This document shows positions 1 through 64,000 of a stretch of DNA of 64,000 nucleotides, piece after piece. The DNA comes from an uncultured cyanobacterium (lineage in GTDB: Bacteria > Cyanobacteriota > Cyanobacteriia > Cyanobacteriales > CAWUOF01), in NCBI GenBank assembly GCA_963744145.1, contig CAVUSO010000001.1, positions 1,376,001 to 1,440,000 on the forward strand. Direction: 5' to 3'. A program made the position numbers and the translations under genes. The stretch's first letter is position 1. Each line of letters opens with the position of its first letter. The notes under the pieces are model-generated. The model was not told the DNA's origin and made no database searches. It saw nothing but the letters and a program-made list of their open reading frames with translations.

Positions 1-1
1 T

Positions 2-397
2 ACAGCAGATACATCTTTAGCAGAACGAGAGAATTTGCGGAGTCAATTTGAAAAGGGAGAATTGCAAGGTTTAGTAGCAATTCGCTGTTTAGATGAAGGT
101 GTGGATATTCCAGCAATTCAAACAGCAATAATTTTAGCAAGTAGTGGTAATCCACGTCAATTTATTCAACGACGGGGGAGAATTTTACGTCCTTATCCTG
201 GGAAAGAACGAGCTACTTTATTTGATATGATTGTTCTACCCCCAGATTTGGGAAGAGATACCTTAGAAGTAGAGCGCAATTTACTCCGAAAAGAGTTGAA
301 ACGTTTTTTGGAATTTGCTGATTTAGCTGATAATGCTGGTGAAGCTAGGTTAAAATTGCTCAACGTCCAAAAACGCTACGGGTTATTAGATGTTTGA
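2..397 (+). CDS. C-terminal part of an SF2 (DEAD/DEAH-type) helicase, resembling the 'DNA phosphorothioation system restriction enzyme' family; 5'-truncated by the window edge
   Basis: Frame is open from position 2. Helicase C-terminal motifs CLDEGVDIP (motif V) and QFIQRRGRILR (motif VI). Lies next to a DndD-like ATPase and a dnd-associated gene. Confidence 0.8.
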   Translation, partial: TADTSLAERENLRSQFEKGELQGLVAIRCLDEGVDIPAIQTAIILASSGNPRQFIQRRGRILRPYPGKERATLFDMIVLPPDLGRDTLEVERNLLRKELKRFLEFADLADNAGEARLKLLNVQKRYGLLDV

Positions 398-528
398 GCG
401 ATCGGCTCATCTGGTTTTCAGTTAGTCTTAATTTTCCGGTAGTAAAAAATTGTAAATATTTCTAGTAAATTAGGGAGTTAATCTGCTATTCTAGAGGAAG
501 ATGGAATAGTTACGAACATATTGCCAGT

Positions 529-702
529 ATGGATCAGGAATCAAGTATTCAAGATATTCAAGAACCAATTACCAGCGCGACCGAACCTGTGCGAAATATT
601 ATTGAGCGGGTTTTGCAAGCGGAGAAAGATAAATTATATATGAAAATACCGCGAAATATCAATGATGATATTTTGAAAATTATTAAGGAAGAGATCAAAT
701 GA
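529..702 (+). CDS. Small hypothetical protein (57 aa), translationally coupled to the SMC-like ATPase
   Basis: Read by hand, below the ORF-track cutoff: ATG 529 to TGA 700-702, MDQESSIQDIQEPITSATEPVRNIIERVLQAEKDKLYMKIPRNINDDILKIIKEEIK. The stop overlaps the next start (ATGA 699-702). Confidence 0.75.
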   Translation: MDQESSIQDIQEPITSATEPVRNIIERVLQAEKDKLYMKIPRNINDDILKIIKEEIK

Positions 703-2771
703 AGCTAATTTCGATTCAATTTTTTAATTTTCGGGTATTTTATGAGAAAAGTCTAGAGGTAGTTTTAGCTTGTAGCGATCGCAATACCACGATCATTCAT
801 GCTAATAATGGTACGGGAAAAACTACCTTAATGAATGGATTTACCTGGGTACTATATGAAAAATTTAGTGCGGGTTTTGCTGTTCCAGAGCAATTGGTGA
901 ATAAACGAGCAATTACGGAAATCGAAATCGGTAAATCAGTCCAATTCTGGGTAGCAATAGTATTTGAACATGATGGGAAACGTTACCAAGCTAAACGGGT
1001 ATGTCGTGCTTATAAAAATGAACATAATGTTTCCTACAGTAAAAGCGAATTATATATGATGATCGCTGGAGATGAAGGACGTTGGTTACCACCACCACCG
1101 ACTCAACAACCAGAAGATATTATTGGTCGTATTTTACCAGAAAGTTTACATCAATATTTCTTTTTTGATGGAGAGCGGATTGAACAAATTGTGAGACAAG
1201 ATAAGAAAGACGAAATCTCAGAAGCAACGAAGAAATTATTAGGTTTAGAAGTCTTAGAACGGGCAATACGTCATTTAGGAGAAGCGAAAAAATCTCTAGA
1301 GATTGATTTAAGAGGAATTGGAAATGCAGAAACTAAAAAATTACTGAAAGATAAGGATAAAAAAGAGCAAGAAAGAGACCAATTAGTTCAGCGTCAAGGA
1401 GAAATTAGTCAGGAATTAGAAAGTCAAAGTGAATTAAAGAAAACTCTGAGCGATCGATTTTTAGAAATCGGGGGTGCTACAGATTGGCAAAAAATGCGAA
1501 ATCAATTAGAAATCCAAAAGGAATCCCAGCGAGAACAATTAAAACAAACTAAAATTGCGTTAAGACGTAATATTTCCACCAGAAGCTATTTAGTTTTTTT
1601 GACTGATATTGGGAGCGAATATAAAGCGATCGTCGATCAATTACGAGCTAAAGGTGAATTTCCGGTCGGGATCAATCGTCAATTTGTTGAAGAATTATTA
1701 AATCGAGGGAGTTGTATCTGTGGAGCAGATTTAAAACTGGGTACTCACTCCCATGATCTAGTGAAATCCTGGATTGATAAAGCTGGGATTGCAGATATTG
1801 AAGAAACAGCGATTCGGATCAGTACACAAGTCAATGAACTTGACAAACAAATACCAGAATTTTGGGAAGAAATTGACCAACAGCAACTACAGGTTAATCA
1901 ATTACGGACAGAACTTACCCAAACGGAAAATCAACTAGATGACATTAAAAGTAAATTGCGAACCTATCCAGATGAAGATATTCAGCAGTTACAAATGAGA
2001 ATGGATGAGATTGAGAATAAAATTAGCAGTTTAAATCGAGAAATGGGGTCAAATCAGCAACAAATTGATAATTTGCAAATCGAAATTAATCAGTTGAGTA
2101 AGGAAATTGACAAGCAAAAAATGAATGAGGTTAGACAAGCTGTAGCTCAAAGACGAATTGCTGCAACTCAGGACGCGATCGGACGTTTAAATGAGGTAAA
2201 AAAACGTCTAGATCACCAGTTTCGATTGCAATTGGAAAAGAGATTACAGGAATTATTTAGTGAAATTTCCTTTACTCCTTATTTACCGAAGCTAAATGAT
2301 CGATATGAATTAACTTTAGTGGAAAATACCGCTGGAATTGAAGCACCAGTTGCAGCTTCAACTGGAGAAAATCAGATTCTCAGTTTATCTTTTATTGGTG
2401 GAATTATCGCAGCAGTGCGTGAATGGAGTCAAAAAACTACCTTAATGGGTCCAGATAGCAGCACTTTTCCGATTGTGATGGATTCTTCTTTTGGAAGTTT
2501 AGATGAAATATATCGAAGACAAATTGCCAAAACTCTTCCCCAATTAGCTAATCAGTTGGTGGTTTTAGTGACTAAAACTCAATGGAGGGGAGAGGTTCAA
2601 GAAGAAATGAAAGAATGTATGGGAAAAGAATATGTTCTAGTTTACAGTTCTCCGAAACCAGATTGTCAAGAAGATTCCATTGAATTAGGAGGTGAACGTT
2701 ATCCTTTAGTTAGACATAGTCCTCATGAATTTGAGTTTACAGAAATTATTGAGGTAAAACATAATACCTAG
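699..2771 (+). CDS. SMC/Rad50-like ABC ATPase, DndD-like, with a CxC motif in the coiled coil
   Basis: Walker A (ANNGTGKTT), YFFFDGE, long coiled coil with central SCICG, signature STGENQ, Walker B/D-loop IVMDSSFGSLD. Confidence 0.85.
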   Translation: MKLISIQFFNFRVFYEKSLEVVLACSDRNTTIIHANNGTGKTTLMNGFTWVLYEKFSAGFAVPEQLVNKRAITEIEIGKSVQFWVAIVFEHDGKRYQAKRVCRAYKNEHNVSYSKSELYMMIAGDEGRWLPPPPTQQPEDIIGRILPESLHQYFFFDGERIEQIVRQDKKDEISEATKKLLGLEVLERAIRHLGEAKKSLEIDLRGIGNAETKKLLKDKDKKEQERDQLVQRQGEISQELESQSELKKTLSDRFLEIGGATDWQKMRNQLEIQKESQREQLKQTKIALRRNISTRSYLVFLTDIGSEYKAIVDQLRAKGEFPVGINRQFVEELLNRGSCICGADLKLGTHSHDLVKSWIDKAGIADIEETAIRISTQVNELDKQIPEFWEEIDQQQLQVNQLRTELTQTENQLDDIKSKLRTYPDEDIQQLQMRMDEIENKISSLNREMGSNQQQIDNLQIEINQLSKEIDKQKMNEVRQAVAQRRIAATQDAIGRLNEVKKRLDHQFRLQLEKRLQELFSEISFTPYLPKLNDRYELTLVENTAGIEAPVAASTGENQILSLSFIGGIIAAVREWSQKTTLMGPDSSTFPIVMDSSFGSLDEIYRRQIAKTLPQLANQLVVLVTKTQWRGEVQEEMKECMGKEYVLVYSSPKPDCQEDSIELGGERYPLVRHSPHEFEFTEIIEVKHNT

Positions 2772-2802
2772 CACTGTGATAAAATTAGGATAGGAATTGT
2801 GA

Positions 2803-2937
2803 CAATACGGTTCGGTTAATTGTAGGGGTGAAGCATGTTTAGCGACAATTGAACGCTCAAACGAGTGATATTATCCCCGAATGCTTCACCCTTCTTCCGT
2901 CGATATCTCCCAAAATATCCTTAAACGAACTGTATTG
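2803..2937 (+). mobile_element. 135-bp MITE (family A, Nezha-like/IS4-type ends) with 10-bp target-site duplication
   Basis: Terminal inverted repeats CAATACGGTTCGGTTAA / TTAAACGAACTGTATTG. Direct repeat GGAATTGTGA at 2793-2802 and 2938-2947. Internal GTAGGGGTGAAGCAT...ATGCTTCACCC hairpin. Confidence 0.9.
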
Positions 2938-2958
2938 GGAATTGTGAGAGGAAAAAAT

Positions 2959-3162
2959 ATGGCTAAGAAATCTACTCAGAAACCTAAAGGTTTTGGACAA
3001 GTTTCTGATCAGCAAAAATCCCACCAAAAAAGCAATTCAGAAATTGAGGAAACAAACCCAAATTTTTTGGTAAAGTTAATTGTGTCAATTTATCTGTTTG
3101 GAAAGGGGTTAATCGCGATCGCCCAAATTTATTTAGATAAAGTTTTTAAACGGGATAAATAA
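2959..3162 (+). CDS. Small hypothetical protein (67 aa) with a hydrophobic C-terminal segment
   Basis: The ORF-track start at 2881 lies inside the MITE. ATG 2959 is in frame and preceded by GAGAGG. Confidence 0.5.
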   Translation: MAKKSTQKPKGFGQVSDQQKSHQKSNSEIEETNPNFLVKLIVSIYLFGKGLIAIAQIYLDKVFKRDK

Positions 3163-3191
3163 CCAAAATAATTTTTTAAGGATTACCGATC

Positions 3192-3659
3192 ATGAGTGTC
3201 ATAAGAGTTAGAATTGCTAAAGATAAAGCCACATTAGTGAAATCACTGATTGAGTCAGATGAAACTAATGGTCCCTTTCAAACCTATGCTGATGCGATCG
3301 CATTTGCAGCATCCCTCGGTTCCAAGCGAAAAAAACGAGTACCTTTAGGGGAGACTACCAAAAAAGATCCATCCCCAATTGGACTGGAAATATTTGTGTC
3401 GCGCGGATATGATTTACTAATTAAATTATTGGCGATCGCGGAAACGAAAGATAAAAAAATTCTGTCTTCTCATGATGCAAAATCGGAAGCAGAACGCATT
3501 GAAATTTTTGAAGAATATGCTAATGGTGGATTAGAAATCTTACAAGAAGAATTACGGGGAGCAGTAGACTATTTAGATCGATTACTGCTAATTTTGATTG
3601 CGGAAAGGTTTAAACAAGAACCAAAATCTGGTGAATTTAATTTGAGTCGCTTTTTGTAA
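3192..3659 (+). CDS. DNA phosphorothioation-associated protein 4-like (dnd_assoc_4)
   Basis: Recognisable pattern R(V/I)RIAKDKA...GPFQTYADAIAFAASLG...IFEEYANGGLEILQ. Located after the DndD-like ATPase. Confidence 0.75.
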   Translation: MSVIRVRIAKDKATLVKSLIESDETNGPFQTYADAIAFAASLGSKRKKRVPLGETTKKDPSPIGLEIFVSRGYDLLIKLLAIAETKDKKILSSHDAKSEAERIEIFEEYANGGLEILQEELRGAVDYLDRLLLILIAERFKQEPKSGEFNLSRFL

Positions 3660-3854
3660 GCATGAAAAATTTTCCCAACAACCTAACTAAAATAATCTGC
3701 AAACCGAAACTTATTTTGAATAAGGAGAACCCGAGTTAAATATCGAAAAAGAGAACTCTTAAGAGGTTAATTCAGGAATAATTAACCTAATGCTCCTCAT
3801 AGATAAAAGAATAGTTTCAGAATGTTCTCTACTGCAATTGACAAAAAAACAATT

Positions 3855-5006
3855 ATGAATAAATATCCCATGATATTTTCTTTTTTTGCAGGCTGTGGTT
3901 TTCTCGATTTAGGATTTGAATTGTCTGGCTTTAATATCGCTTATGTCAATGAAATTTATGCCCCTTTTATCCAAGCATATCGTTACGCTAGACAATGCTT
4001 AAATTTACCATTACCTGAATATGGCTATCATGAATTAGATATCATAAAACTTACTGAAGGTCAAGGTACTTTACGTTTTTTTTCCGTACTTCAGGATGTT
4101 CGTAAAAATAACAATCTGGTTGGTTTTATCGGTGGACCACCTTGTCCTGATTTCTCAGTCGGTGGAAAAAATCGAGGTTCGGAAGGAGATAATGGTAAAC
4201 TTTCTGCTGCATATATTGAATTAATTTGCCAACAAAAACCAGACTTTTTCTTATTTGAAAATGTGAAAGGTTTGTGGAAAACAAAAAAACACCGTATTTT
4301 TTTTGAAGAGTTAAAATACCAGTTAATTCAAGCTGGATATCTGTTAGTAGAGCGGTTGATTAATGCCATTGAATATGGAGTTCCTCAAGACAGGGACAGA
4401 ATTATTTTAATTGGCTTTAAACAGGAGATAATTAAAAGTATGATTGGCGATCGCGACCAAAAATATTTTGATTTAGCTTTTCCTTGGGAAAGACATATTC
4501 TTTATTCTAAAGATGATGTTTTTGCCTATTCCTGGCCAATCACTAATGAATTTAAAGAGAATTCTATTTTACCTTACCCTGATGAAAATATTCCCAATGA
4601 ATTGACTATTGAACACTGGTTTCAAAATAATGATGTATTGAATCATCCAAATAGTGAACATTATTTTAAACCCCAGGCTGGTATGAAAAGATTCATGGTA
4701 GTTGAAGAAGGTGATATTTCCAGAAAATCCTTTAAGCGCTTACATAGATGGAGATATTCTCCCACTGCTTGTTATGGAAACAATGAAGTTCATTTACATC
4801 CCTATCAAGTTCGCCGACTTTCAGTTGCTGAAGCCCTGGCTATTCAATCTTTACCAAAAAACTTTGTCCTGCCCGCCAATATGACTTTAACTAATATGTT
4901 TAAGACGATCGGTAATGGTGTTCCATATTTAGCATCAAAAGCTATTGCTCAAACTATTATTGATTTCTTGGAAAAGGTTCAACTTGTCATCTCATCCAAA
5001 TGTTGA
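3855..5006 (+). CDS. DNA (cytosine-5)-methyltransferase, possibly Cfr10I/RCCGGY-type
   Basis: Motif I FAGCG, motif IV GGPPCPDFS, motif VI FENVKG, motif VIII QDRDR, motif X IGNGVP. The specificity guess is recalled from the YSPTxxYGNNEVHLHP segment and is not verified. Alternative start at 3822. Confidence 0.9.
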   Translation: MNKYPMIFSFFAGCGFLDLGFELSGFNIAYVNEIYAPFIQAYRYARQCLNLPLPEYGYHELDIIKLTEGQGTLRFFSVLQDVRKNNNLVGFIGGPPCPDFSVGGKNRGSEGDNGKLSAAYIELICQQKPDFFLFENVKGLWKTKKHRIFFEELKYQLIQAGYLLVERLINAIEYGVPQDRDRIILIGFKQEIIKSMIGDRDQKYFDLAFPWERHILYSKDDVFAYSWPITNEFKENSILPYPDENIPNELTIEHWFQNNDVLNHPNSEHYFKPQAGMKRFMVVEEGDISRKSFKRLHRWRYSPTACYGNNEVHLHPYQVRRLSVAEALAIQSLPKNFVLPANMTLTNMFKTIGNGVPYLASKAIAQTIIDFLEKVQLVISSKC

Positions 5007-5061
5007 GAAAACGCGATCGGGTAACAAACCTACTTAGTTAGCGCCTGGTTAGAAATATTAG

Positions 5062-5109
5062 TTGACAGAACATAGATTTTCCAGTATGATTTTTTGAGAA
5101 TGATTCTTA
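5062..5109 (+). promoter_or_regulatory. sigma70-type promoter with a Zur/Fur-family operator immediately downstream
   Basis: TTGACA (5062-5067), 17-nt spacer, TATGAT (5085-5090). Near-palindrome TGAGAATGATTCTTA at 5095-5109 resembles the cyanobacterial Zur 7-1-7 box TGATAATNATTATCA. Confidence 0.75.
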
Positions 5110-5121
5110 TTATATATTGTT

Positions 5122-5871
5122 ATGTTACAGGTTCACCACCTCTCTGTCAATTACCGAAGTGTGAGCGCACTAGAAGATATCACCTTCAATCTGCCAGCGG
5201 GAACCTTAGTAGGACTGCTGGGGCCAAATGGGGCGGGGAAAAGTACACTCATTAAAGCCTTGTTGGGACTGATTCCCGTACAAGAGGGGGAGGTATTGTA
5301 TCGAAATGCACCTCTAGTGCAACAGCGTCGGCAAGTAGCATACCTGCCCCAGCGATCGCAAATTGACTGGGACTATCCAACCACGGTCTGGAATGTAGTG
5401 ATGTTGGCTCGAACCGTTCATGCGGGATGGTTTCGTTCCCCCAGTCGGCAGTCGGTAGAAATTGTGAAAGAATCCTTGCAGCGAGTTGAACTACTCCATT
5501 TACGCGATCGCCCGATCGGAGCTTTGTCTGGCGGTCAGCAACAGCGGGTGTTTCTCGCCAGAGCGATCGCTCAACAAGCCGACTTACTGTTGCTTGATGA
5601 ACCTCTAGCAGCCGTAGATAAAAAGACAGAGGCACTTATTTTTCAAATTTACGATGAGCTAAAAGCTGAAGGGAAAACATTATTAATCAGTTGTCACGAA
5701 TGGGGCGGCATCTTGAACCACTACGACCAACTATTACTGCTGAATCAGCGGTTAATTGCTCAAGGTGTACCGCAGGTGGTGATGACCCCTGGCAATATTG
5801 AACGGGCTTATGGCATTTCGCCTCAACCCAGATATTTTCACGATGCTCTCGAAACTACCTTCTTTTGTTAA
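5122..5871 (+). CDS. Zn/Mn ABC transporter ATP-binding subunit (ZnuC/MntA-like)
   Basis: GPNGAGKST, YLPQRSQIDWDYP, LSGGQQQR, LLLDEP. Confidence 0.92.
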   Translation: MLQVHHLSVNYRSVSALEDITFNLPAGTLVGLLGPNGAGKSTLIKALLGLIPVQEGEVLYRNAPLVQQRRQVAYLPQRSQIDWDYPTTVWNVVMLARTVHAGWFRSPSRQSVEIVKESLQRVELLHLRDRPIGALSGGQQQRVFLARAIAQQADLLLLDEPLAAVDKKTEALIFQIYDELKAEGKTLLISCHEWGGILNHYDQLLLLNQRLIAQGVPQVVMTPGNIERAYGISPQPRYFHDALETTFFC

Positions 5872-5878
5872 ACCACTT

Positions 5879-6682
5879 ATGCTGGAATGGTTGCTAGAAC
5901 CCCTTAGCTTTGAGTTTATGCGAAATGCCCTGATGGTGGGTATTTTGGTGGGGATCTTATGTCCGATTGTCGGTACTTACCTGCTAGTGCAGCGGATGGC
6001 CCTCTTGGGCGATGTGATGGCACATTCAGTGTTACCAGGTTTGGCGATCGCCTTTTTTTTGCGGATTAATATTCTGATTGGCGCATTTGTTTCAGGGATA
6101 ATCAGCGCTTTTTTAATTGCCTGGATTCGCTCTCAAACCCGCATCAAAGTAGATGCGGCGATGGCATTGATATTTACGAGCTTTTTTGCCCTTGGTATTC
6201 TCCTCATTACTCTGCTCCGAAACAAGCTGGATCTCGATAGCTTTCTGTTTGGCGATATTTTAAGTGTCACTCAGGACGATCTAGCCAGAACCGCCATGAT
6301 TACAATGGTGGTTTTAGTTTTGATTCGCTTGTTTTATAAAGAGTTGTTCTTTTATACTTTCGATCGCTTGGGGGCACAGGCGATCGGCTTACCAATAAAT
6401 ACCATTTATTTTGGCTTGATGGCAGCCGTCACCCTGACGATTATTGCCAGTATGCAAACCGTCGGTGTGGTTCTGGTGGTAGCATTGCTGGTCGGTCCAG
6501 CCTCTACTGCCTACTTACTGATCAAAGAATTGCATCAGATGATGGGATTGGGCGCACTGTTGGGCGTTGTAGCCAGCATCACGGGTATGTATACTAGCTA
6601 TTACTTGAATGTCCCATCTGGTCCCTGCATCGTTTTAATCAGCTTCGGGTTATTTGTGCTAGCAGTGCTGTTTAGCCAGTGA
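5879..6682 (+). CDS. Zn/Mn ABC transporter permease (ABC-3 family)
   Basis: ALLGDVMAHSVLPG, FLFGDIL, multiple TM segments. ATG 5879 preferred over the overlapping TTG at 5798. Confidence 0.92.
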   Translation: MLEWLLEPLSFEFMRNALMVGILVGILCPIVGTYLLVQRMALLGDVMAHSVLPGLAIAFFLRINILIGAFVSGIISAFLIAWIRSQTRIKVDAAMALIFTSFFALGILLITLLRNKLDLDSFLFGDILSVTQDDLARTAMITMVVLVLIRLFYKELFFYTFDRLGAQAIGLPINTIYFGLMAAVTLTIIASMQTVGVVLVVALLVGPASTAYLLIKELHQMMGLGALLGVVASITGMYTSYYLNVPSGPCIVLISFGLFVLAVLFSQ

Positions 6683-6812
6683 TCAGCCCACATCTCAATC
6701 AACGCTTCATGAGCTAAGTCAGCAATTTCTGTTGGCCAGAATATTCATGTCAAACACAATCAACCCTTTCCGTCCAACGGTTACCAGGGGATGGCCAATC
6801 TAAAAACTTTTT

Positions 6813-6856
6813 TGAGAATGATTATCTTTTTCATATTAGAATTATAATCATTATCA
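6813..6856 (+). promoter_or_regulatory. Two tandem Zur-like boxes upstream of the metal-binding lipoprotein gene
   Basis: TGAGAATGATTATCT (6813-6827, 2 mismatches) and TTATAATCATTATCA (6842-6856, 1 mismatch) against TGATAATNATTATCA. Confidence 0.7.
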
Positions 6857-6896
6857 TAATGATGATCTTGAATCCTGTGATGTACAGAGGTCATTT

Positions 6897-7898
6897 ATGC
6901 CCAAAAGCTTCCCCGTGAAAACTCATCACCTTTGGTGTCCTGTTCTTTTAGTCCTGTTGGTAGAACTGGTTGGATGTAGTAATAAGCCTCAGTCAGACAA
7001 TAACAAACCAAAAGTCGTGGCAACTTCTACCGTTGTTTGCGATGTAGCCAAACAAATTGCTCAGGATACAGTTGATCTAAAATGCTTAATTGAGCCAGGA
7101 TCAGACCCTCATGAATATCAGCCTAAGCCCGGAGACAGCGTGGCGATCGAGCAAGCCAATCTAATTCTCTATGCTGGCTACAATTTTGAACCAGGTTTAA
7201 TTAAGCTGATTCAAGCTACTTCTAATCCCGCTCCCAAGATTGCTGTAGATGAGGTAGCAGTTCCCACACCGCAACAGTTTGAGGATGATGGTAAGAGTGT
7301 TACGGACCCTCATGTTTTTCATAATGCGTTAAACGGTGTCCGGATTGTAGAGACAGTGAGAGATCGTCTCAAAACTCTAGCCCCTAGCAATACAGATCAA
7401 TACACCAAAAATGCTCAAAAAATCACCAGTGAACTGACGCAAATCCATGAGTGGATTAAAACTCAAATCAGCACAATCCCTACTCATCAACGCAAGTTAG
7501 TTACAACCCATGATGCCTTTGGTTATTACTCAAAAGCTTATGGAATTCCTCTAGCTGGGGCATTACAGGGAGTAAGCTCAGAAGAAGCACCCACGGCCAA
7601 GCGAGTGGCAGAACTGGTAAAAAGTATTAAGGAATCAGGTGTCCCCACGATTTTTGCAGAAACAACGATTAATCCGAAATTGATTCAGCAAGTAGCTACA
7701 GAAGCTCATGTCAAAGTCTCCGATCGAGAACTATTTGCCGATGGACTAGGGGAACAGGGTACAGTCGGTGACAGCTATCAGAAACTTTTGATTGCCAATA
7801 CGCGCACGATTACAGAAGGCTTGGGAGGTAACTACAAGGATTTCCAAACAAATTCTGCATTGGTGCAGCCTGCTCACAGCCCATCCCCTACGAAATAA
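6897..7898 (+). CDS. Zn/Mn ABC transporter substrate-binding lipoprotein (ZnuA/TroA family)
   Basis: Lipobox LVGC, DPHEY, DPHVF, TTHDAFGY. Confidence 0.92.
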   Translation: MPKSFPVKTHHLWCPVLLVLLVELVGCSNKPQSDNNKPKVVATSTVVCDVAKQIAQDTVDLKCLIEPGSDPHEYQPKPGDSVAIEQANLILYAGYNFEPGLIKLIQATSNPAPKIAVDEVAVPTPQQFEDDGKSVTDPHVFHNALNGVRIVETVRDRLKTLAPSNTDQYTKNAQKITSELTQIHEWIKTQISTIPTHQRKLVTTHDAFGYYSKAYGIPLAGALQGVSSEEAPTAKRVAELVKSIKESGVPTIFAETTINPKLIQQVATEAHVKVSDRELFADGLGEQGTVGDSYQKLLIANTRTITEGLGGNYKDFQTNSALVQPAHSPSPTK

Positions 7899-7907
7899 TT
7901 CTTCATT

Positions 7908-7947
7908 CTCCCCCTTCCCTGGTAGGGAAGGGGGTTGGGGGGTTAGG
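7908..7947. repeat. GC-rich 40-bp dispersed hairpin repeat (REP-like), possible terminator
   Basis: CCCCCTTCCCT-GGT-AGGGAAGGGGG hairpin plus TTGGGGGGTTAGG. Near-identical reverse copy at 20890-20929 and a related copy at 21121-21159. Confidence 0.75.
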
Positions 7948-8016
7948 TTTCCCATCAACCTCGAAAAAAAACCTATAATCTAGTAAAGATTCTCAATTTT
8001 TCCTGTAGCCCATCCT

Positions 8017-9381
8017 ATGACCACATCCACCCGCCGTTATCATATTATCACCTTTGGCTGCCAAATGAACAAAGCCGATTCGGAACGAATGGCAGGTATT
8101 CTGGAGGATATGGGTTTTCAGTGGTCAGAAGACCCGAATCAAGCTGATCTAATTCTTTGTAACACTTGCTCAATTCGCGATAATGCAGAACATAAGGTTT
8201 ATTCCTATCTAGGTAGACAGGTCGATCGCAAACGTCAAAAACCTGATCTCACTTTAATTATTGCTGGTTGTGTCGCGCAACAGGAAGGAGAATCTTTACT
8301 CAGACGAGTACCCGAATTAGACTTAGTAATGGGACCCCAATATGCTAATCGTCTCGGAGATTTACTTGAACAAGTATTTGCAGGTAATCAGGTAGTCGCC
8401 ACAGAACCTGCTCATATTATGGAAGATATCACTAAACCGCGTCGTGATAGTACGGTGACAGCATGGGTAAATGTAATTTATGGTTGTAATGAGCGTTGTA
8501 CCTATTGCGTAGTTCCTAATGTACGTGGGATTGAACAATCTCGTAATCCAGATGCTATTCGCGCTGAAATGGTAGAATTAGGGCGTCAAGGTTATAAAGA
8601 AATTACTCTCCTTGGTCAAAATATTGATGCTTATGGACGAGATTTACCAGGGATTACAGAGCATGGACGACATTTGCATACCTTGACAGATTTACTTTAT
8701 TATGTTAGCGATGTACCAGGAATTGAGCGGATTCGCTTTGCTACCAGTCATCCTCGTTACTTTACCGATCGCTTAATTCGTGCTTGTGCAGAATTACCAA
8801 AGGTATGTGAACATTTCCATATTCCTTTTCAGTCAGGTGATAATGATATTCTCAAAGCAATGGCACGGGGATATACTCAAGAAAAATATCGACGCATTAT
8901 TAATACCATTCGCGATTATATCCCCGATGCAGCGATTAGTGCTGATGCGATCGTTGGTTTTCCCGGAGAAACTGAAGCACAATTTGAAAAAACTTTGATG
9001 TTGGTAGATGAGATTGAATTTGATTTATTAAATACAGCAGCTTATTCTCCTCGTCCAAATACACCAGCAGCATTATGGGGAAATCAAATTAGTGAAGAAG
9101 TTAAAGCCGATCGTCTGCAAAGATTAAATCATTTAGTGGGAATGAAAGCTCTATCGCGATCGCAACGTTATCAAGGTAGGATTGAAGAAGTATTAGTCGA
9201 AGACTCCAATCAAAAAGACTCCACCCAAGTCATGGGACGTACTCGTGGTAATCGATTAACTTTTTTTAAAGGAGATATTGAGCAATTAAGGGGAAAAGTT
9301 GTACCTGTAAAAATTACCGCAATTCGTCCTTTTAGTTTAACTGGCGAAATCGTACTCACTCGTGATATGGTATCCACCTAA
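8017..9381 (+). CDS. miaB: tRNA-2-methylthio-N6-isopentenyladenosine synthase MiaB
   Basis: TFGCQMN, NTCSIR, GCVAQ, radical [12 protein letters not shown]-terminal TRAM domain. Confidence 0.96.
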
Positions 9382-9402
9382 AGAGTGTTAGTGGGGATAA
9401 AG

Positions 9403-10452
9403 ATGACCAAATTGCGAGTAGGACTACTGTTTGGGGGTAGATCGGGGGAACATGAAGTCTCCATTAGTTCAGCTCAAGCGATCGCTCGGGCAATAACTAC
9501 AGATCCAAATGTCGATCGCTATGAGCTTCTACCGTTTTATATCCAAAAAGACGGTGTTTGGCAAGCTTCAGCAGTTGCTCAACAGGTTTTACTCTCGGGT
9601 ATCCCACTGGTTACGGAAGATGTACCACTCAATCTCTGGAAATTTCCACCGGAAACAACCGAGATTGATATTTGGTTTCCCATTTTACATGGTCCGAATG
9701 GGGAAGATGGGACAATTCAGGGACTATTAGCTTTAACTCAAAAACCATTTGTGGGTACAGGAGTTTTAGGATCTGCTCTGGGAATGGATAAATTAGCAAT
9801 GAAAACAGCTTTTGCTCAAGCTGGTTTATCTCAAGTTAAATATATGGGAATAAATCGTAGTCAGGTTTGGTCAGATCCCTGTGTTTTCCCCAAATTATGT
9901 GATGAAATTGAAAGTAAATTAGGTTATCCCTGTTTTGTCAAACCAGCAAATTTAGGTTCATCAGTCGGAATTTCTAAAGTGCGATCGCGTCCGGAATTAG
10001 AAAGAGCATTAGATCAAGCAGCTAGTTACGATCGCAGGTTAATAGTTGAAGCTGGAGTGATCGCTCGGGAAGTTGAATGTGCTGTATTAGGAAATGATCA
10101 TCCTCAAGCATCAGTAGTGGGAGAGATTACTTATAAAAGTGATTTTTATGACTACGAAACTAAGTATACTCAAGGTAAAGCAGACCTATGGATTCCCGCG
10201 CAAATTCCCAGCGAAATTGCTACTCAAATTCAAGCAATATCAATTAAAGCATTTCTCGCGATCGATGCTGCTGGATTAGCAAGAGTAGATTTCTTTTATG
10301 TTGAAGCTACTGGGGAAATTTTGATTAATGAAATCAACACTATTCCTGGTTTTACAGCAACAAGTATGTACCCTCAATTATGGTCAGCTAGTGGTATTTC
10401 CTTTCCAGAATTAGTTCATCAACTCATTCAGTTTGGTTGGGAACGTAAGTAA
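9403..10452 (+). CDS. ddl: D-alanine--D-alanine ligase
   Basis: [40 protein letters not shown]. Confidence 0.96.
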
Positions 10453-10473
10453 CTTAAAATCATCGAGCCATAA

Positions 10474-11151
10474 ATGCTATTACTCCAATTTAGCACCTCT
10501 CACTATTGTCGGAAAATTAGACTGGTACTGGGTTATAAACGGTTAGATTATCAAGTCCAAAACTTAACTCCAGGTGTACATATATGGAAATTAAAACCAC
10601 TAACCGGGTTAACTACAGTTCCAGTATTACTCCCAGAAATAGCTGGAGAACCAGTCGCGATCGCTGATTCTACAAGAATTTGCCAATATTTAGAAAAACA
10701 TGATCCGACACCAGCATTATTTTTACCAGATCCCCAGCAACAACAAGAAGCATGGTTATGGGAAGATTGGTTAGATGAAAGTATTGGTACAGCGACTCGG
10801 TTTGTTTATTATGATTTTCGAGCAGGAGCTGGAAAACAAATCGATCCCTCGTTATTCAGTCAGGTATTGATTCAAATTGTGCGTCAACAGTATAACATGA
10901 ATAAAGCTACAGTTGAATTAGCAACTATGCGTTTAAATAGAGCTTTAGAATTATTAGGTAGTCGCTGGGAGAAAAAACCCTTTTTAATCAGCGATCGCCC
11001 TAGTGTAGCAGATTTAACCGCTGCCGCTCTCCTGAGTCCCTTAGCCTTAATCCCCCATTATCAGCAAAATTATCCCTGGTTAATGCAAAGGATTGGGGAA
11101 ATACACCAACTTTGTCAAGAACCACTACCACCTGGATTAAATCTTAATTAA
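10474..11151 (+). CDS. Glutathione S-transferase family protein
   Basis: SHYCRKIRL, VPVL, DSTRI (GST N-terminal domain) and SVADL in the C-terminal domain. Confidence 0.85.
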   Translation: MLLLQFSTSHYCRKIRLVLGYKRLDYQVQNLTPGVHIWKLKPLTGLTTVPVLLPEIAGEPVAIADSTRICQYLEKHDPTPALFLPDPQQQQEAWLWEDWLDESIGTATRFVYYDFRAGAGKQIDPSLFSQVLIQIVRQQYNMNKATVELATMRLNRALELLGSRWEKKPFLISDRPSVADLTAAALLSPLALIPHYQQNYPWLMQRIGEIHQLCQEPLPPGLNLN

Positions 11152-11161
11152 TACCGATTGT

Positions 11162-11458
11162 ATGATAAAATACCTAATCTGTATCTATTTAATCATCTTC
11201 AACATGGTGAGAGGAGAACCAGCATGGGGATTACCACCAGCGACAGATATACCAGAAGAAATATTAAGGACAGAAATAATTACCACAGCGCGATCGCCCA
11301 TTGACGGTAAACCTGTGACCCCAGCCGAATATGTCCAATTACAAGCCCAATTAGAAAAAAGCCCATCCAACCCTAAATCACAAGTTAACCCCAAAATTCA
11401 AAACCTAATTTTTTTATTGCGTCTACGTCAAGCAATTCGGACCGTCATCCCCTTCTGA
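11162..11458 (+). CDS. Conserved cyanobacterial-type hypothetical secreted protein
   Basis: Signal-like N-terminus and DIPEEILRTEIITTARSPIDGKP motif. Starts 10 nt after the GST stop. Confidence 0.65.
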   Translation: MIKYLICIYLIIFNMVRGEPAWGLPPATDIPEEILRTEIITTARSPIDGKPVTPAEYVQLQAQLEKSPSNPKSQVNPKIQNLIFLLRLRQAIRTVIPF

Positions 11459-11696
11459 ACTCAAGATGACGCTGTAATTTTGGGGGACAAATTGAGGATT
11501 TGCAAAAAATTTGCCATGATTTATGAAATTTTGTGACTTTAAATGTCTATATTTTTTACATAACTTTAGTTTGAGTACCTCAGCCTCTCCTTAGATAAAC
11601 ATTTGGAATTTAAGCGGCATAGACACATACCCAGTGTTAGCTTTGAGGATAAACTCTTGTGAATAAATTTGGTAAATTCTCTTAGGTAGGTTCCTT

Positions 11697-14006
11697 ATGT
11701 CGATGACCATTGCCCCCGACCAAATAGACCGAATAGTGTGGAATCAGCACGATGATCCCTTCGCCGTCCTTGGCCCACATCCAATTGAACAAGAGGGAAA
11801 GACCACAGGATGGATAGTGCGAACCTACCAACCTTCAGCAGAAGCAGTTTGGGTAGTCTTACCAGATAAACGTCAAGAATACCCAATGCAATCAGTCCAT
11901 AATCCGCACTTTTTTGAATGTGTCCTCGATCTGACCGAACTAGCTAACTACCAATTGCGGTTAAAAGAAGGAAATCAAGAACGGGTCATTAATGATACTT
12001 ATGCTTTTCGTTCTCCGAAACTAACAGACTTCGATGTTCACCTCTTCTCAGAAGGTAATCATCACCGCATTTATGAAAAATTAGGCGCTCATTTAATGGA
12101 ATTAGATGGCGTCAAAGGAGTTTACTTTGCTGTTTGGGCACCTAATGCTCGCAACGCATCCGTGTTGGGAGATTTCAACTATTGGGATGGTCGGAAACAT
12201 CAGATGCGAAAAGGGGGCAATGGCGTCTGGGAACTCTTTATTCCTGATTTAGGTGTGGGCACCCATTATAAATACGAAATTAAAAACATCAATGGACATA
12301 TTTACGAAAAATCTGACCCTTATGGATTTCAACAAGAAGTGCGTCCAAAAACAGCTTCGATCGTCGCTGATTTAGATCAATATGAGTGGCATGATCACAA
12401 CTGGATTGAAGAAAGACGACATCATGATCCTCTCGTTCAACCAGTTTCCATCTATGAGTGTCATTTGGGTTCTTGGTTACACGCAGCTAGTGCTGAACCA
12501 GCTAGACTCCCTAATGGTGAACCTGAACCAGTGGTTCAAGTTTCGGAATTGAATCCTGGGGCTCGTTTTCTGACTTATCGTGAATTAACGACCAAATTGA
12601 TTCCTTATGTCAAGGAGTTAGGATATACCCATATTGAATTGCTGCCGATCGCCGAACATCCATTTGATGGTTCTTGGGGTTATCAGGTCACAGGTTATTA
12701 TGCACCAACCTCGCGCTTTGGTACTCCAGCAGATTTTATGTATTTTGTTGACGAGTGCCATGCGAATGGAATTGGGGTAATCGTGGACTGGGTGCCGGGA
12801 CACTTCCCCAAAGATGGTCATGGTTTGGCTTTCTTTGATGGTACTCATCTTTATGAACACGCAGACCCACGGAAAGGAGAACATAAAGAGTGGGGCACCT
12901 TAGTATTTAACTATAATCGCAACGAAGTCCGGAATTTTTTAGCTGCTAATGCGCTGTTTTGGTTTGATAAATATCATATTGATGGAATGCGGGTAGATGC
13001 AGTTGCGTCGATGATCTATTTGGATTATTGTCGCAAACCTGGAGAATGGGTGACTAATCAATATGGTGGAAGGGAAAATATTGAAGCGGCTGATTTTATC
13101 CGTCAAGTAAATCATTTGATTTTTAGTTATTTTCCGGGCATTTTGTCCATTGCGGAAGAGTCCACATCTTGGCCAATGGTTTCTTGGCCCACTTATGTTG
13201 GTGGTTTAGGCTTCAATTTGAAATGGAATATGGGCTGGATGCACGATATGTTGGATTATTTCCACATGGACCCTTGGTTTCGCCAGTTCCATCAAAATAA
13301 TATTACTTTCAGTATGTGGTACAACCACAGCGAGAATTTTATGCTAGCTCTATCTCACGATGAGATTGTGCATGGCAAGAGTAATATGATTGGTAAGATG
13401 CCCGGAGATGAGTGGCAGAAGTTTGCCAATGTCCGTTGTTTATTTACCTATATGTTTGCCCATCCTGGCAAGAAAACCATGTTTATGAGCATGGAATTTG
13501 CTCAGTGGAGCGAGTGGAATGTGTGGGCAGATTTGGAGTGGCATTTGCTCCAATATGAACGTCATCAAGAGGTGAAGCGGTTTTTTACTGAACTAAATTA
13601 TCTTTATCGTAGTGAACCAACTTTATATACTTTAGATTTCGCTCCAGAAGGATTTGAGTGGATTGATTGCAGTGATAATCGTCACAGTGTTGTTTCTTTT
13701 ATCCGTCGTGCTAAGGATTCTGAGGAATTTGTAGTTGTAGTTTGTAATTTCACTCCTCAACCCCATGCTCATTATCGGGTAGGAGTTCCTGTTGCGGGAT
13801 TTTATACCGAGCTATTTAATAGTGATGCTCGCAAATATGGGGGTAGCAACATGGGGAATTTGGGTGGTAAATGGACTGATGAATGGTGGTTCCATAATCG
13901 TCCCCATTCTCTCGATTTGTGCTTACCTCCTTTAGCGGTGTTGATCTTCAAATTGGATCGGGAAAAAAGTGTCGCTGCATTACCCGCTCAAGTGAATGAA
14001 GATTAA
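11697..14006 (+). CDS. glgB: 1,4-alpha-glucan branching enzyme
   Basis: FAVWAPNA, WGYQ, GMRVDAVASM (catalytic D), AEESTSWP, LSHDE. Confidence 0.97.
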   Translation: MSMTIAPDQIDRIVWNQHDDPFAVLGPHPIEQEGKTTGWIVRTYQPSAEAVWVVLPDKRQEYPMQSVHNPHFFECVLDLTELANYQLRLKEGNQERVINDTYAFRSPKLTDFDVHLFSEGNHHRIYEKLGAHLMELDGVKGVYFAVWAPNARNASVLGDFNYWDGRKHQMRKGGNGVWELFIPDLGVGTHYKYEIKNINGHIYEKSDPYGFQQEVRPKTASIVADLDQYEWHDHNWIEERRHHDPLVQPVSIYECHLGSWLHAASAEPARLPNGEPEPVVQVSELNPGARFLTYRELTTKLIPYVKELGYTHIELLPIAEHPFDGSWGYQVTGYYAPTSRFGTPADFMYFVDECHANGIGVIVDWVPGHFPKDGHGLAFFDGTHLYEHADPRKGEHKEWGTLVFNYNRNEVRNFLAANALFWFDKYHIDGMRVDAVASMIYLDYCRKPGEWVTNQYGGRENIEAADFIRQVNHLIFSYFPGILSIAEESTSWPMVSWPTYVGGLGFNLKWNMGWMHDMLDYFHMDPWFRQFHQNNITFSMWYNHSENFMLALSHDEIVHGKSNMIGKMPGDEWQKFANVRCLFTYMFAHPGKKTMFMSMEFAQWSEWNVWADLEWHLLQYERHQEVKRFFTELNYLYRSEPTLYTLDFAPEGFEWIDCSDNRHSVVSFIRRAKDSEEFVVVVCNFTPQPHAHYRVGVPVAGFYTELFNSDARKYGGSNMGNLGGKWTDEWWFHNRPHSLDLCLPPLAVLIFKLDREKSVAALPAQVNED

Positions 14007-14010
14007 ATAG

Positions 14011-14146
14011 CAATACGATTCAGTTAAGTGTAGGGGTGAAGCATTCGGACGACAATTGAACAATCAAGGTTTACCCTGAGCGTTCCCTGAGCGTAGTCGA
14101 AGGGTAGTCGAAGGGCAGTAATATTAGATCCAAATGCTTCACCCTT
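14011..14146 (+). mobile_element. Truncated family-A MITE containing a nested pair of 20-22-nt small repeats
   Basis: Left TIR CAATACGATTCAGTTAAG and the inner GTAGGGGTGAAGCATTCGG...ATGCTTCACCC hairpin are present; the right TIR is absent. The loop holds CCCTGAGCG[TTCCCTGAGCGTAGTCGAAGGG]TAGTCGAAGGG at 14074-14115. Confidence 0.8.
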
Positions 14147-14156
14147 GTTCTGCGCT

Positions 14157-14837
14157 TTAGTTGCAGTGGTGACGGACCCAATCCCGAACTAAGCGAATAA
14201 CTGCATTTTCATTCATAGTTTGACGCTGCTGTAAAAACTGATTTAAAATCTCAGCAGTTATGATGGGAAAAGCCCCACTAACTGCCGATTCCTGATAAGT
14301 TCGATTTTTTCCCACACCCTGCAACAAATAAACTTTCAAACCTGGTTTTTTCGTATAACACCACACCTCCGGAATACCTAAAGACTGATAAATATCAATT
14401 CTCCGAGTCGAAGGACTAGTAATATCAACTTCAATCACTAAATCAGGTGGTAAATTCTCTGGAATTTCCGGGTCTAAACCTGCTAATAAATCCGCATTTT
14501 GGATATAAAAACAAGTATCAGGTTCTACTCCTTGTGCTAAATCTTCTCTTTCCCAGGTAGTAGAACCCAAATCAATCACATTCAAACTCAGTTCTTCTGT
14601 CAACGTTGTTACAATTCTAGCCAACAACCGATTAATAATTTCATGTAATTTTGAAGGTATCTTAATTTGTAATATTCCTTGATGATAAGTCAACCGCGAC
14701 GATCGATGATTTCCCAGCTCTGTAAGTAAGGCTTTAAAAGTCTGCCAACTCACCTGATCAAGCACAATATCTTGGGTTACTTTTCCTTGAAAATCATCCA
14801 TTTCTAATTCGCTGACTTGAGTAGAAATCTGCACCAT
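14157..14837 (-). CDS. Uma2 family (PD-(D/E)xK-like) endonuclease
   Basis: VSWQTF, HEIINRLL, EPDTCFYI, PPDLVIEVDITS, YQSLGIPEVW. Confidence 0.88.
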   Translation of the reverse strand: MVQISTQVSELEMDDFQGKVTQDIVLDQVSWQTFKALLTELGNHRSSRLTYHQGILQIKIPSKLHEIINRLLARIVTTLTEELSLNVIDLGSTTWEREDLAQGVEPDTCFYIQNADLLAGLDPEIPENLPPDLVIEVDITSPSTRRIDIYQSLGIPEVWCYTKKPGLKVYLLQGVGKNRTYQESAVSGAFPIITAEILNQFLQQRQTMNENAVIRLVRDWVRHHCN

Positions 14838-17800
14838 TTAAACTCCTAAATGCTGTTCGATTAATTGGGCGATCGCACTATCATTAAAATCTTCTGTCAG
14901 TTCTAGAAGATGAGAACCAAAGGTATGATAGCGATCGTCTGTTGTCATCAAAGACCTTACTGCTTCCTCAATTGCCATAATATCCCCAATTTTAGCCAAC
15001 TTGAGAAGTTTTTTTAGTTCTGGTGTGGGTAGGGTGGTTTGCTCCACATCTTTCTTGGTTGGTACAGAAGCGTTTAACCCCTCATAAATCCACTCCAATT
15101 GCAGATATTTTTGCAAACTAGCTAACAACTCCTCGAAGTTAATCGGTTTGTGCAGAAAATCGTTGCAACCTGCTTCCAAACTCATCACTTGGTTTTGTTC
15201 GAGAACGCTCGCGGAAGAAGCAATAATAATAGTACGTTGAAAATCTGGCAATTTTCGCAATTGTCGCACCATCTCAAAGCCATCTAAAATTGGCATTACT
15301 AAATCCGTAATTATTAAATCTGGTGGAAAATTCTGTGCTTGCTGTAAACCTTCTATTCCATTGCGTGCTTCTCGACATTCAAATCCCACGGAGGTTAACA
15401 TTTCTAGTAAGACTTGTTGGTTTACCAATTTATCATCGACAATTAAGAGCTGACGTTTTGCACCTTGATAACCAATAATTTTCCTTTGCTTGCTTCCAGT
15501 TGTTTGCCAATCTGTGGCAATAGGAATTTTAATATCAAAGAAAAAGGTACTACCTTGTCCGAGTTGACTGATGACTTGAATCTCACCCCCCATCAGATTG
15601 ATAATTGTTCCAGAAATCGCCAACCCTAAACCAGTTCCCTCGATTTGTCGGGACTTATCACCAACTTGCTCAAAAGGTAAGAAGACTTTTGCTAAGTGTT
15701 CGGAGTTGATACCAATACCTGTATCGCTTACGGCAAAATATACTGTAGCGGTATTATTAGAGTTAGCATCATTTGCCCATCGTTCTACCGTAAAAGTTAC
15801 ACTGCCGCGATCGGTGAATTTGATGGCATTACTTAACAGATTCAGCAACACTTGGCGCAGACGTTTTTCATCAACTATTACTGCTGAAGGTAAGTTTGGG
15901 TCTACTATAAAATTGAAAAGAATATTTTTAGCTTCTGCTTGAATCCGCGACATCTCTGTGACTCCCAATAAAAATGAAGAGAAGTTGATGGGTTGAGGAT
16001 TTAATTCTAGTTTGCAAGCTTCGATTTTGGACAGATCAAGAATATCATTAATCAGATTGAGTAAGTGGGTGCCAGATTCCTTAATTATTTTCACCCCATG
16101 ACGTTGAGTGTTGAGGTCTTTAGCGCGTTCCATAATCTGTGCGTAGCCAAGAATACCATTGAGGGGAGTGCGTAACTCATGGCTCATATTAGCAAGAAAT
16201 TCACTTTTAGCTTGGTTAGCTGATTCCGCCGCAGCTTTAGCTTGATTTAATTCTTGGGTGCGTTCTTCTACTTTTTGTTCTAAGTTACGGTAGAGGGTGG
16301 CATTTTCGATCGCGATCGCTACTTGAGCTGTTAATAGTTTGAGAATTTCTTGGTGACGCTTGGTAAATGCGGCGATAGTTTGACTATTTTCTAAATAGAG
16401 AATTCCGATCATCGTATTTTGTTTGAGGATTGGCAAACACAAGATACTTTTTGGTTGTTGAATTTGAATATAGCGATCGCTACTCCAGCGCTCAATTTGG
16501 GTAATATCATCAAAAACTAAAGTTTCTGTAGTTTTGCGAACATAACGAATTAGACAAACCGGTACATCGGAACTGGTTTCTAGGGATTGTTTAAGGGAAG
16601 AGGGAGTAGCAGTTGCTCCCCCATCTTCCCTACTCCCTTGTTCTGAGGTAGCTAGAGCTTCTACTCTCCAATCAGAACCTGTCGGTAAAATTAACGCACA
16701 TTTAGTCGCTCCTGCATTTTCCATTAAAATTGCCACTAGGTTAGCAATCAGTTGGTCGTGTTGGAGTTCGCTGGAGATAGCTTGACAGACTTTGAAAATG
16801 CTAGCTACATCAAGGATTTTAGAGTCACTGGTACTGCTACTAATGGTAGAAATACCAGGAATTATCAGGGGACTTTCCGAAACATTAATAATTGTTTTCT
16901 GTTCTATTTGAGTCTGGGGTAAAATTGCTTCCAATAATTTATAATAGTGTTGTTTGAGATCATTAATTTTAGCGTTTGCTCCCCATTTTTCATAACAACA
17001 ATAGGCGTTAGTAATATAGTTAATCGCTAGATTTTGTTTGTCACAGTTTAGATAAAATTTAGCAGCTAATTCGTTCGCAATAGCTTCTTCTTGCACATAT
17101 CCGTTTTGTTTAGCTTCTGCGATCGCGCGATCGTATAGTAGACTGGCTAAAGCTTTATTTGCTAACACCCGATTCAACTCTGCTTCTACTAGAAAATATT
17201 TGTGCAGAAAATTTTCAGGACAGTGATCTGACCAAATCTTTAACTGCTGCTGATTGGTGCGAATTTTTTCAATCATTTCACTCTGGTTTTCCTGGGATAA
17301 ACCAGAGTATAGATTGACCATAATCAAAGAACCATAATAATAATAACCACTATAGGTCGTAAATCCTAGAAGAGCATTCAACATCTTTTCTGCTTTTTCA
17401 GTATAAATCAATCCTTCTGCAAAATCTGCTGTTAAGCAAGAAATGTGCATTCTCAGAATATAATAAGGAACAAGACCCATCCCTACTTGGGATCTTTCAC
17501 TTTGATCAATAATCTCTTCTATGTGAACAATTGAATTTTCTATATCTTCATCTAGTGATAATTTTTTCACAAAAAATTCCGCTCCAGCTAGGGATGTCCG
17601 GAGAACGCTATCCTGGATTTTTCTTGAAGCTATTTGATATTTTTTTATATCTTCCAGAATTGACAATAAATTTTCTCCTTGAAACAGACGATTAAAAACA
17701 TTTCCAAATAAATTATAAGCAGCAAATAGAATTTCTCCTGCTTCAATTCCTACCAAAAAACTGTCATAATTAATAGCAGCTGCTCCCGCAATAGGTTTAG

Positions 17801-20800
17801 CCCAAACATGAATCCACGATCCTAGTAATAATCCAGCTTTACACTGTTGAGATTTACTATTTAATTTATGACTTAGTTGGATGGCAAATTCGGCAAATTC
17901 ATATCCCCGTTGATATTCTTGTTTAAATAATCCTAACAGCAATCCATAGTTAGCATAGGCTTTGATTGATTCAGGAATATTACCATTTTCAATAGAAAGA
18001 TGAACAGCTTTTAAGGAAAAGAAAGTATAAAGCTGAATATTGCAATTAACATAAACACCTGGTTCTAGAGCAATTACAAGTTTTACGATCGCTTTAATTT
18101 TAGGATTGGTAATGCTAGGTAAATCAAGTAAAGAATTAATGGAACGATTTTGTAAATGTTTGGCGATCGCCGCAAATTCTTGATTTATTAATTGTTCAAT
18201 CGGCTCTTTTTCCAGGTAAATTCCTAGGGGATTTAAAGCGGATTTTCCCACTTCATTTAATTCTTTAAACCTACCTTGAAGTGTATATTGAAATATTTGG
18301 AGTACATAAATATCTGCCCGATCTATGGGGGAAGTAATATGTTCTAAAGCTAAATTACATATAGTTTCTAGCTCCTCAAATTTACTATCGCTCAATAATG
18401 ATTCTGCTAGATTAAGATAGAGATTAAAACTCAAATCATATTGATCTTTCCAGGCATTTTGTTCGAGTAAATCGATCGCAATATTTGAATAATTAACAGA
18501 TGCTTCGTAAGCTGTAGATGCTTTAGCTTTTTTTGCGGCAATTAGATAGAGGTTGGCTAATTTTTCTTTATCTGCTTTTTCGGTAATTAAAGATTGACCA
18601 AAATTCAGATGATTCACAATATCAAATAATTTTTCATTTCGCTCTGACTCAGACAATTTTTCTAGCAAAAGTTGACCAATATGATAATGAGTTAATTGTT
18701 TCTGCTCTTCGTTCATCAATAAATAAGCTGCTTGTTGAACCCGATCGTGTAAAAAGCGATAAACCACATTTCCATGAATATCTAAATTAGTAGTTTTTTC
18801 ATCATTTCCTACATATAATTTATAAACGTCATTCTGAGGAATTATTAACCCTTCCTGAAGTGGTTTCCACAATAAATCCGCCACTTCTAATTCGGAACAT
18901 TCTGAAACAATTGCTAAGATATGTAGATCGAATTGATTACCAATACAAGCTGCAAGTTTGAGAATATTTTGGCTAGCTGCTGGGTACTTCTGTAGTTGGG
19001 TTGCCATAAACTCTACTACATCATTAGAAATTGTTAATCTCTTAATTTCACTAAAATTACACTGCCAAATTCCTGTGTTTAAATCAAATTTAATTACGCC
19101 ATCCTTATAGAGTCCATTGATAAACTGTGTGGTAAAAAAAGGATTGCCTTTAGTTCTTTTTTTAATTAACCTTGTGATGGGATAAGTTTGCTCAATATCA
19201 CAGCATAAAGCATCAGATACTAATCGGTTTGTATCCTGAAAATTTAGGGGTTTAAGAGTAATTGTATTCACATTTTTATCAGCCTTTTTTAATTCCTCTA
19301 AGGTCAATATGAATGGATGAATTGGCGAAACTTCATTATCTCTATAAGCACCCAACAAAAGCAGATATTGTCGATTTTCCATCAGTAACTTAACTAAATT
19401 TAAAGAAGCAGAATCTGCCCATTGTAAGTCATCTAGAAATATTACCAATGGGTGTTCTTGATTACTAAAAATAGAAAGAAATTTTTGGAATAATAAGTTA
19501 AAGCGATTTTGAGCGGCTGTTCCTGATAGCTCTGGTGCTGGTGGTTGTTTTCCAATGATTCGTTCTAGTTTAGGGATTAAGTCAATCAAAACTTGTCCAT
19601 TTTCTCCTAAAGCGATCAGGATTTTATTTCTTAATTGTTCTAATTCTCGATCCGATTCAGATAATATTTGCTCTACTAAATCTCCTAATGCTTGGACAAA
19701 AGCACTAAAGGGGACATTACGATTAAATTGGTCAAATTTCCCTTTAATAAAATATCCTTTCTGACGGGTAATTGGTTTGTGAACTTCATTGACTACGGAG
19801 GTTTTTCCGATTCCTGAAAACCCAGCTACTAACATCATTTCTGTATTACCATTAGCTACTCTCTCAAATGCAGTTAAAAGTGTTTTGACTTCTTCTTCTC
19901 TTCCGTACAATTTTTCAGGGATTAAAAATCTGTCGGATCTATCCCTTTGAGCGATGGGAAATTTCTGGATTTCTCCTGTTGCTTTTAACTGGTTTAAACA
20001 AACTTCTAAATCGTATTTTAATCCCAAAGCACTCTGATAACGTTCCTCGGCATTTTTAGCTATTAATTTATCTACAATCTCTGCTATTACTACGGGAATT
20101 TTTAAATCGATACTATTTACCTTTGGTGGTTTTTGTGCTAAATGACAATGCAATAATTCTATAGCATCTTCTGCGTAATATGGTAATTTTCCTGTTAATA
20201 ATTGAAAAAATGTTATGCCCAGAGAATAAAAATCACTTCGGTAATCAATTCCTCTATTCATCCTACCAGTTTGTTCTGGAGAAATATAAGCTAATGTTCC
20301 CTCTAATATATTGGGATTCTGGATTTCTTGTGTTTCCCTTGGCAAAAGAGAAGCTATCCCAAAATCAATTAGTTTAATTTGTTTATTTTCTGGATTGATT
20401 AAAATATTGGCAGGTTTGATATCCTTGTGAATAATATAATTTTGATAGAGATAATGAAGTATTTCTGTCAGATTAATAGCAATATTTAGAAATTCCTCTA
20501 AAGGTAAGCATGGGTATAGGTGATTTCCCGATGTAAATGTTTGCAAATAAGTAGATAAGGATACACCACCAAAATCTTCCATTACTAAAGCATAACTGTT
20601 AGAGTAAGGTTCAAGATTATAGGATTTGACAATTAATGGCGAGAGAAGATTTTTAGTGATAGTGTACTGGTTATGGAATTTAATTATATCATAAGAAGTC
20701 GCATCGGTTGTGCATAAGGTTTTAATCGCTACAGGTTGATTGTCACTAACTCGGATACCCCGATAGACTATTGTACGTTTACCTGTGTAGATTTCCTTGG

Positions 20801-20837
20801 TAATTTCATAACCTGGTAAATCAGCAATAAGATTCAT
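14838..20837 (-). CDS. Giant hybrid kinase: Ser/Thr kinase - AAA ATPase - helical region - GAF - His kinase - receiver (HstK-type)
   Basis: HKDIKP and [11 protein letters not shown] and [11 protein letters not shown] (SILCLPI...GILYLEN); H-box [10 protein letters not shown] and G boxes; receiver VDD...TDLVMP...KP. Confidence 0.92.
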
Positions 20838-20889
20838 GTTTATTTACTCCTATTTGGGAAATGGCTGGTAGGGTGATTACAAGTATCGA

Positions 20890-21159
20890 CCTAACCCCCC
20901 AACCCCCTTCCCTACAAGGGAATGGGGAGTAATTAAGATTATTAATTTATTTGAGATTTAATCGGAGTCATTTCAATACGGTTCGGTTAATTGTAGGGGT
21001 GAAGCATTCGGGCGATAATTTATCAGCTCAAACGAGTAATATTAGATCCGAATGCTTCACCCTTCTGCCGTCGATATCTCCCAAAATATCCTTAAACGAA
21101 CCGTATGGGGAGTCATTTTGCTCCCCTTTCCTCTTAGGAGAGGGGTTGGGGGAGAGGTC
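20890..21159. repeat. Inverted pair of GC-rich REP-like hairpins enclosing a MITE
   Basis: CCTAACCCCCCAACCCCCTTCCCTACAAGGGAATGGGGAG (20890-20929) and CTCCCCTTTCCTCTTAGGAGAGGGGTTGGGGGAGAGGTC (21121-21159). Confidence 0.7.
20974..21108 (+). mobile_element. 135-bp family-A MITE with 10-bp TSD
   Basis: Same TIRs and body as 2803-2937. Direct repeat GGAGTCATTT at 20964-20973 and 21109-21118. Confidence 0.9.
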
Positions 21160-21196
21160 TTCTGCTAGAACGAAACAGCCATGGGGTGCCAAAGGG

Positions 21197-21280
21197 ATGA
21201 TAGCGATCGCCCCTGGTCATCAAACACCTTAGTGCTTCCTCAATTGCCATCATATCCCAATCTTAGCTAACTTGAGAAGT
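21197..21280 (-). pseudogene. Relic of the 3' region of a giant hybrid kinase gene
   Basis: Aligns by eye to 14925-15009 with substitutions and an indel. Confidence 0.7.
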
Positions 21281-21354
21281 GTCCAAGTCAAATATGGGTT
21301 CAGCTTGATTTAGATGGTTATCTGATCCTGAAATGGCTCGAAAAGAAAGATTAA

Positions 21355-23796
21355 CTACTGAATTAAATCGATAATTTTGTCAAACTGAAAAGCATTAATC
21401 CAATCAGTTAAGACTGTAGCTAAATGATTGTTTGAGTCAGGAATTTGCTCAATTAACTTTAAGACCCAATCCGTATCTAATTGAGTCGCTGCCTGTTCTA
21501 ATTCAACTATCCAATCCGCAGACATCTCCCTTAAAGCATCGGTATTTAACTGTCCTGGTTGGTCAGATTCTTGGGGTAAGTAAACGGGGATTTCTGCCGC
21601 GTAGATATAACGCCCTATAGAGCTATGATCCAGATGAATCTGAACCGTAAATCTAAAAACTGTTCCTACTCCTACTTGACTCTTAACGGTAATATTCCCT
21701 CCCATTAATTGGACAAATTTTTGGCTAATTGCTAAACCTAAACCTGCACCTTTTTGAAAATTTAGTTCTGTTTCTGTTTGGAAAAAAGGTGTAAACAAAT
21801 TATTAATTTCATGGGGAGCGATCCCTGGACCTGTATCTTCAATTTCAAACAATAAATCTATTTGATTAACTTGTTGATAGCTCAATTCTGGTAAATGACT
21901 ACTATTGATAACTCGCAATATTACCCTACCTGCTTTGGTAAATTTGATGGCATTATCAAGAATATTTAGTAAGACTTGGCGCAACTTTTCTCGATCAGCG
22001 ATCGCATATTGCGGCAGATAATTTCCTTTTTGAAAAATTAGGTCTAGCTGTTTTAAAGATGCTCTAGGTCGTAATTCTTGTCCCAGTTCATCTAGGAAAT
22101 TATCCAAATCAAAATTATTTGATTCTAAGGTTAGCTGTCTTGATTCAATTTTAGATATTGTCAAAATATTATTGATGAGTTCTAGTAAATAGGTAGCATT
22201 ATGATAGATAATTTCTATGTTTTCTTGCTGGGTTGACCCGAGGACAGGATCGCGTTTCATAATTTGGCTAAAGCCCAGAATAGCATTAAGAGGAGTTCTC
22301 AATTCGTGGCTCATTTTACTGAGAAACTTGCTTTTGGCTTCGTTAGCTACTTCCGCAGCAATTTTGGCTTGATTGAGTGCATTAGTCCGTTCTTCTACTT
22401 TAATTTCTAGCAGTTCCGCTTGTTCTCGTAATTTGGTTTCTGATTCTTTGAGGGCAAATGTTCGGATTTCAACTCGTTCTTCAAGTTCAACATTAGTTGC
22501 TTCTAAGGTATTAAATAACACATTCAACTGAGCAGCCATGTCATTAAAAGATTGCGCTAAAATATCTAGTTCATCGATTATTTTTATTTCTACTTTTTGG
22601 TCTAATTTTCCCTGGGCTATTTCTTTACTTGCTTGACTCAGAAGGTGAATTGGCTGACTGATCCAACGAGAGGTAAAAATTACTAACCCAATCCCTAATC
22701 CTAAAGCAATCAAACATAATAGAATGGTAGTATGGGTGTTAGCGTTGATTTGTTCCATAAAGTCAGATTCGGGAACCGCTACAATAATTAGCCAATCAAT
22801 TCCTCGCTGATCTTGAAATGGCATTACCTGGATTAATTGTCGATCGCCAGCCAGCATAAATTCAATTTGCTGGATGTTCTTAATATTACTGAAGTTGCCA
22901 AATTTTTGATTTAAACTTTGTGCAGTTGAACTAATTAATGGATCGCGACTATCTAATGCCCGAATTCTTTGGAATTCTTTAGCATTGTTTTTATTGGGGG
23001 TAAATAACTCTTGTTGAGTCGAACTTGCTACTAGCATTCCCGATCGCTCCATAATAAAAATCTGCCCTGAACGACCAATTTTAATATGATTCAGGAATTT
23101 GCTAATATCTTCTAGTAAAAAATAAACTCCGCAAACTCCTAATAGATTTCCGCTTTTATTATAGACTGGAAAACTAGAACCAATCATGGGTTTATGTGAG
23201 TCAAATTCTAGAAAAATTTCGCTCCATGTCGGTTGCTTTTTTTGCACCGCTATCTGATACCAAGGTCGCCGACGAGCGTCATATTTTTGGGAATTTTTTT
23301 TCCCAACCCCAGTTTGATTTCCTTGCGGATCAATGTCATAATAATAGTTGAAGTAATTAGTAGATTTATTGTTGATAACAAGCTGGAGTAAATTATCTTT
23401 CATACTGCGTTTAAAACCCAAAAACTCTCCTCCTTGCTGTGAACCAAGAAAAATCCAACTGGCAAAATTAAATATTTTCATCTGTTGCCACAGTAATTTT
23501 TGAGTCTGTGGTGTTGGTTTATTCAAATTGAAGCTCAATTCCTCCCGTTCTAAAGCATCGACATTAATCTGATTAATTACCAAAGGTTTTTCTAGGTAAT
23601 TACTGAGATATTGGTTGACGCGATCGCTAATTTCACTTCGCAATTGAGTTGCTACATCATTAACTGCTTTTTGTCCGTTGCGTAAAGATAGCCATCCTGT
23701 GATTCCTACAACTGCCAATATTTGCAAGACAAAAGGGATAATAAGAACTAATTGCAACGGTATTTTTTCAAACTTTTGAGTAATTTTTGCGATCAT
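21355..23796 (-). CDS. Membrane sensor histidine kinase (TM - Cache-like - HAMP - HisKA - HATPase, short helical tail, no receiver)
   Basis: [47 protein letters not shown]. Confidence 0.9.
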   Translation of the reverse strand: MIAKITQKFEKIPLQLVLIIPFVLQILAVVGITGWLSLRNGQKAVNDVATQLRSEISDRVNQYLSNYLEKPLVINQINVDALEREELSFNLNKPTPQTQKLLWQQMKIFNFASWIFLGSQQGGEFLGFKRSMKDNLLQLVINNKSTNYFNYYYDIDPQGNQTGVGKKNSQKYDARRRPWYQIAVQKKQPTWSEIFLEFDSHKPMIGSSFPVYNKSGNLLGVCGVYFLLEDISKFLNHIKIGRSGQIFIMERSGMLVASSTQQELFTPNKNNAKEFQRIRALDSRDPLISSTAQSLNQKFGNFSNIKNIQQIEFMLAGDRQLIQVMPFQDQRGIDWLIIVAVPESDFMEQINANTHTTILLCLIALGLGIGLVIFTSRWISQPIHLLSQASKEIAQGKLDQKVEIKIIDELDILAQSFNDMAAQLNVLFNTLEATNVELEERVEIRTFALKESETKLREQAELLEIKVEERTNALNQAKIAAEVANEAKSKFLSKMSHELRTPLNAILGFSQIMKRDPVLGSTQQENIEIIYHNATYLLELINNILTISKIESRQLTLESNNFDLDNFLDELGQELRPRASLKQLDLIFQKGNYLPQYAIADREKLRQVLLNILDNAIKFTKAGRVILRVINSSHLPELSYQQVNQIDLLFEIEDTGPGIAPHEINNLFTPFFQTETELNFQKGAGLGLAISQKFVQLMGGNITVKSQVGVGTVFRFTVQIHLDHSSIGRYIYAAEIPVYLPQESDQPGQLNTDALREMSADWIVELEQAATQLDTDWVLKLIEQIPDSNNHLATVLTDWINAFQFDKIIDLIQ

Positions 23797-23798
23797 TA

Positions 23799-25160
23799 TT
23801 AACTTCTGAAAAATTTAATTGGTAGAACAATTTTTAGAACGGTTCCTAATCTATGTATACTTTCACAGGATATTTGTCCTCCATGAGTCTCGACAATAAT
23901 TTGGTAGCAAATTGTTAGACCTAATCCTTTACCAGCACCGACCTCTTTAGTAGTAAAAAAAGGATCGAAGGCACGTTTTCTGACTTCTTCGGTCATCCCA
24001 ATCCCATTATCAGAAATCGAGATAGCTACTTGCTGGGAATCAACAAGCTCCGTGTGAATAGTAATAGTGGGAACTGATCTTTGAGCAGCAGCAATCACTG
24101 ATTTTTGATGAGAAGATGAATCAATTTGCATTTTTGACTCTAAAGCGTCAATAGCATTATATAAAATATTTAAGAAAACTTGATTAACTTGACTAGCCCA
24201 ACATTGAACTAAAGGAAGTGAGCCATATTCCTTCACCACTTGAATGGGCGATCGCAATTGATTTCCATTCAGTCGATACTGTAAAATCATTAAAGTGCTA
24301 TCAATTCCAGCATGGAGATCGACCGGTTTACATTCTGATTCTCCCAGTCGCGAAAAAGTCCGTAAACTTAACACAATATCGCGAATCCGATTGGCTCCAG
24401 TATTCATAGAAGCTAACATTTTGGGCAAATCCAACTTAAAAAATTCAAAATCAATTTCTTCTTGGATTTTTTTGATATCTTGTGGAGGGTAAGGCAAAGC
24501 TTGTTGATAAAGTTCTAGCAAGAGAAGAAAGTTAGAAGCGTAATGTGTTAGCTGTTTCAGGTTTCCAGATAAAAAAGTAATTGGATTATTAATTTCATGG
24601 GCAATTCCAGCGACAACTTGACCTAAAGCAGACATTTTCTCGCTTTGAACGAGTTGAGCTTGGGTTTCCTGTAAATTTCGCAGAGCTAACTGTAAATCTG
24701 CCGATTTTTGCCGTTGGATTTCTTCAGATTGCTGCAACAAAGCATTTTGTTTTTTAAGTTGCTGTTGGAGCCGTCCAATGCTCAGATGATTTTCAATGCG
24801 AACTAAAACTTCTTCCAGTTGAATTGGTTTAGTTATATAGTCTACTCCCCCAAATTCAAAAGCCCTTACTTTGTCAGTCATTTCATCTAAAGCACTCAAA
24901 AAGATGATGGGAATATCACAATATTTCTCCGAATATTTTAGTTTTTTGCAAACTTCATAACCATTCATTTGGGGCATATTAATGTCGAGCAAAATTAAAT
25001 CGGGGGGAGCTGCTTCTATACCTTTCAAAGCCAAGATACCATTAATTGCACAGCGCACCTTATATCCCTGTTCTGTCAGCATAGAAGATAACACTCGCAG
25101 ATTATCTTGAGTGTCATCAACGATGAGAAGATTTCCTTTAGTTTCTAGTTCTGTATTCAT
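23799..25160 (-). CDS. Receiver - histidine kinase hybrid
   Basis: N-terminal receiver (IVDD, LLDINMP, TKP), then AHEINNP, DNGIGM, GLGL. Confidence 0.9.
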   Translation of the reverse strand: MNTELETKGNLLIVDDTQDNLRVLSSMLTEQGYKVRCAINGILALKGIEAAPPDLILLDINMPQMNGYEVCKKLKYSEKYCDIPIIFLSALDEMTDKVRAFEFGGVDYITKPIQLEEVLVRIENHLSIGRLQQQLKKQNALLQQSEEIQRQKSADLQLALRNLQETQAQLVQSEKMSALGQVVAGIAHEINNPITFLSGNLKQLTHYASNFLLLLELYQQALPYPPQDIKKIQEEIDFEFFKLDLPKMLASMNTGANRIRDIVLSLRTFSRLGESECKPVDLHAGIDSTLMILQYRLNGNQLRSPIQVVKEYGSLPLVQCWASQVNQVFLNILYNAIDALESKMQIDSSSHQKSVIAAAQRSVPTITIHTELVDSQQVAISISDNGIGMTEEVRKRAFDPFFTTKEVGAGKGLGLTICYQIIVETHGGQISCESIHRLGTVLKIVLPIKFFRS

Positions 25161-27765
25161 TAGACTTTCCCTGCCTCCATTTTTTAGTGCCTACAATTAT
25201 GATATCCTAAATGCTTCAATTAACTCAGTGATTTTATCAAAGCGATAATTATTAGCCCAATCCGTGAGATTATTAATCAGTCGAGCTTCCCGAGGAGGAA
25301 TTTTGTCAATTAGTTGCAAAATTAACTCCTGATCTAATTGAGTTGCTGCCTGCTCTAAATTAGCTACCCATTCGCTAGGCATTTTTACTAAATTTTTAGT
25401 ACCACTCTCTGAGGGAGATGTTAGGAGCAAATTTGACTCTTCTTCTTTTCCTGGTAAATCCCCAGTCGATGGCGCGATCGCTGCTGAGGAAGAAAGGTTT
25501 ATACTTGGTTCTTCTTCATAGTTCCAGGTCAGTTGTAAATGTTTAGCGATCGCATTAAATAAGTCTTGAGAGTTAACTGGTTTCATCAAAAAATCGTCTC
25601 CTCCAGCTTCAATACTAATCTTTTGGTCTATTGGTGCTACCGAAGCAGAGGAAACCAAGATTTTTAATTTTTGTAAATTCTGATCCTGGCGTAACTTTGT
25701 GATCATTTCTAAGCCATCCATGACGGGCATTACTAGATCTGTAATCACTAGATCGGGTAACTGTTCGCGGATTTTGTCTAAACCTTCCTGTCCATTTTCA
25801 GCTTCAATCATAACAAAACCTAGGGGCTTTAATAGATTCACAATTACAAAGCGATTTTCCCAGCGATCGTCAACGATTAAAATCCGGCGTTGCTCTCCCT
25901 GATAACTAATAATATTACCAGCCCCGCTGATTTGTTGCTGTACCCATTCATCATTTAAGATTAATTCTACTTCAAAGAAGAATTTACTTCCTATTTCCAG
26001 TTGACTTTCAACTTGAATTTGTCCTCCCATTAACTGCACGATTTGCTGACTAATTGCTAGTCCTAAACCCGTCCCTTCAGCTTGACGACTACGTTCTCCC
26101 ACTTGCTCAAAAGCTCGGAATAATTTTTTGAGATCTTCTGGAGCAATACCTACTCCCGTATCCGTGACAGAAAACCGCAGACTAACAGTACCTTGAATCG
26201 GATCTAAGTCTAGGGTTTCAACTTTCAATGTAACGCTACCTTTGTCAGTAAATTTGATGGCATTACTTAAGAGATTAATCAATATCTGTCGCAGACACTT
26301 TTCATCAGCAATTACGCCACCAGGTAGATGAGGATCAGGTTCATAGCGGAATGCGATGTTTTTCTGTTGAGCGCGAATTTGAGAAATTTCTACTACACCT
26401 TGCAGTAGGGAAGGTAAATGGATAGCATCGGGATTAAGTTCCAGTTTGCGGGCTTCGATTTTGGAGATGTCGAGAATATCGTTAATCAAAGTCAGTAGGT
26501 GAGTGCCACAGCGATGAATAATATTGACTCCCTGACTCGCTTTTTCTGGAAGTCCTTTCATCCGTCCCAGAATTTGAGCATAACCCAGAATCCCATTTAA
26601 GGGCGTTCGCAGTTCATGACTCATATTAGCAAGAAATTCACTTTTAGCTTGGTTAGCTGATTCAGCCTCAGCCTTAGCTCGTTGTAATTCTTGGGTGCGT
26701 TCTTCTACTTTTTGTTCTAAGTTACGGTAAAGGGTGGCATTTTCGATCGCGCTGGCTACTTGAGCGATCAGAAGTTTGAGGATTTCTTGGTGGTGTTCCG
26801 TGAAAGCAGCTACCGTTTGGTTATTGTCTAGATAGAGAATCCCGATCGTCGTATTTTGTTTGAGGATGGGTAAACATAAGATACTTTTTGGTTGTTGGCT
26901 CTGAACGTAGCGATCGGTACGCCAGCGTTTGATTTGGCTAATATCATCAAAAACTAAGGTTTCTGAGGTATTGCGAACGTAACGAATCAGGGAAATCGGT
27001 AGAGTAGAAATAGTTTCTAAGGATTGTTTGGTGAAAGACTGACTTTCTGGTTCTAATGTAGCTAGAGCTTCTACTTGCCACTCAGACCCAGTAGGCAAAA
27101 TCAACGCACATTTAGTTGCGCCAGCATTTTCCATTAAAATAGTCGCTAGTTTAGTCATCAATTGGTCGTGTTGGAGTTCGCTAGAGATCGCATAACAGGT
27201 TTTGAGAATACTAGTAATATCCAGAACTTTTGAGCTAGTGCTACTGCTGTGACTATTAGAGATATTCCCTGTCAGGGTATTTTCCAAAGCCGGAAATTCT
27301 AATAATTGGGAATAGCGCTGTTTGAGATCCTCAATTTTGGCTAATGCCCCCCAGCGAACATAACAGTAGTATGCTTCCTGTACATAGACCGCGGCAATTT
27401 TTGGTTTACCCCAATCTAGGTAGAACTTAGCAACTAATTCGTTAGCTAGGGCTTGTTCTTGGATATATCCATTTGCCTAAGCTCCGCGATCGCCCGCTCA
27501 TAGCGATCGATCGCTTCCGTGTTGTTACCTAAAACCCTACACTTTTCTGCTTCTACCAATTCAAACTTATGAGCATAGTTCATTGGTGCATAGTGCATCC
27601 AGATTCTAAATTTATCTTGATTAGCTACCACCTTTTCTAGAAAAGTAGTTTGCTCATCGGGAGTAATTTCTTTGCATTGAGTCAACCTAGTCAAAGAATC
27701 ATAAAAATAGAAAAGTGGAAATACACACATCCCCCTGGTATTATGCACATTCTGTTCGGCTAGGA

Positions 27766-28938
27766 TAAGTAGGTAGGCACAAAAAAAACAAACTATGTAA
27801 CAATAAATGAAGAAGAAAAAATCTACCAGGGTCACCAAAAGATGGGCGCTCGTTTAAGGGTATTTCTGAGTCATGAAGAAGACATCACCCTGTTCAACCT
27901 GAGAACAGCAGATGTCCCACAGAAAGTCAAAGACCGAGCCGAAGTGATCAGGTTAAGCGCACAGGGTTGGTACGTGGAAAAAATCGCCACTTATTTCCAT
28001 TGGACGGCACAGACCGTGAGAGAAGTGTTGCACAAATGGCAACAGCTTGGTCTAGAAGGGTTGTGGGAAAAAGCCGGCAGAGGCAGAAAGGCCAAATGGC
28101 AAGAAGAGGATCTAGTATTTTTAGAACAATGCCTCAGACAAGAACCACGCACTTATAATAGTGGGCAATTAGCGAGAAAATTAGCCCAAGAGCGCTCGAT
28201 TCAACTGAGTCCCGACCGACTAAGACGGGTGCTCAAAAAAAGGGGGTCAATTGGAAGCGGGCTAGGAAGAGTCACCAAGGAAAACAAGACCCAAGCAGTA
28301 GAGCCCAAAAACAAGCCGACTTAGATCTGCTGGAATTATCTGCGGCAACGGGAGAAATCGACCTCAAATATCTCGATGAATCAGGATTTTGTTTATGGGC
28401 TGAGCCCAGCTATACTTATTACTTTCGTGGTGAGCAAAAACGCTTAGAACAAACCAAGCGTCGGGGTCGAAGACTAAGTATCATCGGATTGTTTCAACCG
28501 TTAATTAGTTTTGATTACGGTTTGGTAATTGGAGGTGTAAGCCGCGAGTCTTACATCCACATGATGGAAATTGAAGCCCAAGCAGCCCAAGCCACGGGAC
28601 GGATGAGAGTAATCGTCCAAGATAATGGACCAATACATCGCTGTCTAGAGGTCCAACAACTCTGGCCCAAATGGGAGAGCATGGGTTTGTACATCTTCTT
28701 TTTACCCAAATATTGCTCGGAAATGAATCCGATTGAATTGGAATGGCAACATCTGAAAAAAGATGAACTATCCGGCCAATCCTTTGATGATGAATTAGAC
28801 CTGGCTTATGCCGTAATTGATGCTGTTCAAGCGCGAGGAGACCGAGGAAATTATCAGACCAAACGAGTTAAATTTAACTCTCCGCCCACTGGTTAACTTT
28901 TCGTTACATACTTATAAATTTTTCCACCCACTTACTTA
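27766..28938 (+). mobile_element. IS630-family insertion sequence (1173 bp including both TA copies)
   Basis: TA at both ends. Imperfect TIRs TAAGTAGGTAGGCAC...CTATGTAAC / GTTACATAC...CACCCACTTACTTA. Contains a DDE transposase. Confidence 0.92.
27842..28896 (+). CDS. IS630 transposase encoded as two ORFs joined by a probable programmed -1 frameshift
   Basis: ORF-A (27842-28324) is HTH-like. Slippery A7G5 run starts at 28235. The -1 frame gives KGVNWKR...YLDESGF...QDNGPIH...NPIELEW, with stop at 28894-28896. Confidence 0.88.
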
Positions 28939-31900
28939 CTATATTCAAGGGCTGATTGATAATCGCCAAATAGATAAAAAAGAATCAATTTATTCAGATA
29001 GATATTATAGAGCAATGTATAATTATTTTGTTTTACAAAAATCGGAATATCCGTTTCTTCATTACAGATTTCTCCCAGCAAACGACGGGGTTCTTCAGCT
29101 TTTCCAAGCAGATTCAATACAGATTGATAAAAAGACCCTTGCCAATGTAGTGCTTGTTGATGCTTGAGGTTTTTTTCCGTTGCAGCATAATATTTTGCCA
29201 TAGTTTGTTCTAGTTGCGGCAACTCTTTTCCGGCAAAAAATGAGTGATAGCAATACATGGTTGCATTATAGCCAGCAAATTCCAAATCTCCAACTTCTAA
29301 AGAACTTTGATAGCCTTCTAAAAAATTATTAAGTGTATCATCCAAATGAGAATCCCATGGTCTTATATGACCATTGACAACCTCTAATAACCTCCCTCTT
29401 ATTTCTTTAACTTCCAATTTCTTAAGTAAATCTATCGCAAGTTGACCAAATGCAAAACTCGACTCAAAATCATTAAAACCCAAACATACAAATCCACAAC
29501 AAGCATAAACAAAAGGCATAACTAAGCCATTACCATCGACAATTGCTAATTCTATCTGGTACAAAGATGTGAGAGAAAGAAGATTGATATTCGTGAAAAA
29601 TAGAGAAGATACAATTTTGGAAAAAATTAGGGAAATCGCCAAACTATTAGGGTTCTGGTTTTTTGGTAAATCTAGTAATTTATTAACCGTTAAACCTGCT
29701 TTTGCTAAATTAGACTTCATCTTTTCAAATGCCTGCTCTAGATCAATGTTAGAAGGATTTTCAGGAAGATTCACATTAAAATTTTTGAGAAAATCTAAAG
29801 CAGTCCGAATCGATTCTTCTAGTTTTTGCTGTGCAATCAGTGTTTGCAGCCAAACATCATAGATATTAACTTGATCTAGGGCAGTTTTAGTGTGTTGTAA
29901 ACCAATTTTTGTCACGGTTTCCGTTTGCTCGAAATCACCATTAAGATAGGTAGCTAATGCTAGGCTTTCATACAGAGATAGCGTTAATTCATACTGAGTT
30001 GTCCAAGAGTTAGCAGCAAGTAGTTTTATTCCTGTAGATAGATATTCAATTGCAGCAGCATAAGCATTGGACTGGATCGCTTTTTTTCCGGCGATCAGAT
30101 TGAGTTGAGCTATTTCTTCTTTTTCCTGGTCATCAACTAATAAGCCACTACCGATGTTGAGTTGATTAATAATCTCAAATATCTTACTTTCCTGCCATTC
30201 TGCCGAGGTATTTTTTAATAATAACTTCCCAATAGTTAGGTGAGTGATCTGTCTCTCATTCTCAGGAATTAGAAAGTAAGCTGCTTGCTGAACCCGATCG
30301 TGCAAGAATTTATAGTTAACTTTTACCTCTCCGGTCTGTTCATCATAATCTAATTCCTGGGATTGAAAGAACTTGTAGTTTTCATTGATCGGTAGAATTA
30401 ATCCATCTTGAAGTGCTTTCCACAGATAAGTGCTGGTATTGACGGGAGATTCTTCACAGATGATTGCCAAGGTATTCAAGTCAAACTGATTCCCAATACA
30501 AGCTGCTAGTTTTAAAGTCTTCTGAGTTTCTGGGAGCAGTTTCTCCAATTGCAATGCCATAAATTCTACGACATCATCAGTAACAGCTAAACTGCGTACC
30601 ATGGTCATATTACACTGCCAGTAACCCAGTTCGGGCTGAAACTTTAGACAATGATTTTCATGCAAAACCTTGAGAAACTGAGTAGTAAAAAAGGGATTTC
30701 CTTTGGTTTTCTGATATACTAATTCGGTTAAAGGTAGCGATATTTCATCCGTGCAAATGAGGGTATCTGCTACCAATTGATTGACATTAATTTTGGTCAA
30801 AGGGTCTAAGGTAATTGTAGTTACTTTCGCCCCAGTTTTGCTGATTTCTGAGACTGTCAACATCAAAGGATGGGCTGGGAAAACTTCATTATCCCGATAG
30901 GCACCTAACAGTAATAAATATCCCGAACAAGCTTCCATTATTAATAATTTTAATAAGCTCAAAGAAGCTAAATCAGCCCATTGTAAATCATCCACAAACA
31001 TGACTAAAGGATGCTCTGGAGTTGTAAAAATTTGGATAAACTTTTTAAATAAGAGATAGAATCGATTTTGGGCAGCATCACCCGATAATTCTGGGACAGC
31101 CGGTTGTGGTCCAATAATCCGCTCTAATTCAGGAATCACATCAATGATTACCTGTCCATTTTCCCCTAAAGCATTGAGAATTTTGGTTTTCCAGGTCTGG
31201 AGTTGAACATCACTCTCACTTAATAATTGTCCGATCAAATCCCGGAATGCTTGCACCAGGGCACTCAGGGGAATATTACGATTAAATTGGTCAAATTTCC
31301 CTTTAATAAAATACCCTTTTTGTCTGGTAATTGGTTTATGCACTTCGTTGACAACGGCAGTTTTACCAATCCCAGAAAAACCTGCTACTAATATTAATTC
31401 TGTATTACCATTACTTACGCGCTCAAAAGCATTGAGGAGAGCTTGTACTTCTTTTTCTCTACCGTAGAGTTTTTCCGGGATTGTGAATCGATCGCACAAA
31501 TCGCGATCGCCTAATCCAAAATTAACTATCTGCCCCGTACTTTCTAACTGTTGCCAACATCTGTCTAAGTCATATTTCAACCCCAAGGTACTTTGATATC
31601 GATCTTCAGCATTTTTTCCCATCAATTTGAGAATAATATTCGACACCACTAGGGGGATATTTTGATTTAGCTCGTGGGGCGGTATCGGATTTTTGGCAAT
31701 GTGAGAGTATACTACTTCTAACGGATCGTTGGCCAGAAAAGGTAGCTGTCCGGTCAATAGCTCGTATAGTGTTACCCCCAAACTATAAAAATCGGCGCGA
31801 TAATCAATCCCCCGATTCATTCTACCAGTTTGCTCTGGGGCTAAATAGGCTAAAGTTCCTTCTAAGATATTAGGACTTTGGAGTTCTTGGGTTTCCTTTG

Positions 31901-32627
31901 GTAATAATGAGGCGATACTGAAGTCAATTAATTTGATTTGTTGGGTTTCAGGATGAATTATTATATTAGCAGGTTTAATATCTTTATGGATGACTCGGTT
32001 AGCATGGAGATGGGATAAAATCTCTGCCATCGCTAGGGCGATTTCTAAGACTTGTTGTAAAGTTAAGGGCTGCTCTTGGGTATATTTTGTCAAAGAAATA
32101 TTACCCCCATCTTCCATGATGAGAGCATAGCCATTTTTGTACGGTTCTAGGCTCAAAGAACGAACAATACCAGGGACATTCAGATTTTTGGTAATAGTAT
32201 ACTGATTGCGAAATTGGATTAATTCGCTCAAACTGGGATATTCCTGTCGCAGTATTTTAATCACTACTGGACGTTTTGCGGTTTCTTGTATACCTCTATA
32301 TACTAGCGTCTTAGAGCCAGTATAGAGTTCTGCTTGGATGCTATAGCCGGGGATTTCAGGTAAGCTATTGGGAGTAATGCTAGCGTGGGCTGTCATTGGT
32401 TCGGATCAGGAAATGTGATTAACTGAACATTCTACTTAAATAATAGAGGATAATATTAGGTTCGTTGTCGTGCTGTCTTCGACCTGATGGTTCTGGGATA
32501 ATAGCGGCTTGCTGTAAACCTCTTATCCCCAGACTAGACTAATTGCGATTACATCAAATTTGATCTATTTTTTAACTTAAAGTCTCTACACCCTAACTCC
32601 ATATCTTCATTAGGATGGTAATTTTGT

Positions 32628-34256
32628 ATGGGTTCCTCTTTATCCGAGGTTTTAATCATTGGTGCTGGCCCTGTTGGACTAACACTGGCATCTGAGCTAG
32701 CTCGCTATGGAGTGCAATGTCGCATTGTCGATAAAGAACCTAGCCCAAAAACAATTTCCAAAGCCTTGATTCTGCATGTCCGCACCCAGGAAGTATTTGA
32801 TGCTATGGGGGCAATTACTGCGGAAAAATCGATCAGCATACCCCTGCGACGGATCAGTTTGCATACTTACGGAAAGTTAATTGGACACTTGCACGCTGAT
32901 GCAATTGATAGTCCCCATCCTCACCCGATTATTTTAGGTCAGGACAAAACCGAGCGTGTGTTAGAAGAACATCTGCATAACCTGGGAAATAAGGTGGAAT
33001 GGCAGGTGGAGGCGATCGGCTTTGAGCAAACGGAAACAGGTGTTGCTGTAACCCTGCGTCATCCTGATGGCCAGGAAGAAGTTGCCCATGCCAACTATCT
33101 TGTCGGTTGTGATGGTGCCCATAGTATGGTGCGAAAAAAGCTGGGCTTGAGCTTTGCAGGTGGCAAATATGAGAACGAGCAATTCATCCAAACCGATGCC
33201 AAAATTCGCTGGACACTGCCAAAAGGTACGAGCTACCTGTTCCTGACCCAGCAAGGTTACATGATGGTGATTGAAATGCCCGACGATATCGTCCGGGTGT
33301 TTATCTCTCTGTCCGACCCCGATCCTACAAATGAGACACCACCGACGTTACAGGAAGTACAGGATGCCTTGAACCAACTGGGAGGGCTGGAAGCCGAACT
33401 CTACGATCCGATCTGGCTAGCCCGCTATCGCACATCTCATCGTCGCGCCGATCGCTTCCGAGAAGGACGCATTTTTGTCGCCGGAGATGCCGGACATATC
33501 CATGTTCCTCTGGGCGGACAAGGGATGAATACAGGTATTCAGGATGCTTTTAACCTAGGATGGAAACTGGCATACACCCTGCAAGGCAAAGTGAATCCTA
33601 CTTTGTTGGATACCTATAACGCCGAGCGCATTCCAGTCGCAGAAGCGCTTTTGGCAGGCACAGATAAAGGCTACCGCATCATTTTGCATCCGAATGAGTT
33701 GAAACAGAATGCGGTGCGGTTATTAGGACCATTCATTGTTGGGCAGGAGTCGATTCGAGCAAAAATCCTACACACACTCGAAGAAGTGGATATCAGCTAC
33801 AAAGATACCAGCCCGATCGCGGCAGATTATGGGGGTAGTAGTGGACCGGTAGCAGGCGATCGCGCTCCTAGTGCAACAATCCTTCGACTTGCCGATTATG
33901 CAACAGTACAAATGTTCGATGTCTTCCGAGGCACCCACTGGACTTTGTTGCTCTTTGCTGGACAAAAAGCAGCACCTGAAATTTATGTGCAATTGTTGAG
34001 CATTCAACAAAGGGTGAGTGATAAATATCCTCAAGCGATCCACCCCTACCTGCTTGTCCCAGAACTACTCCCACCGCAAAACCTACCTCAGAGCAGCAGA
34101 ATCTTGATGGATAGTGAGCTTTATGCCCATGAAAAATATGGCATTTCTGCTCCATGCCTCTATTTAATTCGACCTGATTGGTATATCGGATTTCGGGGCG
34201 GGATCTCACAGAGCGATCGCCTGTTTGATTATCTCACTAAACTTTTCCTAGAGTAG
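32628..34256 (+). CDS. FAD-dependent monooxygenase (aromatic-ring hydroxylase type, C-terminal thioredoxin-like domain)
   Basis: GAGPVG, GCDGAHSMVR, AGDAGHIHVPLGGQGMNTGIQDA, LIRPDWYIG. Confidence 0.9.
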   Translation: MGSSLSEVLIIGAGPVGLTLASELARYGVQCRIVDKEPSPKTISKALILHVRTQEVFDAMGAITAEKSISIPLRRISLHTYGKLIGHLHADAIDSPHPHPIILGQDKTERVLEEHLHNLGNKVEWQVEAIGFEQTETGVAVTLRHPDGQEEVAHANYLVGCDGAHSMVRKKLGLSFAGGKYENEQFIQTDAKIRWTLPKGTSYLFLTQQGYMMVIEMPDDIVRVFISLSDPDPTNETPPTLQEVQDALNQLGGLEAELYDPIWLARYRTSHRRADRFREGRIFVAGDAGHIHVPLGGQGMNTGIQDAFNLGWKLAYTLQGKVNPTLLDTYNAERIPVAEALLAGTDKGYRIILHPNELKQNAVRLLGPFIVGQESIRAKILHTLEEVDISYKDTSPIAADYGGSSGPVAGDRAPSATILRLADYATVQMFDVFRGTHWTLLLFAGQKAAPEIYVQLLSIQQRVSDKYPQAIHPYLLVPELLPPQNLPQSSRILMDSELYAHEKYGISAPCLYLIRPDWYIGFRGGISQSDRLFDYLTKLFLE

Positions 34257-34342
34257 ATACTGCTCGATTAATTGGGCGATCGCACGATCATTAAAATCTG
34301 CTGTCAGTTCTAGGATACGGGTACTAAAAGCATGATAGCGAT
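34254..34342 (-). pseudogene. Relic of the extreme 3' end of a giant hybrid kinase gene
   Basis: Ungapped match to 35049-35137 (constant offset of 795). Confidence 0.75.
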
Positions 34343-34421
34343 GTTCTAAGTTACGATCGAGTGTGGCTTTTTCGATCGTGATCGCCTATAATCAAAACAT
34401 AATTGAGCGCATCTATTCTTT

Positions 34422-34712
34422 ATGGGGTTCAAATTTGAATGGGATACTAAAAAAGCGGAAATTAATTTCCATAAACATGGCATCAGTTTTGATGAAGCAT
34501 CTACTGTATTTAATGATCCATTAGCTGTGATTTTTGATGATCCAGTTCATTCCTTCGGTGAACAACGAGAAATTATTATCGGTCATTCCGATCAAAATAA
34601 ATTACTTTTAGTTTGTTTTACTGAAAAGAAAAATAATATTATCCGTGTTTTCAGTTCTCGTTTAACTACTAAAAAAGAAAGGAAAGATTATGAACAAAAT
34701 TCCTTCCATTAA
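34422..34712 (+). CDS. brnT: BrnT family toxin (type II TA RNase)
   Basis: FEWDTKKAEINFHKHGISFDEA...HSFGEQR...IIRVFSSR...KKERKDYE. Confidence 0.88.
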   Translation: MGFKFEWDTKKAEINFHKHGISFDEASTVFNDPLAVIFDDPVHSFGEQREIIIGHSDQNKLLLVCFTEKKNNIIRVFSSRLTTKKERKDYEQNSFH

Positions 34713-34911
34713 TTCTGATTCTGATGAATCAGATGATTTATTAGCTGAATATAATTTTGATTATAGCCAAGCTCGTCCCAATCGTTTTGGATTAAAATCG
34801 CCCACTAAAATTACGATTACTCTCGATCCAGATGTTGCTGAAGTTTTTCAAACATCAGAATCAGTTAATCGTGCTTTACGTTGTTTACTAGCAGCTATTC
34901 CCAAGAATTAA
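34690..34911 (+). CDS. BrnA-like antitoxin
   Basis: Overlaps the toxin stop by 23 nt. EYNFDYS..RPNRF and TLDPDVAEVF...SVNRALR. Confidence 0.78.
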   Translation: MNKIPSINSDSDESDDLLAEYNFDYSQARPNRFGLKSPTKITITLDPDVAEVFQTSESVNRALRCLLAAIPKN

Positions 34912-34993
34912 GTTCTCTGTTCTCTTTTCGATAGGGATACTCAATGGCTTTTTCAATGGCTGCTGACGGAATCGCTGTTTCCAAAGCTTTGAT

Positions 34994-35039
34994 AATCATC
35001 CATTTCTAATTCGCTAACCTGAGTAGAAATCTGGACTAT
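34994..35039 (-). pseudogene. 46-bp relic of the 5' end of the Uma2 gene
   Basis: Matches 14792-14837 and has the same abutting position after a giant kinase stop. Start codon changed ATG to ATA. Confidence 0.75.
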
Positions 35040-38000
35040 TTAAACTCCTAGATGCTGTTCGATTAATTGGGCGATCGCACTATCATTAAAATCTGCTGTC
35101 AGTTCTAGGATGCTAGTACCAAAAGCATGATAGCGATCGTCCCTTACCATTAAAGACTTTACTGCTTCCTCAATTGCGGCAATATCTCCCATTTTAGCTC
35201 CCTTTAGCAGCATTTCTAACTCTTGAGGAGGTGGGATGATCTGCTCTACATTTGGAACGACTTCCTCTGTTGTTAAAGTGGTAAACTCTTCATAAATCCA
35301 CTCCAATTGGAAATATTTTTGCAGACCAGCTAACAACTGCTCAAAGTTAATCGGTTTTTGGAGAAAGTCATTGCAACCTACCTCTAAACTCCTTGCTTGG
35401 TCTTCAGTCAAAACGCTAGCGGAAGAAGCAATTATTATGGTGTTTTGTAACTGAGAAAGCGATCGCAGTTGTCGCACCATTTCCCAACTATCTAAAATCG
35501 GGATCAGTAACTCTGTAATGATCAAATCAGGTTGAACCACTAGCGATTGATTTAGACCTTCTTCCCCATTTTCTGCTTCGTAACATTCAAATCCTAAAGG
35601 TATTAATAGTTTTAATAAAATCTCGCGGTTTACCAATTTATCATCCACAATTAACAGCTTGCGTCTTGGACCATGATAACCAATAATTTTACCCTGGATA
35701 TTTCCTAATCTTTCCTCAATCTGAGCGATCGGAACTTCCACCTCAAAGAAAAATCTACTTCCTATTCCTAGTTGACTCGTGACTTGAATATTACTATCCA
35801 TCAAATTGACGATTTTTTGCGAGATCGCTAACCCCAAACCCGTACCCTCTGCTTGTCGTGATTTCGAGCCAACTTGCTCAAAAGGTAAGAATATTTTGGT
35901 TAATTGTGCTGGACTCATCCCAATCCCTGTATCCTCTACTACAAAACGCAATTTAATCTGATGATTGGATGAGATGGAAAGCTTTTGTACAATAAAAGTC
36001 ACACTACCTGTATCCGTAAATTTAATGGCATTACCTAACAGATTAAGTAATACTTGACGGAGACATTTTTCATCAACAGTGATAGCATTGGGTAAATTAG
36101 GATCAATCATTGAATGAAAAGCAATTCCTTTCTGTTGGGCGCGGATATCTAACATTTCTACTACACCGAGCAAGAAAAAGGACAACTTAATTTCTTGGGG
36201 ATTTAATTCTAGTTTACGGGCTTCAATTTTCGCCAGATCCAGGATATCGTTAATTAAATTTAGGAGATGATGGGCAGATTGAGCGATGACATCCACCCCA
36301 CGACTTTGAGTATTCAGGTCTCGAACCCGTTTCATAATTTGAGTATAGCCAAGAATTCCATTCAGAGGAGTGCGTAACTCATGGCTCATCGAAGCGAGAA
36401 ATTCACTTTTGGCTTGGTTAGCAGATTCAGCTACAGCTTTAGCTTGTTTGAGTTCTTCGGTTCTTTGTTCAACTTTTTGTTCGAGGGTATGGGAGTATTC
36501 TTCTAAGCGACTGTAAAGAAGGGCATTTTCGATCGCGATCGAGACTTGAGTAGTTAAAATTTTCAGAATTTCTTGGTGACGTTCGGTAAAAGCAGCTACG
36601 GTTTGGCTATTTTCTAGATAGAGAATCCCGATCATCGTATTTTGTTTGAGGATGGGTAAACATAAGATGCTTTTTGGTTGTTGAATTTGAATATAGCGAT
36701 CGCTACTCCATCGCTCAATTTGAGTAACATCATCAAAAACTAGGGTTTCTGTGGTGTTGCGAACGTAACGAATCAGGGAAATAGGTACATCAGCACTGGT
36801 TTCTAGTGATTCTTTGGGGAAAGACTCCTGCTTTTGCTGTTCTTGTAAAGTAGCCAGAGCTTCTACTTGCCACTCAGGATGAGCAGGTAAAATCAACGCA
36901 CATTTAGCAGCACCAGAATTTTCCATTAAAATTCCGGCTAGTTTGCTAATTAGTTGGTCATGCTGGAGTTCGCTAGAGATGGCTTGAGCGGCTTTGAGAA
37001 TACTAGCGACATCAAGGGTTTTAGAAGTGCTACTACTGCTAGAGGTGCTAGAAGTCTTGCGGGTAGTAAGAGTCGGGGCTGCGATCGTGTCTTGGGGATT
37101 GAGTTTCAGTTGGGTAATTGATAAAATTGACTCTAATAGTTGCGGGTAGCGTTCCTCCAGATCGTTGATTTTGGCTAAAGCTCCCCAACGAGCATAGCCG
37201 TAGTAGGCAGCCAGCATATAACCTGTTGCTACTTGTTCTTTGCCACGATTGAGATAATATTCGGCGGCGAGTTCGTTGGCTAGGGCTTCTTCTTGGATGT
37301 AGCTGTGGTTTTTAGCCCCAGCGATCGCGCGATCGTAATAGTCTTCAGCTTTCAGACGATCGCCTGAAATTCGTGCTTTTTCTGCTTCTACTAGGTCATA
37401 CTTGTGTTGATAGTTGACCGGGGCATGGTGCGCCCAGTGCTGCATTTTTTGCTGATTTTCTTGTACTTGGAGCAGATATTGTTGTTGTTCGGTAGGTTCA
37501 ACGTTAGTATAGTTAGCCAGGAGAGATAGGGAATAATAAAAGTTATAAGCTACCAAAGTTATCAATCCGATCCCGCTGCCAATTTGTTCTAGTGCTAACA
37601 AAGCATTGTCAATTGCTTGAGGGAAATTTTTGAATAAATAGCAAAGAATTGTTTTATTAACATATACAGCCAAAAGAGTTACACGATTTTTTGTTGCTTG
37701 CAAATATGGCAGCATGGCTGTTTCGTCAAAACTTTCACCAATCAACAGAAATTTATTTGACGTTAGCCCTTGTAAATTTAAGGTTAGTTGATGAAAATTT
37801 TGGATGTATTTAGTTGGAAATTTTTGCTTTAATTTACTCATTAAATCAATGTATCCTAGCTGCTCATTTGCCACTAATTCTAATGGTTTACCAGTCCAAA
37901 ATATGTGACCTGAATAGTGAAGAGCGCAAATCCCAGCATACTCTATATCTCCAACCTCTAGTCCACTATGAAATCCCTCTCTTAACGGTGCTAAAGTTTC

Positions 38001-41000
38001 CTCTATATGCTCTTTCCAGTGTCGAACCAATCCGTTAAAAGGAGCATAAACTCTACTTTTTAGTTCTTTGGCATTGAATTGCTCTAATAATCTTAAAGAT
38101 AGTTGACCAGCATAATATCCAGCATCTAATTCACCCATTAATCCAGATAAAATCATGCCATAATCAATATAGGCGATCGCAGCTATGGCTGAATGACCTT
38201 CTTCAATACAAAGACTAATCATAGTCAAAACTATCTGCATAGAAGCTGGAGAATTAGCAATCACAGCAGCCGCACTAATCTTCATCAAAATTTGCATAGC
38301 TGCCAGCTTATACGGATCGGTCATTATCGGGAAATTTTCTAAATCTTCAAGCTGAGGTAACTGCATTTTCTCAGTGTTCTCATTGCCAGGAAGAGGAGAT
38401 AATTGCACTCCCAATAATTCAACTACTTTTATTCCTGTTTCAATTGCTTCTAGCATTTGATTTTGGCTAATCGCAAACTGGATTTTCAACTCATAGACCT
38501 TTACCTTATCCAGCAGATTTTTAGCTTGTTGTAAAACAATTTCCACTAATTTTTCTGATTGCTCAAAATCAGTGTTTAAATATTCAGTTTCCGCTAATGC
38601 TATATGAAGTTTAAGGGTCAATTCATAGTGACTCTGCCAACTATTTGCTGGCAACAATTCCAAACCCACCATTAAATATTCATTCGCTATGCCATAAGCC
38701 GTGGCTGTTTTCGCTTTTCCTCCCGCCCGCAGATTTAATTCAATTAGTTCTTGACGTTGACTTTCTTCCTCTAACAGTTCTCGTCCTTTATTCAATTGAT
38801 TAACAATAGAAAACAGTTTTTTTTCCTGTTGTTCTGGGAATGTTTCACTTAATAATAATTGCCCAATCTTGAGATGAGTAGCAGGTTTTTCAGCTTCGGC
38901 AATTAATAAATAAGCTGCCTGTTGTATCCGGTCATGGAGAAAGCGATAAGTTAAAGAAATATCTTTTAATTGTGATAACTCTTGATTGTCTTCAGACTGA
39001 AAAAATTTATATACTTGTGTAGTCGGCAAAATCAATCCTTCTTGCAGAGATACCCACAATCTAGAAGTAATCTCTAAAGCAGATTGTTCACACACGATCG
39101 CCAATGTTTCTAAATCAAACTGATTACCAATACAAGCAGCAACTTGCATTACTTTTTGAGTTTCTGCGGGTAGTTTTTGTAGCTGAATTGCCATAAATTC
39201 AACTATATCATCACTGATGGCAAGTAAACCTATCCCGCTTAAATCACACTGCCAATAACCCAATGTCCGCTCAAACTTAATCAAATCTTCTCCATACAAA
39301 AACTTGAGAAACTGATTGGTAAAAAACGGATTTCCGCCAGTTTTTTGATATACTAAGTTAGTCAGTGGTTCGGCTAATTCCCCCGCACAATTAAGCGTAG
39401 CTGCGATTAATTGATTAATATCTTTTACAGTTAATGCTTCTAGGGTTATCGTCTGAAGTGCTAGCCCAAATTTTTTCATTTCTGCTACGGTTTGCATCAA
39501 GGGATGGACAGGAGAAACTTCATTATCCCGATAAGCACCAATTAACAATAAATAGCCACTTTGATTGTCACTCAGTAAGAGTTGAAGCAGTTGTAATGAG
39601 GTATAATCAGCCCATTGTAAATCATCGAGGAAAATGACTAGAGGATGAACCGGAGTAGCTAGGGTACAGATGAAATTCTGAAATAATAAATTAAAGCGAT
39701 TTTGAGCAGCACTCCCAGAAAGCTCTGGTGCTGGAGCTGGTTGACCAATGATTCTTTCTAATTCGGGAATAACTTCAATTAATACTTGTGCGCTTTCTCC
39801 TAATGCTGCTAATATCTTCTCACGCCAGATTTGTAATTCTTGGTCACTTTCACTAAGTAATTGTCCCAGGAAATCTCGGAAAGCTTGAGCGATCGCACTT
39901 AAAGGAATATTCCGATTAAATTGGTCAAATTTCCCTTTAATAAAATATCCTTTTTGCCTGGTAATTGGTTTATGCACTTCATTAACAACAGCAGTTTTCC
40001 CAATTCCAGAAAAACCTGCTACTAAGATTAATTCCCTATTACCATTACTGATTCTCTCAAAAGCATTTAATAGTTGATTAACTTCGTTTTCTCTACCGTA
40101 GAGTTTTTCGGGGATAATGAAGCGATCGGACAGATCCCGCTCTCCTAATCTAAAATTAACTATCTCCCCGGTACTTTCCAACTGTTGCCAACATTTTTCT
40201 AGATCATATTTTAACCCCAAGGCACTTTGATATCGATCTTCGGCATTTTTCGCCATCAATTTGACAATAATCGCTGATACTACTGGGGAGATAGTTTCAT
40301 TGAGCGCATGAGGTGGTACTGGGTTTTTGGCAATGTGAGAATATACTAATTCTAAGGGATCATTCGTGGGAAAAGGTAACTGCTCTGTCAACAGTTCATA
40401 CAAGGTTACCCCTAAACTATAAAAATCAGCACGGTAATCAATCCCACGATTCATCCTTCCGGTTTGTTCGGGTGCTAAATAAGCGAGAGTTCCTTCTAAG
40501 ACATTAGGATTTTGAATTTCTTGGGTTTCTTTTGGCAATAATGAGGCAATGCTGAAGTCAATTAGATTAATTTGTTGCGTTTCTGGATGAATAAGAATAT
40601 TAGAAGGTTTGATATCTTTGTGGATGACTCGGTTAGCGTGCAGATGGTGCAATATCTCCGCCATTGCTAGGGCAATTTCTAATACCTGAGTCAAGGTAAA
40701 TGGTTGATGTTGAGCATATTGTCTCAGGGAGATGCTACCTCCATCTTCCATAACTAGAGCATAGCCATTTTTGTAAGGTTCTAGGCTCAAAGAACGAACG
40801 ATACCAGGAATATTCAGGTTTTTGGTAATAGTATACTGATTGCGAAACTGCACTAAGTCGCTAAAATTGGGATATTCCTGTCGCAATACCTTAATGATAG
40901 CTGGACGTTGTTGGCTAATTTGGATTGCTCGATATACCAGCGTCTTAGAACCTGCGTATATTTGCGATTGAATGCTGTACCCTGGGATCTCAGGCAAGTT

Positions 41001-41060
41001 GTTGGGGGTAATGCGGTCAGTGGGTTTCATAGGTTTGGGGGGTATAGATTCAATAGCCAT
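35040..41060 (-). CDS. Third giant Ser/Thr kinase-AAA-GAF-His kinase-receiver protein (receiver has Asp to Glu)
   Basis: Same architecture as 14838-20837. Receiver reads IITELLIP. Start uncertain (41114, 41060 or 41030). Confidence 0.92.
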   Translation of the reverse strand: MAIESIPPKPMKPTDRITPNNLPEIPGYSIQSQIYAGSKTLVYRAIQISQQRPAIIKVLRQEYPNFSDLVQFRNQYTITKNLNIPGIVRSLSLEPYKNGYALVMEDGGSISLRQYAQHQPFTLTQVLEIALAMAEILHHLHANRVIHKDIKPSNILIHPETQQINLIDFSIASLLPKETQEIQNPNVLEGTLAYLAPEQTGRMNRGIDYRADFYSLGVTLYELLTEQLPFPTNDPLELVYSHIAKNPVPPHALNETISPVVSAIIVKLMAKNAEDRYQSALGLKYDLEKCWQQLESTGEIVNFRLGERDLSDRFIIPEKLYGRENEVNQLLNAFERISNGNRELILVAGFSGIGKTAVVNEVHKPITRQKGYFIKGKFDQFNRNIPLSAIAQAFRDFLGQLLSESDQELQIWREKILAALGESAQVLIEVIPELERIIGQPAPAPELSGSAAQNRFNLLFQNFICTLATPVHPLVIFLDDLQWADYTSLQLLQLLLSDNQSGYLLLIGAYRDNEVSPVHPLMQTVAEMKKFGLALQTITLEALTVKDINQLIAATLNCAGELAEPLTNLVYQKTGGNPFFTNQFLKFLYGEDLIKFERTLGYWQCDLSGIGLLAISDDIVEFMAIQLQKLPAETQKVMQVAACIGNQFDLETLAIVCEQSALEITSRLWVSLQEGLILPTTQVYKFFQSEDNQELSQLKDISLTYRFLHDRIQQAAYLLIAEAEKPATHLKIGQLLLSETFPEQQEKKLFSIVNQLNKGRELLEEESQRQELIELNLRAGGKAKTATAYGIANEYLMVGLELLPANSWQSHYELTLKLHIALAETEYLNTDFEQSEKLVEIVLQQAKNLLDKVKVYELKIQFAISQNQMLEAIETGIKVVELLGVQLSPLPGNENTEKMQLPQLEDLENFPIMTDPYKLAAMQILMKISAAAVIANSPASMQIVLTMISLCIEEGHSAIAAIAYIDYGMILSGLMGELDAGYYAGQLSLRLLEQFNAKELKSRVYAPFNGLVRHWKEHIEETLAPLREGFHSGLEVGDIEYAGICALHYSGHIFWTGKPLELVANEQLGYIDLMSKLKQKFPTKYIQNFHQLTLNLQGLTSNKFLLIGESFDETAMLPYLQATKNRVTLLAVYVNKTILCYLFKNFPQAIDNALLALEQIGSGIGLITLVAYNFYYSLSLLANYTNVEPTEQQQYLLQVQENQQKMQHWAHHAPVNYQHKYDLVEAEKARISGDRLKAEDYYDRAIAGAKNHSYIQEEALANELAAEYYLNRGKEQVATGYMLAAYYGYARWGALAKINDLEERYPQLLESILSITQLKLNPQDTIAAPTLTTRKTSSTSSSSSTSKTLDVASILKAAQAISSELQHDQLISKLAGILMENSGAAKCALILPAHPEWQVEALATLQEQQKQESFPKESLETSADVPISLIRYVRNTTETLVFDDVTQIERWSSDRYIQIQQPKSILCLPILKQNTMIGILYLENSQTVAAFTERHQEILKILTTQVSIAIENALLYSRLEEYSHTLEQKVEQRTEELKQAKAVAESANQAKSEFLASMSHELRTPLNGILGYTQIMKRVRDLNTQSRGVDVIAQSAHHLLNLINDILDLAKIEARKLELNPQEIKLSFFLLGVVEMLDIRAQQKGIAFHSMIDPNLPNAITVDEKCLRQVLLNLLGNAIKFTDTGSVTFIVQKLSISSNHQIKLRFVVEDTGIGMSPAQLTKIFLPFEQVGSKSRQAEGTGLGLAISQKIVNLMDSNIQVTSQLGIGSRFFFEVEVPIAQIEERLGNIQGKIIGYHGPRRKLLIVDDKLVNREILLKLLIPLGFECYEAENGEEGLNQSLVVQPDLIITELLIPILDSWEMVRQLRSLSQLQNTIIIASSASVLTEDQARSLEVGCNDFLQKPINFEQLLAGLQKYFQLEWIYEEFTTLTTEEVVPNVEQIIPPPQELEMLLKGAKMGDIAAIEEAVKSLMVRDDRYHAFGTSILELTADFNDSAIAQLIEQHLGV

Positions 41061-41152
41061 AGTCAATCGAACTCTTGCAAAATTACAAGTTGTCACTGAG
41101 AGAAACCCACCCATGCGAGGGGTCGGGATAAATCAGGCTACCCCGATCATAT

Positions 41153-41242
41153 TATCATCAAAATCTGCTGTCAGTTCTAGGATACTAGTACCAAAAGCAT
41201 GATAACCATCGTCCCTTGTCCTCAAATACCTTACTGCTTCCT
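41153..41242 (-). pseudogene. Relic of the 3' end of a giant hybrid kinase gene
   Basis: Matches about 35080-35170 (ATCATYAAAATCTGCTGTCAGTTCTAGGAT...TTACTGCTTCCT). Confidence 0.72.
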
Positions 41243-41327
41243 GAATTATACAAAGAATGGCATAAAAATAAAAATTAGCCAGAGCTGAGTCATTACTAAT
41301 GGCTAATTATTTGATCTACAGATTAAA

Positions 41328-44132
41328 TCATTGCGATCGCATAATTGATTCAAGGAATTTAATAATACCAGTATCATCAAAATCTTCTGCAAAATCAATT
41401 AAACGAGTAGCAAAAGATTGATATTCAGGGTTCAACTGTTCTAGCCGATTAGCTTCATTTATAATCATATCCACATCACCAATTCTACTAGCTTGATAAA
41501 TTTTTTCTAGTTCTGTTGTTGGTGGAAATATTATTTTTGGTTGATTTACTGCTTCTACTTCTTCATAGTTCCAAGTTAGTTGTAAATGATTGGCTAATAG
41601 ATTAAATAAATCTTGGGCATTAACTGGTTTAGCTAAGAAAGCATCACCACCCGAATCTAGACTCATTTGTTGATCTACTTGTGCTACTGAAGCTGAGGAA
41701 ACGAATACTTTTAAATGCTTTAAATTTTCATCATTTCGTAATTGTTTAAGAAATTCAAACCCATCCATTACGGGCATTGCTAAATCTGTAATTACTAAAT
41801 CGGGTAGATTTTCCCGGATTTTCTTTAAGCCGATTTGTCCGTTTTCAGCATCAATCACTCCAAAACCAATTGGGGATAATAAATTGACAATTACTGCTCG
41901 ATTTTCCCAGCGATCGTCTACAACTAATATTTGTTTTTTATTCCCATTATAACTAATAATATTTCCAGCCTTACTGGTTGGTCGCTGTGCCCGTTCGACC
42001 TGTAATGGTAGTTCGACTTCAAAAAAGAATTTACTCCCAACTCCCAAGGTACTCTCAACTTTAATTTCTCCCCCCATCATCTGCACAATTTGCTGACTAA
42101 TTGCTAATCCTAATCCGGTTCCTTCTGCTTGACGAGTACGATCGCCTACTTGTTGAAATGCTTGGAATAGTTTTTGAATATTTTCCGCACTAATCCCAAC
42201 TCCCGTATCTGTAATCGAAAAGCGTAGGTAAGTAAATAGATTCGGATTAGTATTTGAGTTTAATTGTTCAACTTTAAGAGTAACACTACCTTGATCAGTA
42301 AATTTAATCGCATTACCTAAGAGATTAATTAATACCTGACGTAACCTTTTCTCATCAGCAATAATACCATGAGGTAAATTAGGATCTGGTAGATAATAAA
42401 AATCGATCGCTTTTTGTTGGGCACGAATTTGGGAGATTTCCACAACTCCTTGGATTAGAGATGGTAAGTGAATCGCATTAGGAACAAGCTCAACTTTACG
42501 AGCTTCAATTTTAGCTATGTCCAGAACATCATTAATTAAAGTCAGTAAATGAGACCCACATTCGTGAATAATATTGACTTGATGTTTTTCTTTCTCAGGA
42601 ATAGTTTTGGAACGTCCCAGAATTTCGGCATACCCTAAAATACCATTCAATGGTGTTCTTAGTTCGTGACTCATATTAGCCAGAAATTCACTTTTAGCTT
42701 GATTAGCACTATCCGCTAATTGTTTAGCTTGTTTGAGTTCGGTGGTACGTTCTTCAACTCGTTTTTCCAGTTCGATATTGGTATTTTCGAGGAAACTGAA
42801 AGCAGCTTGGAGTTGACTACTCATTTCATTGAAAGTTTGTCCTAGTTGATCTAGCTCTTTAATGTTTTCTGGTTGGATTTGTTGGTCAAGATTACCTCTA
42901 GTGATTTCTTCGGATGCTTTATTTAAACGGGCAATAGGTTGTAAAATCCATCGGGATGTATAGATACCAGAGTTTACTGCTATAATTAAAGCCAAGATAC
43001 ATAGAAAAATAGTAGTACGAGAGTTGGCATTAATTCGCTCCATAAAATCAGATTCAGGTACCACCACTACAATGAGCCAATCCAACCCAAATTTATCTTT
43101 AAACGGTAGTACCTGAAGAAAGTTGCGTTGACCATCTTTGGTAAATTCAAGTTGCTGGTCGTGGTTGATTTTGCCGATTTCGCCAAATTCGGAGGTTAAA
43201 TATTGACTAGCTTGATTAATCAACGCATCATTAGTTTCTTGGGGTTTAAGTCGCTGGAAAGTTTTTTGACCAATAGACTGCTGACTACTTAGAAAAAGGA
43301 TTGGTTTTGCTTGAGAACTTGCTACTAATTTTTCATCTCTTTCCACAATAAAAACTTTTCCTGACTTTCCCACTTGTAGACTTTGTAAAAATTTACTGAT
43401 CTCTAAAAGATAAAGATTAACAGAAAAAATGCCTAATTGGTGATTATTTTTATCAAATATGGGACGATAGGCGCTAATAGCAAGAGTTTCATTATTACCA
43501 ATTGGAAAAATTTCACTCCATCCTGGTTGGGTCGTTTTTAGTCCTTTTTTATACCAGCTCTTTGTCCTCAGATCATAGTTGGGTGTTGTCTCCAAAAAAT
43601 TGATTCGATTACCATCTTGGTCTACAGAATAGTCAGAATATTGATTGGGAGAAGAGTGATCTGATATGGAAATACGCACTTGTTTATTTTTCGTATGAAT
43701 CCCTCTCATATCTCTCTGTAAATTAGCAAATAAAATATAACTTACCGTCGAGTTAACTTCTAATAGTTGAAAGTAGAGATGACGCTCTATAGCTGAGAAG
43801 TCTTGTAAATCTAATTTACCCAGACGAACATCATTCGCACTAATAAGATTAATCAAATGAGGGGTAGCTAAATAGGTATTGAGATACTGCTTAACCCTTG
43901 CACCAATCTCAGTTTGTAGCTGATTCGCCACATCATTAACTGTCTTTTGTCCGTTCAGTAAAGACAACCATCCGGTCAATCCAACCGCAGCAAATATTTG
44001 GATAATAAATGGTGCAATTAGGATTAATCTTAGAGGGATTGAATGGATATTCGGCGATCGCTTAGTCGAGTCTGGTTTTTTAACTTTCACCAGATCCGAT
44101 GTACTAGCTTTGGCTGATTGTTTAGTTACCAT
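41328..44132 (-). CDS. Membrane hybrid sensor kinase (Cache-like - HAMP - HK - receiver)
   Basis: TM segments, [34 protein letters not shown]...TDLAMP...AKP. Confidence 0.9.
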   Translation of the reverse strand: MVTKQSAKASTSDLVKVKKPDSTKRSPNIHSIPLRLILIAPFIIQIFAAVGLTGWLSLLNGQKTVNDVANQLQTEIGARVKQYLNTYLATPHLINLISANDVRLGKLDLQDFSAIERHLYFQLLEVNSTVSYILFANLQRDMRGIHTKNKQVRISISDHSSPNQYSDYSVDQDGNRINFLETTPNYDLRTKSWYKKGLKTTQPGWSEIFPIGNNETLAISAYRPIFDKNNHQLGIFSVNLYLLEISKFLQSLQVGKSGKVFIVERDEKLVASSQAKPILFLSSQQSIGQKTFQRLKPQETNDALINQASQYLTSEFGEIGKINHDQQLEFTKDGQRNFLQVLPFKDKFGLDWLIVVVVPESDFMERINANSRTTIFLCILALIIAVNSGIYTSRWILQPIARLNKASEEITRGNLDQQIQPENIKELDQLGQTFNEMSSQLQAAFSFLENTNIELEKRVEERTTELKQAKQLADSANQAKSEFLANMSHELRTPLNGILGYAEILGRSKTIPEKEKHQVNIIHECGSHLLTLINDVLDIAKIEARKVELVPNAIHLPSLIQGVVEISQIRAQQKAIDFYYLPDPNLPHGIIADEKRLRQVLINLLGNAIKFTDQGSVTLKVEQLNSNTNPNLFTYLRFSITDTGVGISAENIQKLFQAFQQVGDRTRQAEGTGLGLAISQQIVQMMGGEIKVESTLGVGSKFFFEVELPLQVERAQRPTSKAGNIISYNGNKKQILVVDDRWENRAVIVNLLSPIGFGVIDAENGQIGLKKIRENLPDLVITDLAMPVMDGFEFLKQLRNDENLKHLKVFVSSASVAQVDQQMSLDSGGDAFLAKPVNAQDLFNLLANHLQLTWNYEEVEAVNQPKIIFPPTTELEKIYQASRIGDVDMIINEANRLEQLNPEYQSFATRLIDFAEDFDDTGIIKFLESIMRSQ

Positions 44133-44522
44133 TGTGGTTTTTGTGGGGAGCCTTTATGGCTAGAATACACTAAGACTTGATCTGAGAGTGATCGAGCCAG
44201 ATCTTGTAGAGGATTTAATTAATCCGATCGCTTTTTCCTAAATTCTTGATCCCATCAGTATAAATCCGAAGATTAATTCTAATACCATAGGTTAAGAATT
44301 ATTGCTTCAGTGAAAATACGGAATCAAGCTCGTGATAAGCTTGAGCCACAAAGGCAGAAAAGCATGATCCTTAAATAAAAATATGGCTTTCAAGAATGCC
44401 GGACAAGTCTTGGTAGGGTATGGGGGAAGTTAAGTCAATCAATTGAGTGACAAAAATACCACGAATCATCGTTGTTATAGCTCATTTCTCAGTCTAATCA
44501 AACACTCATCGAAGGATAGTCT

Positions 44523-45714
44523 ATGAACGAAGCTTACATTGTTTCAGCAGTACGGACCCCCATAGGTCGTTTTGGCGGTGCCCTAGCCGAATTATCCCCT
44601 GCGGATCTCGGCGCACACGCGATAAAAGCAGCTTTAGATAAGGCCGAATCTACCAGCGTCAGCACTGGAATTATATATTTTTGGTAATGTCTTGGGGGCA
44701 GGACATGGACAATTAGTCCCTCGTCAAGCAGCACTTAAAGCTGGAATTCCTGCTGAGATTGATGGTTATCGGGTAGATATGGTCTGCTCTTCTGGGATGA
44801 TGAGTGTGATTAATGCTGCTAGAACGATCAGTGCTGGGGATGCAGATCTAGTCTTAGCTGGTGGGATAGAATCTATGTCTCAAACGGGATTTTATCTATC
44901 CCATCGGGCCCGTTGGGGATATAAATTTCTGTTAGGTGCTCCAGAGCAGTTAAATGATCTCGTCTTGAATGATGGACTGACTGATGCGACCACCGGTGAA
45001 GTCATGGGTATTCAAGTTGATCGTCTCTCTGTTGACCGTGGAGTCACTCGAGATGAATTAGATGCTGTAGCGGTAGAATCCCATCTCCGCGCTGCCGCAG
45101 CCACCGAAAAAGGCTATTTCAAAAATGAGATTGCACCGATCAAAATTACTGTCAAAAAAGAAACCAAAGTAATTGATACGGATGAAGGTATCCGTCCTGA
45201 TAGCAGTGCCGCTAGTTTAGGAAAATTACGTCCAGCATTCAACTCTGATGGTATACTTACTGCTGGTAACAGTAGTCAAATTTCTGATGGAGCCGCAGCC
45301 CTGATTTTAGCTAGTGAGAAAGCAATTAAAGAATATGGACTCAAACCGATCGCTAAGGTCTTAGGAGGAAGTTGGGCTGGTGGAGTAACCTGGCGTTTCC
45401 CTGAATATACAGTCCATGCCACGAAAAAACTGCTGAACCAGCTCAAAATGCAGATCAGTGATTTCGATCTGTTTGAAAATAATGAAGCGTTCGCCCTCAA
45501 TAACATCCTGTTTGAAAGGGATTTAGAGGTCGCCCACGATCGCCAAAATATCTATGGTGGGGCGATCGCCCTCGGACACCCCATTGGTGCATCCGGAGCG
45601 CGGGTAATTGTCACCCTGATCAATGCTTTATCCACAGAGAATAAAGCTCGAGGTTTAGCGGCAATTTGTCATGGGACTGGTGGGGGTACTGCCTTTGCCA
45701 TCGAACGAGTTTAA
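44523..45714 (+). pseudogene. phaA: Acetyl-CoA acetyltransferase (beta-ketothiolase) PhaA with an apparent +1 frameshift near 44646
   Basis: ATG 44523 gives MNEAYIVSAVRTPIGRFGG...ALDKA. One extra base shifts it out of frame from NLPASALELYIFGNVLGAGHGQ. Catalytic VCSSG, NEAF, GHPIGASG and CHGTGGG lie downstream. Could be a sequencing error. Confidence 0.85.
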
Positions 45715-45784
45715 ACCATAATTTGGAGTCAATTGAAATCAATTTTGACTCTTCAACCATTGAGATAGGAGTGCAGAAGTTATT

Positions 45785-46501
45785 ATGGTATCCTTGGGAT
45801 TAGAAGATAAAGTCATTGTTGTCACTGGTGGCAATCGGGGGATAGGTGCCGCAATGGTTTCCTTATTCACCGATTTAGGGGCAAAGGTAGCTTATACAGA
45901 TATTGCGATCGATAACACCAAAGGCTTAGGAGTTAAAGCTGATGTTACCGATCTCGCTTCGATGGAAGCAGCAGGAAAAGAGATCGTCGAAAAACTCGGA
46001 CCTGTTTATGGGGTAGTTGCTAATGCTGGAATTACCCGGGATGACTTTTTTAATAAGCTCACTCCTGAAGCTTGGGATGTAGTGATTAATGTCAACCTCA
46101 AAGGGGTGGTAAATACCATTAAACCCTTTATTCAGGGAATGTATGACCAAAACCAAGGTTCGATCATTGCGATTAGTTCCATTACTGGTGAACGTGGTAA
46201 TGCGGGACAGACTAACTATGGTGCTACCAAAGCCGCGGTGATTGGGATCATTAAATCCTTAGCCCGGGAAGGCGCGCGTTATAATGTACGTGCCAATGCG
46301 ATCGCTCCTGGTTTTATCAATACAGAAATGACGAAAGCCGTTCCGGATAAAGTCAAAGAGAAAATTTACACGGAAATTCCTTTCCGTCGTTTTGGTGAAC
46401 CAGAAGATATCGCTTGGGCTGCTGCTTATCTCTTATCTCCAGTTGCTAGCAATTACGTTTCTGGACAAGTTCTCCGAGTTAATGGTGCCCACCATACCTA
46501 A
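45785..46501 (+). CDS. phaB: Acetoacetyl-CoA reductase PhaB (SDR family)
   Basis: TGGNRGIG, NAGITRD, GQTNYGATK. Sits between phaA and phaE. Confidence 0.88.
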   Translation: MVSLGLEDKVIVVTGGNRGIGAAMVSLFTDLGAKVAYTDIAIDNTKGLGVKADVTDLASMEAAGKEIVEKLGPVYGVVANAGITRDDFFNKLTPEAWDVVINVNLKGVVNTIKPFIQGMYDQNQGSIIAISSITGERGNAGQTNYGATKAAVIGIIKSLAREGARYNVRANAIAPGFINTEMTKAVPDKVKEKIYTEIPFRRFGEPEDIAWAAAYLLSPVASNYVSGQVLRVNGAHHT

Positions 46502-46629
46502 AGTGGCAAAAAAACCTTAAGTCAAGGAAATTTTCCTAAACCCAATTCATGGTTCAAGATTGATGATAATGTTGACTCGCAATCTCAGAACCATGAGTTC
46601 AATGACTATCAATCTGAATGGAGGGAAAA

Positions 46630-47634
46630 ATGGCCAGTTCTGATGTGAATAAAGATTGGACTGATATCGCTAGTGAGGTAGTCGGTCGATGGACAGAAAC
46701 CAGCACTTTAATGTGGAAAAACTGGTTTGATTTAATGAGTTTAGTCCCGACAGAAATCGCTAGCACTGAGACTGTTCCTGAATTGAAAGATGTGAGTAAA
46801 AAATTTTTAGGGAATCGGGAATTAGCGATCGATTTTCTCCAACTATCTATCGATGCTTGGAAAAGTATTTTGCCCCAAGTTAAAGCCGGAGATGACTGGC
46901 AACATACTTTAAACAAATCGATTGAAAAAATGCGAGAGCAGTTCAATAAATTCTCTTTGGGAGCGATCAGAATCGGTCAGGATTCTACCGAATTATGGGA
47001 AGTTTATCTCCAGCAAATGCAGAAATTTAACCAGCTTTGGGTATCTTCCTGGGGATTTACAGAACTTTTGGGTCAAGCCTCAACTGGCAAAAGTTCTGCT
47101 TTAATTGAGATGAATAATCTTTACTGGGATTTGCTCTACAATAAAGGTTTTGGCTCTTTGATGCAAACGCCTTCTCTCGGACTGTCCAGAGAGATTAACG
47201 GCAAAGTCATGGACAATTTTGAGAGTTGGCGTCATCTCTACCAAGCGAGTGCTGACTATCAGGTGGTTTTAGGGGAGATTCAAGTTAAATCCTTTGAAGC
47301 TTTGATCAGAAAGCTAGTTCTCTTAACTGAGGAAGGAAAAACTGTCAAAGACTGGCGCGAGTTTCAAACTATTTGGAGTGAAGTCGCTGATCAGGTTTTT
47401 GAAAATGCTTTTTTTCATGAAAAAAATCTCAAAATTCGAGGTAAATTCTTAAATGCGTTGAATTCTTATCGCATTAAAGAACAAGAATTAAAGGAAGTTT
47501 ATCTGAAAATGATGAATGTACCATTGCGAAGTGAAGTGGATGAAATTCACCAGACTATCTATGAGTTACGCAAGGAAGTTAAGCGGCTCAAAAAAATAGT
47601 AGGAAGTTCGGAAAGTAATTCCGTTATGGGTTAG
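46630..47634 (+). CDS. phaE: Class III PHA synthase subunit PhaE
   Basis: PSLGLSRE and C-terminal NVPLRSEVDEIHQTIYELRKEV. Precedes phaC. Alternative start at 46618. Confidence 0.9.
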   Translation: MASSDVNKDWTDIASEVVGRWTETSTLMWKNWFDLMSLVPTEIASTETVPELKDVSKKFLGNRELAIDFLQLSIDAWKSILPQVKAGDDWQHTLNKSIEKMREQFNKFSLGAIRIGQDSTELWEVYLQQMQKFNQLWVSSWGFTELLGQASTGKSSALIEMNNLYWDLLYNKGFGSLMQTPSLGLSREINGKVMDNFESWRHLYQASADYQVVLGEIQVKSFEALIRKLVLLTEEGKTVKDWREFQTIWSEVADQVFENAFFHEKNLKIRGKFLNALNSYRIKEQELKEVYLKMMNVPLRSEVDEIHQTIYELRKEVKRLKKIVGSSESNSVMG

Positions 47635-47789
47635 ATCATTAGTAGCGAGAAGTTGGAGATGCTCAAGAGAGATTACTGATGCTCAACCCAGGATTGTTAG
47701 CCAATTCCCTATCTCTACAGTTAACCGGGAATAATTATGACTAACACTCACAAGTTCTAACCTTACCTTTAGGGAGTAACGTCAAAGCT

Positions 47790-48882
47790 ATGCTACCTTT
47801 TTTAACTCAAATCCAATTGGAAGATGTTGCCCATGAATATCTGGAGATCACTAAGAAAATGATCAAAGGAATGGACAATTTAAGCCAACTCCGCGAAGAA
47901 GATATTGAAAGCGGTGTCTCACCGAAAGAAATTGTTTATCAAGAAGATAAAGTTGTTCTTTATCGGTTTAAATCAGAAGTTAGGAATGTGTCTGTTCCTT
48001 TATTGATGGTTTACGCTTTGGTAAATCGTCCTTTTATGGTAAGATCTGGAAGAAGGCAAATCTTTAGTAGCTAATTTGCTGAAATTGGGGTTAGATGTCT
48101 ATTTAATTGATTGGGGTTATCCCAGTCGAGCCGATCGCTGGTTGACCTTAGATGATTATATCAATGGTTATATCAACAATTGTGTTGATTTCCTGCGTGA
48201 GCGATATCAAATAGACAAAATTAATATGTTGGGGATCTGTCAAGGAGGTACATTTAGTACCTGTTACAGTTCTCTTTATCCCGAAAAGGTCAAAAACCTG
48301 ATTACGATGGTTGCTCCCTTTGATTTTTATCAACCAAAAACCTTGTTAAATATGAGGGGGGGCTGTTCTTTAGGTCCTGAAGCGATCGATGTGGATCTCA
48401 TGGTTGATGCTTTAGGAAATGTCCCAGGAGATTTTCTCAATTTAGAGTTTTTGATGCTCAAACCACTTCAGTTAGGTTATCAGAAGTATCTGAGTTTTCC
48501 TGATCTGCTGGAAAGTAGAGAGAAACTTACTAGTTTCATGCGGATGGAGAAGTGGATTTTTGATAGTCCGGATCAAGCGGGAGAAACCTATCGTCAGTTT
48601 ATGAAAGATTTCTATCAACAGAATAAACTGATCAAAGGAGAGGTGATGATTGGGGATAAACGGGTGGATTTAAAAAATGTTACTATGCCCGTTTTGAATC
48701 TTTATGCTGAGAAGGATCATTTAGTCCATCCAGTTTCTTCCCTAGCTCTGCAAAAATATATATCTTCTACAGATTATACTGCTCAAGGATTTCCAGTTGG
48801 ACATATTGGGATGTATGTCAGTGGAAAAGTCCAACGGGATTTACCTCCGACGATTGTGAATTGGTTGAGACAAAGATGCTGA
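47790..48882 (+). pseudogene. phaC: Class III PHA synthase subunit PhaC with an apparent +1 frameshift at 48041-48042
   Basis: ...YALVNRPFMV, then an extra A, then DLEEGKSLVANLLKLGLDVYLIDWG. Lipase box GICQGG, catalytic D (EKDHLV) and H (GHIG). Could be a sequencing error. Confidence 0.88.
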
Positions 48883-48915
48883 TCTCGATCGCTAGATTTG
48901 GTTAGATCATAGCAA

Positions 48916-48946
48916 AAATCCCTCAGTAGTTAGAGCTGAGGGATTT
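48916..48946. terminator. Stem-loop between convergent phaC and the phasin-like gene
   Basis: AAATCCCTCAG - 9-nt loop - CTGAGGGATTT, flanked by A/T runs. Confidence 0.65.
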
Positions 48947-48999
48947 AATTATGCAGAAATTCAATCTAGTTGAACGCAACTTTATTGATGATTCTATTT

Positions 49000-49133
49000 C
49001 AATACGGTTCAGTTAAGGATATTTTGGGAGATATCGGCGAAGAAGGGTGAAGCATTCGGATATAAATTACTTCGTTTAAGTGATAAATTATCGCTAAACA
49101 TGCTTCACCCCTACGCTTAACTGAACCGGATTG
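49000..49133 (-). mobile_element. 134-bp family-A MITE in reverse orientation
   Basis: CAATACGGTTCAGTTAAG ... CTTAACTGAACCGGATTG. TSD GATTCTATTT / GATACTATTT (9/10). Confidence 0.88.
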
Positions 49134-49137
49134 GATA

Positions 49138-49392
49138 CTATTTACCTGTTTTCCGCATTAGCTCAAAATAACCTTCCCAAAATTTCTTTTGTGTTTCCAG
49201 GGAAAGCTTAATTGCTGTTTCTTGTGCTTGTAGGTACTGACTGACTACTTCTTCTTGCGCTTCGATTCCTTTACCTAGATCTGGCGTTTTGGGACTAGCA
49301 GAACTGGAAACGCTAGAGAGCCATGTCTCAAAAAATTTCTTTTGCCACTCGTTAAGTTGATTTTGGTAGTCGTCAAAAATTTTGTTACTCAT
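49138..49392 (-). CDS. Probable cyanobacterial phasin (PhaP-like)
   Basis: 84-aa amphipathic helical protein (EWQKKFFETW...QKKFWEGYFELM) next to phaEC. Confidence 0.65.
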   Translation of the reverse strand: MSNKIFDDYQNQLNEWQKKFFETWLSSVSSSASPKTPDLGKGIEAQEEVVSQYLQAQETAIKLSLETQKKFWEGYFELMRKTGK

Positions 49393-49647
49393 AAAATTCT
49401 CCTGTTAGATCCCCCATTAACTGAATGAGGAAAAAGAATGGCATTATATACCATTTCCTTAGTTTCAAGTCTCAGTTTTTCTTGTGGATAGGAAACCTGA
49501 GCTAAACCCTATCAAATTATTTTTGGTTGTTTTTTCCACTTTCTTGATAATAGCAAATTTTTTAAATATTATCTTGATTTTAATGTTAAAAAATGCTAAT
49601 ATCAATTTATGATATAATTGTGTTTGATTAATCATCTGTATAGGTAG

Positions 49648-49911
49648 ATGATGCTGAATCAACCAATTAACCAAATAATCGTTCTTGACCGATCACCTCA
49701 TGGATCGGTCAACTTGAAAATATTTTCGCCTGACTTAAATAATCAGGATAATAATTTTAATGCTCAGGAACATAAATCTGAAGCAAAAATTCATCTTTTC
49801 CGTTTAAGTGACTGGATTGGGGATGGTCCAGCTTTATTTTTATGGGGATCTTTGTGGTTTATTCCACTTTTATTTATAGCCATTTTTCTCTGGCGTCGCC
49901 GCCGAAATTAA
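49648..49911 (+). CDS. Hypothetical small protein with a C-terminal TM helix and basic tail
   Basis: LFLWGSLWFIPLLFIAIFLWRRRRN. No family recognised. Confidence 0.35.
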   Translation: MMLNQPINQIIVLDRSPHGSVNLKIFSPDLNNQDNNFNAQEHKSEAKIHLFRLSDWIGDGPALFLWGSLWFIPLLFIAIFLWRRRRN

Positions 49912-50076
49912 AATATAATTAAAAGGGTAAGTAGGGCAAGCTGGGGTCAGAAAAGTTTAATGATTATTGAACATTTTTGGGAACATTTTTCGGTTATACT
50001 GGCGAAGTCTGTGCCGATGAATTAGCCGACCATTTGACCAGAGAGCTGTCTATCCCCATTACGCCCAAATTTTAGC

Positions 50077-50092
50077 TGTAATCTAAATCACA
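50077..50092. promoter_or_regulatory. CRP/NtcA-family-like binding site
   Basis: TGTAA-TCTAAA-TCACA: one mismatch to the CRP box TGTGA-N6-TCACA and one mismatch to the NtcA box GTA-N8-TAC. Confidence 0.35.
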
Positions 50093-50209
50093 TCAATATT
50101 CGCAACATCATCACAAAGTTTTAAAACTAACGTCACTCATGGATTCAGGAATAAGGCTGATACTAAATGTATCGCAATAAACATACTTTTAAATCGGCCA
50201 GGGTGAATT

Positions 50210-50431
50210 ATGATTCGTAAAGTTGTCCAACAGATTTTCCAAAATGGCTACATCACGATCGAAGCAGAACAGCAACTAAAGTTACTATTTGAAAATGGTT
50301 GTGATTTAGAAGACTTGGATGCTCTGACTGATTTACAACAAGCTGTGATGTATGGTCATATTAAACGAGTATCTCGTCATAAGCGGGAATGCAACTATAT
50401 GAAGCAACCAGTCGGTTTATTGTCAAGATAA
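50210..50431 (+). CDS. Small conserved cyanobacterial-type hypothetical protein
   Basis: MIRKVVQQ...GYITIEAEQQL...DLEDLDAL..LQQA pattern. Confidence 0.7.
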   Translation: MIRKVVQQIFQNGYITIEAEQQLKLLFENGCDLEDLDALTDLQQAVMYGHIKRVSRHKRECNYMKQPVGLLSR

Positions 50432-50451
50432 GTGAGGGCGATCGCCCTCAC
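50432..50451. terminator. Perfect 20-bp palindrome centred on HIP1 between convergent genes
   Basis: GTGAGGGCGATCGCCCTCAC, directly after the stop of 50210-50431. Confidence 0.5.
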
Positions 50452-50476
50452 CTTAAGTTCCATCAACCAGAATATT

Positions 50477-52264
50477 TTATATTTTCGGCTTATAAGTAGA
50501 ACTGACATGAAGCTCCTTCAACTGTTTATCATCCACATAAGAAGGAGCATTAGTTAATAAACAACGAGCCTGTTGTGTTTTGGGAAAAGCAATGACATCC
50601 CGAATGGATTCTTCACCTGCTAATAACATGACTAACCGATCTAACCCATAAGCGATCCCACCATGGGGAGGTGTACCATATTCAAATGCTTCGAGGAGAA
50701 AACCAAACTTTTGGTCAGCTTCCTCTGGAGATAACCCAATCAGCTCAAATACTTGTTCTTGCAATTCTGCTTGATAAATCCGTAAACTACCACCACCCAC
50801 TTCATAACCGTTATAAATTAAGTCATAAGCTTGAGCGCGAGCAGTTTTGAGATCCCCAAGATCATCTGGATGGGGAGCAGTAAAGGGATGGTGCAGAGCT
50901 TCGAGTCGTTTTTCTTCTGCATTCCATTCAAACATCGGAAAATCTGTTACCCAGAGTAGATTAATTTTATTTGAGTCAATTAACCCTAATTCCTTACCTA
51001 CTAATAGACGTAACCGATCTAAAGTTTTATTGACAACATCAGGAAGTCCAGCACCAAATAGCAACAAATGTCCAGCTTTTGCCCCAGTCCGAGTCAATAA
51101 TTCTTGTTTATCTGCTTCAGTGAGACTATCTTTAATCGCACCGATCGTGTCAATTTCCCCATCATCCCGGACTCGAATATATGCTAAACCCTTAGCACCC
51201 ATTTCCGTTGCAGCTTGAAATAAATCTCCACCTGGTTTAATCCGGACATTAGAAATCGCCGCATTACCTGTAGGAATAGGAAGGATTTTCACGATCCCCC
51301 CTGATGCGATCGCGCCAGAAAAGACTTTAAATGTAGAATCTTTCATTAAATCCGAAACATCTACCAATTCCAACCCAAAGCGAGTATCTGGTTTATCGCT
51401 ACCATATTTACTCATTGCTGCTTTGTAGGTGAGACGGGGAAAAGGTCGAGGTAAGTCAATTCCCTTGACAGATTGAAATATCTGTGCTACTAAATTTTCA
51501 TTTAATTCCAGAATTTCAGCCTGAGACATGAAACTCATTTCCATATCCAGTTGAGTAAATTCCGGTTGTCGATCAGCCCGTAAATCTTCATCACGGAAGC
51601 AACGAGCAATTTGGTAATAGCGGTCAAATCCAGACACCATCAGCAATTGTTTAAATAGCTGGGGAGATTGGGGCAGAGCAAACCATTCACCAGCATTAAC
51701 TCGACTGGGTAAGATATAATCTCGGGCACCTTCAGGAGTGGAACGAGTCAGAACTGGGGTTTCGACTTCAATGAAATTTTCTTGGTCTTCAAGATAGCGA
51801 CGGATCGCTTTGACAACTTGGTGACGCAATTGCAGATTTTGACTCATGCGATCGCGTCGTAAATCTAAATAGCGATATTTGAGACGCAATTCTTCCCGCA
51901 CAGGTTCGTTTTCGGATGTGGCTACTTGAAAGGGTAACTGTTTCCGCACTGAGTTCAGTAACTCAATTTGGTCAGCATAGATTTCCACTTCACCAGTAGC
52001 AATGCGGGGATTAAGAGATGCTTCAGGACGTTGCGTTACCCGACCCGTGATTTTCACCACATATTCACTGCGAAGCTTTTCCGCTTGTGTATAGGAATCG
52101 GGGGTGCGAACTGGGTCACTGACAATTTGCACCACCCCAGTGCGATCGCGCAAATCCAAGAATATTACTCCCCCATGATCCCGACGACGGTCAACCCATC
52201 CGCAGATAGTGACACTTTCTCCAATCTGTTTGCTGAGGAGTTGACCGCAATAGTAGCTTCGCAT
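50477..52264 (-). CDS. aspS: Aspartate--tRNA ligase
   Basis: [53 protein letters not shown] 52264 preferred as start. Confidence 0.97.
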
Positions 52265-52388
52265 GTTAAAAAAAAATAGAACGGTGGAATGAATTATGTT
52301 AACGCCGATATTTGCTATAAATACTGGCGTTTTCATTATGCAACATGATGGATGATCATTGAACAAAAGTTCGCTGGGTCTAATCACC

Positions 52389-53252
52389 CTAATTCAGATG
52401 GAGACTTTTTTGCTCTAATTGGAGTAACTTCTCAATCCTAGCTTCGGTGGAGGGGTGGGTAGAAAATAAGTTGCTTAAAAATTGACCAGAAAAAGGATTG
52501 ACAATTAACAGTGGCTCAAATGCTGGGTTGGACGACATAGGTATTTGTTTAGCACTGTGGTCCAGTCGTTGCAAAGCGCGGGCTAAAGCACGAGGATTTC
52601 CGGTGAGTCGAGCTGAACCTGCATCAGCTGAAAATTCTCTAGTCCGAGAAATCCCTAACTGAATGATCGTCGCAGCTACGGGAGCTAACAGAATGGTTAA
52701 GAGCCACCCAATCGGATTAGATTCATTGTTATTACTCCGTGAACCACCACTAAACCAAAGACTGTAACTAGCAATTTGGGCTAATAAGGAAATTGCACCA
52801 GCAATTGTCGCTGCAATAGCTTGGGTTAAGGTATCGCGGTTCGCTACATGGGTGAGTTCATGACCGATGACTGCTTCTAATTCATCTTCAGGTAATAGAT
52901 CTAAAATCCCTTGAGTGACAGCAACTGCTGCGTGTTCAGGATCGCGTCCAGTTGCAAAAGCATTAGCACCAGCAGTGGGAATAATATAAAGTGCGGGCAT
53001 GGGCAACCCACCGCGATCGCATAGTTGCTGCACCATATTATATAGATGGGGTGCTTCTGAGGGACTAATTGGTTGAGCGTGATAGACAGCTAAGGCAATT
53101 TGATCTGAATAGTACCAAGAGCCGAGATTCATTAAGGCAGCGATCGCGATCCCCGCGATCGCTCCCAGCGTGCCACCGATCACCCAGTAGCTAATTGTGA
53201 CTAACAGGGCACTTAATAGTCCTAATAAAGCAACCGTTTTCACTTGGTTCAT
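52389..53252 (-). CDS. htpX: Zinc metalloprotease HtpX (peptidase M48)
   Basis: [25 protein letters not shown]. Confidence 0.93.
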
Positions 53253-53371
53253 CTCTTTATCCTGCGGGTAGTAATTAAATGGCAATACAAATATTTAGTC
53301 TGATTTTTCCAACTTGGTTACATTTTATCAATGCCGATTTAGACTGTATATGGGAACAACGCTAATTTTTG

Positions 53372-53387
53372 GTACGGTTTAGCGTAC
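53372..53387 (-). promoter_or_regulatory. K-box-like inverted repeat upstream of htpX
   Basis: Minus strand reads GTACGC-TAAA-CCGTAC (recalled K-box consensus GTTCGG-NNAN-CCNNAC). Candidate -10 TACAGT at 53348-53343. Confidence 0.35.
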
Positions 53388-53529
53388 TTTTACTGGACAT
53401 AATGATAGTAGTTGATTGGCAAGATTTCTCCCATATTTAATATTGATCAGCACCCTAATCTGGCTGGTAATATTTTGACCAGATATTATGCTACATTAAA
53501 CTGGTCTAAATAGCGGGAGAATAGGGAAG

Positions 53530-54687
53530 ATGAAATTAGCAATAGGAATAATTACTACCTTATTGTTAACGAGCGGTTATTGGTTTGCCAAACAGGAACC
53601 AGTTTATGCAGAAAATTCATCAGAAAGTGCAGAAAGCTTGCCAAAAAAAATTACCATAAACTTACAATCAGTGTTAGATACAGCCGTAAAAGAGCAAGGG
53701 ATTCCTGGAGCAGTAATGTATGTGGAAACCTCGAATGGAGTTTGGAACGGAGCCGCAGGAATTGCAGATTTAAACAATCGAAAAATAATGAAGCCAAGCG
53801 ATCGCTTTCGGATTGCTAGTATGAGTAAGATGTTTGTAGCAACGGTAGTATTACAACTAGTTGAAGAAGAGGAATTGAGTCTAGATGATCGGCTGACAGA
53901 TTGGTTGTCAGAGGAAGTGACCGATCGCTTACCAAACAGCGACAAAATCAAGATTCGGCAATTACTTAACCATACCAGTGGGTTAGATGATTATTTTGGT
54001 AATGATGAGTTTGAGCAAGCTGTCAAACAAGCTGGTCTACATCATATTTGGACAGCAAGTGAAGCGATCCAATATGCTTATAATTTAGAACCATTATCGA
54101 CACCAGGAAAGGAACATCACTATTCTAATACTAATTATATCTTATTGGAATTGATCGTAGAACAAGTAACCGAAAATAGTCTCGCTCAAGAAATGCGCGA
54201 TCGGATTTTCACACCCTTGGGACTAAAAAATACATTTACAGAAATGCGAGAAAAGATTCCCGGTGGTTTTGTACATGGTTATCAAAATGACGAGGAAAAT
54301 GGCACCCGTCGTGATATGACAGAGACAAATTTCGGAAATGGTTTAGGGGATGGGGGGTTGATTTCTACTGCTTCCGATGTAGGGATATTTGTACGAGCAT
54401 TATTTGGAGGAGCAGAATTATTAGCACCGGAAACTTTAGCCCAAATGTTGAATTTTGTTGATGATGGAAATGGGAATTTCTATGGTTTGGGAGTAGCTGC
54501 TTCTGAAACAGAATGGGGAAAAGCATTAGGACATAATGGGAACGCTAATGGGTTTGCATCGACTAGTTGGTATTTAGTTGATGAAGATGTCACAGTAGTT
54601 GTCCTCACTAATGATGCGGATCATGCTACACCTGATGATATTGCTGAGAATGCGATCGGAGTGGTATTGAATGAGTTAGAAGAATAA
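53530..54687 (+). CDS. Secreted serine hydrolase (beta-lactamase/D-Ala-D-Ala carboxypeptidase-like)
   Basis: Signal peptide, SxxK (ASMSK), LLNHTSG, YSN, GHNG. Confidence 0.88.
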   Translation: MKLAIGIITTLLLTSGYWFAKQEPVYAENSSESAESLPKKITINLQSVLDTAVKEQGIPGAVMYVETSNGVWNGAAGIADLNNRKIMKPSDRFRIASMSKMFVATVVLQLVEEEELSLDDRLTDWLSEEVTDRLPNSDKIKIRQLLNHTSGLDDYFGNDEFEQAVKQAGLHHIWTASEAIQYAYNLEPLSTPGKEHHYSNTNYILLELIVEQVTENSLAQEMRDRIFTPLGLKNTFTEMREKIPGGFVHGYQNDEENGTRRDMTETNFGNGLGDGGLISTASDVGIFVRALFGGAELLAPETLAQMLNFVDDGNGNFYGLGVAASETEWGKALGHNGNANGFASTSWYLVDEDVTVVVLTNDADHATPDDIAENAIGVVLNELEE

Positions 54688-54749
54688 GCATTACCGGTAG
54701 CTACCGATCGCTGCTATAATCAGAAATATGATACCATAGCAATGCTAAT

Positions 54750-55325
54750 ATGACGACCATTACTGTTGACATCAATTCTGTCATTCACCTGACCGATGAG
54801 CAATATTTCCAACTTTGTCAAAATAATCGCAGCTTAAGATTTGAACGCAATGCTACCGGAGAATTAATTATTATGTCACCTACGGGAGGAGAAACTAGCA
54901 ACTGTAATGCTGGTTTAACTGCACAACTTTGGTTTTGGAATAAAAAAACTAAATTAGGTAAAGTTTTTGATTCTTCTGGTGGGTTTAAACTTCCTAATGG
55001 TGCCGATCGCTCTCCCGATGCAGCTTGGCTCAAATTAGAACGTTGGAATAGTTTAACCACAGAAGAACAAAAACGTTTTCCACCCTTATGTCCAGATTTT
55101 GTGGTGGAGTTACTTTCACCAAGCGATCGACTCCCAGATACCCAAGCAAAAATGGAGGAATATATTGCTAATGGTACTCGATTAGGATGGTTAATGATTC
55201 CTTCTGCTCGGAAAGTTGAAGTTTATCGACCAGGACAACCAGTGGAAATCTTAGCAGATCCAGTAAGTTTATCAGGGGAAGATGTTTTACCTGGATTTAG
55301 CTTAAATCTTGACCTAATTTGGTGA
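54750..55325 (+). CDS. Uma2 family endonuclease
   Basis: FDSSGGFKLPNGADRSPDAAW, PDFVVELLSPSD, GEDVLPGF. Confidence 0.9.
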   Translation: MTTITVDINSVIHLTDEQYFQLCQNNRSLRFERNATGELIIMSPTGGETSNCNAGLTAQLWFWNKKTKLGKVFDSSGGFKLPNGADRSPDAAWLKLERWNSLTTEEQKRFPPLCPDFVVELLSPSDRLPDTQAKMEEYIANGTRLGWLMIPSARKVEVYRPGQPVEILADPVSLSGEDVLPGFSLNLDLIW

Positions 55326-55356
55326 AAATTTTCGACTCTTCTGGTGAGTTTAAACG

Positions 55357-55588
55357 CTTAGTTTTACTTGATTTTATATATCAATACGGTTCAGTTAACT
55401 GTAGGGGCAAAGCATTTCGGCGAATAAATGATAGCTTAAACGAAGAATAATATTACCGAAATGCTTTGCCCTCTTAGTTTTAGTTAATTTTATATACCAA
55501 TATGGTTCAGTTAACTGTAGGGGCAAAGCATTTCGGCGAATAAATGATAGCTTAAGCGAAGAATAATATTACCGAAATGCTTTGCCCT
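55357..55588 (+). repeat. Two tandem 116-bp units, each made of flank, left MITE-A TIR and a GTAG hairpin
   Basis: Units start at 55357 and 55473. Each has CAATAYGGTTCAGTTAAC and GTAGGGGCAAAGCATTTCGG...CCGAAATGCTTTGCCC. Confidence 0.85.
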
Positions 55589-55624
55589 CATTATCTATGC
55601 AACCAACCGATCAACTAGATATTA

Positions 55625-55848
55625 AAATACATTCAGTTAAGAATTTTTTTTAGAGATCTCGGCGAAGAACTGGGCGAAGCATTCGGATATAATGTTAACT
55701 GCTTTAAGTGATAAATTATCGCCCGAATGCTTCGCCCCTACAAATCTCGGCGCAGAACCGGGCGAAGCATTCGGATATAATGTTAAGTGCTTTAAGTGAT
55801 TAATTATCGCCCGAATGCTTCGCCCCTACAATTAACTGAACTGTATTG
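55625..55848 (-). mobile_element. Family-A MITE variant with an internal 88-bp tandem duplication
   Basis: Degenerate TIR AAATACATTCAGTTAAG and intact TTAACTGAACTGTATTG. 88-bp units start at 55656 and 55744. Confidence 0.8.
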
Positions 55849-55850
55849 AT

Positions 55851-56444
55851 CTAGAGTAATGTTTTAAAATAAGTTGAAAATTTCTGAGATGGTACACCAA
55901 CCATCAAAGCAGATTCTTGGCGCAAATGAATTTCTACATCTCGTTGACGTTCGGTAAATAAACTAGCTTCTGATAAATGCCGGGAAGTCAGAAAATGAAT
56001 AGTTTGGTTAGCCGAACCGCGCCAACCTTTATTGTCATTTAGTTCCGGAATATATTGTCCGTCAATGAGAACATCAATTCTATTGAGAATTTGATCAATA
56101 GCTGGGTCTAATTTGCTTTGTAATTCCTGTAGTGTAAAACCCGTAAAACACATAATAGAAAGATCCCGATGCTGACGAAGATGGGTAAATAATTCGTTTA
56201 ATGCAGTTGCTTGTAACATTGGTTCACCGCCAGAAATTGTTATTCCATCAATGCCAGCAACTGATAAAATCTGATCAGCTAATTTTATTGGCTCGACTAA
56301 GGTAGCTTCTACCTGGGGAATCCATTCTGGGGAAATACATTCACGACAGCGAAAACAACAACCTTGCATCCAGATCACAAATCTTAGCCCTGGACCAAGA
56401 GTATAAGTAGTGGGACAGATTTCAGCAATATTGAGAAGAGTCAT
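55851..56444 (-). CDS. NrdG-like radical SAM (4Fe-4S) protein
   Basis: GPGLRFVIWMQGC, CxxxCxxC (CCFRCREC), ITISGGEP, DVLIDGQY, WRGSANQ. Confidence 0.85.
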   Translation of the reverse strand: MTLLNIAEICPTTYTLGPGLRFVIWMQGCCFRCRECISPEWIPQVEATLVEPIKLADQILSVAGIDGITISGGEPMLQATALNELFTHLRQHRDLSIMCFTGFTLQELQSKLDPAIDQILNRIDVLIDGQYIPELNDNKGWRGSANQTIHFLTSRHLSEASLFTERQRDVEIHLRQESALMVGVPSQKFSTYFKTLL

Positions 56445-56446
56445 AT

Positions 56447-57511
56447 TTACAAAGGGATACGATTTTTTTGTTGAGCTTGTTCGTGTTTAATTAGAGCTGT
56501 TGTTAATTCTTGGTCAATTTCTGCTAAATACTGTTGGATATTTTTGACTAATGAATCAACTTTTTGGCGGTCTACTGGCAATAGGGTTCCTAATGTCCGA
56601 TCGGAGTGATAATGGGTAGTTATAGCTGTGCGAATTTCGGCGGTTTCGGTTTGATATTTTTGGAAATCTTCTCGGCATTTTTGTAATTGTTGTTGAGCTT
56701 GATGATAAGATTCTTGTTGTTGGATTAATTCTGATCGTTGTTGTTCAATGGCAGCTAATTCTTTGGCTAAAGCTTCTGATAAACTCTGTCGTTGTACTTG
56801 GGTGAGATTTATTAATTCAGAAACAGAGCCGGAGATACTATTTTCTAGTCTATTTTGTCGGGACTGCCAATAGGTAATCTCTTCTTTGAGAGTAGTTTGC
56901 TGTCGTTGTAAAGCTCCTATTTGCTCATCCAGGTCTGCTTTTTGTTGTTGCAGTGATTTGAGAATTTCTCTTTGTGGTTCTAGTTCAGCAGATTGAGTAG
57001 CGATCGCTTGACGCAAATCTTCTAGGTTAGTTTCTTGCAATGCTGTTTGAATTTCTTGGAGTTGTCTAGCTTTTTCTTTTAATGTTTGTAGATTGGTATT
57101 GTCTTCATTTAACTGTTGTTCTTGACGCAGTAAGTTAGCTGCTGATTGAATTAGTTGGGATTTATCGTTGGCAATTTGTTGGATGGATGCAGTGCGATCG
57201 CTGATTTTCTGTTTGAGTGTTATTGGTACTGGTAATGTGTTCAGGTGAGGGAGCCAAGAATTGAGAATTTCGAGCTGGGTGTTGAGGGTTTTACTCAGAG
57301 CGATCGCCCAAGCGTCTAATGTCTCTGGGTCTACATTTGCCAGTTGTCCTAGCACTTCTGGATGAAAGGTAGATTCCCAAAGGTTTATTCCTGCTGCTAC
57401 TAATTCAAAAGGCAATTTAATAGTATCAAACTCGCTCAAGCTTATTGCTTGTTCTATTTTCTGCACTAAATTTTTAAGAGTTTGTAAATCCTGTTGCTGA
57501 TTTTGCTGCAT
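56447..57511 (-). CDS. Gln/Leu-rich coiled-coil protein
   Basis: Long heptad-rich ORF. Stop is 2 nt from the radical SAM start. ATG 57511 preceded by GAGGGA. Confidence 0.75.
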   Translation of the reverse strand: MQQNQQQDLQTLKNLVQKIEQAISLSEFDTIKLPFELVAAGINLWESTFHPEVLGQLANVDPETLDAWAIALSKTLNTQLEILNSWLPHLNTLPVPITLKQKISDRTASIQQIANDKSQLIQSAANLLRQEQQLNEDNTNLQTLKEKARQLQEIQTALQETNLEDLRQAIATQSAELEPQREILKSLQQQKADLDEQIGALQRQQTTLKEEITYWQSRQNRLENSISGSVSELINLTQVQRQSLSEALAKELAAIEQQRSELIQQQESYHQAQQQLQKCREDFQKYQTETAEIRTAITTHYHSDRTLGTLLPVDRQKVDSLVKNIQQYLAEIDQELTTALIKHEQAQQKNRIPL

Positions 57512-57563
57512 AAAATCCCTCAATCTATGTAATTAAGTGTTTCTTTGAACAAGTTAAACCTGA

Positions 57564-59174
57564 TTAGTTTTCTGAATTTTCCAGCAGGACGTAACCAGGA
57601 AACATTTTGGAAATAACATTACCTAGTTGATATTCAACTACTTTTCCTCCTCTGGCTTCTTGAATTAATAAATAAGCTATTTGAGACCGATCAACTTTCA
57701 TCCCAACATGATATTTAGCGTTAGTAGAATAGTTGGGTAATTCAATCATGTCGGGTAGAGATTCTTGGTGTTTATTACCTTTAGATAAAAGCTGGACCCA
57801 GAGAGTAATAGCAATGCGATTTTCAACAGGTACAATTGGTTCAGGATAAAATTTTGGTGGTGCTAAAGTATCTAAATTAATACCACCTTCGATCAGAGTA
57901 ATCTCTGGTCTTTCCCGTTTTCCTGTGTGAATATTGATTGTTTCTAACAAAATACCAATGGTATGAACATATTTTTCTGTAGGATCGACTAAACCGTTAG
58001 CAATTAGACAAGCACCATAAGATATAGCATAAGCGCTATTAGTAATATTAAAACTTTTGTCAAGCCGGGGGTCATTTCCACCAATCCCTAAAGCATCGGT
58101 AATGGCTTTTTGAACGAGGATAAACTGACTAAATCCACCTACCATAAAAATACGATCAATTTCCATTCTTTCTTTTTGGATGTAAGATTTAACTTTTTTA
58201 ATGACATCACAAATACCTTGGGTGATCGGAGTAAAAGCCTCGTTAACTTCTCCTAATGTGATTGTGTATTCATTAAATTTATAAGCTTCATCTTGGGCTT
58301 TGTCTTCTGGAGCATTTAGATAGTTAGTTAACCTTTTAGTAGCTCGATCGTGATGGTCAATTTTAATCTTTTCAAAAGCTTGGAGTAAACTAATAAATTC
58401 TGATGTGTTTTCAGCCAAAGGTTTACCATACTTTTTAGTGTAAGCTTGTTGGATGATGCGGCGATCGAAAGCTACTCCAGCAAATTCTAATCCTTGATCT
58501 CCTTGTCCATCAAAATAGAGAACCTCTACTTTATTGTCGCCATAAATCCGACAAAGACTAACATCAAAAGTGCCACCTCCCATATCACAAACGAGTAAGT
58601 TACCGCTAAAAGATTCACTACCTTTTTGTCTAGCACGCCGTTGCGTTTCCCAGGCATAATAGGCAGCAGCAGCAACAGGTTCACTGACAAGTTGGATGAG
58701 TTGATTTTCTAGTCTTAAGTCTTTTTTAATTAATTCTTGTAGACGTTCCCGACCTAAATTATAAATATCACGTTGCCAAATTTCTGGAACTGAGACAACA
58801 ATGCTAGTAATTTCACCTTTTTCACGGCTAAAACTGTAGGATTTTTCCACAGATATTAGCAGTTCACGCAGGTAATCAACGGTAACACTAATGGGGGTAC
58901 GAGGATGGGTAAAATATTTGCTAAACTCCGATTCTGGTAAGGGCAATCTCATTTTAAAATTGCCATAAGTTTCAACAGAAGAATCATGGGCAGCGGTACT
59001 GCGGGCAGCATTACCAATTGTGATCCCCTCTGATTCATAGGCAATGAAGGAGGGGATATATTTTTGTCCATCTGGTGGTGGATAGGGAAATACTTCAAGT
59101 TCTCCGTTGGGGGTAAGGTAGGAGATAATCGAGTTGGTAGTGCCGAAGTCTAGACCGATTTTGTAAGTTGGCAT
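57564..59174 (-). CDS. Atypical Hsp70-family ATPase
   Basis: GLDFGTTNS, SVP, EPVAAA, DMGGGTFD, VGGFS. C-terminus does not resemble canonical DnaK. ATG 59174 preferred as start. Confidence 0.85.
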   Translation of the reverse strand: MPTYKIGLDFGTTNSIISYLTPNGELEVFPYPPPDGQKYIPSFIAYESEGITIGNAARSTAAHDSSVETYGNFKMRLPLPESEFSKYFTHPRTPISVTVDYLRELLISVEKSYSFSREKGEITSIVVSVPEIWQRDIYNLGRERLQELIKKDLRLENQLIQLVSEPVAAAAYYAWETQRRARQKGSESFSGNLLVCDMGGGTFDVSLCRIYGDNKVEVLYFDGQGDQGLEFAGVAFDRRIIQQAYTKKYGKPLAENTSEFISLLQAFEKIKIDHHDRATKRLTNYLNAPEDKAQDEAYKFNEYTITLGEVNEAFTPITQGICDVIKKVKSYIQKERMEIDRIFMVGGFSQFILVQKAITDALGIGGNDPRLDKSFNITNSAYAISYGACLIANGLVDPTEKYVHTIGILLETINIHTGKRERPEITLIEGGINLDTLAPPKFYPEPIVPVENRIAITLWVQLLSKGNKHQESLPDMIELPNYSTNAKYHVGMKVDRSQIAYLLIQEARGGKVVEYQLGNVISKMFPGYVLLENSEN

Positions 59175-59306
59175 AATTATGTTAATTAACTGATCTATTG
59201 TATTATCCGAACAACAGCAATGCTTATCCCAGATTGCTGAAAACAGCTTCCGGACAGACTTGATCACAGCAAAATCCTGATCCACCTTATTCCTTACCTT
59301 GGACGA

Positions 59307-59336
59307 GTAGGGGCGCAAGAGATCTTGCGCCCCTAC
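59307..59336. repeat. GTAG-type REP hairpin
   Basis: GTAGGGGCGCAAGA-GA-TCTTGCGCCCCTAC, a perfect 14-bp stem. Confidence 0.8.
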
Positions 59337-59452
59337 CAATTATTGCTCGACTAGGTGGTTGGTCTGGCTATCGGTCTCAAAAACCGCCGGGAATTGCTAC
59401 CTTAGTGCGCGGAATACACAATCGCATCTACGATCCAGGGATTATTCTATTG

Positions 59453-59543
59453 GGCGTTGCTGATTTACGGTATGAATAAATAATTTGTAGGGGCATAAGG
59501 CCATACGCCCCGATTGATTTTCATACCCTGATTAAGCAACGCC
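59453..59543. mobile_element. 91-bp MITE (family B) with 8-bp TSD
   Basis: TIRs GGCGTTGCTGATTTACGGTATGAA / TTCATACCCTGATTAAGCAACGCC. Direct repeat TTCTATTG at 59445-59452 and 59544-59551. Internal GTAGGGGCAT...ACGCCCC hairpin. Confidence 0.88.
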
Positions 59544-59706
59544 TTCTATTGCAAAGGATTGAAAAATTTCCAAACTTAATGACGTTTGGCTGTTTGGCTT
59601 AAGTCCCCAATCAAGCATTTTATGAAGTTTTGTTACAAAATCTTTGGTTGACTAAGTAATTGTTGATATAAATATTTGTGTTATCTAATGAGAAAAGGAG
59701 AAACTC

Positions 59707-61170
59707 ATGTCTCGAACTCAATTAGAACTAAAATATATAAAATCTATACATGAAGCATTATATCCCCGTTGGGGTTGGAGTGGTGGATATATTATTGCTA
59801 ACGTTTTTGATAATGGTAAGAAAGTTGTATTAGAATGCTATGCAGAGCCTTCTCTAGAAGAATCTGCTATTCTGAGCGATAAAATACAGAATTGTTTAGA
59901 TACAGTTCCGGAAATTTTTTGGAAATTAATAGGTGGCAGAGATGAAATTAACCTGAAATTAATAAACGAAAGCAGCAGTCAAATAACAGTTAAAAGAAAT
60001 GTTCAAAAACCAGTTATTGAACAACCTTTTCAAACAAGTCTTCAACAACAAGTTACAACCGAAATTTCTAATTTATTAGATATAATTTACAAAAAAGCAG
60101 AGCAAGATATTGAAACTGTAAAAAGAATACAAGATTCTACAATTAACTACTTTTCTACAGCCAGTGATTCGGTAATTCAATGTAGTAAACAAGGAATTTA
60201 TTTTATTCAAAATAATTACACTCAAATAGTTGATGGAACTATTAAAGTTATTGAACCACTTAGACAAGAATTAATAAAATATCCTGATGATTGGCTGAGA
60301 AAACTTAATAAAGATACACTGGCAAAAGTAGATCAGGCTGAAAAAACTTTTTACATAATTAAAGAAAAAAACAAACATAAAAAAACAGATAAACTGGCTA
60401 CAGCTATAATTATTGAAAGTCTCAAGAAATCAACATTGGCTAGGTTTATAGATTCCGGAATATATGTGATTAGCTCATCATTGTTTGATATGCCTGATAA
60501 GTCATTGTCTGATTGCATTAAGCCATTGTCTGATTGGATTAAGTCTTTAGAAGATAAGAATTATCCTTTTCTAAATCAGATGATATTGATATCGGAAAAG
60601 ATAGATGAAGAAATAAGAAAAACGTTTGAACAACCAAAAACGTCAGATTTAATGCTGGCTATGATTGTTCAGATTGCTTGTGTTTATGAACGTGCAAACT
60701 TTCATTCCTCAGAAAAGCAAGCAGAATTAGTCTGTATTTTAATAATTTCATTTTTATGCAGTTTAGCTGTAGATATGGAATTTATAGATTTCTGCAAAAA
60801 GATTATCTCTAATCTAAATTTAGAACAAATTCTGCAAAAAATGGGAATAAGTTATGATAAAGATTTAATTAATAAAATTCAAAAAAATATCGCTCCTAAT
60901 AACAATTTGGTTAATCTTTTACAAAATTTCTTAGTTTCTATTAGTATGAATATAGCTCTTTTCTTGTTGGTTGGTTTTATTGCTAAATATATTTACCAAA
61001 ATTATGATAAGATTTTTGAAATTATAGGATCAATAAACTTATATAATCAAATCAAAGCCGAAGCTAGTAAGTCTGTTTTAGAAATAACACAAAAGACTAA
61101 CATTATTGAAAATGCTATTGTTGAATGCTATCAGACCGGAAAACTTACTAAGACTAGCGATCGCATCTAA
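59707..61170 (+). CDS. AT-rich hypothetical protein with hydrophobic C-terminal helices
   Basis: 487-aa ORF with strong RBS (AAGGAG). Opposite strand to its neighbours. No recognisable motif. Confidence 0.7.
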   Translation: MSRTQLELKYIKSIHEALYPRWGWSGGYIIANVFDNGKKVVLECYAEPSLEESAILSDKIQNCLDTVPEIFWKLIGGRDEINLKLINESSSQITVKRNVQKPVIEQPFQTSLQQQVTTEISNLLDIIYKKAEQDIETVKRIQDSTINYFSTASDSVIQCSKQGIYFIQNNYTQIVDGTIKVIEPLRQELIKYPDDWLRKLNKDTLAKVDQAEKTFYIIKEKNKHKKTDKLATAIIIESLKKSTLARFIDSGIYVISSSLFDMPDKSLSDCIKPLSDWIKSLEDKNYPFLNQMILISEKIDEEIRKTFEQPKTSDLMLAMIVQIACVYERANFHSSEKQAELVCILIISFLCSLAVDMEFIDFCKKIISNLNLEQILQKMGISYDKDLINKIQKNIAPNNNLVNLLQNFLVSISMNIALFLLVGFIAKYIYQNYDKIFEIIGSINLYNQIKAEASKSVLEITQKTNIIENAIVECYQTGKLTKTSDRI

Positions 61171-61221
61171 AGATGGGAATTTTAAAAAAACGCAAAAATA
61201 ATTTCTACCAAACTAAGATGT

Positions 61222-61410
61222 CTATTCAGACTGCGATCGCTTCCACATCCTAATCGCCCAATCTAGTTTTCCTCGTTCCTTCTCCAAAAAAGCTTCCGGC
61301 AATTGCCCAGGAAAAGTCAATGGATATGGCATCATATCCCATTCGCAAGTACAGCAGAAGCTTACCTGTCCTTCAACATATTCATTTTGACAAACCGGAC
61401 ACTGTACCAT
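61222..61410 (-). CDS. Short Zn-ribbon (CPVC...CCTC) ORF, probably a truncated N-terminal domain
   Basis: MVQCPVCQNEYVEGQVSFCCTCEWD..., preceded by GAGGA. Ends just after a HIP1 site. Confidence 0.5.
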   Translation of the reverse strand: MVQCPVCQNEYVEGQVSFCCTCEWDMMPYPLTFPGQLPEAFLEKERGKLDWAIRMWKRSQSE

Positions 61411-61613
61411 GTCTAATTCCTCACAAATCCAAACACAGTCCTCAACATTTCCCCCAACGCTGCTGAGAAGTCGGAGTGACAAATATTGCCACCCCGCTCG
61501 CAGATAGGTCGGAAAATCTCGGATAACTCCTCACCAGGATAATTGCTAAATTCGATTTTGTATATCCTGATGCTCCTCTATTCCTGTTAAATTTCTTCTT
61601 ATGCTAACAAATC

Positions 61614-62777
61614 TTAAAACTCTTGTACCGAATTCACAGTAATAGAGCGTTTGAGCAGTCGTTTCAGCAGGGTTAAATCCCTTATGGCAAAAAGCCTATT
61701 TCTTATGGTATCTGGTACGACGGAAAACCGCGTTTCCAAAATATCAATGATAGCTTCACGCGCAATTTCCAATTTTGCATCTCGCTCAAAACTGCTCATG
61801 TATGGCTGTCTTTCTTGCTCCATTCTTCTCAATCTTTGAGCATCTTCGCTCTGGCTTTCTGACAGCCGTTGTACAAATTCTTCTACAGATGCTACCGTTA
61901 CTGCCGGGACTAGCAATTCTTCGATCAATTCCAAATTCCCGATCTGATTAATTCTTTCAATCAAATCCGTTGGCACGACTGAAAACCGCGTTTCCAGAAC
62001 TTTGATAGCAGATTTGCGAGCAATTTCCAATTTTCCATCCCGTTCAAAACTAATCATGTATGACATTCGTCTTTGCTCCTCTATTTGCTTGATTTCCGTT
62101 TTAAACTCTTGCTGAATTGCCTCTGGTAAAACCATGATCCATTCAATGAACCGGAGCAGCTCCGATATCTGATTTCTACTATAACCCCGTTGGTAAAGTC
62201 GGCGCACTAAGCTTAACTTTGACTGGAAACGTTGCTCTAAATCGTTGCGTGTTGCCTGGGTTTCTAAATGAGCCGCGATAATTGTAGCAAAGGGATTGGT
62301 GCTTTCTGCTAGGATAGAAGCTGGATAGTCAAGTAGTTTCACAACTGGAAACTGCAAATTGCTCTCAAATCCCCATCGACTATAACTATATCCGGTTGGT
62401 CGCCAATTCCTATTTTCGTCTCCTAATATTGCAAAACTGAACACTTTTTGCCGATAGCGATCAAACAATCTATGATTGTAGATATACATCCGTTCGGCAA
62501 AATCTAACTGCTCTTGTCCTTGGATTTCGACGTGAATTAATACCAGGGCATCTTCACCTGAATTCAACCATACCTTTATTAGCTTATCTGCTAAACGTCT
62601 CCCGGTTTCGGCATCACGAATCAGTTCTTGCAATTCGGTATCTAAGGTTTCATATCCTCTCTCCCAATTAATATCACTGTGAACAGCGGGAAAACAAAAA
62701 GCCATAAATGCTTCAAAATAGATAGTGAGTGCTTCTTTCCAAGCACTATCGTAATCCGATCGCAGTTCTTCTACCAT
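61614..62777 (-). CDS. Rpn/YhgA-related PD-(D/E)xK nuclease-like protein with duplicated C-terminal domain
   Basis: DYDSAWKEAL, LADKLIKV, IHVEIQ, FAERMYIYN, NPFA. Two 86-aa-period repeats (YMxSFERDxKLEIAR...LETRFSVVP). Confidence 0.8.
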   Translation of the reverse strand: MVEELRSDYDSAWKEALTIYFEAFMAFCFPAVHSDINWERGYETLDTELQELIRDAETGRRLADKLIKVWLNSGEDALVLIHVEIQGQEQLDFAERMYIYNHRLFDRYRQKVFSFAILGDENRNWRPTGYSYSRWGFESNLQFPVVKLLDYPASILAESTNPFATIIAAHLETQATRNDLEQRFQSKLSLVRRLYQRGYSRNQISELLRFIEWIMVLPEAIQQEFKTEIKQIEEQRRMSYMISFERDGKLEIARKSAIKVLETRFSVVPTDLIERINQIGNLELIEELLVPAVTVASVEEFVQRLSESQSEDAQRLRRMEQERQPYMSSFERDAKLEIAREAIIDILETRFSVVPDTIRNRLFAIRDLTLLKRLLKRSITVNSVQEF

Positions 62778-62821
62778 ATAGTAACCTTCTACTCCTCTAA
62801 TTGATTGTAAAAAGACATCAC

Positions 62822-64000
62822 TTAACCCTCCCAATCTAGTATATCCTCTAACTTAAATGTCTTCATTGCATCCCCAGTTAAATTATCTCGTACAATTCGA
62901 TTTTTTAGTCGGGCCACTGTTTTTTCGTAAAAATTACGCACCTCTCTAGCATTACCAAAATTTCTCCCTTTATTTTGATACATTTTCTGAAAAATTTCCC
63001 GCAAACGTGCTGATACTTCTGGGGTAACAATCCACCCAGATTTCTGACACAGATTGATAAAAATTTGGGACAATTCATTATCATTATAGTCGGGAAATTC
63101 AATCTTGTAGGCAATTCGGGAAGCGATCCCGGAGTTAGCAGAGATAAACTGTTCCATTTCACGGGAATATCCTGCTAAAATAACTACTAGGCGATCGCGT
63201 TCGTTTTCCATAACTGGTACTAAAGTATCGATCGCTTCTCGCCCAAAATCCCACTGAGCTTCACCTTGTCGAGACAGAGCATAAGCTTCATCAATAAACA
63301 ACACTCCATCCAAAGCAGATTGAATTGCTTCCGCAGTTTTCAGTGCTGTTTGTCCTACATATCCAGCTACTAATTTTTCTCTATTTACTTCGATAAATTG
63401 TCCTTTTTGTAATAACCCCAACGCCTTAAAAATTTGTCCAATTAATCGCGCTATTGTAGTTTTTCCCGTTCCAGGATTTCCAGTAAATAACAGATGTCGT
63501 GTTTCTATTTCCTCCTTAGTTTGCATTCCTGCTTCCCGCAGACGTTGATTGGCAATTTGAGTATTAACGATTTCCCGAATCGCTTGTTTTACTGAATGCA
63601 ACCCAATCATCTGATCTAATTCTTGCAATAATTTCTGTAAAATTTCCTCATTTTTTCTTCCCTCTTGACGATACTGAGTAGGCAAATCTACTATTTGAAA
63701 AGGTTCTCGTAACGGATCAAGATTCTGTTCAACAACTCGCTGACTTCGCCGCTCATCTATCTGGTTAAACAAATTTTCTACTAACCCAGCATTTCCGAAA
63801 TTCTGGTCGCGTCTTTCATAAAGCTGAGTAAACAAATTCCTTAGCACTTCTGTCAATTCGGGTGTAATTGAACACTGCACTCGCGATACTCGTTGTTGAA
63901 AAATTGCTAATAATTCGGCAGGGGTATAATCTTCAAAAATAATTTCATTAGCAAAGCGACGATTTAACCCAGGATTTGAGTTAATAAAATCTTCCATCTG
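62822..64000 (-). CDS. Multi-module CbbX/SpoVK-type AAA+ ATPase; 5'-truncated by the window edge
   Basis: End of one AAA module (SNPGLNRRF...FGNAGLVEN) followed by a full module (GNPGTGKT, FIDEAY, LAGY, FGNAREVRN). Confidence 0.9.
   Translation of the reverse strand, partial: QMEDFINSNPGLNRRFANEIIFEDYTPAELLAIFQQRVSRVQCSITPELTEVLRNLFTQLYERRDQNFGNAGLVENLFNQIDERRSQRVVEQNLDPLREPFQIVDLPTQYRQEGRKNEEILQKLLQELDQMIGLHSVKQAIREIVNTQIANQRLREAGMQTKEEIETRHLLFTGNPGTGKTTIARLIGQIFKALGLLQKGQFIEVNREKLVAGYVGQTALKTAEAIQSALDGVLFIDEAYALSRQGEAQWDFGREAIDTLVPVMENERDRLVVILAGYSREMEQFISANSGIASRIAYKIEFPDYNDNELSQIFINLCQKSGWIVTPEVSARLREIFQKMYQNKGRNFGNAREVRNFYEKTVARLKNRIVRDNLTGDAMKTFKLEDILDWEG

Follow-up and report, generated by a model that had tools for sequence, protein, structure and literature searches.

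A conserved gene set encoding a predicted lidless Hsp70, a tandem AAA+ ATPase and an orphan radical-SAM enzyme: a candidate conflict system from a cyanobacterium

A gene set that reaches beyond the window

The end of the window (the whole 64,000-nucleotide stretch of cyanobacterial DNA analysed here) carries seven genes, the last of which continues past base 64000 on the same contig (C1 of the source genome, G000). The features are listed below, in window coordinates unless C1 is given.

55851..56444, minus strand: NrdG-like radical-SAM gene (rSAM), 197 aa; Pfam Fer4_12, 1.9e-30
56447..57523, minus strand: coiled-coil gene CC358, 358 aa; without a Pfam family
57564..59174, minus strand: Hsp70, predicted to be lidless, 536 aa; Pfam HSP70, 5.2e-22
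59707..61170, plus strand: orphan ORF, 487 aa; without a family match
61222..61482, minus strand: Zn-ribbon-only ORF (domain 61225-61419); resembles the N-terminus of the zinc-ribbon-dynamin protein (ZnR-dynamin) below
61614..62834, minus strand: Rpn-like multi-copy gene, 406 aa; 13 tblastn matches in the same genome
62822..64000+, minus strand: tandem CbbX/SpoVK/EccA-type AAA+ ATPase, C-terminal 392 aa of 851 aa; AAA_lid_6, 1.2e-24, and AAA, 1.2e-19; the gene extends beyond the window to G000:C1:1441377
C1:1441555-1444014, outside the window, upstream of the AAA+ ATPase: ZnR-dynamin, 819 aa
C1:1443995-1445500, outside the window: CC501, a second coiled-coil protein, 501 aa
C1:1445973-1446449, outside the window: GUN4 protein, 158 aa

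The ORFs are as given in the initial annotation, and the tight packing of the Hsp70, coiled-coil and rSAM genes that it described was borne out, with gaps of 2 nt between rSAM and CC358 and, between CC358 and the Hsp70 gene, of 40 nt if a TTG is taken as the start and of 52 nt if the first ATG is. (The Hsp70 ORF spans 57564-59339 on the minus strand; we placed the start at the ATG at 59174 because relatives of the protein are ~535 aa long.) The Zn-ribbon ORF and the AAA+ ATPase gene do share the strand of this trio, as had been claimed, but the orphan plus-strand ORF and the Rpn-like gene, neither of which had been mentioned, intervene. Past base 64000 lie the remainder of the ATPase, the zinc-ribbon-dynamin fusion, CC501 and the GUN4 protein; the gene set is about twice the size originally given and reaches beyond the window. 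Housekeeping genes flank it in the source genome, namely those for AspRS, an M48 peptidase and a MacB/HlyD pump.

Both intervening genes are probably insertions. The orphan ORF matched no Pfam, NCBIfam or PADLOC family, gave no usable Atlas match and has no relative in 79 related loci; the GC content of the block 60001-62000 is 33.5%, against 39.4% for the chromosome. This ORF lies outside the conserved system. The gene between the ATPase and the Zn-ribbon ORF, which we take to be Rpn-like from its sequence type, matched no Pfam or NCBIfam family and has relatives in only 3 of the 79 loci, and is probably a mobile insertion.

The core proteins

Against PF00012 the Hsp70 scored 78.2 bits (cut-off 20.6), which places it in the Hsp70 family, and against the DnaK/HscA equivalog models it scored 76 bits, where the cut-offs are 648-822. 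Residues D9, G11, T12, T13, K74, E165, D197, G199-T202, G346 and G347 are invariant among 20 Hsp70 relatives; by correspondence to DnaK, these are presumably ATPase-site residues. An AF2 model (pLDDT 86, pTM 0.86) aligned with DnaK (7krv_B) with a Z of 29.7 over 441 residues (model residues 3-518 on chain residues 2-502), and its nucleotide-binding domain aligned with those of DnaK and Hsc70 with Z of 26-28. Because the model ends at the equivalent of DnaK residue ~505, the protein as modelled has no helical lid and consists of a nucleotide-binding domain and a beta substrate-binding domain. We rejected a canonical DnaK/HscA chaperone on account of the far-sub-cut-off score, the missing lid and the absence of a J-domain or GrpE family among the locus ORFs; the earlier statement that DnaJ, GrpE and NrdD are missing from the locus held, none having been matched among the ORFs scanned there.

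The AAA+ ATPase comprises two modules, each with GNPGTGKT and VLFIDEA motifs, and matched AAA_lid_6 with 86.5 bits (cut-off 24.3). At least two Walker A and at least two Walker B matches were found in the query and in all 28 of its 28 relatives of at least 700 aa, and both modules look active as judged by their motifs. The full protein exceeded the SpoVK cut-off (516.8 against 422.95) only through summing of its two modules, and it fell under the EccA and CbbX cut-offs; we therefore assigned it to the CbbX/SpoVK/EccA type without treating it as equivalog to one of these three. CC358 has no Pfam family and gave weak matches only, to SMC, Rad50, JetC and LmuB models, which we read as coiled-coil composition. 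For CC501, a fold search returned no informative match and PADLOC none at all.

The best NCBIfam match of the rSAM is NrdG (TIGR02491), at 94.2 bits (7.1e-27) and short of the 126.1-bit cut-off; indeed, the protein scored under all equivalog cut-offs. It belongs to the activase-like Fer4_12 group (PF13353, 106.4 bits, cut-off 22), and its best match among solved structures is the pyruvate formate-lyase-activating enzyme (PFL-AE; 3c8f, 1.3e-13). In an alignment of 24 orthologues, C29/C33/C36 (CX3CX2C) and G72-G73-E74-P75 (GGEP) are invariant, as are R168, E171 and G183 in a conserved C-terminal extension of ~45 residues. The Asp of the DGPGIR stretch of PFL-AE has a role in peptide binding; in the alignment, an invariant Leu of the rSAM family occupies its position.

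Searches of the whole source genome (96.3% complete) gave no match to NrdD (PF13597) or Gly_radical (PF01228), whereas the same profile searches were positive in 6 and 3 of 14 control genomes, respectively. In a quick IQ-TREE search, the 24 rSAMs of the system, together with 7 Clp-linked rSAMs and 1 linked to a CbbX-type AAA protein, fell on the opposite side of one branch from all 29 of 29 NrdD-linked rSAMs (SH-aLRT of this branch 85, below 95). That the enzyme is an ordinary NrdG activase of an anaerobic ribonucleotide reductase encoded elsewhere, adjoined by chaperone genes by chance, is highly improbable: NrdG is its top NCBIfam match, but this identity is contradicted by the sub-cut-off score, by the lack of nrdD, by the conserved linkage with the coiled-coil gene and the Hsp70, and by the position in the tree. 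The rSAM is an orphan activase-like enzyme in a genome without a glycyl-radical enzyme, in agreement with the initial annotation, whose refuting case, a grouping with true NrdG and an unpartnered nrdD elsewhere in the genome, did not materialise. Like the NrdG/PflA activases, it is a small Fer4_12-type enzyme that has both the CX3CX2C cluster and GGEP; unlike them, it is linked to AAA+ ATPases and in one case fused to such a module.

Conservation, zinc-ribbon tags and neighbours

Gene order was counted in 74 related loci (L010-L083). Next upstream of the rSAM gene lies the coiled-coil gene (30 of 35 cases), and next upstream of CC358 lies the Hsp70 gene (38 of 46); downstream, CC358 is followed by the rSAM gene on its own strand in 30 of 46 cases and on the opposite strand in 2 more. 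The arrangement Hsp70-CC358-rSAM is not a product of chance. It recurs as one of two linked modules, the lidless Hsp70 (as modelled), CC358 and the NrdG-like rSAM forming the first, and CC501 and the tandem CbbX-type AAA+ protein the second. The expectation that the genes would co-occur in other genomes was confirmed: of the 72 loci that have an orthologous Hsp70, 20 contain all five core families, these complete loci coming, to go by their record titles, from cyanobacteria, Desulfobacterota, Chloroflexota and Acidobacteriota, and a Psychrobacter locus holds 4 of the 5. The distribution is patchy: among 301 sampled genomes of the phylum, an Hsp70 orthologue occurs in 12 and an rSAM orthologue in 8; the two occur together in 7 (7 of the 12 Hsp70-bearing genomes) and adjoin in 5. 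Of the 22 loci whose flanks are complete, 8 have the Hsp70 by itself, and an orthologous rSAM is missing from 5 of the 12 sampled genomes with the Hsp70; the modules are therefore able to work apart.

Each system also has one to four proteins with a common N-terminal Zn-ribbon, followed by a coiled coil and then a swappable C-terminal domain. The Zn-ribbon, which has four invariant Cys (CxxC...CxxC), is a system-specific N-terminal tag: its strong matches lie mostly near the Hsp70 gene in five system-bearing genomes, and a dynamin paralogue elsewhere in the source genome is untagged. Its C-terminal partners are dynamin, GUN4, WD40, TPR, FGE-sulfatase and pentapeptide domains, and a recognised, varying C-terminal domain is present in 23 of 37 Zn-ribbon proteins, GUN4 being the most frequent (11/37) and dynamin occurring in 2. 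The Zn-ribbon ORF in the window (61222-61482) is 63% identical to the N-terminus of ZnR-dynamin; no remnant of a C-terminal part was found downstream of it, and it is either the stub of such a fusion gene or a stand-alone tag. The source copy has no recognised toxic effector, and its variable domains are of binding or scaffold types.

Several relatives are fused to further domains: the rSAM to a CbbX-type AAA module in a single record (P0121), and Hsp70 relatives to CHAT (P0123) and NERD (P0091). CHAT-TPR genes are neighbours in 8 loci and trypsin-like genes in 10. PADLOC matches with E <= 1e-10, as a raw count without a background comparison, were obtained for 13 of 123 flanking ORFs at 8 of 23 loci and comprise type I RM, PtuA, SNF2 helicase with methylase, TIR and caspase. 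A second, paralogous cluster in the source genome has the order rSAM, CC501-like, ClpB-like AAA+, vWA, FHA, PP2C and kinase.

Known systems and the conflict reading

We found no published description of this gene set. Against PADLOC-DB v2.0.0 the core gave weak or generic matches only (pVip, 1e-4; IetA, 1.8e-18, to an AAA module), no model being matched beyond generic AAA+ or dynamin similarity, and we rejected membership in any system of that database. ZnR-dynamin does match the PADLOC LeoBC model of Eleos, a LeoBC/LeoA dynamin-like defence system (3.2e-14, 51 bits), but the likeness is confined to this one variable component, and the core has no Eleos relative.

The closest comparison is with the NTP-dependent ternary conflict systems (Kaur, Burroughs, Iyer and Aravind, eLife 2020, PMC7159879), the nearest being, in the passages of that paper drawn on here, the FtsH-type vWA-MoxR subsystem and the GTPase/Hsp70 systems. 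As described there, these likewise have a chaperone-type NTPase core, an adaptor domain common to linked proteins and exchangeable domains for sensing or effector functions, and the domains named in those passages include FGS, GUN4, repeats, caspase-like and trypsin. The FtsH subsystem is described as containing a two-module AAA+ protein, the first module of which is inactive, and a 'distinctive radical SAM domain'. Judged by that description, we rejected membership in this subtype: no MoxR or vWA family is found among the ORFs of the locus (a vWA protein is present only in the paralogous cluster), both AAA+ modules, the first included, have Walker A and B, and the ATPase is of the CbbX/SpoVK type rather than the FtsH type. 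The adaptor here is a Zn-ribbon, which is not among the EADs in the passages concerned, and 'CbbX', 'SpoVK', 'EccA' and 'dynamin' do not occur in the paper's main text. Type III CoCoNuT systems, as outlined in parts of Bell et al. (eLife 2024, PMC11090510), resemble the locus in having an Hsp70-like protein (CnuD, with NBD and SBD), extensive coiled coils and, in some extensions, tandem SpoVK-family AAA+ proteins. They differ, on the same account, in that our locus lacks a McrB-like or McrC-like GTPase or nuclease and HEPN, and in that CnuD has degenerate Walker A-like motifs whereas the putative ATPase-site residues of the Hsp70 are invariant; the word 'radical' does not occur in the text of that paper.

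Our preferred reading is that the genes are one copy of a multi-gene system that is conserved and moves horizontally. Its likeliest role is in conflict, of the anti-invader or cell-suicide type, and to this reading we assign a probability of about one half. In its favour are the shared gene content and order, the patchy distribution and plasmid carriage, the pattern of tagged proteins, the fusions, the neighbouring genes, the paralogous cluster and the place of the rSAM in the tree. Counting against it are the lack of a recognised toxic effector and the housekeeping flanks of the source copy, GUN4 as a possible sign of tetrapyrrole physiology, the absence of a specific PADLOC match for the core, and the loci and genomes in which the Hsp70 occurs without its partners. 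The initial proposal of a dedicated system whose radical-SAM enzyme acts on a non-canonical substrate stands, with conflict as its likeliest class; nothing points to the association with secretion that was also suggested.

A non-conflict machine for protein maturation or quality control, in which unfolding or assembly of a cellular client falls to the Hsp70 and the AAA+ ATPase, the rSAM installs a modification and GUN4, WD40 and TPR serve as client adaptors, for instance for tetrapyrrole or photosynthesis status, strikes us as rather unlikely. The core parts all come from chaperone or maturase families and have no PADLOC match; GUN4, the most frequent tagged domain, could point to tetrapyrrole physiology; and the source copy, free of a toxic effector, has housekeeping flanks. 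However, the Hsp70 is scarce in the phylum (12/301), non-photosynthetic phyla also carry the system with FGE or other domains replacing GUN4, one copy is plasmid-borne, Hsp70 relatives are fused to CHAT and NERD, and fast swapping of tagged domains with duplication within the locus is atypical of housekeeping maturases.

We think it improbable, too, that the system serves mobile elements, by way of plasmid or phage maintenance, addiction or counter-defence, rather than the immunity of the host. The gene set does occur, under generic RefSeq names, on a mobilizable Calothrix plasmid of 56 kb, where ParA/ParB and an integrase lie next to it, but this carriage does not discriminate, because plasmids carry defence systems too; most copies are chromosomal. 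Similarly, triads of rSAM, coiled-coil and AAA+ genes are found on IMG/VR contigs, with a CbbX-type AAA+ in L102, ClpB-like proteins in 6 loci and a 620-aa AAA in 8, but L102 also carries a P-type ATPase gene and may be host DNA, and the Hsp70 had no match among 50,697 phage records.

Under the conflict reading, the system may have a remodelling or modification function. Zn-ribbon-tagged proteins would dock onto the core as sensors or scaffolds, and a threshold would be set by the Hsp70 and the AAA+ ATPase, acting as switches or unfoldases driven by nucleotides. The rSAM would have kept the architecture of a glycyl-radical-enzyme activase with no such enzyme to activate; jointly with the AAA+ ATPase, it may abstract a hydrogen atom from a presented protein, which would be modified or broken, candidate targets being CC501, one of the tagged proteins or a protein of the invader. 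In the AAA+ proteases FtsH and Lon, an AAA+ unfoldase is coupled to an enzyme whose substrate is the threaded polypeptide. The single relative with rSAM and AAA+ module in one chain invites this comparison as a mechanistic analogy only: here a radical-SAM enzyme takes the place of the peptidase, and threading to it is hypothetical. A CHAT protease or NERD domain may, in some lineages, supplement this output or stand in for it.

The gene row in the window and past its end

The initial annotation had placed a candidate system at 55851..64000, and while the gene row it described was recovered, its extent was not. That interval holds only the downstream half of the cluster; the remainder of the ATPase gene, together with genes for a dynamin-family GTPase carrying a Zn-ribbon (ZnR) tag, a 501-aa coiled-coil protein (CC501) and a GUN4 protein, lies beyond 64000, and the whole cluster runs from approximately 55851 to 70449 in window numbering.

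Genes of the cluster inside the window
62822-64000, minus strand: large ATPase gene, C-terminal 392 codons; AAA and AAA_lid_6, SpoVK/CbbX/EccA type
61614-62834, minus strand: 406-aa ORF without Pfam or NCBIfam match
61222-61482, minus strand: Zn-ribbon ORF of 86 aa (ZnR86), without Pfam family
59707-61170, plus strand: orf487, 487 aa, without family; breaks the minus-strand row
57564-59174, minus strand: Hsp70-like gene, PF00012 at 5.2e-22
56447-57523, minus strand: coiled-coil gene, 358 aa (CC358), without Pfam family
55851-56444, minus strand: radical-SAM gene, 197 aa (rSAM), Fer4_12 at 1.9e-30

The quoted gaps were correct: 2 nt separate CC358 from rSAM, and 52 nt lie between the Hsp70 stop codon and the first ATG of CC358 (40 nt if a TTG is used). 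We set the Hsp70 start at 59174 although the ORF reaches 59339; relatives are ~535 aa long. Read beyond 64000, the ATPase comprises 851 aa, in which ~340 N-terminal residues precede two AAA modules, both with GNPGTGKT and VLFIDEA. The gene upstream of it encodes an 819-aa protein that is, in its main part, a GTPase of the dynamin family (Dynamin_N 3.5e-18; PADLOC LeoBC 3.2e-14); next comes the CC501 gene, which has no family and overlaps the dynamin gene by 20 nt, and then genes for a 158-aa GUN4 protein and for MacB-type and HlyD-type pump components. The opposite flank encodes a Uma2 endonuclease, a beta-lactamase-fold protein, an M48 peptidase and AspRS. The putative Uma2-family endonuclease gene (54750-55325, plus strand; PF05685 at 2.4e-47) lies 525 nt past the rSAM gene; the family is common in cyanobacteria, and we saw no tie to the system.

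Because its neighbours are an orphan plus-strand ORF and a gene for which tblastn gives 13 genomic hits, the stretch around ZnR86 has probably been rearranged by insertions. The orphan, orf487, has no relative in the related loci, the family libraries or the Atlas (no usable Atlas match) and is a recent insertion if it is a gene at all; it has a hydrophobic C-terminal segment and sits in a block of 33.5% GC. The gene with the 13 hits, that of the 406-aa protein (61614-62834), encodes a duplicated C-terminal repeat of ~65 residues. A Desulfobacteraceae MAG (locus L060) has a 327-aa relative of it (6e-87), likewise between AAA+ ATPase and Hsp70, a shared position that would be odd for an unrelated insertion. 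A search for LexA boxes with a cyanobacterial consensus (RGTACNNNDGTWCB, one mismatch allowed) found 5 sites in 20 kb, where 3.9 were expected; all 5 are inside ORFs, and the search lends no support to LexA/SOS regulation.

DnaK models, with cut-offs of 648-822, give the Hsp70 a score of only ~76 bits; the positions that we read as those for phosphate binding and catalysis do not vary among 20 relatives. Its AF2 model (pLDDT 86, pTM 0.86) superimposes, over residues 3-518, on residues 2-502 of ATP-state DnaK (7krv_B; Z 29.7, rmsd 5.2 Å, 441 residues) and, over residues 3-522, on residues 2-505 of 4b9q_A (Z 28.8). Since the model aligns to DnaK only up to ~502-505, the protein is predicted to consist of a nucleotide-binding domain and a beta substrate-binding domain without the helical lid. 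In the CC501 model (pLDDT 77.9, pTM 0.51), a long pair of N-terminal helices is followed by a confidently modelled helical bundle (~182-385) and a small C-terminal alpha/beta domain (~385-465). Foldseek found no match to it at E <= 0.001 (best 0.076), VIA-align 2 returned only generic helical bundles (best Z 11.0, in a range common for helical models), and the nearest Atlas clusters contain only unnamed hypothetical proteins.

Co-occurrence, gene order and surroundings in other genomes

An alignment of 20 Hsp70 relatives led to 79 loci in a collection with one genome per species; ORFs of these loci were called and then searched by phmmer and jackhmmer, and Hsp70s were counted as orthologous at E < 1e-40. 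In the 72 loci with an orthologous Hsp70, many of which are short contigs, we detected CC358 in 43, rSAM in 35, CC501 in 26, the tandem CbbX/SpoVK/EccA-type AAA+ ATPase in 29 and a Zn-ribbon protein in 28. All five core families (Hsp70, CC358, rSAM, CC501 and the tandem ATPase) occur together in 20 of the 72, so the grouping proposed from the window alone recurs in other genomes. Where at least 8 kb is available on each side (22 loci), rSAM, CC501 and the ATPase are found in 11, CC358 in 12 and none of these four in 8. The 20 complete sets are spread over cyanobacteria (12), Chloroflexota (3), Acidobacteriota (3) and Desulfobacterota (2); a Psychrobacter locus has four core families, with an unassigned 286-aa ORF in the position of CC358.

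Gene order is largely constant. CC358 directly precedes rSAM in 30 of 35 cases and Hsp70 directly precedes CC358 in 38 of 46, while the gene right after CC501 is that of the ATPase in 12 of 27 cases and a Zn-ribbon gene in 7 of the 27. The set is arranged in two ways, as CC501-(ZnR-X)-AAA-(ZnR-X)n-Hsp70-CC358-rSAM or as Hsp70-CC358-rSAM-CC501-AAA, the latter in Chloroflexota, in Psychrobacter and on a Calothrix plasmid. Of 301 genomes sampled evenly from the phylum, 12 have an Hsp70 orthologue and 8 an rSAM orthologue (E <= 1.7e-58); both are present in 7, with 1-4 kb between them in 5 of the 7. The five sampled genomes with Hsp70 but no orthologous rSAM belong to one family-level group, and one genome has rSAM only. 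Three genomes with a solitary Hsp70 encode a 67-68% identical rSAM on a separate contig, near a CC358 gene in both of those examined (2 of 3); rSAM and CC358 can thus lie on another contig than Hsp70, and the modules can therefore be split.

Six cyanobacterial loci (L011 5541-9994, L012, L013, L018, L035 and L041) have an extra sub-module directly upstream of the main Hsp70, made up of a ~300-aa ZnR-coiled-coil protein, a second Hsp70 and a ~500-610-aa protein of no family; this second Hsp70 is a very divergent paralogue of ~585 aa (PF00012 at 1.4e-13). A MAG labelled Crocinitomicaceae (L054) contains ZnR-GUN4 fusions and core genes 52-65% identical to cyanobacterial ones, and its contig may be mis-binned cyanobacterial DNA rather than a Bacteroidota copy.

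CHAT-TPR genes occur in 8 loci, directly behind the rSAM gene in two from Acidobacteriota, and trypsin-like genes in 10. Of 125 flanking ORFs outside the core that reach 150 aa, 123 were compared with PADLOC models (size excluded the other 2), and 13 of these, in 8 of 23 loci, match at E <= 1e-10; because this is a raw count with no background control, the matches are only suggestive of a defence context. They include type I RM subunits, PtuA and PDC-M01B directly upstream in one Chloroflexota locus and, elsewhere, an SNF2 helicase with a methylase, a TIR protein, caspases and one TnpB-like gene.

The radical-SAM enzyme and its AAA+ partners

NrdG is the best NCBIfam match of rSAM, at 94.2 bits against a cut-off of 126.1, which it thus fails to reach. 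C29/C33/C36 and GGEP are invariant, a C-terminal extension is conserved, and the nearest solved structure is pyruvate formate-lyase activase. Searches of the source genome (96.3% complete) for NRDD (PF13597) and Gly_radical (PF01228) gave zero matches; the same searches matched 6 and 3 of 14 control genomes, respectively. For a tree we took 80 rSAM relatives from IMG/VR contigs, 30 of which adjoin an NrdD gene (recognised by Pfam on one cluster representative, 4.8e-197). In a quick IQ-TREE analysis of 99 sequences, 24 system rSAMs, 7 linked to ClpB-like ATPases and 1 linked to a CbbX-type ATPase share one side of a branch (SH-aLRT 85), and all 29 distinct NrdD-linked rSAMs fall on the other. 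The tree thus suggests, with moderate confidence, that AAA+-linked rSAMs are separate from NrdD-linked ones. Together with the lack of NRDD and Gly_radical matches in the genome, this upholds the initial view of the enzyme as an orphan, as opposed to a true NrdG with an unpartnered nrdD elsewhere. No orthologue of the system's rSAM was found in IMG/VR, where the best match is 39% identical.

A second cluster in the source genome (L008 7808-16000; G000:C1:1285808-1294000) reads rSAM - CC437 - ClpB-like AAA+ (661 aa) - vWA - FHA - PP2C - Ser/Thr kinase. Its rSAM is 42% identical to that of the window, and CC437, a 437-aa protein, is homologous to the C-terminal half of CC501 (BLASTP 3e-6). Because this cluster again pairs an rSAM with a CC501-homologous protein and an AAA+ ATPase, the three form a recurring triad, which is also present on IMG/VR contigs with a CbbX-type, ClpB-like or other AAA+ partner. 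The kinase of the second cluster has a C-terminal stretch that looks GUN4-like by eye. The cluster resembles those FtsH-type ternary systems of Kaur et al. 2020 (PMC7159879) that include an rSAM, but MoxR was not seen in it. One IMG/VR stretch (L102 7980-16496) encodes a 39% identical rSAM, two CC501-like proteins and a 1203-aa three-module CbbX-type AAA+ ATPase; it may be host DNA though the contig is classed as viral, because a P-type cation ATPase is nearby.

Fusions in a large protein collection, each a single record or cluster, jointly tie rSAM to the AAA+ ATPase and Hsp70 to effector-type domains. In a 483-aa chain (P0121), a CbbX-type AAA module is combined with an rSAM from the system's clade (47% identical); the Hsp70 is joined to a CHAT caspase-like domain in a 1123-aa protein (P0123; 40% identical over 94% of the Hsp70's length), to a NERD domain in a 770-aa protein (48% identical) and to a GerE HTH in a 702-aa protein.

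The source genome, which is without NrdD, has a third NrdG-like rSAM (L009 7585-8355; G000:C1:3593585-3594355), followed by two small ORFs of 91 and 93 aa that look like a BrnT/BrnA toxin-antitoxin pair. With all paralogue types counted, 114 of the 301 sampled genomes, many of them of ~2 Mb, have an rSAM match at E <= 1e-20, and most of these matches resemble this third copy (33-40% identity to the window's rSAM).

The Zn-ribbon tag and the proposed working of the system

ZnR86 is 63% identical to the N-terminus of the 819-aa dynamin protein. The common domain spans ~60 residues with four invariant cysteines (CxxC...CxxC-G-W); behind it come first a conserved segment, Y-P-x-T-F/P-E-x-F-L-x-K-E, and next a coiled coil. 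Loci encode 1-4 Zn-ribbon proteins, and a Pfam scan of 37 of these identified as the C-terminal domain GUN4 (11), WD40 (3), FGE-sulfatase (3), TPR (2), dynamin (2), pentapeptide (1) or Lcl_C (1), with only a coiled coil or nothing recognised in 14. In five system-bearing genomes the domain's strong matches are mostly found near the Hsp70 gene: both matches of the source genome are inside the cluster (2 and 9 kb away), a second genome has four intact matches within ~6 kb with broken pieces among them, the sole strong match of a third is 6 kb away, and the best matches of the fourth and fifth are less than 7 kb away, with another strong match elsewhere in each. A second dynamin paralogue (G000:C1:3052939-3055167), 54% identical over residues 81-819 of the tagged protein, is without the tag. 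ZnR86 consists of nothing but the tag. We rejected the idea that it is what remains of a longer gene: a tblastn search, for which the queries were 47 ZnR proteins, second-Hsp70 proteins and p610 proteins, saw the ZnR domain only and no lost C-terminal part. The tag offers a simple experimental entry point, through its binding partner, and a marker for further members.

The system lacks the defining features of any PADLOC system and of the vWA-MoxR/FtsH ternary systems of Kaur et al. 2020, and its Hsp70 lacks those of canonical DnaK. The NTPase-thresholded conflict systems set out in that paper (PMC7159879) have variable domains that include FGS, GUN4, repeats, caspase and trypsin, and the present system is like them in its grammar and its variable-domain repertoire. 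CoCoNuT type III systems (PMC11090510) likewise use a protein resembling Hsp70 and, in some cases, a tandem ATPase of the SpoVK type. A full-text literature search found no joint description of Hsp70, radical SAM and CbbX/SpoVK AAA+, and passages of PMC7159879, PMC11090510, PMC10853773, PMC8195603 and bioRxiv 10.64898/2026.10.19.760177 do not describe the gene set, though the supplements of PMC7159879 could include it.

Beyond the observed parts list, linkage, tag, intact NTPase motifs, fusions and activase-like rSAM without a glycyl-radical enzyme, we put at about 0.5 the probability that this is an NTPase-thresholded conflict system in which tagged proteins feed an Hsp70/AAA+/rSAM core. Proteins that carry the tag together with a binding or scaffold domain would supply input to the core, in which two machines are driven by nucleotides. 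The Hsp70, which has no lid and is constantly partnered by CC358, would retain or let go of a peptide segment, one candidate being the conserved segment behind the Zn ribbon; the tandem AAA+ ATPase and CC501 would unfold or disassemble proteins; rSAM, which has the build of enzymes that take a hydrogen atom from a protein backbone, would act on whatever the ATPase presents; and attached or adjacent CHAT/NERD domains would supply conventional output.

A maturation machine unrelated to conflict is an unlikely alternative reading of the same parts, and a mobile-element function is slightly less likely still. Calothrix sp. PCC 6303 carries the set on a mobilizable plasmid of 56 kb, in a compact copy that reads Hsp70 - TPR - rSAM - CC501-like - AAA+; RefSeq gives the products no other names than 'Hsp70 family protein', '4Fe-4S single cluster domain-containing protein', 'AAA family ATPase' and 'hypothetical protein'; no Hsp70 relatives at 1e-20 were found among 50,697 phage records. 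Comparably doubtful is a more specific proposal, a 'radical unfoldase', in which the AAA+-linked, NrdG-derived rSAMs would form the catalytic end of a novel type of effector machine. Glycyl-radical activases are enzymes that take a hydrogen atom from a protein backbone. In the proposed machine the AAA+ ring, aided by the lidless Hsp70, would unfold or expose a target protein, from whose backbone rSAM would then abstract a hydrogen atom in the manner of these activases; in an oxygen-evolving cell this would lead to backbone scission or cross-linking, and the Zn-ribbon tag would recruit interchangeable sensors. If this were true, immunity or suicide would proceed by radical chemistry on proteins, as opposed to nucleases, proteases or NADases. 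That the enzyme is an ordinary NrdG, the family of its best match, can practically be dismissed, as the system is without the defining features of NrdG in score, glycyl-radical enzyme and tree position.

The system is well delimited and open to testing, spans several phyla and is centred on an unexplained radical enzyme. It provides a concrete handle on the recurrent, unexplained pairing of an NrdG-like rSAM with a coiled-coil protein and an AAA+ ATPase, which is found in at least two paralogous forms in the source genome, on IMG/VR contigs and in one single fused chain. If the reading as a conflict system is correct, this would be a widely dispersed and plasmid-borne candidate immune system, in which three parts never before shown working together would do so, namely an Hsp70 without a lid, a tandem AAA+ ATPase active in both modules and an orphan homologue of glycyl-radical activases, and it would account for the activase-like genes kept by organisms without a glycyl-radical enzyme, oxygenic cyanobacteria included.
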